Position numbers and translations under genes: made by a program
Source: a virus
Taxonomy: Duplodnaviria; Heunggongvirae; Uroviricota; Caudoviricetes
Direction: 5' to 3' (one strand)
Length of the DNA: 28,151 nt
Virus record (IMG/VR): IMGVR_UViG_2563366928_000002
Shown here: positions 1-28,151 of the stretch, in pieces
Layout of the letters: every line of letters starts with the position of its first letter
How positions within the stretch are numbered: the first letter of the stretch is position 1
Notes under the pieces: generated by a model
What the model saw: the letters and a program-made list of their open reading frames with translations, nothing else
What the model was told of the DNA's origin: nothing
The model's database searches: none

Positions 1-58
1 CACTGGAGCACCTCAAAAACACCATCATACACTAAATCAGTAAGTTGGCAGCATCACC
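1..58 (-). mobile_element. IS1 terminal segment (partial, element body lies left of window), inverted orientation
   Basis: Positions 41..58 are the reverse complement of the IS1 terminal inverted repeat GGTGATGCTGCCAACTTA; positions 1..58 are the exact reverse complement of 27994..28051 at the other end of the window. Confidence 0.85.
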
Positions 59-314
59 ATCACCTTGATATTTTTCTTCTTCAGATAAAAACTGTTATCT
101 ATGTATACTTTTAAACCCAATCCGTGTAGAGTCTCTGCATAAGATAGTTTGCAGTTGCCACTTCAGCTTGCGCCATAAACCGCCTGATTTTTGCCGCCAT
201 CTGTTAGCATTCCTGTATACCTGAAACGACAATGTTTATCTACGAACTTTAAGAACACCCAGGATAAAAATTGTCAACTATATCATATATAACACATTAC
301 TAATTCGAGGCTAT

Positions 315-428
315 ATGAACAGCATACTGATAATCACTTCGCTCCTTATCATATTCAGCATTTTTAGTCATGCTCTAATAAAATTAGGGATTGGCATATC
401 CAATAATCCAGACAAAACCGATGTATAA
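315..428 (+). CDS. hypothetical 37-aa hydrophobic peptide ([37 protein letters not shown])
   Basis: ATG preceded by GAGG 4 nt upstream; single predicted TM helix; below the 60-aa ORF-track cutoff, found by hand translation. Confidence 0.2.
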
Positions 429-496
429 GTCAACATATCCTGAATCAGACATACAATATCGCAATGAAAATCAATAATATTTTAAGGAATATATTC

Positions 497-730
497 ATGA
501 AATCAAAAGACACCCTAAAGTGGTTCCCTGCGCAGCTTCCTGAAGTCAGAATTATCCTAGGGGATGCTGTAGTGGAAGTAGCAAAACAGGGAAGACCTAT
601 CAATACCAGAACATTGCTTGATTACATTGAAGGAAACATAAAGAAAAAATCATGGCTGGATAACAAAGAATTATTACAAACAGCGATATCAGTTCTTAAA
701 GACAACCAAAATTTAAATGGTAAAATGTAA
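497..730 (+). CDS. ydfK: YdfK/YnaE-like small prophage protein (cold-shock-associated family); longer ORF from 464 is possible
   Basis: ORF track 464..730; internal ATG at 497 has AAGGA about 9 nt upstream; MKSKDTLKWFPAQLPEVRIILGDAVVEV recalled as YdfK/YnaE-like; same position (upstream of pin) as ynaE in Rac and ydfK in Qin. Confidence 0.55.
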   Translation: MKSKDTLKWFPAQLPEVRIILGDAVVEVAKQGRPINTRTLLDYIEGNIKKKSWLDNKELLQTAISVLKDNQNLNGKM

Positions 731-1046
731 TATAATAAACTTACTTTTTTATCATTTTTCCACTTTAACAACATTTTGCTCCACTTTTCCACGACCAAAC
801 AACTTGAAATCTGGTTAAAATAACACGCAACACTATTCTTCTTCCTTGAGTCCGCCCGGAACTCGAAAAACAAACCGAGTTAAAGCCATTTTTCACAAAA
901 TCGATTTTGGGTCTCACCAAAATTACGGGGTTGCATACGCATTCGTTTATTTTCGAACGTGTACATACAAACATGCACAAAAATAATCAAAATTATTTTC
1001 TGAGATGCATTATGATATGAACACCAATTTCGTATAGAGTCTCACT

Positions 1047-1637
1047 ATGTCTCGAATTTTTGCTTACTGTCGGATATCAACGCTGGATCAGACCACCGAA
1101 AATCAACGCCGGGAAATCGAAAGTGCAGGTTTTAAAATCAAACCTCAGCAAATAATCGAAGAACACATTAACGGCTCAGCAGCAACCAGTGAGCGTCCTG
1201 GTTTTAACCGGTTGCTTGCTCGCCTGAAATGTGGTGATCAATTGATTGTGACAAAACTGGATCGCCTTGGTTGTAATGCAATGGATATCAGGAAAACAGT
1301 GGAACAACTGACCGAAACAGGTATCAGAGTGCATTGCTTAGCATTGGGGGGCATTGACCTGACCAGTCCAACAGGAAAAATGATGATGCAAGTAATTTCA
1401 GCAGTCGCTGAATTTGAACGAGACCTTTTACTTGAACGCACTCATTCCGGGATAGTAAGAGCCCGGGGCGCAGGGAAACGTTTTGGTCGACCACCTGTGT
1501 TAAATGAAGAACAGAAACAGGTGGTATTCGAACGGATTAAGTCAGGTGTAAGTATAAGTGCCATTGCCCGGGAATTCAAAACCTCGCGGCAAACCATTTT
1601 AAGAGCCAAAGCAAAACTTCAGACACCTGACATATAA
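1047..1637 (+). CDS. pin: serine recombinase, Pin/Gin/Hin DNA-invertase family
   Basis: 196 aa; N-terminal catalytic region with CRISTLDQ (active-site Ser) and C-terminal HTH; convergent with the tail fiber operon as pinR/pinQ are in K-12 prophages. Confidence 0.9.
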
Positions 1638-1864
1638 AAAATAATCTCGGTGTGAGATGCCTTACGTCTTCCAAGCCCCCTTCCTTGCCGTAAATGGAAA
1701 GATACATCTAATTATAGAATTTATATGTTTTACCCTACGGCAGTGCTGGCCATTCAATATCCTGTGCAGTTGACGTATCAACACGGTTCAGCAACACCCG
1801 ATACTTCTTCCAGGCTTCCCGCAACGAGGTTTCTTCCTCCGTTGCATATACAGCTCACCTTTTT

Positions 1865-2158
1865 TCACCCACGATTAACCAACAGCCAGACCAGCAGACA
1901 CGCCACCACCGGCACAGCAAAATCCATCAGGCTTGCCACATCCCACGCACGCGGATCAAAACCGCCCCACCACGGCATATTCATACGCTTGCCATGCCCG
2001 AACATTTCAATCCAGCGATATTCTGCCTGGGTATGTTCACGCGCAATGAAGAACGTACAACCAGCTATCGCCCCGTAAGCCCAGTTTCCGGTAAAAAGAC
2101 CAACCAGTACCTGCGCAGCCACAGCACAAAGTGCATGAAGGAAAGGTGTTATATCCAT
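1865..2158 (-). CDS. hypothetical small membrane protein (two predicted TM segments)
   Basis: 97 aa; AAGGAGG Shine-Dalgarno 4 nt before ATG; start 10 nt after the stop of the 234-aa gene; hydrophobic N- and C-terminal stretches. Confidence 0.5.
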   Translation of the reverse strand: MDITPFLHALCAVAAQVLVGLFTGNWAYGAIAGCTFFIAREHTQAEYRWIEMFGHGKRMNMPWWGGFDPRAWDVASLMDFAVPVVACLLVWLLVNRG

Positions 2159-2168
2159 TACGCCTCCT

Positions 2169-2873
2169 TTATCCGATATCGCTTCGGGAAACGGATAACA
2201 ACTTTAATTCTGACTCAAGTTCATCAACTCTTTCAGTCAGCTTCTGGATATGGTGAATCAGTGGAACAACCAGACGTTCGTACATTACACCTTCGGCAAC
2301 AAGGCCATTGCTGGAAATGGTTTCCGGTGCATCATCTTCGTTGGCTGGTCGCCAGTGAACAAACTGAGGGGCAATTTCTCCAACTTCCTCGGCAATCAAT
2401 CCATAGAATCCCCAGTCACGCCTGTCATTTTCGCATTGCGACCTGTACCACACAGGGCGCATCCTGAAAATGAGATCGGCGTGCTCTGAATCTATCGTCT
2501 CTACTGAATGTTTATAGCGGATAGACGATGTTGACCGCAGCACAGACGAAATTGCAGGGTCAGGATTAAGATAAAGATTTGCCGCCGCTGTAGTTGTGCC
2601 CAATCCCCATAAATAAAACGCTTCACGGCCAGTCAGCGGGTAAAAATCTCCGCCATAACGACCACTTTCCAGATCGTTCACTTCCACTTTGTTTTTCAGC
2701 TTATTATCAACTTCAGTTTTTGTGTATCTGGTGCTGATATCCTGCTTTGCACTGGCCATATCAGTCTGAAGCGTTGATACTTTTCCGTTAATAGAGGAAA
2801 TATCTTCCTTTGCTTTACTAACATCTCCCTTCAGCGTGGTGATGTCTCCCGGAATTACTGTTGATGTAGCCAT
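2169..2873 (-). CDS. tail-fiber-like protein with C-terminal intramolecular-chaperone (peptidase S74-like) domain
   Basis: 234 aa; GAGG 8 nt before ATG; N-terminal ~11-residue repeats (GDITTLKGDVS / KAKEDISSING / KVSTLQTDMAS); C-terminal FYGLIAEEVGEIAPQFV ... VMYERLVVPLIHHIQKLTERVDELESEL resembles the autochaperone domain of tail fibers and tailspikes. Confidence 0.5.
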   Translation of the reverse strand: MATSTVIPGDITTLKGDVSKAKEDISSINGKVSTLQTDMASAKQDISTRYTKTEVDNKLKNKVEVNDLESGRYGGDFYPLTGREAFYLWGLGTTTAAANLYLNPDPAISSVLRSTSSIRYKHSVETIDSEHADLIFRMRPVWYRSQCENDRRDWGFYGLIAEEVGEIAPQFVHWRPANEDDAPETISSNGLVAEGVMYERLVVPLIHHIQKLTERVDELESELKLLSVSRSDIG

Positions 2874-2882
2874 TTCTCTACC

Positions 2883-3164
2883 TCACATCCAGCCACGAAG
2901 TTGATGCTCAACAGCAACCGCGTATTCATCGAATAATGACGATATTTGCGTATCCTTAATAATGCGCACGTTTACAAAATATCCATCTTCCTTAACACAT
3001 ACCGGTTCGCCATCTTCAGTCAGCTCTCCGGTTTCTTTGTACACGTTACCTATCACATCAATCAGAATATCATCCTGCATCGACTCGTCATTATAATAGC
3101 CAATACTTCCCATAAAGGCCGAAAAGTCGGCCCTGTCGGCAAATTTGAGTGTTAAATCTTTCAT
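2883..3164 (-). CDS. hypothetical acidic 93-aa protein, translationally coupled to the tail fiber gene
   Basis: ATG overlaps the stf stop (TAATG); GGGGGAG SD upstream; no recognisable family; sits where tfa would be expected. Confidence 0.45.
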   Translation of the reverse strand: MKDLTLKFADRADFSAFMGSIGYYNDESMQDDILIDVIGNVYKETGELTEDGEPVCVKEDGYFVNVRIIKDTQISSLFDEYAVAVEHQLRGWM

Positions 3165-5386
3165 TAGATTGACTCCCCCATCTGAGCATCAGTCAATGCC
3201 TTGTGCCAAATACGCAGATTTCGAACGTGTCCAAATAGGTGACGGTTGCCGGATGATGATTGACCACCAATATTAATGAAGCCTCCTGTATATTTGTGTT
3301 TTTTATAAGGAGAAACTACCTTAGCACCAATATTACCGTTAACCACAACACACAATTCTCGACTTTCTGTGAATCTAAAGCCGATAATGCTTTTTCTCTC
3401 TGGTCGTTCTATAACGCTTTTATATTCTATTTTAGTGCCTTTACCATTTGTAATGATTGCGCGTGCTCCCAAAGATGTATACCCCAAATACATATAACTT
3501 TCATCTGCAATTTCAGTTGTATCTCCCGTAGTGGAAATATTAAGAATACGTGCGCTACCTTCTTTGTTTGGCGATTCATCCCAATTGGTATTAACTTCTG
3601 CTAATGAACTAATAGCGGGATTGCACCAATTTAGAGAAATGGGGACCGTTACAATATCGCTGGCGCGTGTTACAGGGGATGCGCCTGTTATAATAAACGA
3701 TGAAGCGCATGCCCCACCTTCAACTTGAGGGGTCGCAATATAAATATAATCATCCGCGCCAGTGCCCACTCCTTTTGCCGGGGCATACTGAACCATTCCA
3801 CCTATCATATTTTCTGTATCAAGTGCCTTAATTGTCGCCTCAAAAAAGATCCATTTGCTTGCTTCATCTTTAACAGCCCTTGCAGTAATGCGATTAGCGG
3901 CACCACCCGTCTTATCAATAGATAAATCTGTCGTATTTAAGTAAGCGTCACCTAAGAATGTGTAGGTAGAACCATCATAGTTTTCAAATCGTAATCGGCA
4001 TCTTAAATTTGGAGTGCCACTTTGCACCCTGCATGATATGGTTACATACTTTTCTCCGCCTGTTACATCAAAACCTTTACTGCCGGAAACGGTTACTATG
4101 TTAATCGCTGAAATTTGCCCTACCATTTCTGGTTTTAATGTAAATTTTGCGTACTGGAATCCGAAATCATCTACACCTGATGCACTTAAGATCATATTTG
4201 ACGACTTGTTCCATTTAGTCGGATTTGTTGAATTGATTAGCAGGTTAGTTCTTTGCCCCTCAATAAGCAGGCCATCACGTTTAAATCGTGGCTCGTCAAT
4301 GGCAGCCTCTGTCAGCACACCAGATTTATTAATGTAAGTTGCTTTCGATGCGCGTTTAAACTTTACAATCTTGTCGCCAGGCATTGTTATTTCATCGTCG
4401 CCAATAACAATTTTTTTATATGATGGCGAAAAGCCCGTAATCATATCCAGTGAATCATTAAACGGTATCCACACATCGGGCAACGGCTGCAAAACTTGTT
4501 TATACGGCTCCGCTGCCTGGCTTGCATACTCTCTGGCTGCGTCTTCACTTGCTTTAGCTGCTGTCTGGCTTGCTGCCGATGCTTGCGCCGAGTTCGCCGC
4601 CGCAGTCTCGCTCGCCTTTGCGTTGGTTTCACTGGTTTTTGCTGCTTTTTGACTGTTAGCTGATGCAGTGGCAGAAGCAGCCGCCGCGCTTGCAGAACTG
4701 GCTGCGGCACTCTCGCTTTGGGCCGCTGCATCCTGACTGCTTTTCGCCGCAGTTTCACTGGCTTTGGCATTCGTTTCGCTGGTCTTCGCTGCCGTCTGGC
4801 TGGACTTTGCGTTGGTTTCGCTTGTCGTTGCGGCTGTCTCGCTATTTTTCGCGTTGGTTTCTGATTTTTTAGCTGCTGTTGCGGAGTTTGCCGATGCAGT
4901 CTGCGAGGCCGCTGCCGCCTGTGCGCTGTTAGCTGCATTCGTTTCTGAGGTTTTCGCCGCGTTCTTCGATGATGCCGCTGCAGTTTCGGATTTCTTTGCC
5001 GCCGCTGCGCTCTGAGAGGCGGCTTCAGCGTTGCGTGCCGCTTCTTCCACCATTTCCTCAAAACGACGCAATGCCTCCGGCATGACATCATCTTCCGTCA
5101 TGGCACCGAGAAAATCATTCAGCGTACCTGGTCTGGAACCTTCATAGACGGTAATGGTTCCGGCATGTGAAGGCGGAAAACCTTCAACCAGCAGGGTGAC
5201 GCTGTACTGGCTATACTCAACATCCATGCTGTAACGCCCGGCTTCATCCGGATTTTCAGAGGCCACCGTGTTGACCAGTACCGTGGTGCTGTTACGCTTT
5301 GCCTTCAGTTGAATAGTGCAGTTCTGTATTGGTTTTCCCGCACCATCTTTCAGCACACCTGAGATTTTTACTGCTGCCATATCCAC
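3164..5386 (-). CDS. stf: side tail fiber protein (lambda Stf-like N-terminus, divergent receptor-binding C-terminus)
   Basis: 740 aa; N-terminus MAAVKISGVLKDGAGKPIQNCTIQLKAKRNSTTV closely matches recalled lambda Stf; Ala/Ser-rich SETNAK-type repeats; C-terminus NLRIWHKALTDAQM looks like a lectin/LamG-type fold rather than the lambda Stf C-terminus. Confidence 0.85.
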   Translation of the reverse strand: MDMAAVKISGVLKDGAGKPIQNCTIQLKAKRNSTTVLVNTVASENPDEAGRYSMDVEYSQYSVTLLVEGFPPSHAGTITVYEGSRPGTLNDFLGAMTEDDVMPEALRRFEEMVEEAARNAEAASQSAAAAKKSETAAASSKNAAKTSETNAANSAQAAAASQTASANSATAAKKSETNAKNSETAATTSETNAKSSQTAAKTSETNAKASETAAKSSQDAAAQSESAAASSASAAAASATASANSQKAAKTSETNAKASETAAANSAQASAASQTAAKASEDAAREYASQAAEPYKQVLQPLPDVWIPFNDSLDMITGFSPSYKKIVIGDDEITMPGDKIVKFKRASKATYINKSGVLTEAAIDEPRFKRDGLLIEGQRTNLLINSTNPTKWNKSSNMILSASGVDDFGFQYAKFTLKPEMVGQISAINIVTVSGSKGFDVTGGEKYVTISCRVQSGTPNLRCRLRFENYDGSTYTFLGDAYLNTTDLSIDKTGGAANRITARAVKDEASKWIFFEATIKALDTENMIGGMVQYAPAKGVGTGADDYIYIATPQVEGGACASSFIITGASPVTRASDIVTVPISLNWCNPAISSLAEVNTNWDESPNKEGSARILNISTTGDTTEIADESYMYLGYTSLGARAIITNGKGTKIEYKSVIERPERKSIIGFRFTESRELCVVVNGNIGAKVVSPYKKHKYTGGFINIGGQSSSGNRHLFGHVRNLRIWHKALTDAQMGESI
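4540..5040. repeat. tandem degenerate ~36-nt coding repeats inside stf (Ala/Ser/Thr-rich fiber shaft)
   Basis: Reiterated GCTGC/TTTCGC/GGTTTC motifs encoding K(T/S)SETNAK(A/S)SETAA units; also generates spurious antisense ORFs. Confidence 0.7.
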
Positions 5387-5391
5387 TCCAC

Positions 5392-5417
5392 AAAAAAGCC
5401 CGCCTGAACCGGCGGGC
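5392..5417 (-). terminator. rho-independent terminator downstream of lom
   Basis: GCCCGCC-TGAACC-GGCGGGC hairpin followed on the minus strand by TTTTTTGTGG. Confidence 0.6.
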
Positions 5418-5444
5418 TGTCATAACACTGTGTTACCTGGCTAA

Positions 5445-6044
5445 TCAGAATTTATAACCGACACCCACGATGAAACCGTCAGTGCGCCAGTCGCCACTGC
5501 CGGAACCTTCATAAGCAATATCAATGGCCACGGATTCGGTCGGGTTAAACTGCACGCCAGCCCCCCATGCCAGAGACGTGTCGCTGTGGCGACCGTCATC
5601 ACTTCCGGTCAGCACATCGTGCGTTTTCCCCTTGTTGTCAGTTACGCGGATATAATCTCCGGAGAAAGTCGAAACACGGCTGTAAGCCATACCCGCCATC
5701 GCATACGCGCTGAACCATTCATTCACGCGCACAGACGGCCCCACCATCACGCTGAACCAGCGGTTACGCACGGAATCTTCATGCCAGCGGGTATCGCTGT
5801 AACGGGTAAGCTGGCGATTCTTGTCTCCTGCATAGCTGAATGACGTCACCATCCCCAGTGTGTCCGTAAACTCATAACGGTATTTCACGTTAATCCCGTT
5901 CAGATCATCGCTGCCGGGAACGTTCGTCGAGGCATGAAGATACCCCGCGCTCAGCGTGGACTGATGTTCAGATGCCCATGCAGGCGCACCGGATACGGCC
6001 AGACAAATGGCTGCGGAAAAAATGGCGGCACAAACTTTACGCAT
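5445..6044 (-). CDS. lom: Lom/Ail/PagC-family outer membrane beta-barrel protein
   Basis: 199 aa with signal peptide, alternating beta-strand pattern and C-terminal GYKF; position between J and stf as in lambda. Confidence 0.8.
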
Positions 6045-6067
6045 AATTACCTCTCGCTTTTCTGCAA

Positions 6068-6092
6068 TAAAAAAGGCGCCATTTCTGGCGCC
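6068..6092 (-). terminator. rho-independent terminator downstream of J
   Basis: GGCGCC-ATTTCT-GGCGCC hairpin followed on the minus strand by TTTTTTATT. Confidence 0.6.
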
Positions 6093-6111
6093 CGTATATG
6101 GGTTATAAAAT

Positions 6112-6951
6112 TCAGCTGATACTGATGCCTGCGGTGGCTTTCTTCATCACCACAACCAGCAGATCGCTGATACTTGCTGTGGGATACCAGTCATTTACCA
6201 GCCATGCTGACACCGAAAACTCCAGCGTCATGTGACCGTGACCGGCAGGCATATCAATAACGCCACTGTAAATCAGCGTATTATCCAGCGCGGTACGGTT
6301 ATAAATTTCAGCACCGTTTTTCCGCACTATCAGACGGCATGAGGAGTAAATATCAGTATGCTCTCTCTCATGTTTAGCGCCGCTGAATGCCACCGCCGGA
6401 ATAACAATCTGCCGGTCAAACGGCTGATCGTCATAAACCCTGACGGTAATGGTCCCTGATGGCCACCGTTCCGGTGCACGGGAGTCCCGGGGGAAAGCTT
6501 TGCCCACTGTTTTAACGAGATCGCCTTCAATCTGGTTCGCGGACAGTTTTCCCAGAACCCGACAGTTCTCGTTAATCGTGACGTTGTTGAGCGTCCCGGA
6601 GTTCGCATTCACGTTACCACTGATATCCGCATTTTTAGCAGTCAGCTTTCCGTCCGGTGTCAGGGAAAATGCCGGTGGATTTCCACCACTGGTAATGGTG
6701 GGGGCCGTCAGGCGCTTCAGGAACACGTCGTTCATGAATATCTGGTTGCCCTGCGCCACAAACATCGGCGTTTCATTCCCGTTTGCCGGGTCAATAAACG
6801 CGATACGATTGGCGGCAACCAGAAACTGACTCAGTTTGCCTTCCTCTGTATCCTCCATGCTGAGGCCAATACCCGCGACATAATGTTTGCCGTCTTTGGT
6901 CTGCTCAATTTTGACAGCCCACATGGCATTCCATTTATCGTTGGCATCCTT
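6112..6951 (-). pseudogene. J: C-terminal remnant of tail tip/host specificity protein J, 5'-truncated by the IS3-family insertion
   Basis: [108 protein letters not shown] matches recalled lambda J C-terminus; the track ORF start (6963) lies inside the IS terminal repeat. Confidence 0.8.
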
Positions 6952-6959
6952 TGTAGTGG

Positions 6960-9862
<2,903 letters not shown>

Positions 9863-9881
<19 letters not shown>

Positions 9882-10285
9882 TTTCCCGCAGAAACAGGCT
9901 CTGCAGGCCCGGCGTCATCTGCCTGTTCAGGGGCATTATTCACCACAAACTCAGACATTCCGGACAGACGTAACACCACGTTTTCAGCCTGAGCAATTGC
10001 CTCCGTGGGCCAGGTGGTAAGCACTTCCTGCTCAATCTGCGTAATGGCTTCATTCATGGACGGCAGCTTTGTCTTCTGCGGATGGTTATGCCACAGAGAC
10101 ATCGCCACCAGAAACGCCCCGCCTCTGATAAGATCCTCTACAGACACCTGCAGGTTGCCGCTGGATTCAGCCTTTTTTTCCTGCTCTTTCAACCAGGCAA
10201 GATGCTCAATACGCTGCAGGGCTGACAGTTCAGAAAGCGTGACGGTCACGCCGTTATGTTCAAATGATTCTGTTTTCAGGAACAT
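9863..10285 (-). CDS. G: tail assembly chaperone G
   Basis: 140 aa; MFLKTESFEHNGVTVTLSELSALQRIEHLA... and C-terminus AGPAEPVSAGKCSTVS match recalled lambda gpG. Confidence 0.9.
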
Positions 10286-10300
10286 CGCTGACTCTCCGGA

Positions 10301-11041
10301 TTAACTGGCGGTGACGGTGATTTCTGCAACCGCAGCAAACTCACCATTACCGGATACAACCGGAATGTTGACCTTGCCTGCAGCAACGCCGTTCACGGTG
10401 ATGGTCATACCACTGACCGACACGGTGGCTTTTGTTTTATCCGCTGACACCGCACGGAAGCTCTTGTCGGTTGCGCCTTCCGGCTGGAAGGCCACGGTCA
10501 GCGTGGTGCTCTGCCCTTTCACTACGGAAGCACTGGCTGGCGTTACCGTCATGCCGGTGGCCGCTGTTACCGTGCTGCGATCTTCTGCCATCGACGGGCG
10601 TCCCACATTGGTGACCTTCACCGTGCGGGTGATCACTTCCTTCGCCGTCACCGCTTTACCGATACTGCTGACCCAGCCACGGAACACATCGACCGTGCCG
10701 TTCGGGAAGCGGATTTTATAGGCACGGGTATCACCTTCATTAAACCACGCCAGCAGCGCCTGCTGCCCCTGCTCTCCGGGCATCCACGCCAGCGTGAAGC
10801 TGGTATCTCCGGCTGATTTCTGCCCCTGCCCGGTCGCAGTCCAGTCCGCATCCTCATCATCGAGATAACTGTCGTCATAGGACTCAGCGGTCAGTTCGCC
10901 GGGCGTCAGGTCTTTAACTTTTGCCAGACGCGACCAGTCAACGTCTGAAAGCAGGTTCGCATAAGGGTCACCGTTCCCCTTATAAACCCACAGTGTGGTC
11001 CCGGCACCTTTCACCGGTATTGCTGGATTTGGTACAGGCAT
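10301..11041 (-). CDS. V: major tail tube protein V (with C-terminal Ig-like domain)
   Basis: Matches recalled lambda gpV from MPVPNP... (246 aa); the track ORF extends 10 codons upstream to 11071. Confidence 0.9.
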
Positions 11042-11048
11042 ATCGTCC

Positions 11049-11444
11049 TCACATTTCATAGGTAATGACATAAGTCAGATCGGCTGAACTCCACAGGCCC
11101 GCATCATCGTCGCGCCGGTAGTCATAGCCACTGGCCACCATACTGGTGATCAAATCTGACAGTGCCGGGATATCGCTCATCACCGGATAAATCCGGGACT
11201 CCATCCACGAATCCAGCTCTGAATCCGGCACCTGAGCAGGCAGGAAAACTTCAATATGCAGCTCCGCCTGCCAGGTATCGCTGTCCAGCTCTTCGCCCGT
11301 GTATTCAGCGCCGGTGAGATAAACGGCAATTGCCGGAAAATCTTCCTCATCAAAAACAGCGGGGCGACCATCAAAAAGCGTCGCCCCGGTGTCATGCTTC
11401 TCCAGTGCATCCAGTACGGCTGCACGGAGTTCAGTATGTTTCAT
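11049..11444 (-). CDS. U: tail terminator protein U
   Basis: 131 aa, same length and position as lambda gpU. Confidence 0.85.
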
Positions 11445-12020
11445 CGCTTTATTACCATTCTCAGTTGATGCTGCAGCGCATAGCCCAGCTCTTTCGGAAG
11501 ACGCTCACGCCGTATCCGTTCAATATTCTGTTTAAACGCCGTGGTCAGTGGCACCGCCATCGGGATTTTCACCACATCAATGGGGTAACGGTTTTTCCCG
11601 GCCACACGCTGCATGACATGCCACCGGCCATTTTTCAGTTGCTGAATAAACGCGCCGGGAATACGACGGTTTCCCACCACAAGCACGCTGCCGCCACCTT
11701 TCAGGGATGAACGCTGCCCCTTTTTACGACGCCTGCGTCGGGACAGGACAACCCGCGCATTACCCAGCTTGATTACGGGCAAATCCCCCCCGGTTAACCT
11801 TGATTCTGGCCTGCGGATTTTTAACCGTGGCCCTTTTCAGCCTGGCCCTTTCCTTTACCAGTTTCCGGCGTACCTTTGTCTCACGGGCAACCTGTGACGC
11901 AGACTGCGATATCGCGGATGAAGCAACGCGGTTAATGGCCATTGCGGCGGCACCAGGCACCGCCGTTTTGCTGATACGGCTGAGGTTTTCAACGGCCTGC
12001 TCAAGACCTTTTATGGCCAT
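11441..12020 (-). pseudogene. Z: tail completion protein Z, frameshifted (+1 base in a C7/G7 homopolymer at 11785..11791)
   Basis: Track ORFs 11760..12020 (86 aa, MAIKGLEQAVENL...) and 11441..11782 (113 aa) together cover lambda gpZ (192 aa); junction reads AACCGGGGGGGATTTGCC where lambda as recalled has six G. Confidence 0.75.
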
Positions 12021-12031
12021 ACATCCCCCTT

Positions 12032-12385
12032 TCAGCGGCGACGGTTAACGGCAGGCGGTACGCCCCGCCCAAGCCAGAGATGACAGCTTCCGCCATCATC
12101 CGGCGAAACACGATCTATCCAGAAGTTTTCCTCACCGATGGTCAGCGTGTCTCCACGCCGCAGCTGCCGCACATCATCAGTCCGGACAAACAGGGACGGG
12201 CTGGAGCCTTCAACGCGCACGCCCTGTCCGGCATAGCTGATATTTTCAGGGTCATCAAAAACACCACGTATCACAGCACCGGACTGCTCACCGGATGTCA
12301 TGGTGGCTGACGTTCCCATGTACCCGCGTATCGTTTCATCGGCGCAGGCAATGGCAGCATCGAACAGGTTATCGAAATCAGCCAC
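12032..12385 (-). CDS. FII: head-tail joining protein FII
   Basis: 117 aa, same length and position as lambda gpFII. Confidence 0.85.
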   Translation of the reverse strand: MADFDNLFDAAIACADETIRGYMGTSATMTSGEQSGAVIRGVFDDPENISYAGQGVRVEGSSPSLFVRTDDVRQLRRGDTLTIGEENFWIDRVSPDDGGSCHLWLGRGVPPAVNRRR

Positions 12386-12396
12386 AGCGCCTCCCG

Positions 12397-12792
12397 TTAT
12401 TGCATTCTGGCCAGGCCGCGCTCTGTCATTTCAGCTGCCACACCGGCAGAGACACGGAACGCCGTTCCCGGCAGCACAAATGCCACAGCCTCATCCCGCG
12501 TGGCGTGAAGTGCATCAGTATGCAGCGTCACCAGTGCCACAACCGTGACCAGATCAGCCGTATCAGTCACGGTATCCGGCTGCGCTGATACAACCTCATT
12601 TTCATGTCCGGTCAGCACATTTTCCGGGCTGAGAGGGGTATCCTGACCGGCAGTGTCGCCCGTGTCATCAAGCTCCTCTTCCAGCTCTGCCACACGGAGC
12701 GCCAGTTCTTCTTTCGTCCCCGTCAGGCTGACATCACGGTTCAGTTGTTCACCCAGCGAGCGGAGACGGGCAATCAGTTCATCTTTCGTCAT
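12397..12792 (-). CDS. FI: DNA packaging protein FI
   Basis: Matches recalled lambda gpFI from MTKDELIARLRSLGEQ (132 aa); track ORF extends upstream to 12831. Confidence 0.85.
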   Translation of the reverse strand: MTKDELIARLRSLGEQLNRDVSLTGTKEELALRVAELEEELDDTGDTAGQDTPLSPENVLTGHENEVVSAQPDTVTDTADLVTVVALVTLHTDALHATRDEAVAFVLPGTAFRVSAGVAAEMTERGLARMQ

Positions 12793-12833
12793 GGACTTCT
12801 CCACAGAGAGACAATGGCCCCGAAGGGCCATGA

Positions 12834-13859
12834 TTACGCCAGTTGTACGGACACGAACTCATCAGGGTCAGCCAGCAGCATCAGCGGTGCTGACTGAATC
12901 ATGGTGAACTCACGTGCCGGATCGCCGGTGGTCACCCAGTTTTTCGGGTAACGGGCAGAGGCGTTAATGCCTTCGCGCTGTGCGTCCGCATCCTGAATAC
13001 AACCATAGGTGCGCAGACCGCGTGCCTGAGTGTTCCCCAGCACCATCGTGTTGTCCGGCAGGAAGTTCTTTTTGACGCCGTTTTCCACGTACTGTCCGGA
13101 ATACACGACGATGGCAACATCGCCATACATACCCTTATAGGACACCGCTTTACCCAGGTCTTTTACCGCTGTCTCCAGCTCGGAATGAGAGCCACGACGG
13201 GTATCCAGCTTCTCCCTGACGGCTTTGAAGGAACGGAACAGCGCCCAGCCTTTCGGATCAAACACGATGATATTCACCACACCGCTGGCGTTCAGCGCGT
13301 AGGCTTCGATATCGTCGGTCGGGTCATACGTGGACTTGTCACGCTTGCTCCACTCCGTGCCGCCGGACTGCGTGATGTTATTCGCCGCACTGCGGCCCAT
13401 ATCCACCTCAACCGGATCGAAGGCTTCACCGGTCATGGTGTATTTGCCCTTAAGCACGGCAGAAACGGCCTGCATCTCTTCGACCTGAGCAATGGCCAGC
13501 TCTTCGTCACGCATGTTCTGCATGATGATGCGACGGCGGCGGTAAGCCGGGTCCGCCAGATTCTGCGGATCTTCATCCGGCAGGCGACGCAGGGTCATCT
13601 GCGGATTCACCTCATGCTTCGGCTTGACATATCCCGGCGTAAATTCAGAGGTGGAGCCGCCACGGGAACGGATAACCTCACCGGAAACAATCGGCGAAAC
13701 GTACAGCGCCATGTTTACCAGTCCCGGAATTTGTGAGAGATAGACTTTCTCCGTGGTGAAGGGATAGCTCTCACGGAAAAAGAGACGCAGAAACAGCGGA
13801 TCAAACTTAAATTTCTGCTCATTTGCCGCCAGCAGCTGGGCGGTTGTGTACATCGACAT
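12834..13859 (-). CDS. E: major capsid protein E
   Basis: MSMYTTAQLLAANEQKFKFDPLFLRLFFRESYPF... near-identical to recalled lambda gpE (341 aa); track ORF extends upstream to 13886. Confidence 0.95.
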   Translation of the reverse strand: MSMYTTAQLLAANEQKFKFDPLFLRLFFRESYPFTTEKVYLSQIPGLVNMALYVSPIVSGEVIRSRGGSTSEFTPGYVKPKHEVNPQMTLRRLPDEDPQNLADPAYRRRRIIMQNMRDEELAIAQVEEMQAVSAVLKGKYTMTGEAFDPVEVDMGRSAANNITQSGGTEWSKRDKSTYDPTDDIEAYALNASGVVNIIVFDPKGWALFRSFKAVREKLDTRRGSHSELETAVKDLGKAVSYKGMYGDVAIVVYSGQYVENGVKKNFLPDNTMVLGNTQARGLRTYGCIQDADAQREGINASARYPKNWVTTGDPAREFTMIQSAPLMLLADPDEFVSVQLA

Positions 13860-13914
13860 AAAAAAATCCCGTAAAAAAAGCCGCACAGGCGGCCTTTAGT
13901 GATGAAGGGTCAGG

Positions 13915-14247
13915 TTAAACGATGCTGATTGCCGTTCCGGCAAACGCGGTCCGTTTTTTCGTCTCGTCGCTGGCAGCCTCCGGCCAGAGCACATCCTCAT
14001 AACGGAACGTGCCGGACTTGTAGAACGTCAGCGTGGTGCTGGTCTGGTCAGCTGCAACAGCCAGAATGCCAACGGCAGCACCGTCGGTGGTGCCATCCCA
14101 CGCAACCAGCTTACGGGTGGCGGTGTCAAGCATCAGCGGAGTCATTGCAGGCGCTTTCGCACTCAATCCGCCGGGCGCGGTTGCGGTATGAGCCGGGTCA
14201 CTGTTGCCCAGCGGCTGGTAATGGGTAAAGGTTTCTTTGCTCGTCAT
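13915..14247 (-). CDS. D: capsid decoration protein D
   Basis: [41 protein letters not shown]... matches lambda gpD (110 aa). Confidence 0.95.
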
Positions 14248-14256
14248 AAACATCCC

Positions 14257-15556
14257 TTACACTGGTGTGTTCAGCAAATCGTTAACGGCATCAGATGCCG
14301 GGTTACCTGCAGCCAGTGGTGCCGGTGCACCCTGCATCAGACGATCCAGCGCAGTGTCACTGCGCGCCTGTGCACTCTGTGGTGCTGCGGCCAGAATGCG
14401 GCGGGCCGTTTCCACGGTCATTCCGGGGGTTTCTGCCAGCACGCGCGCCTGTTCTTCGCGTCCGTGAGCCTCCTCACAGTTGAGGATCCCCATAATGCGG
14501 CTGTTTTCTGCCGCAACCGCTGCGGTGATCTGCGCGTTCACGTCCGGCTGCGCCGCGCTGGCGTTTTCGCCCTCCGTCGCTTGCACCACGTCAGTAACGT
14601 CAGCCTGCGAAGCGGTGGCTGAAACAGTTGTTGATTGAGTCTCTTTGGTCATTCGCCCTCCTGAGAGACGGGATTTACGTGCATCCAGTGCATCACGCAT
14701 GACGGTGATCGCATCGGTGCTGTTAACAAGTTCATCAGCCAGTCCGGCATCAATGGCCTCCTGACCGCTGTACACTGCAGCCTCGGTATCCAGCACAGCC
14801 TGCACGGACAGGCCGGTATATGCCGACACCTTCTGCGCAAACATCTGGCGGGTTGCATCCATCCGGGACTGCAGTGTCTCCCGGACGTCATCCGGAAGAT
14901 GGCTGTAGGGGTTGCCATCCACCTTATGGCTGCCGCTGTAAATCAGCGTGATTTCCACGCCCTGTTTCTCCAGCGCAGCACCGTAATTACTGTGAGCCAT
15001 CATGACGCCGATGGAGCCTGTCCGGGCGGTCTGCGTGACCAGACGCCGGGAGGCGGCGCTGGCAAGCAGCTGACCTGCACTGCAGTTCATGTCGTTGGCC
15101 AGCGCCCATACCGGTTTTATGTCACGCACACGGGCGATGATGTCAGCGCAGTCAAATGTCCCTGCCACCATTCCGCCGGGCGTGTCCATATCGAGCAGAA
15201 TGCCGTCCACCATCGGGTCACTGGCAGCCTGTTGCAGACGGGCGATAATGCCGTTGTAACCGGTCATCCCCGAATAAGGCTGCAGCGCCCGCGTCCGGCT
15301 GACCAGCGTACCGGACACCGGCAGCACGGCGATGCCGTTCATGACCTGATAACTGCGGGCCTGTCGTGGTCCGTCACCATCACCGACTAACGCCAGCGTC
15401 GCGGGTGCCTCTCCGGCAGTCAGGCTGTCGCCGGACACCGCATCCGTCAGGCGGCTGATCCCAAGCTGGCCTGCAAGCGCACAAAAGAAAACCCGCGCAT
15501 AGGCGGGTTCAAGCATCAGCGGCTCATTAAAGGCCATGCTGGCAATATGCGGGAGA

Positions 15557-15576
<20 letters not shown>
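14257..15576 (-). CDS. C: head maturation protease / minor capsid protein C, with scaffold Nu3 nested in frame at its 3' end
   Basis: GTG start preceded by AGGAGG; MTAELRNLPHIASMAFNEPLML matches lambda gpC; 439 codons; track ORF extends upstream to 15711. Confidence 0.9.
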
Positions 15577-19257
<3,681 letters not shown>

Positions 19258-19283
<26 letters not shown>

Positions 19284-19803
19284 TCAGCAACCCCGGTATC
19301 AGTTCATCCAGCGCGGCTGCTTTGTTCATGGCTTTGATGATATCCCGTTTCAGGAAATCAACATGTCGGTTTTCCAGTTCCGGAAAACGCCGCTGCACCG
19401 ACAGGGGGATCCCGTCGAGAATACTGGCAATTTCACCTGCGATCCGCGACAACACGAAAGTACAGAATGCGGTTTCCACCACTTCAGCGGAGTCTCTGGC
19501 ATTCTTCAGTTCCTGTGCGTCGGCCTGCGCACGCGTAAGTCGGTGGCGTTCGTACTCAATAGTCCCTGGCTGGAGATCTGCCTCGCTGGCCTGCCGCAGT
19601 TCTTCAACCTCCCGGCGCAGCTTTTCGTTCTCAATTTCAGCATCCCTTTCGGCATACCATTTTATGACGGCGGCAGAGTCATAAAGCACCTCATTACCCT
19701 TGCCACCGCCTCGCAGAACGGGCATTCCCTGTTCCTGCCAGTTCTGAATGGTACGGATACTCGCACCGAAAATGTCAGCCAGCTGCTTTTTGTTGACTTC
19801 CAT
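19258..19803 (-). CDS. Nu1: terminase small subunit Nu1
   Basis: 181 aa; MEVNKKQLADIFGASIRTIQNWQEQGMPV... matches lambda Nu1. Confidence 0.95.
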
Positions 19804-19980
19804 TGCTCATTCCACGGACAAAAACAGAGAAAGGAAACGACAGAGGCCAAAAAGCTCGCTTTCAGCACCTGTCGTTTCCTTTCTTTTCAGGGGGTATTTT
19901 AAATAAAAACATTAAGTTACGACGAAGAAGAACGGAAACGCCTTAAACCGGAAAATTTTCATAAATAGCGAAAAACCGCG

Positions 19981-19992
19981 AGGTCGCCGCCC
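19981..19992 (-). promoter_or_regulatory. cos: cosN, the 12-nt cohesive-end site (lambda-type cos; cosB toward Nu1, cosQ on the other side)
   Basis: Plus-strand AGGTCGCCGCCC is the reverse complement of lambda left end GGGCGGCGACCT; flank CGTAACCTGTCGGATCACCGGAAAGGACCCGT is the reverse complement of the lambda right end. Confidence 0.9.
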
Positions 19993-20191
19993 CGTAACCT
20001 GTCGGATCACCGGAAAGGACCCGTAAAGTGATAATGATTATCATCTACATATCACAACGTGCGTGGAGGCCATCAAACCACGTCAAATAATCAATTATGA
20101 CGCAGGTATCGTATTAATTGATCTGCATCAACTTAACGTAAAAACAACTTCAGACAATACAAATCAGCGACACTGAATACGGGGCAACCTC

Positions 20192-20425
20192 ATGTCAACG
20201 AAGAACAGAACCCGCAGAACAACAACCCGCAACATCCGCTTTCCTAACCAAATGATTGAACAAATTAACATCGCTCTTGAGCAAAAAGGGTCCGGGAATT
20301 TCTCAGCCTGGGTCATTGAAGCCTGCCGCCGGAGACTGTGCTCAGAAAAAAGAGTTTCTTCTGAAGCAAACAAAGAAAAGAGTGATATTACTGAATTGCT
20401 CAGAAAACAGGTCAGACCAGATTGA
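20192..20425 (+). CDS. ynfO: YnfO-like small protein with predicted ribbon-helix-helix N-terminus
   Basis: 77 aa; basic N-terminus then RNIRFPNQMIEQINIALEQ (beta-strand plus helix typical of RHH folds); located next to cos/Nu1 as ynfO is next to nohA in Qin. Confidence 0.6.
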   Translation: MSTKNRTRRTTTRNIRFPNQMIEQINIALEQKGSGNFSAWVIEACRRRLCSEKRVSSEANKEKSDITELLRKQVRPD

Positions 20426-20482
20426 AGCAATTTAGATAATCGTGCAGACTACGCCCCCTCATATCACATGGAAGGTTTATCT

Positions 20483-20893
20483 ATGGATCAGGTAGTCATT
20501 TTTAAACAAATATTTGATAAAGTTCGAAACGATTTAAACTATCAATGGTTTTATTCTGAGCTAAAACGTCACAATGTCTCACATTACATTTACTATTTAG
20601 CCACAGAGAATGTTCATATTGTATTAAAAAATGATAATACAGTGTTATTAAAGGGCCTAAAAAACATTGTGTCTGTCAAATTTTCAAAGGATAGGCATCT
20701 TATAGAAACGACCTCTAATAAGCTGAAATCCAGAGAGATCACATTTCAGGAATACAGAAGAAACCTTGCTAAAGCAGGAGTTTTTCGGTGGGTTACAAAT
20801 ATCCACGAACAAAAAAGATATTACTATACCTCTGATAATTCATTACTATTTACTGAAAGCATCCAGAAAACTACACAGATCTTACCACTCTAA
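20483..20893 (+). CDS. ydfO: YdfO/YbcV-like DUF1398 protein
   Basis: Track ORF 20468..20893; ATG at 20483 has GGAAGG about 7 nt upstream, giving 136 aa; immediately downstream of the ynfO-like gene. Confidence 0.6.
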
Positions 20894-21044
20894 ACCATAA
20901 CGTCCGGCTTCTCTCACTCCTGAGCCGGACTGCATTGGTTTAATAAAAACCATCAACAATTGTGATTTAGATATTCGGAACCATTCAAATATAACAAAAC
21001 CCCGTAAAAACGAGGTTTATGGATAAATTTTATTATTGAATACA

Positions 21045-21218
21045 TCAGATTAAATTAATCTTGACATCATAGCTTTCAAGACCCGTCATTTTTTCCCGTG
21101 CGGTAAACTGAATACTGGTAACTTCTTTCCCGGTCTTTTTCTTAAGTTCAATAATTTTTTTTGTTATATATTCAGAAATATCTGCTTCTGCTTTTGTTTT
21201 TAAGTTTTCAATATTCAT
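21045..21218 (-). CDS. gnsB: GnsB-family small protein (57 aa)
   Basis: Hand translation MNIENLKTKAEADISEYITKKIIELKKKTGKEVTSIQFTAREKMTGLESYDVKINLI, codons checked against coordinates; below the ORF-track size cutoff. Confidence 0.7.
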   Translation of the reverse strand: MNIENLKTKAEADISEYITKKIIELKKKTGKEVTSIQFTAREKMTGLESYDVKINLI

Positions 21219-21389
21219 CATTTCCTCTTTTAGTCTGTTATGACTTTCCAGTTACACAGTAAGTCGATTATATGGTGCAAACGTGTAAAAGATAAGATGA
21301 AACATCGCAATAATCAACATACGATAGTCTAAATTTTACACAAACAGACAAAGAGAATTTTCCTGAATTATCAATGCAATAGCATCAAA

Positions 21390-21581
21390 TCAACTCAAGA
21401 GCCTTATTGCTGCTTCCAGAATTTCTTCTGAAGTAACATGTCGATCCGCGGCTACATAAATGACTTTATGATCTCCGGTCAGAGATGGAAACCCTGCGGC
21501 CATTACAGTAAGGTGTGTTTTTTCGCCATTTGGATATTCACGCATGATGGTGTTAACTCCAGTCATCGCTGGCACTACCAC
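21390..21581 (-). CDS. ynfN: YnfN-like small protein (start may be the internal MREYPNG at 21545)
   Basis: Track ORF of 63 aa; C-terminal 51 aa MREYPNGEKTHLTVMAAGFPSLTGDHKVIYVAADRHVTSEEILEAAIRLLS. Confidence 0.55.
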   Translation of the reverse strand: MVVPAMTGVNTIMREYPNGEKTHLTVMAAGFPSLTGDHKVIYVAADRHVTSEEILEAAIRLLS

Positions 21582-21663
21582 TGCTGGTTCAGAGTTAAAA
21601 AAACTATGATTTTTTTCATGATGTTACCGTAGTATGTGAGTATCCATCGAATAGACACCAAGC

Positions 21664-21683
21664 AAAAAAGCTCCCGAAGGAGC
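21664..21683 (-). terminator. rho-independent terminator downstream of cspI
   Basis: GCTCC-CGAA-GGAGC hairpin followed on the minus strand by TTTTTTGCTTGG. Confidence 0.55.
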
Positions 21684-21890
21684 CTTCATTTTCACTTTTT
21701 TAAATCCAACGACAGACGGCTGGCATTTAAGTATTGTGAAATATTATCAAATGTAATCATCATTGATTTACAAAAGATACATTTTGCCCCGAAAGGATTC
21801 ATGTCAGAAACATCAAAAGATGATGTTCTATACTGGGAACCATGACAACACGGGCATCTAAAGTGAATATGGTTTGTAATATTGTCTACC

Positions 21891-22103
21891 TCAAAGCGCC
21901 ACTACATGAACAGCGGCAGGACCTTTAGGTCCGTTCTCAATACCAAATTCAACTTCCTGATTCTCAGTTAATGTTTTGAAATCGTTGCTCTGAATTGCTG
22001 AGAAATGGACAAACACATCTTTGCTGCCATCTTTCGGCGTGATGAAACCAAAACCTTTTTCAGGGTTAAACCATTTCACTAAACCAGTCATTTTGTTAGA
22101 CAT
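21891..22103 (-). CDS. cspI: cold shock protein CspI (CspA family)
   Basis: 70 aa; [38 protein letters not shown] with RNP1/RNP2 motifs. Confidence 0.9.
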
Positions 22104-22465
22104 AATTATTACCTTTTGAAGAAATTAGCCCTTGGGCAGAATGGTCCGAAAAAAAATATCAGAGAGAAAAACCAACAAGGAAATCTCAAGAGGTACAAAT
22201 AATAAAATTATAACAATGACTGCTTCAGATAAATTTGTAACAAACCAGAACACCATTAACGCATGATTAACCACCCATAGCAAGGATTACTTTTGTAAAG
22301 AAAAACACAGCAATGAAAGAATAGCTTTATTTATTAATAAAACGTGTCATTCTGATTAAGACCTTTTATCTTACCCTTAAGATTTCAGGAATTTTGGCTC
22401 ATGGAAGAGTCCTTTTTATTTAAATTTTACATTCCGCGATGTAAATGTTCCGATTTAATATTACC

Positions 22466-23489
<1,024 letters not shown>

Positions 23490-23493
<4 letters not shown>

Positions 23494-23801
23494 AGATATT
23501 TATGATGAGGACGCTCGTGCTTATTGGCAGGATTTTCAATCTTAAAGGAGTACTGATGCTGCAGATAAGACTCAACTTTTTCTGACAATTTTTCTGCTAC
23601 TTCCAGGAAGACTTGCCGGACGCTCCTTCTGGCTGCTGCCTCATAAAACTCCAGCGCAGCTCCTTCAACACGGTCCATGGCGACATCCAGGTCAAAAATT
23701 TCACCGTCAAAGCGTTCTTTGTCCTGTAAGGCTACAGTTACCGTAACTTTATTCTCAAAATTACGGACTCCTTTCACAACCAGTTCATAGTCTTGAGTCA
23801 T
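23490..23801 (-). CDS. ydfR: YdfR-like DUF1327 protein located between holin and endolysin
   Basis: 103 aa; same size and position as ydfR in the Qin lysis cassette. Confidence 0.6.
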
Positions 23802-23805
23802 TGGA

Positions 23806-24021
23806 TTACTCTCCTCTCGCAGCCTTACGCCTGTCTTCTTTAATCTTGAAATAAAGATTTGTCAGATACGTCAGCAGGCCAAAAACCAGGCTACCCAGCA
23901 CACCGATTGCAGCCCACTGTGACGGAGTTACTTTATCGAGTAACTGCAATGCCCAGAAACCAGCATTACCCGCCGATGTGCCATAGGCAACACCTGTTGT
24001 TAACTTATCCATTGATTTCAT
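23806..24021 (-). CDS. essQ: class II holin (S21/pinholin type) with dual-start motif MKSM
   Basis: [71 protein letters not shown], 71 aa, two TM segments; track ORF extends upstream to 24096. Confidence 0.85.
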
Positions 24022-24240
24022 ATCCTCACCCCGATGTACACGGATGGTGCAATATGTTTGAAAAGCTCGGAGTCTACGGGGTAGTTTTGACAGCACACGT
24101 TGTTCTCAACGGCGCTAAAAAAACATACACATTAAAAATGTGGGTAATTATTTTGAAAGAAAGTCATATATAAAATAATAATACGAGAAATGTTTTCATA
24201 TTTAGTGTACTGTATACGGCCATTTATACAGGAAAAGCCT

Positions 24241-24411
24241 ATGTCAGAACGTAAAAACTCAAAATCACGCCGTAATTATCTCGTTAAATGTTCCTGCCCA
24301 AACTGCACCCAAGAGTCAGAACACAGTTTTTCAAGAGTACAAAAAGGTGCCCTTTTGATCTGCCCTCATTGCAACAAAGTATTCCAGACAAATCTTAAAG
24401 CTGTAGCCTGA
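24241..24411 (+). CDS. small zinc-ribbon protein (two CxxC pairs), YnfU-like
   Basis: 56 aa MSERKNSKSRRNYLVKCSCPNCTQESEHSFSRVQKGALLICPHCNKVFQTNLKAVA; CPNC ... CPHC; track ORF starts further upstream at 24190. Confidence 0.5.
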   Translation: MSERKNSKSRRNYLVKCSCPNCTQESEHSFSRVQKGALLICPHCNKVFQTNLKAVA

Positions 24412-24473
24412 TTGATTTTATTAGTAACAAGTATTTTTTATATTTTAATAATATATTTAAAGCAGATAATAAA

Positions 24474-24493
24474 AAACCCGCCTGAGCGGGTTT
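24474..24493 (-). terminator. rho-independent terminator (strong on minus strand, possibly bidirectional)
   Basis: AAACCCGC-CTGA-GCGGGTTT hairpin; minus-strand RNA has a UUUUUUAUUAU tail. Confidence 0.6.
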
Positions 24494-24774
24494 GAGATTG
24501 TGGTGCTTTTTGTGGGAGTCATCCACTTACGCACTTTGTTTTGCCATGCCAGCAGTTAGCTTCTGCTGTAAAACTATTCATGCAGCAAACCTGCACTTCA
24601 CCACAATGGTTAGCATACTTTTCCTGATTAAGATTTTGCCAAATATGCTAGCCATTGTTTCATGTATTGGACCTCCTTACTTTTTATTAAAGAGATCCAA
24701 TATTCACTACTCTGTCCGTATCTCTACTCAGGCATCAGCCTTCTTCGTTATCGTATACAGACGAGCGATGAATT

Positions 24775-24990
24775 TTAATCAGTAATGATGACATTTGCTG
24801 CTGCAGGACCTTTAGCACCACTCTCTATAGAGAAGGTAACCTTTTGACCTTCAAATAAGGTTCGATAATTATCATTCTGAATCGCAGAAAAATGCACAAA
24901 CACATCTTTACTACCATCAACAGGAGAAATAAAGCCGAAACCTTTGTCAGCGTTAAACCATTTTACTAAACCAGTCATTTTATTTGACAT
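24775..24990 (-). CDS. cspB: cold shock protein CspB (CspA family)
   Basis: 71 aa; [38 protein letters not shown]. Confidence 0.9.
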
Positions 24991-25290
24991 TCTACATTCC
25001 TTAACTTGAGCCTTTCGGCATAAATGGTTTGCATAACAGAAACGACTTCGTACTTAATTGGAGAGACTCAAAGAAGGAATAAGTGAATAACACCTGAAAT
25101 GAGAACTGCTTTAGTAAACTACTTCGTATATCGTCTGTTCTTCAAACCGACGCAATCATTAACGCATAGTTGAACATATGAAGCAATGTTTATTTTAGAC
25201 ATCCAGCCATCTTCAACCCCATCAAAAAACTATAGCTTTCTTCAGGAACGTGTGTATAGTGCGCCAAGTTATCAGTATTAAGGAATTTTT

Positions 25291-25503
25291 TTGTCCCGTA
25301 AAATGACAGGAATTGTCAAAACCTTTGACGGCAAAAGCGGCAAGGGTCTTATCACCCCATCCGATGGTCGTATCGATGTCCAGCTTCATGTTTCAGCGCT
25401 CAATCTCCGCGATGCAGAAGAAATTACCACCGGATTACGCGTGGAATTTTGCCGGATAAATGGTCTGCGTGGCCCTTCAGCTGCCAATGTTTACCTTTCA
25501 TGA
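25291..25503 (+). CDS. cspF: cold shock protein CspF (divergent CspA-family member)
   Basis: 70 aa; [41 protein letters not shown]; divergently arranged with cspB. Confidence 0.85.
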
Positions 25504-25557
25504 GCTATATTAAAGCTTTAATTTCAGGCCCCATCGGATCACACATGGAGAGTTTTT

Positions 25558-25647
25558 ATGAATAACCCCGTCTGTCTTGATGACTGGTTGATTGGCTTTA
25601 AAAGCTTATGCTGTACTTTGGCCGTAATAGCTCTGCTAATAATATAA
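25558..25647 (+). CDS. hypothetical 29-aa hydrophobic peptide ([29 protein letters not shown])
   Basis: ATG with GGAGAG 7 nt upstream; codons checked against coordinates; below the ORF-track cutoff. Confidence 0.2.
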
Positions 25648-25795
25648 TAAGCAGACTCATTGTGTTTAGGGACATTGTACTGGAAGAAAACATTTTAAAC
25701 ATCAGGCAAATAACCAAGTCACCAGCTAAATAATAAGTTAACAGACATGAGTCCCGGGATGAGATTCAACATTACCATTGCCCCATTTAAAGCAC

Positions 25796-25819
25796 AAAAC
25801 CCGCTCATCAGCGGGTTTT
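25796..25819 (+). terminator. hairpin terminator (plus-strand U-tract; also a candidate tR'-like structure for the minus-strand late leader)
   Basis: AAAACCCGC-TCATCA-GCGGGTTTT followed by CTACTTTTTCTT. Confidence 0.55.
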
Positions 25820-25864
25820 CTACTTTTTCTTAACGTCGGGTATACAAAGCCCATCGTTGAAAAA

Positions 25865-25893
25865 ATTTTATCCATATTTTTTGAAAAATGCAA
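25865..25893 (-). promoter_or_regulatory. candidate late promoter (pR'-like) immediately downstream of Q
   Basis: Minus strand TTGCAT - 17 nt - TAAAAT, about 30 nt after the Q stop and about 45 nt upstream of the hairpin at 25796..25819. Confidence 0.4.
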
Positions 25894-25924
25894 ACATCAT
25901 GTCGCCATCTTCAGCAAAAATCAT

Positions 25925-26677
25925 TTATCTCGTCACCTTCCTCAATTGCGCTTCCGCGTATGCTTCTTCCTGCCAGCACTTTGTTACCAGTTTACCAATG
26001 ACGTCCGCATACCCCTTATACCACTGATAATCGGTCAGGTCTGGTACCAGCTTCTGGACATGACGTCGTGCCAGCGTGGTCGGTAAACGACTAAACCGGT
26101 TTCCATTACAACGCCCACAAATCTTATATACCGGTACGCCATGAAACCGGGTTCTTTTTTCATCCAGAACAATCCCTTTACCCTTACACCCTCTGCACGC
26201 TGTGCTGGCTTCGCCCTTACCATGGCAATGCTGACATAGTTCCTTCACCCATTCTTCCTTGATTACAGATTCCCCGCGTCTGTAGTGTTTCACCACTTCG
26301 CGCAATACATTATAAAATCCCGTACCTGAACAATGCTCACAGCGAGCCTTACTTGCCGCAGACCTGGAGTAATCAGCAAAGGCAAAACTCACGAGGTAAG
26401 GAATAATCTGTAACCGGATTTCTTCACTCAATTTGTTCAATGTCGGGTTATCCAGTGCCATCGCGTAATTTAGCAGGCCTTCAATCGCAAACTGAGGGTC
26501 CTGAACACCAACTTTTGCCAGAAATAAGGCCAACCCAAGTGGTGCTTTCGACTGCACCATCCCCTGCGCTGCCATTACATCCGTAATTGTTAAACAACCG
26601 GTGCCTGTCGCTGGAGCGTCATCGCTCAATTTTGGAGATTTTGGGGAGTAATATTTTGGTAAGGCTTCAAGGTTCAT
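25925..26677 (-). CDS. quuQ: late gene antiterminator Q (Qin/82-type)
   Basis: Track ORF 25925..26707; ATG at 26677 has GTGGAGAA upstream, giving 250 aa; Cys/His-rich zinc-binding region CEHCSGTG ... CQHCHGKG ... CRGCKGKG ... CGRCNG. Confidence 0.8.
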   Translation of the reverse strand: MNLEALPKYYSPKSPKLSDDAPATGTGCLTITDVMAAQGMVQSKAPLGLALFLAKVGVQDPQFAIEGLLNYAMALDNPTLNKLSEEIRLQIIPYLVSFAFADYSRSAASKARCEHCSGTGFYNVLREVVKHYRRGESVIKEEWVKELCQHCHGKGEASTACRGCKGKGIVLDEKRTRFHGVPVYKICGRCNGNRFSRLPTTLARRHVQKLVPDLTDYQWYKGYADVIGKLVTKCWQEEAYAEAQLRKVTR

Positions 26678-26690
26678 GCTCGTTCTCCAC

Positions 26691-27740
26691 TTACGCCAGT
26701 ACGCCAATTGCCAGCGCGCGATCGATAAAACGAAATATCAGCTCCAGTTGGGAGCCATACTTATCTTCAAATGCCACTGTATCCGTATGCAGCTCGTTGT
26801 GATGCTTTCTGCACAAAGGCAACACAAAGAGATCATGTGCTTTTGTTCCCATTCCGCCCTGCCCGTGACCAATCAGATGATGCGGATCGTCGGCTGGCAT
26901 ACCGCAGCAAGCACACGGCTGTGTCTTAACCCAACGTGTGTATTTCTCCTTAACCCAGCGGCGACGTTTAGGCAGCTTCATGAAAGATTCCGGAGACTCT
27001 GGATCAACGGTGATGCTTACCACCGTCTTTTCCTGTGGTGATTTTTGTTGCTGGTGGGCGTAAGGCAACGGTGCAAGATTTTTTGTGCGTTGTTTCAATA
27101 TGCTGGTGGCGGTCTGCTCTCCCGGTACGATGTCGCTTTCGCGGTACACCGAGCAGATTTTTTCCGCTGGTAATCCCAGCGAACGACGCGATACAGCCTC
27201 AGGTAGTGCATCCACCACCTGATTGCAGACCGCCCACCAGGATAATTCAGCCAAAGATAATTCCCGCTCCTGCGTACCGCTTATTGCGTGACGGATGACG
27301 TCAATCACCCATGCTGTCAGATTTTGTTGAGCAAGCAGCTCCAGTGATTCCGATGTCTGGTCACGCAGTTGGTTGTCGCAGTGCCAGCACAACACCATTG
27401 CGCCGGTACCATAACGGTGAATGACTGTTTCAGTGTGATGGTAATCGCCATTAGGCCACTGGCAGGATGTAACATGACGTAATAGCCAGTCGGACAATGC
27501 GCCAACGCCGCCAGCAGCACGAATCACCCGTTCGTTACTAAAAAACGGCAGCAATGTTTTGTCTTCCGCCAGCGGCTGGCGAACGGCAGGAACGACTCCG
27601 GATGGCAGATTACGCATGCTTTTTGGTTCCGGTTCCACCAGCACTCGAGGATTATGAAATATCTGTATGGATTCACGGCCCGGCTTAAGGACCACCAGCC
27701 CAAGCTCAGGCACCAGAACAGGTCTAAGTAATACCCGCAC
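26691..27740 (-). CDS. ydfU: YdfU-like DUF968 protein with C-terminal HNH-like Cys/His motif
   Basis: GTG start at 27740 preceded by GGAGGT gives 349 aa; C-terminus CACCGMPADDPHHLIGHG ... CRKHHNELH; track ORF extends to 27779. Confidence 0.65.
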   Translation of the reverse strand: MRVLLRPVLVPELGLVVLKPGRESIQIFHNPRVLVEPEPKSMRNLPSGVVPAVRQPLAEDKTLLPFFSNERVIRAAGGVGALSDWLLRHVTSCQWPNGDYHHTETVIHRYGTGAMVLCWHCDNQLRDQTSESLELLAQQNLTAWVIDVIRHAISGTQERELSLAELSWWAVCNQVVDALPEAVSRRSLGLPAEKICSVYRESDIVPGEQTATSILKQRTKNLAPLPYAHQQQKSPQEKTVVSITVDPESPESFMKLPKRRRWVKEKYTRWVKTQPCACCGMPADDPHHLIGHGQGGMGTKAHDLFVLPLCRKHHNELHTDTVAFEDKYGSQLELIFRFIDRALAIGVLA

Positions 27741-27993
27741 GTTACCTCCAGATCCGTTGCTGGAAAGTGCGGGACGCACGTGGTGGGCGTTCGGAATAAG
27801 GCAGCCTGACAGAGATTATCCAGTGCCGATAGTCGAGACTGAGAGCTTTCTTAACCTCGAACCCGCGCCTGCGGTAAGAATGAATCAGCCATTCGGCCTG
27901 TTCTGCAGTGCATGGAGGGTGCCGGGACCATTCAGACTTGAATGCGTGAGAATACCGCCCGTGCGTGCAGGCAAGAACGGGCGAATTATCAGG

Positions 27994-28151
27994 GTGATGC
28001 TGCCAACTTACTGATTTAGTGTATGATGGTGTTTTTGAGGTGCTCCAGTGGCTTCTGTTTCTATCAGCTGTCCCTCCTGTTCAGCTACTGACGGGGTGGT
28101 GCGTAACGGCAAAAGCACCGCCGGACATCAGCGCTATCTCTGCTCTCACTG
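27994..28151 (+). mobile_element. IS1 left end (partial, element continues right of window)
   Basis: GGTGATGCTGCCAACTTACTGATTTAGTGTATGATGGTGTTTTTGAGGTGCTCCAGTGGCTTCTG... matches recalled IS1 left terminus. Confidence 0.9.
28048..28151 (+). CDS. insA: IS1 InsA N-terminal part (partial CDS, GTG start)
   Basis: Translation (M)[34 protein letters not shown] matches recalled InsA zinc-finger N-terminus. Confidence 0.85.

Follow-up and report, generated by a model that had tools for sequence, protein, structure and literature searches.

The pinQ/pinR-type 'DNA invertase' gene of lambda-like phages as the probable resolvase gene of a fossil Tn3-family mini-transposon

The E. coli K-12 genes pinR and pinQ have for decades been called 'DNA invertases' by analogy, without a known invertible segment. 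In Mu, P1 and e14, the crossover site lies just upstream of the invertase gene. The res subsites of Tn3 are 28, 34 and 25 bp long, and IHF sites lie just inside the ends of gamma-delta. Non-autonomous Tn3 derivatives are an already known kind of element; among these, TIMEs are short and are not known to carry a gene. We found no published link between pinQ/pinR and Tn3 in the literature.

Here we describe a pinQ/pinR-type gene in a stretch of phage DNA of 28,151 nucleotides (the window). Our main reading, to which we assign a probability of roughly 85%, is that positions 847-1680 are a fossil, transposase-less mini-transposon of the Tn3 family that was inserted a single time in a lambda-like phage and has since decayed. 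This identity would explain the missing invertible segment and moves the predicted recombination site to 934-1036.

The pin gene and the sequences upstream of it

The product of pin matches the Pfam families Resolvase (1.6e-35) and HTH_7 (3.8e-11), and the gene is at least 99% identical at the nucleotide level to annotated pinQ/pinR. The pinQ/pinR module occurs in 2675 of 5426 complete E. coli genomes (about half of those searched), with a reading frame that is intact across thousands of genomes. Searches of NCBIfam and PHROGs gave generic invertase/recombinase matches only, under curated cut-offs, and the annotation in PHROG 125 is 'DNA invertase'. An Rfam search of 731-1046 gave no match and a terminator scan found none; promoter candidates were weak, and a conserved TATGAT (see below) was not among them. 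The gene and its neighbours are:

1047-1637, plus strand: pin, serine recombinase ORF of 196 aa, pinQ/pinR type, the probable tnpR of the mini-element
1865-2158, minus strand: 97-aa ORF, on which pin converges
2169-2873, minus strand: 234-aa protein with a Peptidase_S74 chaperone domain
3164-5386, minus strand: 740-aa tail fibre (phage_tail_N)
5445-6044, minus strand: lom

All of the fibre genes are on the minus strand, and pin points towards the fibre operon. No Pfam family was matched in plus-strand ORFs overlapping the fibre genes, and alternative fibre ends on the opposite strand are therefore absent. A preliminary description of this DNA had noted that pin is convergent with the fibre operon, that classic fibre switching is not apparent and that there is no obvious invertible segment here. 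These points are borne out, as the window contains neither a partner repeat nor alternative fibre ends. Its assignment of the gene to the Pin-family invertases does not hold in the sense of a Gin/Hin/Pin invertase that is missing its segment: the nearest relatives of PinQ (59-82% amino acid identity) include TnpR resolvases adjoining Tn3-family transposases.

The same description drew attention to a 14-bp palindrome and to an 8-mer thought to resemble a Gin/Hin-type crossover site. This suggests that pin could be an orphan Gin/Hin/Pin-type invertase and 861-915 a leftover or orphan crossover site, with a partner elsewhere in the replicon. PinQ is indeed 36-38% identical to Gin and PinE; Gin is the best solved-structure match and scores 104 bits, versus 81 for gamma-delta resolvase. 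The position just upstream of the gene is also that of the crossover site in Mu, P1 and e14. The perfect palindrome CAAAATCGATTTTG is confirmed at 896-909, and the 8-mer AAACCGAG is present, one base away from where it had been placed (872-879 instead of 871-878); it also occurs in gix.

Neither sequence exceeds chance, which argues against an orphan invertase site. Two perfect 14-bp palindromes were seen in the window versus about 1.7 expected (28151/4^7), and AAACCGAG occurs once versus 0.73 expected, with at least one copy in 55 of 100 shuffles. When gix is aligned by eye on the 8-mer, 10 of the surrounding 26 bp match and the symmetric GGTTT half is missing. Searches with a degenerate consensus of hix, gix and pix and with the pix repeat published for e14 gave no match in or around the locus. 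With as many as 3 mismatches allowed, the window holds no second copy of 861-915, of the inverted repeat (IR) core or of res site I, and in an inverted-repeat scan of the window nothing pairs with 861-915; a partner site is absent within 28 kb. In a published BLAST survey, neither Rac nor Qin showed an inversion (PMC12529663). A stretch of 38 bp that includes AAACCGAG aligns to terminal repeats of the Tn3 family, and the 8-mer is the inner part of such a repeat rather than a Gin/Hin-type core. The palindrome is missing from plasmid and autonomous-transposon relatives, an absence from homologous pin loci that the preliminary description had named as evidence against its proposal; thus, the palindrome is not a conserved site. 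We conclude that neither the palindrome nor AAACCGAG is a Gin/Hin-type crossover site. The orphan-site reading of 861-915 is largely refuted, and we consider it most improbable.

Terminal repeats, res array and spacer of the probable mini-element

Alignment to an 852-bp plasmid copy of the element (L003, on pEM22-18-53_3) runs from 847 to 1680, and the flanks are unrelated. The features within and beside these boundaries are:

847-1680: probable Tn3-family mini-element, 834 bp, with the order IR-res-tnpR-IR
842-846, no strand: left target-site duplication, TTCCT, directly outside the left IR and identical to 1681-1685
847-885, plus strand: left terminal inverted repeat (IRL), degenerate, holding AAACCGAG at 872-879; 26 of 38 positions match the IRL of L003, ungapped
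886-933, plus strand: 48-bp spacer between IRL and res, holding the palindrome at 896-909
1646-1680, minus strand: right terminal inverted repeat (IRR), degenerate and shortened by a 3-bp deletion; with one 3-bp gap, it matches the IRR of L003 at 26 of the 35 positions compared
1681-1685, no strand: right target-site duplication, TTCCT

The left boundary was set by the end of the L003 homology, independently of TTCCT, which is found immediately outside both boundaries (chance about 1 in 1024). The perfect 38-bp IR of a transposon on the E. coli plasmid pSJ7-2 matches the window at 24 of 38 positions at 847-884 (plus strand, ungapped) and again at 24 of 38 at 1683-1646 (minus strand). These are the two best IR matches among 56,000 window positions on both strands, and the next best scores 21. 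In L003, a 49-nt inverted repeat (82%) surrounds the resolvase gene. Both prophage repeats are degenerate, with 24-26 of 38 positions matched, and a 3-bp gap has to be allowed in the right one; these are points against a mini-Tn3.

Apart from pin, no substantial gene lies between the repeats. The DDE transposase TnpA (DDE_Tnp_Tn3) is absent, and the element is therefore classified as a non-autonomous derivative and not as a transposon proper. Nearly all prophage copies for which the flank is long enough have TTCCT (89 left and 94 right flanks read), with few variants (e.g., TTTCT). The left flanks show the same insertion site in all but two of the 89 readable copies, and the right flanks of all 94 are the same or near-identical. 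A constructed empty site (a ydfK-TTCCT-fibre junction) had no contiguous match in the 5426 E. coli genomes, where its halves were matched separately; the insertion event is thus deduced rather than directly seen. We infer that the element entered a lambda-like phage once, at a point between ydfK and the end of its tail-fibre operon, duplicating TTCCT, and was then passed on within that lineage (Rac, Qin, mEp460, 2H10, Tritos). In K-12-type genomes, Rac and Qin are in inverted orientation, about 200 kb apart. No target duplication flanks the plasmid copy L003. The prophage form is found at a single insertion site, where it is fixed and probably immobile now.

Between the left repeat and pin, we identified an array of conserved blocks:

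934-1036, plus strand: predicted res array of three blocks, overlapping the likely pin promoter
934-959, plus strand: res site I, 26 bp, presumed to be the crossover site and centred on 946/947, CATACGCAT-N8-TTTCGAACG, decayed
974-1005, plus strand: res site II, 32 bp, TGCACAAAA-N14-TTTCTGAGA, decayed
1011-1016, plus strand: likely -10 hexamer of pin, TATGAT (TATAAT in most relatives), in a conserved block between sites II and III
1018-1036, plus strand: third conserved block, tentative res site III, TGAACACCAATTTCGTATA

About 115 bp before the ATG align almost ungapped across relatives with protein identities of only 60-82%. The three blocks, 26, 32 and 19 bp long, consist of TGTMCGAAA half-sites, in a register conserved across 10 sequences. 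Site I aligns ungapped to TGTCCGAAA-N8-TTTCGGACA in seven transposon and plasmid relatives, with half-sites that score 5/9 and 7/9 in the window versus 8-9/9 in the relatives. Site II is 32 bp in nine of ten aligned relatives (33 bp in one); its half-sites in the window both score 7/9, and CCGAAA has lost its CG. The third block is present in all relatives as a conserved 19 bp, [T/C]GTACA-N4-TTTCGTACA, and its role as a res subsite is tentative. Summed over the half-sites, prophage copies score 34-35 of 45, whereas the seven relatives score 36-44, six of them at 40-44. The length of site I (26 bp, with an asymmetric centre) is that of invertase sites, and the third block is only 19 bp long; both are points against a mini-Tn3.

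The IncF plasmids sampled lose their homology to the mini-element at the centre of site I or shortly beyond it, the pattern expected for hybrid res sites. For chromosomal copies, a distant-mode search with 780-1110 returned no class of hits that breaks at site I, and such breaks were seen on plasmids only. From these alignments, 934-1036 is the predicted recombination site of the resolvase, homologous to the res of its relatives but decayed. The preliminary description was thus right that a recombination remnant lies upstream of pin, but the predicted res is outside the interval that it had proposed (861-915).

By analogy with Tn3, the 'Pin' resolvase of the ancestral element would have bound the three-block res that immediately precedes its own gene. 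Two res copies in direct repeat would have recombined at the centre of site I, resolving transposition cointegrates, and the resolvase probably also repressed its own promoter between the res blocks. AAACCGAG, within the left terminal repeat, would belong to the end bound by a Tn3-type transposase. A resolvase of the Tn3 kind acts on directly repeated res sites, so an invertible segment is neither needed nor present. The ancestral reaction would, on the same analogy, be cointegrate resolution and not inversion.

Alignment of the spacer at 886-933 to its counterpart in the plasmid mini-element is loose and includes a 12-bp indel. Just inside the repeat, only ~20 bp are similar to the end of tnpA in pSJ7-2 and in the Shewanella element described below. 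Beyond these ~20 bp, the spacer is possibly a relic of the 3' end of tnpA.

The palindrome within this spacer could be an operator or protein-binding site for pin or for the transposon end (e.g., of IHF or PinQ). Among the prophage copies that keep the region (89 read, two with unrelated upstream DNA), the core AAAATCGATTTT does not vary, and in nine copies a C..G to A..T double change preserves the 14-bp palindrome. Other short dyads occur at about the same place in plasmid relatives (AGTCA-AA-TGACT and AGCC-AAAG-GGCT), as does TCGATATCGA in the autonomous element, and a site here would resemble the IHF sites just inside gamma-delta ends. However, the outer pair varies among prophage copies (C-G, A-T, A-A, A-G, C-A), and its changes are uncompensated in seven of them. 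Prophage copies diverge so little overall that the constancy of the core is hardly informative. No dyad is present at this position in the Shewanella element, and the half-sites of the palindrome are not spaced as in a site for a resolvase dimer. As noted above, the window has about as many such palindromes as chance predicts. A hairpin was considered and rejected because the single-strand fold of the palindrome spacer is not significant (z = -1.55). We regard a binding site as quite unlikely; the palindrome is a lineage-specific feature of the spacer.

Resolvase lineage, catalytic residues and present function

The pin product is 82% identical in amino acids to the resolvase of the plasmid mini-transposon and 77% identical to a Shewanella TnpR adjoining a Tn3 transposase. 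The related element on pSJ7-2 is autonomous and 3815 bp long, with perfect 38-bp IRs (GGGGTCCGCTTGGAAAACGGAAAATATCCCACGCTAAG) and a fresh 5-bp target duplication, GTATA. Its annotated Tn3-family transposase gene is divergent from the resolvase gene, in a tnpA-res-tnpR layout. The Shewanella element (L014) encodes a 1033-aa ORF with DDE_Tnp_Tn3 (1e-148) and DUF4158 and has a near-identical IR. TnpA is also present in L114/L116 and L115, the last being annotated as 'Tn3-like element ISSba14 family transposase'. A Budvicia locus (L023) was rejected as a second mini-element, as it is a deletion derivative that keeps a fragment of the tnpA end.

The prophage copies differ from these transposon copies at a catalytic position. 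In the window, the codon TGT at 1272-1274 (plus strand) encodes Cys76 in place of the catalytic Arg (R71 of Tn3/gamma-delta resolvase), giving the motif LDRLGC versus LDRLGR in all transposon copies. The motif is also LDRLGR in Gin (PDB alignment) and in gamma-delta resolvase and PinE (alignment). Cys76 is found in 92 of 94 prophage copies. Among the 120 closest clusters at 90% identity, 112 have Arg at this position, and Cys is confined to PinQ-type clusters. In Tn3 numbering, Y6, R8, S10 and R68 are present, D36 is Glu throughout the lineage and R71 is Cys in prophage copies only. Thus, PinQ does not have the full set of catalytic residues and carries Cys at a residue needed for catalysis by Tn3 resolvase, in which R71A and R71K abolish recombination (PMC2794168).

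The dN/dS ratio is 0.40 between prophage lineages versus 0.05 between transposon copies, and the pinQ frame is kept under relaxed purifying selection. With drifted repeats and res half-sites and the change of the catalytic Arg to Cys, the prophage system would have decayed or been repurposed. Judged from these residues and sites, the resolvase system of the prophage copies appears to have lost its activity.

These results bear directly on a 2025 claim that PinQ is an active invertase acting on e14 as a phage defence (PMC12529663). PinQ and PinR could be active invertases that work in trans on the P segment of e14, with local sites irrelevant and the gene kept as an anti-phage (T2) switch. The paper reports that PinQ overproduction raised P-segment inversion from ~30% to ~88%, that T2 survivors carried the inversion and that the effect was gone on deleting stfP, stfE or e14 (PMC12529663). 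The intact frame in thousands of genomes and the dN/dS of 0.40 are also in favour, as is a match by eye of 9/11 between the pix half-site TTCTCCCAAACC and the PinQ-family site-I half-site TGTCCGAAACC, obtained only with a 1-bp register shift. However, the same paper describes a pinE mutant that is locked in one orientation despite pinQ and pinR (PMC12529663), so what it reports does not establish catalysis by PinQ alone.

If PinQ itself inverts the P segment, catalysis survives the change to Cys76; the claim is not easy to square with the replacement of an Arg whose mutation abolishes recombination by Tn3 resolvase. A pix-like site is absent from the window, and an invertase acting in trans leaves the terminal repeats, the res array and the target duplication unexplained. 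We view such an activity as possible, if doubtful. It concerns present function only and can be compatible with a mini-Tn3 origin.

Somewhat less probable still, and in our view unlikely, is a domesticated resolvase, in which Arg changed to Cys before the prophage lineages split and the protein was kept for a job other than recombining its own res. It may be a DNA-binding regulator, or an accessory factor on e14 pix half-sites that biases inversion by PinE. The latter role would bring the reported T2-defence phenotype into line with the locked pinE mutant.

Under the mini-Tn3 reading, the pinQ module would be a clean example of a transposon resolvase that was captured and spread by a phage lineage.

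Comparison with known systems

PinQ belongs to the same superfamily as Gin, Hin, Cin and PinE (36-38% identity), with a 26-bp presumed crossover site and a location in phages or prophages near tail-fibre genes. Unlike in those systems, there is no inverted pair of crossover sites, no invertible segment and no alternative fibre ends or tfa genes. The gene points to the fibre operon and not away from a segment, and resolvases of transposons with accessory res blocks are among its nearest relatives.

The window element resembles Tn3 and gamma-delta (Tn1000) in its small serine recombinase with Resolvase and HTH_7 domains, and in a res of several subsites upstream of tnpR that overlaps the promoter. 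Shared features are also the divergent tnpA of autonomous relatives, 38-bp repeats of the GGGG...TAAG type and the 5-bp target duplication. The protein is, however, only ~32% identical to gamma-delta resolvase, and the subsites are 26, 32 and 19 bp rather than the 28, 34 and 25 bp of Tn3. Site I has an asymmetric centre, AC/GT in place of AT. The window copy also lacks a transposase, has decayed sites and has Cys for R71.

As in the non-autonomous Tn3 derivatives described in two papers (TIMEs, mobile insertion cassettes and mosaic non-autonomous transposons), there is no transposase, the repeats are of the family type and movement could occur only with a related TnpA supplied in trans (PMC4133298, PMC13367494). 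Unlike TIMEs, the window element keeps res and tnpR.

The closest systems are the ISSba14-family elements and the pSJ7-2 transposon. These are autonomous (TnpA of ~995 aa), with perfect repeats, consensus half-sites and the catalytic Arg, and differ in this from the window copy. They share with it the same resolvase lineage (~77-82% amino acid identity), a homologous res, IRs that match at 24 of 38 positions and a resolvase gene that ends beside the right repeat.

Setting of the pin gene

The recombinase gene pin faces a set of minus-strand genes on the fibre side, which run convergent to it.

Features of the window
1047-1637, plus strand: pin, 196 aa (Pfam Resolvase, 1.6e-35; HTH_7, 3.8e-11)
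1865-2158, minus strand: 97-aa ORF of unknown function (PHROG 1443)
2169-2873, minus strand: 234-aa protein with a Peptidase_S74 (intramolecular-chaperone) domain, separate from the fibre
2883-3164: 93-aa ORF
3164-5386, minus strand: tail fibre, 740 aa (phage_tail_N)
5445-6044, minus strand: lom
21864-22249, 24759-25151 and 9242-9364, all minus strand: two cspA-type thermoregulator leaders and one isrC sRNA (Rfam; coordinates listed jointly)

The preliminary description noted this convergent layout and saw no alternative fibre ends; the plus-strand ORFs overlapping the fibre genes have no Pfam family, so that observation stands. Genes annotated as pinQ/pinR match the 970 bp around the window gene at 99% or more. 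Of 5426 complete E. coli genomes, 2675 carry the module, and it also occurs in mEp460, 2H10, Tritos and other lambdoid phages. The gene order in mEp460 and 2H10 is int, a ydfK-like gene and pin, followed on the opposite strand by tfa, stf, lom and J. Thus, a convergent layout without a segment is the normal state of the pin locus. The fibre module of the window differs from those of K-12 Rac and Qin; the 93-aa ORF, the separate S74 protein and the 97-aa protein lie beyond the 740-aa fibre. The E. coli O103:H2 locus (L004) carries a partial tail-fibre-assembly gene (3189-3401, minus strand), oriented like the functional tfa, and a SAM methyltransferase gene, both upstream of ynaM/ydfK/pin; these are probably debris of an earlier prophage.

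Window positions 1-58 and 27993-28151 look like IS1 ends (compared by eye). They are inverted to each other, and their perfect complementarity extends over 58 nt, up to where the window stops. Contigs flanked by IS1 copies are common in short-read assemblies of Shigella or IS1-rich E. coli, and the window is probably one such contig in full. With two cspA-type leaders, isrC, and ydfK/ynaM beside pin, it looks like a Qin-like prophage remnant.

A palindrome and an 8-mer upstream of pin had been proposed as a possible invertase crossover site. Both sequences are real, yet each is at chance level. CAAAATCGATTTTG is a perfect palindrome at 896-909, as described, and AAACCGAG lies at 872-879, one base from its first placement. 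By our own arithmetic, about 1.7 perfect 14-bp palindromes are expected in the window, which has two; AAACCGAG occurs once, against 0.73 expected. Around the 8-mer, only 10 of 26 positions agree with gix, the Gin crossover site (by eye), and there is no symmetric half. Neither an invertase-site consensus nor the published e14 pix repeat matched at the locus, and the suggested search for a second copy of the region found none in the 28-kb window. The invertase reading of these motifs is not supported.

Terminal repeats and the res array

More distant relatives of the recombinase (59-78% protein identity) occur in other genomes. The ORF lying divergently upstream of the gene in Shewanella (L014) encodes a Tn3-family transposase (DDE_Tnp_Tn3, 1.4e-148; DUF4158, 1.9e-44), and in Shewanella baltica (L115) a "Tn3-like element ISSba14 family transposase" is annotated next to the recombinase. 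A complete 3815-bp element on E. coli plasmid pSJ7-2 has perfect 38-bp terminal repeats (GGGGTCCGCTTGGAAAACGGAAAATATCCCACGCTAAG), a 5-bp target duplication (GTATA), tnpA divergent from the recombinase gene, and the right repeat directly after the recombinase stop codon. These contexts identify the relatives as transposon resolvases (TnpR). Most of these more distant relatives have a regular array of TGTCCGAAA / TTTCGTACA motifs in the approximately 115 bp before the start codon. Erwinia oleae (L018) has two resolvase gene copies (1299-1864 and 2068-2633); they form a 566-nt, 74% inverted repeat, and the intergenic region between them carries res-like motifs on both sides.

The APEC-type plasmid pEM22-18-53_3 encodes a recombinase with 82% amino acid identity to the window protein. 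A 49-nt, 82% inverted repeat encloses the gene in a unit of 852 bp that has no transposase, and many E. coli and Klebsiella plasmids carry this unit at 99-100% identity. Homology to the window runs from exactly 847 to exactly 1680, and the flanks are unrelated. Without gaps, window 847-884 matches the left repeat of this unit at 26 of 38 positions and the pSJ7-2 repeat at 24; on the minus strand, the right repeat (1646-1680) also matches, apart from a single 3-bp deletion. When the pSJ7-2 repeat was scanned over both strands (all 56,000 positions), the two top sites (24/38; next best 21) were these left and right repeats, inverted around pin. Directly outside each boundary is TTCCT (842-846 and 1681-1685), a match with a chance of about 1 in 1024; a 5-bp duplication is expected of Tn3-family transposition. 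The boundaries, scan and duplication place AAACCGAG in the inner part of the left terminal repeat. We conclude that the pin locus is a fossil, transposase-less Tn3-family mini-transposon with the pinQ/pinR gene as its resolvase, which explains why the invertible segment is missing.

An alignment from site I to the ATG, covering seven copies from transposons or plasmids and three from prophages, is nearly gap-free, although the proteins are just 60-82% identical. Three blocks have constant length, except for a 33-bp site II in one relative.

Blocks of the res array (length; pattern in relatives; window positions)
Site I: 26 bp; TGTCCGAAA-N8-TTTCGGACA; 934-959
Site II: 32 bp; 9-bp half-sites around N14; 974-1005
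Third block: 19 bp; [T/C]GTACA-N4-TTTCGTACA; 1018-1036

A TATAAT/TATGAT hexamer (1011-1016) separates the last two blocks. Site I is likely the crossover point, and the third block is tentatively "site III", based on its motif. By analogy with Tn3/gamma-delta, the array would serve resolution and autorepression. Parts of the element turn up in at least 5000 plasmid records. The low-coverage hits that were sampled come mostly from IncF plasmids, with the fragment adjoining pemIK (pCROD1, L031, 1501-1612; pT257A, L032, 1501-1612); they retain the left repeat and about 74 bp, lose homology at position 12 of site I or just beyond it, and continue with a different half-site. These breaks look like hybrid res x res sites left by resolvase-mediated recombination. 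In a K-12-like genome (CP178308.1), the Rac and Qin pin copies (L007 reversed, L013 forward) are inverted and approximately 200 kb apart; recombination at their sites I would invert that interval without visible local change.

A 48-bp spacer (886-933) separates the left repeat from site I and contains the palindrome. All prophage copies that retain this stretch share the 12-bp core of the palindrome, and its outer pair is mostly C-G (A-T in nine, unpaired in seven). Beyond the prophage copies it is not conserved: other short dyads occur nearby in the plasmid mini-element, pCROD1, pT257A and the autonomous element, and the Shewanella element has none at that position. A single-strand fold is not significant. 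We treat the palindrome as a lineage-specific feature; that it is an operator or IHF-type site seems improbable. A second, imperfect inverted repeat (ATTTTGG-N6-CCAAAAT, 904-923) overlaps its right arm, so that CA(C/A)AAAAT or CCAAAAT occurs three times within 894-923.

Decay and present function of PinQ

Scored against TGTMCGAAA (summed, out of 45), the half-sites of the three prophage copies reach 34-35 and those of the relatives 36-44 (six of seven, 40-44). The motif LDRLGC of the prophage protein reads LDRLGR in all transposon copies, as it does in Gin (PDB alignment), gamma-delta and PinE. Of 94 prophage loci, 92 have Cys and two are pseudogenes. Among the closest 120 clusters at 90% identity, 112 have Arg, and Cys is confined to PinQ-type clusters. 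Cys also occurs in the divergent O103-type cluster, which dates the change to before the two prophage lineages separated. Cys76 corresponds to R71 of Tn3 resolvase, where R71A and R71K abolish recombination and lower cleavage about 1000-fold (PMC2794168). Codon 42 (1168-1170), corresponding to S39, encodes Asn in the window and Ser in 2H10, the A22 strain copy and the transposon relatives; S39A resolvase stays active (PMC2794168). Comparing the two prophage lineages gives a dN/dS of 0.40, comparing prophage with plasmid 0.15, and comparing transposon copies with each other 0.05; selection on pinQ/pinR is relaxed, though still present. Rare chimeric recombinases (P0004-P0008) match the plasmid type exactly over their N-terminal half (with Arg) and the PinQ type exactly over their C-terminal half, and are either real plasmid-prophage recombinants or assembly chimeras of short contigs.

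Of the 89 copies whose left flanks could be read, all but two have identical surroundings and the same duplication, suggesting a single old insertion. Consistent with this, a constructed junction query found no empty site in 5426 E. coli genomes.

Overproduced PinQ is reported to drive inversion of the e14 P segment, so blocking phage T2 adsorption (PMC12529663, 2025). A direct invertase role would fit the pix half-site, which matches the site-I half-site of the PinQ/TnpR family at 9 of 11 positions (by eye, with a 1-bp register shift). However, that paper also describes a pinE mutant as locked in one orientation despite the presence of pinQ and pinR, so catalysis by PinQ alone is not established in the text consulted. 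This, and Cys at the R71 position, make direct inversion by PinQ uncertain, and we consider it rather unlikely. The question concerns present function and is compatible with a mini-Tn3 origin. The same paper describes a BLAST survey that found no inversions in Rac or Qin, and makes no mention of Tn3; our literature search found no paper linking pinR to Tn3 in the mini-transposon sense. Elements of this kind are already known, and the pin locus adds a further member, of moderate interest because pinQ/pinR is so widespread and is at present read as an invertase.

Follow-up and report, generated by a model that had tools for sequence, protein, structure and literature searches.

A side-tail-fibre module with a lectin-like end, a companion protein and a predicted miniature second fibre in a Qin-type prophage of E. 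coli

How is a lambda-type side tail fibre (Stf) organised when its C-terminal end has been exchanged and the gene behind it is not that of the usual assembly protein Tfa? This question is raised by a locus in the viral record IMGVR_UViG_2563366928_000002, the full 28,151 nucleotides of which are called the window here. An earlier note, made from the sequence alone, described Stf and three small coupled genes of this locus as a non-canonical module. The four minus-strand open reading frames are all present (Stf, 3164-5386; p93, 2883-3164; p234, 2169-2873; p97, 1865-2158). The reported tight coupling and ribosome-binding sites are equally real: stf and p93 share the letters TAATG as overlapping stop and start, GAGG lies 8 nt upstream of the p234 ATG, and AAGGAGG precedes the p97 ATG. 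Every part of the cassette yields dN/dS values of 0.07-0.32 against phage homologues, indicating purifying selection and thus real genes.

The locus belongs to a Qin-type lambdoid prophage of E. coli, with 99.9% identity between the window and the Qin site in E. coli MSB1_4I. The prophage is defective, as IS3/IS30 have taken the place of the region from the tape measure gene through most of J. At a query coverage of at least 80%, the cassette occurs in 189 of 5426 complete genomes. It is also found in the isolated lambdoid phages IdasGreatGrand and PhiR49_1, and in HannyBb with a different third gene. The stf gene and its surroundings divide into the following features.

5397..5418, minus strand: terminator-like hairpin between lom and stf; 8-pair stem (7 G-C) followed by a T run
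4985..5380, minus strand: Stf N-terminal anchor domain, residues ~3-134 in 740-aa numbering (phage_tail_N, PDB 9e7m, RefSeq start)
4487..4984, minus strand: Stf shaft, residues ~135-300; Ala/Ser/Glu/Thr-rich 14-residue repeats; GC 56%
3662..4486, minus strand: Stf C1, residues 301-575; conserved junction QPLPDVWIPFNDSLDM, then a domain homologous to the RcGTA head-spike fibre; GC 42%
3167..3661, minus strand: Stf C2, residues 576-740; hypervariable LamG/ConA-like terminal domain; GC 39%
1735..1845, minus strand: 3' remnant (37 codons) of ancestral tfa, the gene for tail fibre assembly
1047..1637, plus strand: pinQ (RefSeq name), orphan serine DNA invertase beside the cassette (Pfam Resolvase and HTH_7)

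The N-terminal half of Stf is of the lambda type, as had been proposed. Pfam phage_tail_N matches residues 5-134 (E 7.5e-66), PDB 9e7m ("Tail fiber protein") matches residues 5-97 (E 5e-48), and the 14-residue repeats of the shaft include a tandem repeat with a period of 42 nt at 4744-4861. Translation probably begins with the ATG at 5380, which makes the protein 738 rather than 740 residues long, because RefSeq uses this codon and position 2 of the profile aligns to residue 5. This stf allele is 189 nt shorter than that of most other genomes (record spans of 4090 versus 3901 nt). In phage 21 an annotated terminator lies between J and stf, just 5' of stf as in the window.

From about residue 301 onwards, an imported block of low GC content replaces the lambda-type end. 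GC content is 52-56% in the N-terminus and shaft but drops to 39-46% in the stretch that runs from residue 301 through p234, in agreement with the idea of a mosaic receptor-binding cassette. The suggestion of a lectin- or LamG-like C-terminus also holds. NCBIfam NF048003 matches residues 374-575 above its cutoff (61.4 versus 36 bits), and a profile built from 10 homologues matches Rcc01080 of the gene transfer agent RcGTA (PDB 6tb9, E 1.8e-15). Rcc01080, of which there is one subunit per head spike, has a predicted lectin-like fold, and the tagged protein binds cells more when a capsule is present (PMC7296036, PMC10218006). The C2 domain matches Pfam Laminin_G_3 in 10 of 10 homologues, all below the gathering score (best E 2.3e-5; window copy, 19.8 versus 27.6 bits). 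C1 is 46-92% identical between phage groups. Relative to IdasGreatGrand, C2 is only 41-44% identical, whereas the flanking C1 is 92% and p234 92-96% identical. C2 is most likely the determinant of specificity. The identities of C1, C2 and p93 do not vary together, and module boundaries are visible in these values as well as in GC content. Each chain of the Stf trimer would end in its own sugar-binding head, with C2 setting the binding specificity, and a head of this type would need no Tfa-type chaperone.

The claim that tfa is absent was half right. There is no intact tfa gene, but neither was it cleanly replaced: a 37-codon 3' scar survives, with a frame that can be read in the sequence and that RefSeq labels a pseudogene ("tail fiber assembly protein, missing N-terminus"). 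This remnant, which the earlier note missed, adjoins pinQ, and the two together show descent from a classic stf-tfa module. A search for credible inverted repeats flanking the cassette returned none.

The gene that now follows stf encodes a constant companion of this type of fibre end.

2883..3164, minus strand: p93, a small acidic alpha/beta protein that accompanies C1-C2-type fibre ends

The protein is indeed acidic (19 D/E versus 8 K/R) and belongs to PHROG 1361. It stands behind a C1-C2 fibre in eight phage groups and in all 80 IMG/VR loci examined. Homology to Tfa or Caudo_TAP was looked for in sequence and fold and found in neither. Among seven phages, identity between p93 sequences tracks that of the first 35 residues of the third gene product (Mantel rho 0.83, exact p 0.0008). 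The corresponding values are 0.03 for C1 and -0.06 for C2, which p93 directly abuts. This co-variation could mirror shared vertical descent of p93 and the adjacent 5' end instead of contact. Since phage 21 and 80 related loci contain p93 but lack the third gene, docking of p234 cannot be the sole role of p93.

We surmise that p93, made in step with Stf through the overlapping stop and start codons, would act at the far end of Stf as a small joint, adaptor or assembly factor and would partner the N-terminal motif of p234. This role, like the docking of p234, is inferred from gene order, motif conservation and co-variation. A possible though less probable alternative is that p93 is a non-structural folding chaperone of lectin-type Stf heads, analogous to Tfa or gp57A, and that the co-variation with the third gene reflects linkage only. 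Its small size and acidity, its strict co-occurrence with C1-C2 even where the third gene is missing, and a start codon that overlaps the fibre-gene stop, as in many fibre-chaperone pairs, would all suit such a protein. A chaperone of the heads is harder to reconcile with correlations near zero for C1 and C2 next to 0.83 for the third-gene N-terminus, and p93 resembles none of the known fibre chaperones in sequence or fold. Furthermore, the C1 homologue from RcGTA bound cells as a fluorescent fusion made in E. coli, with no helper mentioned (PMC10218006).

The last gene of the series has a different history from its neighbours.

1865..2158, minus strand: p97, a small three-helix membrane protein; cargo gene behind the receptor-binding genes

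The earlier note took p97 for a membrane protein with two transmembrane segments. The membrane assignment stands, but the AlphaFold2 model (pLDDT 92) contains three helices (residues 4-23, 26-52 and 74-96). The protein belongs to PHROG 1443, a large family without a Pfam or NCBIfam model. Searches of Pfam, NCBIfam and PADLOC returned no credible match (the best Pfam hit, E 0.052, falls far below the cutoff), and neither homology, fold nor defence-family matches support a specific function. No lipoprotein signal is evident, as the residues before Cys11 do not fit a lipobox and homologues vary at this position. The GC content of p97 is 53%, compared to 39-46% in the fibre block. This difference, together with its own distribution and history, contradicts the view of the three downstream genes as one unit.

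The contexts of p97 are diverse. It follows p93 directly, with no fibre gene between, in 77 of 77 phage-21-type loci. Elsewhere it follows the genes for gpJ (Comamonas), a pectate-lyase spike (Citrobacter), S74 fibres (P2/HP1-like prophages), Tfa (phiHAP-1) and the P22-type tailspike of the P22-like phage Gally, in the last case past a terminator and an AT-rich promoter-like gap. It also occurs as a chromosomal gene beside pirin in Aeromonas and beside ligA in alphaproteobacteria. Its sequence remains 77-98% identical while the adjacent receptor-binding genes change completely, and it is missing from the virulent versions of the cassette (Drexlerviridae, T5-like phages and Seuratvirus). Across these settings p97 behaves as an autonomous moron-type gene, as had been suggested. 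In this window, however, neither a promoter nor a terminator belongs to p97 alone, and myovirus prophages have the gene inside the tail operon; in these respects it fits late co-expression better than a classic moron. We conclude that p97 is cargo and not a fibre component. Temperate phages would carry it just behind whichever receptor-binding gene is present, and its product would be a stand-alone inner-membrane protein, the highly conserved loop of which is predicted on the periplasmic side. Our best guess is that p97 most likely alters or guards the cell envelope, by superinfection exclusion or surface modification.

We consider it unlikely that p97 is instead a late accessory factor of the fibre or of adsorption, one that, for example, counters the loss of virions on envelope debris of the producer cell, and not a lysogeny gene. 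Close coupling to the upstream receptor-binding gene in many contexts, the position amid the tail operon of P2/HP1-like prophages and the missing transcription signals in this window are consistent with such a factor. Virulent phages, however, use the same Stf-p93(-fibre) cassette without p97, and Gally transcribes the gene as a separate unit. Nor would an accessory factor be expected as an ordinary chromosomal gene far from phage genes, or to keep 77-98% identity through complete turnover of its receptor-binding neighbours.

Between p93 and p97 lies the third gene, the product of which divides into three parts.

2829..2873, minus strand: N-terminal motif of p234, residues 1-15, MATSTVIPGDITTLK; predicted to dock
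2529..2828, minus strand: mature body of p234, residues 16-115; coiled-coil stalk and small distal tip
2172..2528, minus strand: C-terminal intramolecular chaperone of p234 (Peptidase_S74); predicted self-cleavage before Ser116

The first part follows the pattern MATxTxIPxDIxxLK, in which the positions M-x-T-x-T-x-I-P-x-D-I-x-x-L-K are invariant in seven aligned third-gene products from four phage groups. In a scan of about 100 loci, the core TxTxIPxDI was confined to the beginning of the gene that follows p93. The body matches the trimeric coiled coil of P22 gp26 weakly (4lin, E 0.0046), and the tip (residues 61-115) is 70% identical to that of KarlJaspers and 56% to that of tuinn, in which the third gene is split into ORFs of 166 and 51 aa. 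Pfam PF13884 (Peptidase_S74) matches residues 116-172 above its cutoff (27.2 versus 22 bits). The C-terminal part also matches the L-shaped tail fibre in PDB 8hqz_d (E 1.2e-7), and the pair Ser116/Lys121 (S-x4-K) is kept in seven of seven homologues. Related third-gene products are between 225 and 574 aa long and have the motif and the chaperone in common, with differing middle parts. PHROG 454, a family of T5-like fibres, aligns to residues 23-224. PHROG 3299 (1385-aa fibres) matches the Stf shaft at positions 214-399 and all of p234 at 1147-1384, which suggests a fused version. The conserved motif, the S74 match and the Ser/Lys dyad favour the suggestion of a second short fibre with an autochaperone, and p234 corresponds to the gp24 class of IrisVonRoten, a T5-like phage. 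As a miniature distal fibre, p234 would dock onto the Stf/p93 end through its N-terminal motif. Its chaperone would trimerise the short coiled coil and tip and then cleave itself off before Ser116, leaving a mature subunit of 115 residues. Such a subunit is small for a receptor-binding fibre, which counts against this assignment.

The same small size would suit a protein that is no fibre at all, but a chaperone that folds or trimerises Stf in trans and replaces Tfa functionally. The gene sits roughly where tfa would be expected, the Pfam family is named "chaperone of endosialidase", and BASEL calls the homologues of KarlJaspers and VogelGryff "putative lateral tail fiber chaperone". Nevertheless, we regard this possibility as improbable. 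Phage 21, PhiR41_1 and 77 further loci have a C1-C2 fibre and p93 without a p234-like gene. To our knowledge, every S74 domain characterised so far works in cis, on the N-terminal part of its own chain (endoNF, T5 pb1). Homologues with the same motif and the same chaperone bear 100-450 additional residues of obvious binding domains; one of them, IrisVonRoten gp24, is modelled as a T-shaped fibre, and the 1385-aa fibre family contains the p234-like end in a single chain.

That p93, p234 and p97 are functionless decay products of a dead prophage could be argued from the IS3/IS30 loss of the genes from tape measure to J and from the truncated tfa, but this very remote idea is already contradicted by intact ORFs with good ribosome-binding sites, by dN/dS values of 0.09-0.32, by the same genes in plaque-forming phages, and by the occurrence of each exact protein sequence on about 1000 contigs.

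The best explanation of the whole, which we hold to be probable, is a Qin-type side-tail-fibre module rebuilt through cassette exchange, with p93 as joint or assembly factor, p234 as distal fibre and p97 as cargo; the virion would bear a branched fibre with two binding elements. The cassette is real but fairly ordinary: an Stf with a putative sugar-binding tip, its companion p93 and a predicted miniature second fibre, to which p97 is unrelated. The term "non-canonical" therefore went too far, as the order of Stf, p93 and a fibre with an intramolecular chaperone (IMC) is shared by lambdoid phages, Drexlerviridae, Seuratvirus and T5-like phages; Dhillonvirus probably has it too, although its record stops inside the third gene. 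The T5-like version has, moreover, already been modelled as a proximal plus a distal fibre. It was likewise overstated that the three proteins match nothing that can be named: p234 has a standard S74 IMC fibre end, and p93 and p97 have PHROG families.

Comparison with known systems places each part. Lambda Stf/Tfa shares the N-terminal domain and the position after J and lom. In contrast to lambda, the 440 C-terminal residues of the window Stf are unrelated, no intact Tfa is present, and the genes that follow encode another companion, p93, and a second fibre. The S74 chaperones of T5 pb1 and endoNF resemble that of p234 in C-terminal position, above-threshold Pfam match and a Ser/Lys dyad five residues apart; the passenger of p234 is unusually short, and its self-cleavage is predicted. 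Small membrane proteins beside receptor-binding genes of temperate phages include Cor (phi80/N15), T5 Llp, HK97 gp15 and D3 Iap. Like them, p97 is small, lies in the membrane, follows a receptor-binding gene and is biased towards temperate phages. Unlike them, it is not tied to one receptor type and is also a normal chromosomal gene, and it has no sequence or family relation to any of them.

Rcc01080 (6tb9), with a lectin-like domain homologous to C1, mediates attachment to capsular polysaccharide (PMC7296036, PMC10218006). In RcGTA it is a single chain on the base of a capsid spike, whereas C1 continues a trimeric tail-fibre shaft at its end and has a LamG-like domain behind it. LtfA/LtfB of the T5-like phages DT57C and DT571/2 form a two-protein branched, L-shaped fibre, the second protein being attached via the first (PMC4728585, PMC10713586). 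Each has a C-terminal chaperone, and 8hqz_d, which p234 matches, is an LtfA chain. Both are large, and nothing there shows a p93-like gene or a lectin-type end; in either system the attachment site is a genetic inference. In IrisVonRoten (Bas32), gp22 and gp24 are modelled as proximal and distal fibre, with gp24 on the proximal fibre and bearing a protruding "galectin-like" domain at its C-terminus, and no mention is made of the p93 homologue (Humolli et al., 10.1101/2024.09.12.612763). The gene order gp22-gp23-gp24 is that of the window: the proximal fibre ends in C1 and C2 (61% and 33% identity), a homologue of p93 with 92 aa comes next (38%), and the distal fibre has the N-terminal motif and the S74 chaperone of p234. 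The window differs in its anchor, the lambda Stf N-terminus of a temperate lambdoid phage, in the appended p97, and in a distal fibre reduced to 115 residues compared to the 574-aa, T-shaped gp24 with two binding domains.

Four open reading frames (ORFs) on the minus strand make up the fiber cassette, and all of them lie where the earlier note had placed them. In that note the cassette was read as a Stf tail fiber with a swapped C-terminus, followed by three coupled genes in place of tfa. These three genes are called p93, p234, and p97 after the lengths of their products in amino acids.

Features of the fiber cassette and the adjoining tfa remnant
3164–5386, minus strand: Stf tail fiber, ORF
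2883–3164, minus strand: p93, ORF
2169–2873, minus strand: p234, ORF
1865–2158, minus strand: p97, ORF
1735–1845, minus strand: 37-codon 3′ remnant of tfa (pseudogene), adjoining the invertase gene pinQ

Inspection of the DNA at the three close junctions agrees with the proposed tight coupling. The stop codon of stf overlaps the start of p93 in the sequence TAATG, the ATG of p234 is preceded by GAGG 8 nt upstream, and that of p97 is preceded by AAGGAGG. Some details of the initial reading need correction. The stf ORF is present, but its true start is probably the ATG at 5380, which gives a protein of 738 rather than 740 aa, since RefSeq uses this codon and the match to the family profile sets in at residue 5. 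Downstream of stf an intact Tfa chaperone gene is indeed absent, but the 37-codon pseudogene of its 3′ end remains.

Comparison with homologues from plaque-forming phages gave dN/dS values of 0.07 for C1 (Stf residues 301–575), 0.31 for C2 (residues 576–740), 0.21–0.32 for p93, 0.17 for p234, and 0.09–0.20 for p97. All parts are therefore maintained genes, and we can rule out that the cassette ORFs are pseudogenes or junk. Rfam and tRNA scans returned no match within the cassette. A PADLOC search gave no match for p93, p234, or p97, and its LmuB match to Stf (E 0.018) is at chance level.

At the Qin prophage site (ydfJ-ydfK-pinQ), E. coli MSB1_4I shares 99.9% identity with the window. Of 5426 complete E. 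coli genomes, 189 carry a copy of the cassette that spans 80% or more of the 3.9-kb query. The head and tail genes upstream of the J fragment are lambda-like, and the order J fragment, lom, stf is that of a lambdoid late operon. Within 6112–9881, which spans the C-terminal J fragment (6112–6951) and the tail assembly gene T (9447–9881), the tape measure gene, M, L, K, I, and most of J have been replaced by IS sequences, with an IS30 inserted in an IS3-family remnant. The prophage is defective, and the fiber cassette can only be reused via recombination with another lambdoid phage. Inverted repeats in the region 900–5600 are short and at chance level (14–22 nt, 73–88% complementary). No credible inverted crossover sites flank the segment beside pinQ, so pinQ is an orphan invertase, and an invertible host-range switch of the Mu G, P1 C, or e14 P type can be rejected for this segment. 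Elsewhere in the window, a truncated transposase remnant adjoining the IS30 contains a match to the Hfq-binding sRNA isrC (9242–9364, minus strand; 145 bits against an Rfam gathering score of 39). Two cspA-type thermoregulator leaders (21864–22249 and 24759–25151, minus strand) precede the cold-shock genes cspI and cspB within low-GC (32–38%), moron-like islands of Qin.

The N-terminus of Stf is of lambda type. Residues 5–134 match PF08400, the prophage tail fiber N-terminal domain that anchors the protein to the tail tip (Pfam, E 7.5e-66), and the same region matches the solved chain PDB 9e7m ('Tail fiber protein', E 5e-48). Residues ~135–300 form a shaft of 14-residue repeats. The GC content of 52–56% before residue 301 falls to 39–46% after it and stays low through p93 and p234. 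The Stf sequence from residue 301 onward is of different origin, and the mosaic nature suspected for this fiber is thereby borne out. In most other E. coli genomes carrying the cassette the alignment spans 4090 nt, compared with 3901 nt in the window. The window Stf therefore appears to lack 63 residues (about 4.5 repeats of the shaft) that the common allele has, a polymorphism in shaft length at 4487–4984. In E. coli SCU-172 (6565–7480 of the extracted locus), an IS1 interrupts the 3′ end of stf within the C2 coding region, and the gene is annotated as three pieces: an N-terminal pseudogene, a 'phage tail protein', and a 'phage head spike fiber domain-containing protein'.

The distal end of Stf consists of two parts, for which a lectin- or LamG-like nature had been proposed; the C1 matches found here agree with this proposal, and the weaker C2 matches are compatible with it. 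C1 opens with the conserved junction QPLPDVWIPFNDSLDM and matches the NCBIfam model NF048003 'GTA head spike fiber' (61.4 bits, curated cutoff 36). A profile built from ten C1 homologues matches the PDB sequence of the RcGTA protein Rcc01080 with E 1.8e-15. Each RcGTA head spike has one Rcc01080 subunit; a lectin-like fold is predicted for this protein, and its tagged form binds cells more when capsule is present (PMC7296036, PMC10218006). All ten C2 homologues show similarity to the ConA/LamG superfamily, each below the Pfam gathering score; the window C2 reaches 19.8 bits against PF13385 (gathering cutoff 27.6), the best homologue E 2.3e-5, and the matches always cover the C-terminal strands. 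Between the window and the phage IdasGreatGrand, C1 (92% identity), p234 (92–96%), and p97 (96%) are closely similar, while C2 shares only 41–44%. The nine phages compared carry at least four types of C2, and which type a phage has is independent of its C1. As judged from these alignments, C2 is the variable part of the Stf end. Each chain of the trimeric shaft would end in its own sugar-binding head, with specificity probably set by C2.

The C-terminal half of p234 is a Peptidase_S74 domain (Pfam, residues 116–172, 27.2 bits, gathering score 22), as expected from the autochaperone-like domain that the initial reading had assigned to it. The protein also matches the T5-like L-shaped fiber chain 8hqz_d (E 1.2e-7). 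At the start of the S74 domain, the dyad S116-S-I-R-Y-K121 places a serine and a lysine five residues apart, and both are kept in seven of seven homologues. The N-terminal segment of p234 is MATSTVIPGDITTLK. The first 15 residues of the protein (M-A-T-x-T-x-I-P-x-D-I-x-x-L-K) are invariant in seven aligned products of the gene that follows p93, which derive from lambdoid phages, Drexlerviridae, a Seuratvirus, and one T5-like phage and range from 225 to 574 aa. Between this motif and the chaperone these proteins differ completely; in p234 the middle amounts to no more than a coiled-coil stalk with a tip of 55 residues. A scan of about 100 loci found the core motif nowhere except at the start of the gene after p93, including that of the Dhillonvirus 'rolling'. 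In phage tuinn (3912–4649 of its locus) this gene is split into ORFs of 166 and 51 aa, each matching the S74 chaperone, and in its close relative swan01 the gene is intact, with a product of 224 aa; the split is either a frameshift or a sequencing error. The virion proteomics of swan01 (PMC6563131, Table S5a), the only such data set that we found for a phage carrying the cassette, lists five proteins, none of them a fiber, and is too shallow to be informative.

Could p234 be a chaperone acting in trans on Stf? The clearest argument against this role is that the same fiber end and p93 occur in phage 21, in PhiR41_1, and in 77 more loci that have no p234 gene. p234 is best read as a miniature distal fiber, which is predicted to mature by cutting off its chaperone before Ser116 and would dock to the Stf/p93 end. 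PHROG 3299, a family of 1385-aa fibers, matches the Stf shaft at positions 214–399 and the whole of p234 at positions 1147–1384, which suggests that single-chain versions of the Stf–p234 arrangement exist.

The 93-aa protein encoded directly after Stf is acidic, as first described, with 19 D/E against 8 K/R. Its separation from the Tfa/Caudo_TAP chaperones also holds: searches of Pfam and NCBIfam, which include these chaperones, gave no match at E up to 0.1, the only PHROGs matched are 1361 and 18574, both of unknown function, and there is no fold similarity to any solved fiber chaperone. Among predicted viral structures (BFVD), only uncharacterized proteins matched. By tblastn we found p93 in 181 phage records, and in every locus inspected it directly follows a fiber gene ending in C1-C2. 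These loci belong to lambdoid phages, phage 21, Drexlerviridae, Dhillonvirus, Seuratvirus, T5-like phages, rV5-like phages, and one phage-plasmid; the same arrangement is present in 80 of 80 IMG/VR loci.

Pairwise identity of p93 among nine phages correlates neither with that of C1 (rho 0.03) nor with that of the abutting C2 (rho −0.06). Across seven phages it does correlate strongly with that of the N-terminal 35 residues encoded by the next gene (rho 0.83, exact Mantel p 0.0008), a signal that contact and shared descent would produce alike. Taken with the gene order, this co-variation points to a single module made up of p93 and the N-terminus of the protein after it. We propose that p93 may be a joint or assembly factor at the distal end of Stf. 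A pure chaperone role is a serious rival because p93 persists in loci where the third gene is absent. p93 could even be a new universal adaptor through which a lectin-ended fiber accepts exchangeable mini-fibers by means of a 15-residue plug, in effect a natural plug-and-play host-range system.

The last gene of the cassette had been taken to encode a two-TM membrane protein. The AlphaFold2 model of p97 (pLDDT 92) instead contains three helices (residues 4–23, 26–52, and 74–96) and a loop (53–73). A profile search of 1.84 billion representatives placed p97 in a family of 431 clusters at 50% identity; the members listed are stand-alone proteins of ~63–146 aa (most 90–120), with no long fusions among the matches listed. 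Close relatives share the near-invariant segment AREHTQAEYRWI..FG.GKR.NMPWWGGFD. Three residues (Glu41, Trp72, and Pro83) are invariant even among distant members, and six more (His8, Gly29, Arg40, Gln44, Ala45, and Asp79) are nearly so. We infer that the polar set His8, Arg40-Glu41, Gln44, and Asp79 lies near one membrane face. PADLOC and NCBIfam, searched for known superinfection-exclusion or defense families, returned no match of any kind for p97. The only Pfam match is PhoR at E 0.052, far below the cutoff, and ten distant relatives gave nothing above noise (E 0.016 or weaker). One UniRef entry gives the exact p97 sequence the name 'Ybl63'. Literature searches found no description of p93 or of p97.

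The GC content of p97 is 53%, compared with 39–46% in the fiber block, and its distribution is patchy. In temperate E. coli phages it directly follows p93 in 77 of 77 phage-21-type loci; the cassette versions of virulent Drexlerviridae, T5-like phages, and Seuratvirus are without it. It follows gpJ in Comamonas, a pectate-lyase-type spike in Citrobacter, and Tfa in the Halomonas phage phiHAP-1. In P2/HP1-like prophages of Aeromonas and Leclercia it follows S74-bearing fibers inside the tail operon. In the P22-like phage Gally, p97 is separated from a P22-type tailspike by a strong terminator and then a promoter-like gap rich in AT. A moron, as an independently transcribed cargo gene, would have its own promoter and terminator; in the window neither was found for p97. 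From these contexts, its composition, and its distribution, p97 is probably an autonomous gene carried by temperate phages behind receptor-binding genes and not a fiber component. In the Aeromonas and Leclercia myovirus prophages (L100 and L101, ~2100–5300 in their own coordinates), further tail genes follow p97, and its slot directly after the self-chaperoned fiber is that of the fiber chaperone gene G in the P2 gene order. In phage 21 (locus positions 5177–8626), a stf-p92-p97 module is directly followed on the opposite strand by the iron/manganese transporter operon sitABCD, which adds a sizeable stretch of cargo at this same late-operon end.

With a profile from the closer p97 alignment, we scanned a single genome for each species and found homologues whose upstream neighbor is pirin in three loci (among L103–L169) and an NAD-dependent DNA ligase in three others. 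The pirin loci are most simply the Aeromonas ones, and the DNA-ligase loci are probably alphaproteobacterial; both are ordinary chromosomal contexts. In Aeromonas rivipollensis (locus L011, 6001–6309), a p97 homologue likewise lies beside pirin in surroundings free of phage genes, and just downstream are two genes for lipid A acyltransferases. The recurrence of pirin in this locus and in the three scan loci suggests a cellular origin of the phage gene.

With low confidence, we favor an envelope-directed role for p97, for example in excluding superinfecting phages or in modifying the surface; the chief alternative is an accessory function expressed late. On the envelope-directed reading, p97 could represent a new and widespread class of prophage inner-membrane proteins, captured from a conserved cellular gene that is chromosomal in Aeromonas and sphingomonads. 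Encoded behind the receptor-binding gene, such a protein would act to exclude superinfection or to remodel some conserved component of the envelope. That p97 is such a class and p93 a universal fiber adaptor seems to us rather doubtful.

The surface glycans of E. coli that are open to a phage are determined by its multi-protein lateral fibers, and this cassette is common to temperate lambdoid phages and to virulent phages of collections and therapy-oriented engineering. Should p93 and the 15-residue motif act as a standard joint, new binding tips could be grafted onto lambda-type delivery particles. The p97 family is without a Pfam or NCBIfam model, and its function might bring to light a new mechanism of exclusion or envelope modification.

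Among described systems, the gp22-gp23-gp24 fiber of the T5-like phage IrisVonRoten comes closest. The proximal fiber gp22 shares the C1-C2 end with the window Stf (BLASTP identity 61% in C1 and 33% in C2), a p93-family gene overlaps its stop codon as in the window, and gp24 carries the same N-terminal motif and S74 chaperone as p234. An AlphaFold-Multimer model has gp24 as a distal fiber attached to gp22, from the C-terminus of which a 'galectin-like' domain protrudes (BASEL completion paper, 10.1101/2024.09.12.612763). The architecture of the cassette is already recognized in outline, and our finding overturns nothing; p93 and p97 are widespread families without any characterized member. The branched fibers LtfA/LtfB of DT57C are a looser parallel. 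Compared with lambda Stf/Tfa, the window Stf is alike in its N-terminal anchor and gene position but differs in tip and chaperone. The cassette is best seen as a two-part lateral fiber in a lambdoid form with a minimal tip.

Follow-up and report, generated by a model that had tools for sequence, protein, structure and literature searches.

A probable slippage insertion in the G6 run of tail gene Z in a Qin-like Escherichia coli prophage that lacks most of its tail genes

Gene Content of the Prophage Remnant

The complete 28,151-base stretch of DNA that was analyzed (the window) carries on its minus strand the genes E, FI, FII, Z, U, and V in the same order as in lambda (Table 1), and the succession FII-Z-U-V agrees with the gene names assigned by PGAP to the identical sequence of strain AF14. 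Intact copies of all head genes, i.e., Nu1 (nohA), A, W, B, C, D, E, FI, and FII, are present, which bears out what an earlier reading made from the sequence alone (the sequence-only reading) had stated for the capsid genes, and U, V, G, and T are likewise intact. Following T, the genes H, M, L, K, I, and most of J have been replaced by an IS3-family element that is itself interrupted by IS30, and because these genes are missing no tail assembly is possible. The remaining C-terminal part of J is followed by lom and the side tail fibre genes. The broken Z gene described below is, as had been proposed, a second defect of tail/joining function, beside this IS-mediated loss of H to most of J.

A truncated copy of the chromosomal gene ydfJ adjoins the prophage, which moreover carries ydfU, Q (ydfT), cspB/F/I, essD, rrrQ, and rzpQ; all of these, together with ydfK, pinQ, and nohA, are shared with the Qin-type prophage. 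The prophage is the remnant of a Qin-like lambdoid element located beside ydfJ of E. coli. It differs in keeping a complete lambda-like head module as well as U, V, G, T, and the disrupted Z, all of which we take to be absent from the K-12 copy of Qin. A capsid-forming satellite (cf-PICI-like) was considered since the head genes are intact and tail genes are missing, and it was ruled out on the basis of the Qin-type flanks, the retention of U, V, G, and T, and the nature of the tail loss, where an IS scar is followed by a remnant of J.

Table 1. Positions in the window of the Z locus, its neighbors, and the tail deletion.
Feature	Position	Strand	Remarks
E	12834-13886	-	Head gene, intact
FII	12032-12385	-	Head-tail joining protein, intact; upstream neighbor of Z
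Z	11441-12020	-	Tail completion protein, pseudogene; 580 bp versus 579 bp normally
Upstream Z ORF	11760-12020	-	86 aa; native residues 1-78 plus 8 out-of-frame residues (GFARNQAG), TAA stop
Downstream Z remainder	11441-11782	-	+1 frame; native residues 80-192, 113 codons, first codon TTG
G7 homopolymer (C7 on plus strand)	11785-11791	-	Frameshift site; one base more than in lambda and the functional relatives examined (G6)
U	11049-11444	-	Tail terminator, intact; downstream neighbor of Z
V	10301-11071	-	ORF, intact
GGGAAAG heptamer	9881-9887	-	At the G/T overlap, intact; 1.9 kb from the Z run, same operon
IS scar	6960-9396	.	IS3-family element interrupted by IS30, after T; replaces H, M, L, K, I, and most of J
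IS3-family left fragment	about 9094-9396		Part of the scar
IS30	7868-9088		Part of the scar; transposase with internal stop
IS3-family right fragment	6960-7865		Part of the scar
J remnant	6112-6951		C-terminal part, last 840 bp

The Split Reading Frame of Z

The plus strand reads caaatCCCCCCCggttaacc at positions 11780-11799, in which the seven C residues, corresponding to G7 on the coding strand, lie exactly at the positions given in Table 1. No other G/C homopolymer in the window reaches seven bases, and three G/C runs of six are present; longer mononucleotide runs are more prone to insertions and deletions. The uninterrupted ORF of about 192 codons that characterizes a functional Z is not found at this locus, where the frame is split into one ORF that ends in KVNRG-GFARNQAG and a second, overlapping one that runs from LPVIKLGNARV to MVIKR, and the native Z stop overlaps the start codon of U (ATGA). 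The Pfam profile PF06763 (Minor_tail_Z; gathering cut-off of 23.9 bits) matched the upstream ORF with its positions 1-77 (99.7 bits) and the downstream ORF with its positions 79-190 (161.9 bits), and the protein obtained after removal of one G scored 274.6 bits. Because these two parts of the profile fall in separate ORFs, the break is a clean one-base frameshift within a single gene. The corrected protein has 192 residues and is identical to lambda gpZ, residue for residue.

Two claims of the sequence-only reading were confirmed by these analyses. The identification of the gene as a homologue of lambda Z is borne out by the PF06763 match, the FII-Z-U-V order, and the identity of the corrected protein to gpZ; the splitting of its frame into two overlapping ORFs by one extra base is borne out by the ORFs themselves, the two halves of the Pfam match, and the alignments to G6 sequences reported below. 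Judged by its sequence, Z can be assigned to the PF06763 family as a pseudogene only. The lesion is ordinary pseudogenization, which had already been flagged by RefSeq/PGAP in identical sequences.

The Run in Lambda and Other Phages

Lambda Z (gpZ; UniProt P03731; PF06763) occupies the same place between FII and U, and its DNA is about 97% identical to that of the window. The lambda sequence (NC_001416) reads ...GTTAACCGGGGGGATTTGCC... at this site, with G6 at lambda positions 8206-8211 (positions 707-712 of locus L007). The sequence-only reading had given lambda a run of six G residues, and the nucleotide alignment proved this right; a run of seven was not seen in lambda. Whereas lambda, with G6, encodes the full gpZ, the pseudogene of the window, with G7, encodes a product that is cut at 86 residues. 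Among 50,697 phage records searched, the 30 phage matches listed span 900 bases versus 901 bases of the query (898 for a match of 899 query bases), the exceptions being two records that contain a separate 43-bp duplication. The one-base difference at the run was confirmed by every G6 sequence aligned, and G6 is in frame at this site in lambda, in IdasGreatGrand, and in the intact prophage copies checked.

According to a published study (PMC11099176), gpZ joins the tail after the terminator gpU, and phage particles without gpZ have a normal appearance and are mostly non-infectious, with the DNA end misplaced at the head-tail interface. Another report (PMC10721106) states that gpZ is found in virions, yet that it was not resolved in the structure of the lambda tail. 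The passages of the gpZ literature that were consulted, which gave its function and mutant phenotype, contained no mention of an indel hotspot at the Z run.

The Prophage and Its Z Allele in Related Strains

Over 20,261 bp, the window matches scaffold KE136710.1 (GCA_000407865.1) with 100% identity. The same prophage, with G7, is present in the RefSeq complete genomes of AF14 (NZ_OZ546925) and AF10 (NZ_OZ546911), two UK blood-culture isolates in which it differs from the window over approximately 28 kb by four SNPs and one indel of a 189-bp repeat unit, with zero other gaps, and in which PGAP labels Z as 'phage tail protein, frameshifted'. The drafts UFZP01000004 and UGAB01000002 likewise have G7 on the window haplotype, together with the same IS scar. 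Comparison with the same prophage in related strains, which the sequence-only reading had named as a check on the frameshift, thus found G7 to recur in KE136710.1, AF14, AF10, UFZP, and UGAB, and in these assemblies no gap occurs at the run relative to the window.

An intact Z with G6 is carried by the same prophage in MSB1_4I (NZ_LR898874), at 99.7-99.9% identity. Its alignment to the window continues unbroken through the T/IS3 junction as well as the IS3/J' junction, and since this G6 carrier has both scar junctions, carriers of G6 and of G7 have the scar in common. In MSB1_4I, AF3, and SCU-172 (loci L004, L005, and L006), the 5' part of Z contains a 43-bp tandem duplication, a K4Q substitution, and one synonymous SNP. 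The duplication (approximately 755-840 in these loci, corresponding to approximately 11990-12040 in the window) covers the ribosome-binding site and the first eight codons of Z; the first copy has an out-of-frame ATG, and the intact Z, with K4Q, begins in the second copy. It is absent from the window, as it is from lambda, and is present in phage PhiR49_1 (hits H9 and H10).

Recurrent Length Changes at the Run

In a public protein collection, the exact 86-residue product was found on at least 61 contigs that represent at least four Z DNA haplotypes. The product expected from G5 was found on 122 contigs, that expected from G8 on two, and the intact, lambda-identical protein on at least 1000; length changes in both directions are present in the public data. 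A haplotype other than that of the window (haplotypes B and A, respectively) is exemplified by Z1002 (G7; locus L028) and Ecol_745 (G6; locus L027), in which the extra G is the sole difference over 18,093 bp. This alignment starts at ynfO, includes Nu1, and reaches J, all of its other head and tail genes are intact, and Z of Z1002 is labelled 'frameshifted' by PGAP. The exact G7 allele of haplotype B was found in 18 complete RefSeq genomes that were obtained by several laboratories and originate from humans, cattle, pork, and dogs, and the lineage includes O102:H6 strains. Haplotypes A and B are about 2.2% apart over 12.6 kb, and their G7 alleles are separate events because of this distance; a single G7 origin spread by descent was rejected on the same ground, as each haplotype moreover has a far closer G6 relative. 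With a 93-bp query, which counts only carriers with identical flanks and gives lower bounds instead of frequencies, G7 was found in at least two complete genomes for haplotype A and at least 18 for haplotype B, and one G5 haplotype in at least one.

At six of the eight long-contig G5 loci (L019, L021, L022, L024, L025, and L026), fragmentation extends to the genes for terminase, portal, protease, or tape measure, and many of the G5 calls are probably deletion errors of unpolished long-read assemblies. The higher count of G5 compared with G7 (122 versus 61 contigs) was not taken at face value, since these six loci lie in fragmented assemblies. The G6 run of Z is a recurrent indel hotspot, the length of which has changed independently in at least two lineages. 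With the prophage pseudogenes that PGAP labels 'frameshifted' as a class, Z shares clonal inheritance and a one-base difference in length at its longest G/C run; nothing essential sets it apart from this class, the only addition being the recurrent length change in at least two lineages.

Origin of the Frameshift and Alternative Explanations

The explanation that is favored with high confidence is a slippage insertion in Z of an already tail-less Qin-like prophage, i.e., a neutral and clonally inherited step of decay. Replication slippage most likely added one G:C pair to the six of the run, and the reading frame consequently shifts after Gly78, to continue for eight aberrant residues up to a stop and yield a truncated gpZ. 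By that time the IS3/IS30 scar would already have eliminated H to most of J, i.e., the tape-measure and tip genes. Because gpZ acts late, after gpU, and the prophage cannot build tails, the loss of Z would add no effect here, and it may be regarded as a presumably neutral event that was passed on clonally.

It is highly improbable that the seventh G is a homopolymer miscall in sequencing or assembly and that the true run is G6. Homopolymers are classic error sites, the assembly of one G7 carrier (UGAB, locus L014) contains many broken genes, and pervasive gene fragmentation is a feature of the assemblies that hold six of the eight G5 loci examined. An artefact, however, would be irreproducible and have other single-base gaps alongside, whereas at least five assemblies, derived from different isolates and projects, share G7 on one haplotype, and the three cleanest of them (KE136710.1, AF14, and AF10) are without other single-base gaps. 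In addition, the homologous prophage of AF3, which belongs to the same project as AF10 and AF14, was called G6, nine of the ten G7 loci have otherwise intact genes, and the independent G7 allele of haplotype B is identical in its 18 complete genomes from many laboratories. Whether the extra base reflects error or slippage had been left open by the sequence-only reading; its presence in at least five assemblies and in a second lineage favors a real, inherited mutation, and the frameshift is very unlikely to be a miscall.

There is likewise only a very slight chance that full-length gpZ is still made from G7, either because tRNA-Gly shifts by +1 on G GGG GGA or because one G is lost in transcription, which would render the allele leaky; the broader proposal that the run is a switch or leaky recoding site for losing and regaining tail completion, with G7 yielding some wild-type gpZ by +1 slip or reversion, is just as hard to credit. 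The re-pairing geometry for such a shift would be perfect and the product would be exactly the wild-type ...NRG-DLPV..., the next zero-frame codon after the run being GGA, a less-used glycine codon; furthermore, G7 of haplotype B lies in an 18-kb head and tail module without any other lesion and has been kept in 18 genomes. Such clonal persistence, however, is also what neutral inheritance predicts, and in the window, where tail genes are deleted, selection for Z expression is not expected. Moreover, G6 is in frame in every phage and intact relative aligned or checked, the lengths of the listed phage matches agree with this, and because the functional relatives examined have G6, G7 is no conserved recoding signal; a conserved arrangement that requires a shift, as in programmed frameshifting, was not found among these relatives. 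By inspection, neither an in-frame stop nor a suitably spaced stimulator of the prfB type was seen at the run. The GGGAAAG heptamer of the same operon (Table 1), at which lambda is known to undergo the programmed -1 frameshift between G and T, serves as a contrast: it likewise involves a frameshift in a tail gene and is conserved and required in functional phages, whereas G7 of Z is absent from all functional relatives examined, which marks it as a mutation instead of a signal. Finally, a phase-variable tract finds no support, since the length of the run is constant within each clone: no variation was found within the five haplotype A assemblies or the 18 haplotype B genomes, all of which have G7.

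Order of the Tail Deletion and the Frameshift

With respect to timing, the sequences suggest that the tail deletion most likely came first and that the Z frameshift arose later, in a narrow sub-clade. In the reversed order, which is rather unlikely, the frameshift in Z would have preceded the tail deletion, and relatives of the MSB1_4I type would owe their G6 to gene conversion by a co-resident lambdoid prophage. In its favor, the duplication, K4Q, and SNP distinguish the 5' part of Z in MSB1_4I, AF3, and SCU-172 from that of the window, this segment could have been imported since PhiR49_1 has the same duplication, and the genomes of these three strains hold at least two copies of Z. Furthermore, the G7 allele of haplotype B is the sole lesion in an otherwise intact module, from which it follows that Z can be hit first. 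Against it, a single event of duplication or collapse explains both the duplication and K4Q, so that only the indel and one SNP remain, and the G7 carriers of the window haplotype are near-identical, whereas the scar-bearing G6 carriers are more diverse (99.1-99.8%). This low diversity of the G7 carriers fits a recent, derived G7 allele that is nested in the scar-bearing group, as the order with the deletion first would have it.

Implications for Prophage Annotation

The G7 call in Z can be trusted and needs no correction in polishing. The prophage cannot make tails for two independent reasons, and any particles would need tails from a co-resident lambdoid phage. The G6 run at lambda positions 8206-8211 is a recurrent indel site in E. 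coli prophages that can mislead callers of prophage intactness, and G5 calls at this run are a useful warning of unpolished long-read assemblies. The Z case alone would be textbook prophage decay by homopolymer slippage, to which the recurrence at the run makes a small addition.

Additional Variation in the Prophage

Several further differences were observed between the window and its close relatives. The gene ynfN (minus strand; start codon at 21619-21617) has a run of seven A residues at plus-strand positions 21597-21603, compared with eight in MSB1_4I; the resulting frameshift truncates the gene after 14 codons, and PGAP labels it 'frameshifted' in both AF14 and AF10. This homopolymer indel fits the same process of decay as that proposed for Z.

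Within the scar, IS30 (1,221 bp) is inverted in place relative to MSB1_4I, and the alignments of the element overlap by 26 bp at each end, corresponding to the terminal inverted repeats. The element may have re-inserted at the same hotspot or recombined between its inverted repeats, or the orientation may be a choice made during assembly. A change at position 8726 splits the IS30 transposase of the window, which PGAP annotates with 'internal stop'.

The side tail fibre gene is repetitive at positions 4598-4846, where AF14 and AF10 carry one extra 189-bp unit, and its repeat copy number differs among near-identical prophages; the gene is annotated as incomplete in AF14 and as intact in AF10. 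The start of the window (positions 1-3) lies about three bases inside the position at which an IS1 copy starts in AF14 and AF10, and a second IS1 copy (positions 28387-29084 of locus L002) bounds the other end of the prophage in these two strains, upstream of ydfU. The prophage remnant may thus be bracketed by IS1 copies.

Follow-up and report, generated by a model that had tools for sequence, protein, structure and literature searches.

The closest described relatives of the locus analysed here lie in the cryptic prophages Qin and DLP12 of Escherichia coli K-12 and at the right end of phage lambda, which is the first DNA to enter the cell. Both genes at the locus, ynfO and ydfO, are already catalogued E. 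coli prophage genes annotated in K-12, and a preceding sequence-only reading correctly stated that the family pair recurs in the K-12 cryptic prophages; we find it as ynfO-ydfO in Qin and as ylcI/ybcV in DLP12. The gene order in lambda is a 64-aa YlcI-type open reading frame, lambdap79 (a ybcW homolog on the late strand), lambdap78 (a DUF1398 gene) and bor. Silencing by CRISPRi and earlier deletions have shown lambdap78 to be nonessential and dispensable for plaque formation (PMC10695390). In a 2026 preprint, lambdap79 is reported to activate the Vulcan NADase defence and to be deleted in lambda escapers, probably by recombination with Qin (10.64898/2026.09.04.749371). Genomic SELEX placed a binding site for PdhR, AACAGGTCAGACCAGAT, in the K-12 'ynfO > ydfO' region, and a related PdhR box lies upstream of ybcV, the mRNA of which decreased 10-fold in a pdhR deletion mutant (PMC7660256). 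The mRNA of ydfO has been measured in K-12 and responds to ionic liquid and to DicC induction, and overexpression of YdfO is cited as raising oxidative-stress resistance (PMC4077768). In one K-12 TraDIS study ydfO carried no transposon insertions and was classed as 'essential only by TraDIS', a list that also includes several other prophage and hypothetical genes (Goodall 2018); we suspect that the gap in ydfO possibly reflects insertion bias in AT-rich DNA. No function is described for ynfO or ydfO in the literature searched, in agreement with the earlier view of the pair as uncharacterised, and the main text of Wang et al. 2010 mentions neither gene.

The window, i.e., the whole 28,151-nt stretch of DNA that was analysed, is a Qin-like lambdoid prophage of E. 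coli, with positions 19900-21300 being 100% identical to several RefSeq chromosomes. We consider that ynfO and ydfO are two independently mobile accessory genes occupying the variable slot that separates the lysis cassette from cos in this prophage, with no functional pairing between them, and give this reading a probability of roughly 0.6. The features on which the analysis draws are the following:

17358-19283, minus strand: terminase A, late gene
19258-19803, minus strand: Nu1/nohA, late gene
19981-19992: cosN cohesive-end sequence, GGGCGGCGACCT as read on the minus strand, identified by sequence, with flanks 98% identical to lambda and DE3
20090-20122: 13-nt inverted repeat, ATCAATTATGACG / CGTATTAATTGAT, 70-100 nt upstream of ynfO, found by repeat search
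20192-20425, plus strand: ynfO, 77 aa, YlcI/YnfO family (Pfam DUF3950, NCBIfam NF041551)
20355-20408: Qin-type joint, with about 50 nt in place of the approximately 560-nt lambda segment carrying lambdap79, placed by alignments to lambda
20406-20422: PdhR-box-like palindrome AACAGGTCAGACCAGAT, overlapping the last ynfO codons, about 60 nt upstream of the ydfO start
20435-20440, plus strand: GATAAT, a possible -10 hexamer read from the sequence
20483-20893, plus strand: ydfO, 136 aa from the PGAP start, DUF1398
20891-20942, plus strand: stem-loop after ydfO, inner stem 20902-20910/20922-20930, without a U-tract

All neighbours of the two genes are encoded on the minus strand. To one side lie Nu1, terminase A and the head genes, to the opposite side gnsB, ynfN, cspI, Rz, R and S. 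The plus-strand two-gene cassette opposite the late operon that had been described from the sequence was thus recovered, with open reading frames at exactly the positions given (20192-20425, 77 aa; 20468-20893, 141 aa), as was its cos-proximal position, with ynfO lying 200 nt inside cosN. The DE3 record annotates a 'cos site' in the matching flank sequence, and megablast aligns positions 19900-20354 to both ends of phage lambda at 98% identity, with lambda nt 1 corresponding to window position 19992 and lambda nt 48502 to 19993. GC content is 31-37% in the ynfO/ydfO region vs. 52-56% in the terminase genes. More broadly, positions 20300-22400 form an AT-rich island (31-40% GC) that contains gnsB, ynfN, ynfR, ymcF and cspI, with cspB and cspF further on; in the most similar genome, ynfN carries a frameshift annotation. 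DUF1398 relatives also occur beside cold- or stress-linked genes elsewhere, as ycgX lies next to bluR, and a Kluyvera copy next to an open reading frame that begins like a cold-shock-domain protein. At approximately 6100-9400 of the window, a truncated tail-tip gene is followed by remnants of IS3-family and IS30 transposases (according to the annotation of a genome identical over 19900-21300), so the tail region of the prophage appears to be disrupted.

The assignment of the genes to the YnfO family and to DUF1398 (YdfO) held up, since Pfam, NCBIfam and the RefSeq annotation (ynfO, ydfO) agree. YnfO belongs to Pfam PF13132 DUF3950 (E 2.7e-21, 75.6 bits, cutoff 25) and to NCBIfam NF041551, YlcI_YnfO_N (36.6 bits, cutoff 30), while YdfO belongs to PF07166 DUF1398 (E 3.2e-46, 156.7 bits, cutoff 22) and differs in 2 of 140 aligned residues from the K-12 protein of PDB entry 2HH8, an NMR structure deposited as 'hypothetical protein ydfO'. 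DUF1398 is a narrow family (194 clusters in 1.84 billion representatives in a single-sequence search) without invariant catalytic-type residues, a first scan of viral contigs with YdfO returned near-identical copies only, and the AF2 model of YdfO (pLDDT 62) was too poor for comparing folds. As for the start of ydfO, the ATG at 20483 has a GGAAGG Shine-Dalgarno sequence 7 nt upstream and the ATG at 20468, which gives the 141-aa form, has none; the spacer to ynfO is therefore 57 nt from the better-supported PGAP start, and the 42 nt reported previously apply when counting from 20468. The hairpin noted after the second gene is real (-21.9 kcal/mol, z -4.8 by RNA folding), but it lacks a U-tract and was not called by the intrinsic terminator scan.

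The consensus scan of 19800-21400 yielded no sigma-70 promoter, and thus none upstream of ynfO, where the 13-nt inverted repeat at 20090-20122 could serve as a candidate operator or promoter region. The box sequence GGTCAGACC occurs a single time in the window. Both the box and the GATAAT located about 15 nt downstream of it, the latter not called by the strict promoter scan, are conserved upstream of lambdap78, and for this reason a separate, host-regulated promoter for ydfO is likely.

The region is a mosaic, and its comparison with lambda accounts for the adjacency of the two genes. The first 49 residues of the 64-aa lambda product are identical to those of YnfO in the window. Homology to lambda breaks off at 20354 and is picked up again at about 20409 with AGGTCAGACCAGATTGAA, at the GGTCAGACC box, from where it runs on into ydfO; about 50 nt in the window replace approximately 560 nt of lambda carrying lambdap79. 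As the ynfO frame crosses this joint and ends within the ydfO upstream region, the 77-aa form arises by reading through the joint, and this type of tail is seen solely where DUF1398 adjoins. Both the adjacency of ynfO and ydfO and the tail of YnfO are thus by-products of the junction that put about 50 nt in place of the lambdap79 segment, which also explains why tails in the family are hypervariable next to near-invariant residues 1-50. An exchange between lambda and Qin that deletes lambdap79, as proposed for the lambda escapers, would give the junction seen in the window. In phage ev099, a near-identical ynfO and spacer are joined to a ydfO allele that is 75% identical in protein, an allele combination indicating that the two genes recombine as separate modules.

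Two observations that could have suggested a joint product were set aside. The 233-aa YnfO-YdfO fusion protein P0122 (cluster of 761; L005 1274-1975) reads the TGA at the junction as Trp and is a gene-calling artefact in metagenome-derived protein sets. Programmed readthrough from ynfO into ydfO was also considered, as ynfO and the ATG at 20468 share a reading frame in the window, but this shared frame is broken by a 1-nt deletion in ev099. In the lambda record itself (NC_001416), the annotated start of lambdap78 (2043-2576 of locus L002) seems to lie 41 codons too far upstream, the true start likely being MAQV. The phage record MW057783.1, named 'Campylobacter phage CJLB-4', is 100% identical to lambda in the YnfO domain and has the same 78.5% DUF1398 match as lambda; it looks like a misnamed lambda.

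The linkage between the two genes is not obligate. We fetched 80 IMG/VR contigs encoding the 49-residue YnfO N-domain, 76 of which had at least 2 kb of downstream sequence and could be evaluated. A DUF1398 gene was adjacent in 39 of the 76, lay about 700 nt away beyond a lambdap79 homolog in 6, and was missing near the domain in the remaining 31, where the next genes were bor, lambdap79 plus gnsB, or others. The position of the YnfO gene hardly changed, with a distance to Nu1 of about 389 bp in most contigs and of 387-673 bp in all except the three without a detected Nu1. The 77-aa tail type was present in all 39 contigs with adjacent DUF1398 and was found only there. In the phage collection, 153 records carried the YnfO domain vs. 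43 with DUF1398, and the 66 records named as Stx-converting phages were among the YnfO matches, with none among the DUF1398 matches. The Stx phage BP-4795 has a lone DUF3950 gene, antisense to the late genes and without DUF1398, flanked by Rz and by an HNH endonuclease/TerS/TerL module of another type. Lone DUF3950 genes also occur in PICI-like satellites. Conversely, divergent DUF1398 relatives were found at 24 loci in Kluyvera, Pseudocitrobacter, Salmonella diarizonae, Raoultella, Escherichia and Shigella, and at 24 of 24 no YnfO, Nu1, terminase or lysis gene was present within 5 kb. The Escherichia/Shigella paralog ycgX adjoins bluR, and 5076 of 5426 complete E. coli genomes have it as a solitary gene in the chromosome. 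Co-occurrence across prophages, the lack of which the sequence-only reading had beforehand accepted as grounds for giving up a functional pair, therefore fails on the 31 of 76 contigs, on the 153 vs. 43 phage records and on the ycgX singletons.

Residues 1-50 of YnfO (20192-20341) comprise a basic arm, the motif NIRFP and two helices, and residues 51-77 a variable tail; throughout the YlcI/YnfO family the N-domain is nearly invariant and the tails after residue 50 are hypervariable in length and sequence. This layout, a basic arm leading into an N-I-R-F-P strand and then two helices joined by a turn, fits the pattern of Arc and Mnt. Alignment with hhalign against the Arc sequence gave an E-value of 0.002 at only 14% probability in the register NIRFP ~ NLRWP, and that against Mnt gave 0.035 in the register NFRMP. 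The AF2 monomer (pLDDT 66) has a coil at 1-18 and helices at 19-32 and 34-74, and its top Foldseek matches, none of them significant (E 1-8), include a TCP domain, which we take to be RHH-like, ParD2, an annotated RHH protein and CopG; no significant match was obtained in PDB or BFVD (E above 0.3). Profile searches of PDB with the DUF3950 alignment found no RHH protein, and no Pfam RHH model matched YnfO, DUF3950 being the sole match at E-values up to 10. The RHH-like N-terminus proposed earlier consequently stands as a strand-helix-turn-helix pattern in the Arc register, but not as a significant profile or structure match. An RHH fold of YnfO is plausible, and most likely residues 1-50 would form an Arc/Mnt-like ribbon-helix-helix DNA-binding dimer.

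Under the reading we prefer, of two independent accessory genes, ynfO would be the fixed element of the slot, held approximately 200 nt inside the right cohesive end, read away from cos and antisense to the late operon. YnfO would act as an autonomous transcriptional regulator, presumably binding DNA and regulating its own synthesis; it would probably repress its own leftward transcription unit and may possibly modulate transcription over the lysis-cos junction. Downstream of it, ydfO would be one of several alternative cargo genes, brought along with its own upstream region (PdhR-box palindrome and -10-like hexamer), probably transcribed separately and wired to host regulation. It is not needed for phage growth, and its probable role is that of a host-physiology factor expressed in the lysogen, where it may confer a phenotype. 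The joint that removed lambdap79 would then have brought the two genes together.

Among the alternatives, one that we regard as unlikely, though not negligible, is that one or both genes are single-gene factors in conflicts between phage and host or between phages, i.e., in anti-phage defence, superinfection exclusion or counter-defence. The slot is a variable cargo region that also takes up bor, gnsB, csp genes and lambdap79, lambdap79, which is reported to activate Vulcan (2026 preprint), occupies exactly the segment that is absent here, and at the right end of lambda, which enters the cell first, ynfO precedes all other genes. Against this, neither YnfO nor YdfO matched any family of known or candidate defence proteins in PADLOC-DB 2.0 at E-values up to 1, no such phenotype is reported in the literature searched, lambdap78 is dispensable for plaque formation, and DUF1398 is also a core chromosomal gene outside prophages.

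A second alternative of similarly low probability extends the regulator role to other mobile elements. Members of a second DUF3950 subfamily are 54-67 aa long and come from Pasteurella, Proteus, Yersinia, Salmonella, Serratia and others; the subfamily is 35-45% identical to YnfO and keeps I15, R16, F17, P18, I25, F37, S38, W40, V41, C45 and L49. In PICI/P4-like satellites a DUF3950 gene stands by itself within the AlpA-to-primase operon, on the opposite strand, and in Pasteurella, Proteus, Yersinia and Salmonella three to four GTG-N6-CAC palindromes lie at conserved positions within 220 nt upstream of these genes. The palindrome clusters upstream of the lone satellite DUF3950 genes are located as follows:

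L192, 2843-2937: GTG-N6-CAC palindrome cluster
L194, 4899-4979: GTG-N6-CAC palindrome cluster
L197 and L200, 4831-4974: GTG-N6-CAC palindrome clusters

Judged by its sequence, such a cluster looks like an operator array, and this apparent array supports a regulator role for the DUF3950 family, a point that also favours the preferred reading of ynfO as a regulator gene. YlcI/YnfO might accordingly be an Arc-like repressor family shared by lambdoid phages and PICI/P4-like satellites, controlling transcription over the lysis-cos-terminase junction or mediating the cross-talk between helper phage and satellite, with ydfO and similar genes as interchangeable cargo under that control. In favour of it, the gene stands alone and antisense within a long operon in each element, the satellite genes are located behind the palindrome array, and in the phages no gene precedes it on the DNA end that enters the cell first. 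Upstream of ynfO no GTG-N6-CAC palindromes were found, the 13-nt inverted repeat being the only one there. A 9-mer, CCACGTCAA, present upstream of ynfO, recurs upstream of three of the four satellite genes (Proteus has only CACGTCAA), but it lacks the other half of the satellite palindrome and also occurs elsewhere in the window, and it was discarded as evidence. In Pasteurella phage Pmp7, a 224-aa 'transcriptional repressor' (L192 2583-3257, minus strand) is annotated antisense to a clear 59-aa DUF3950 open reading frame (3001-3180, plus strand), and the 224-aa frame looks like a miscall.

The sequence-only reading had suggested a toxin-antitoxin or anti-phage pair, which we had to abandon, as each gene is common without the other, PADLOC gave no match and the tail of YnfO is hypervariable. 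Its most specific form, a type II system in which YnfO would serve as RHH antitoxin, repressing the operon and using its C-terminal tail to neutralise a DUF1398 toxin, is now improbable. The layout invites it, with a small DNA-binding-like gene first, a short spacer and a common strand; the RHH antitoxin ParD2 is among the non-significant Foldseek matches, and ydfO is 'essential only by TraDIS'. Moreover, the 77-aa tail type is restricted to contigs with adjacent DUF1398, and a toxin-binding tail would give the same pattern, but linkage by descent explains the shared tail type. A type II system would be expected as an obligate pair, and what we found were the 31 of 76 contigs without DUF1398, the 24 singleton DUF1398 loci and the 5076 of 5426 genomes with ycgX, so that ynfO and ydfO are each frequent without the partner and the paralog is present almost universally as a single chromosomal gene. 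About 700 nt, including a gene on the opposite strand, separate the two genes in lambda and DLP12. Neither is there a conserved toxin-binding region, as the YnfO residues after position 50 are hypervariable and are made here by the joint and the ydfO upstream region, from which the last codons derive. In addition, no Pfam toxin family was matched, nor any PADLOC entry, YdfO was produced alone for its NMR structure, which would imply low toxicity, and its overexpression is cited as raising resistance to oxidative stress (PMC4077768).

It is still less probable that ynfO is no real gene and that its open reading frame is retained merely through packaging-related conservation of cos-adjacent DNA. 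A YnfO-type open reading frame is absent from the lambda RefSeq annotation, the Shine-Dalgarno sequence of ynfO is weak, and the 190 nt upstream of it are likewise well conserved among lambda-type phages. Substitutions in the 147-nt domain are nevertheless overwhelmingly synonymous; with the window as reference, contig L117 has 13 synonymous changes vs. one nonsynonymous (pS 0.39, pN 0.009), and BP-4795, where the upstream DNA is unrelated, has 12 vs. 10 (pS 0.36, pN 0.088). The domain is retained in BP-4795 and in the satellites despite unrelated flanking DNA, and the satellite subfamily has the same invariant residues. These comparisons indicate that the YnfO domain is a protein under purifying selection and no by-product of cos conservation. 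Lambda RefSeq NC_001416 contains an unannotated 64-aa open reading frame of the YlcI/YnfO family at 48110-48304 (complement; L002 3110-3304, minus strand), 200 nt inside the right end.

That YdfO is a virion head protein, as the PHROG 413 and RefSeq labels of lambdap78 have it, is the least credible alternative, since ydfO is on the strand opposite the late operon, the DUF1398 gene is nonessential in lambda and missing from most phages with the same head genes, the paralog ycgX is a core chromosomal gene, and older records label the same lambda gene 'putative envelope protein', which makes these labels guesses.

The analysis removes a tempting but wrong toxin-antitoxin or defence-pair annotation from a locus found in most E. 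coli genomes, and it marks 'head protein' as an unsupported label for lambdap78 and PHROG 413. It also reveals that phage lambda itself has an unannotated, selectively conserved YlcI-type gene beside cos, and that the Qin-type ynfO-ydfO junction is the lambdap79-less allele of a slot that harbours, according to the 2026 preprint, the trigger of a defence system.

Compared with known systems, the window is closest to K-12 Qin, with which it shares genes, order, spacing and neighbours, with nohA to one side and gnsB, ynfN and cspI to the other. The window prophage still has a complete lambda-type set of head genes, whereas K-12 Qin is truncated relative to it. The right end of lambda is similar in that its YnfO domain, equally far from cos, matches in all of residues 1-49, and in that its DUF1398 protein is 78.5% identical, with the same GGTCAGACC box upstream; it differs by the approximately 560 nt with lambdap79/ybcW between the genes and by the different tail of its 64-aa protein. 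DLP12, with ylcI, ybcW, ybcV and borD, carries the counterpart of the lambda right end. YnfO by itself resembles Arc and Mnt of phage P22 in its similar size, the basic N-terminal arm, the N-x-R-aromatic-P strand motif in the same register and the two helices after the strand, with a Gly-containing turn in the lambda-type YnfO proteins, but differs in lacking a significant sequence or structure match to them (hhalign 14%; Foldseek E above 0.3). Finally, the ydfO region is like the morons (e.g., bor and lom) in its presence or absence between collinear phages, lower GC, opposite strand and nonessential nature. At the same slot, DUF1398 is present in 45 and absent from 31 of the 76 contigs, with deviant GC (32-37% vs. 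52-56% in the flanks), and with regard to the promoter and terminator that a moron would bring along, there are the PdhR box and GATAAT upstream of ydfO, with no consensus promoter, and the hairpin without a U-tract. In contrast to the morons, ynfO keeps a fixed position, variation being confined to its tail and to the cargo that follows.
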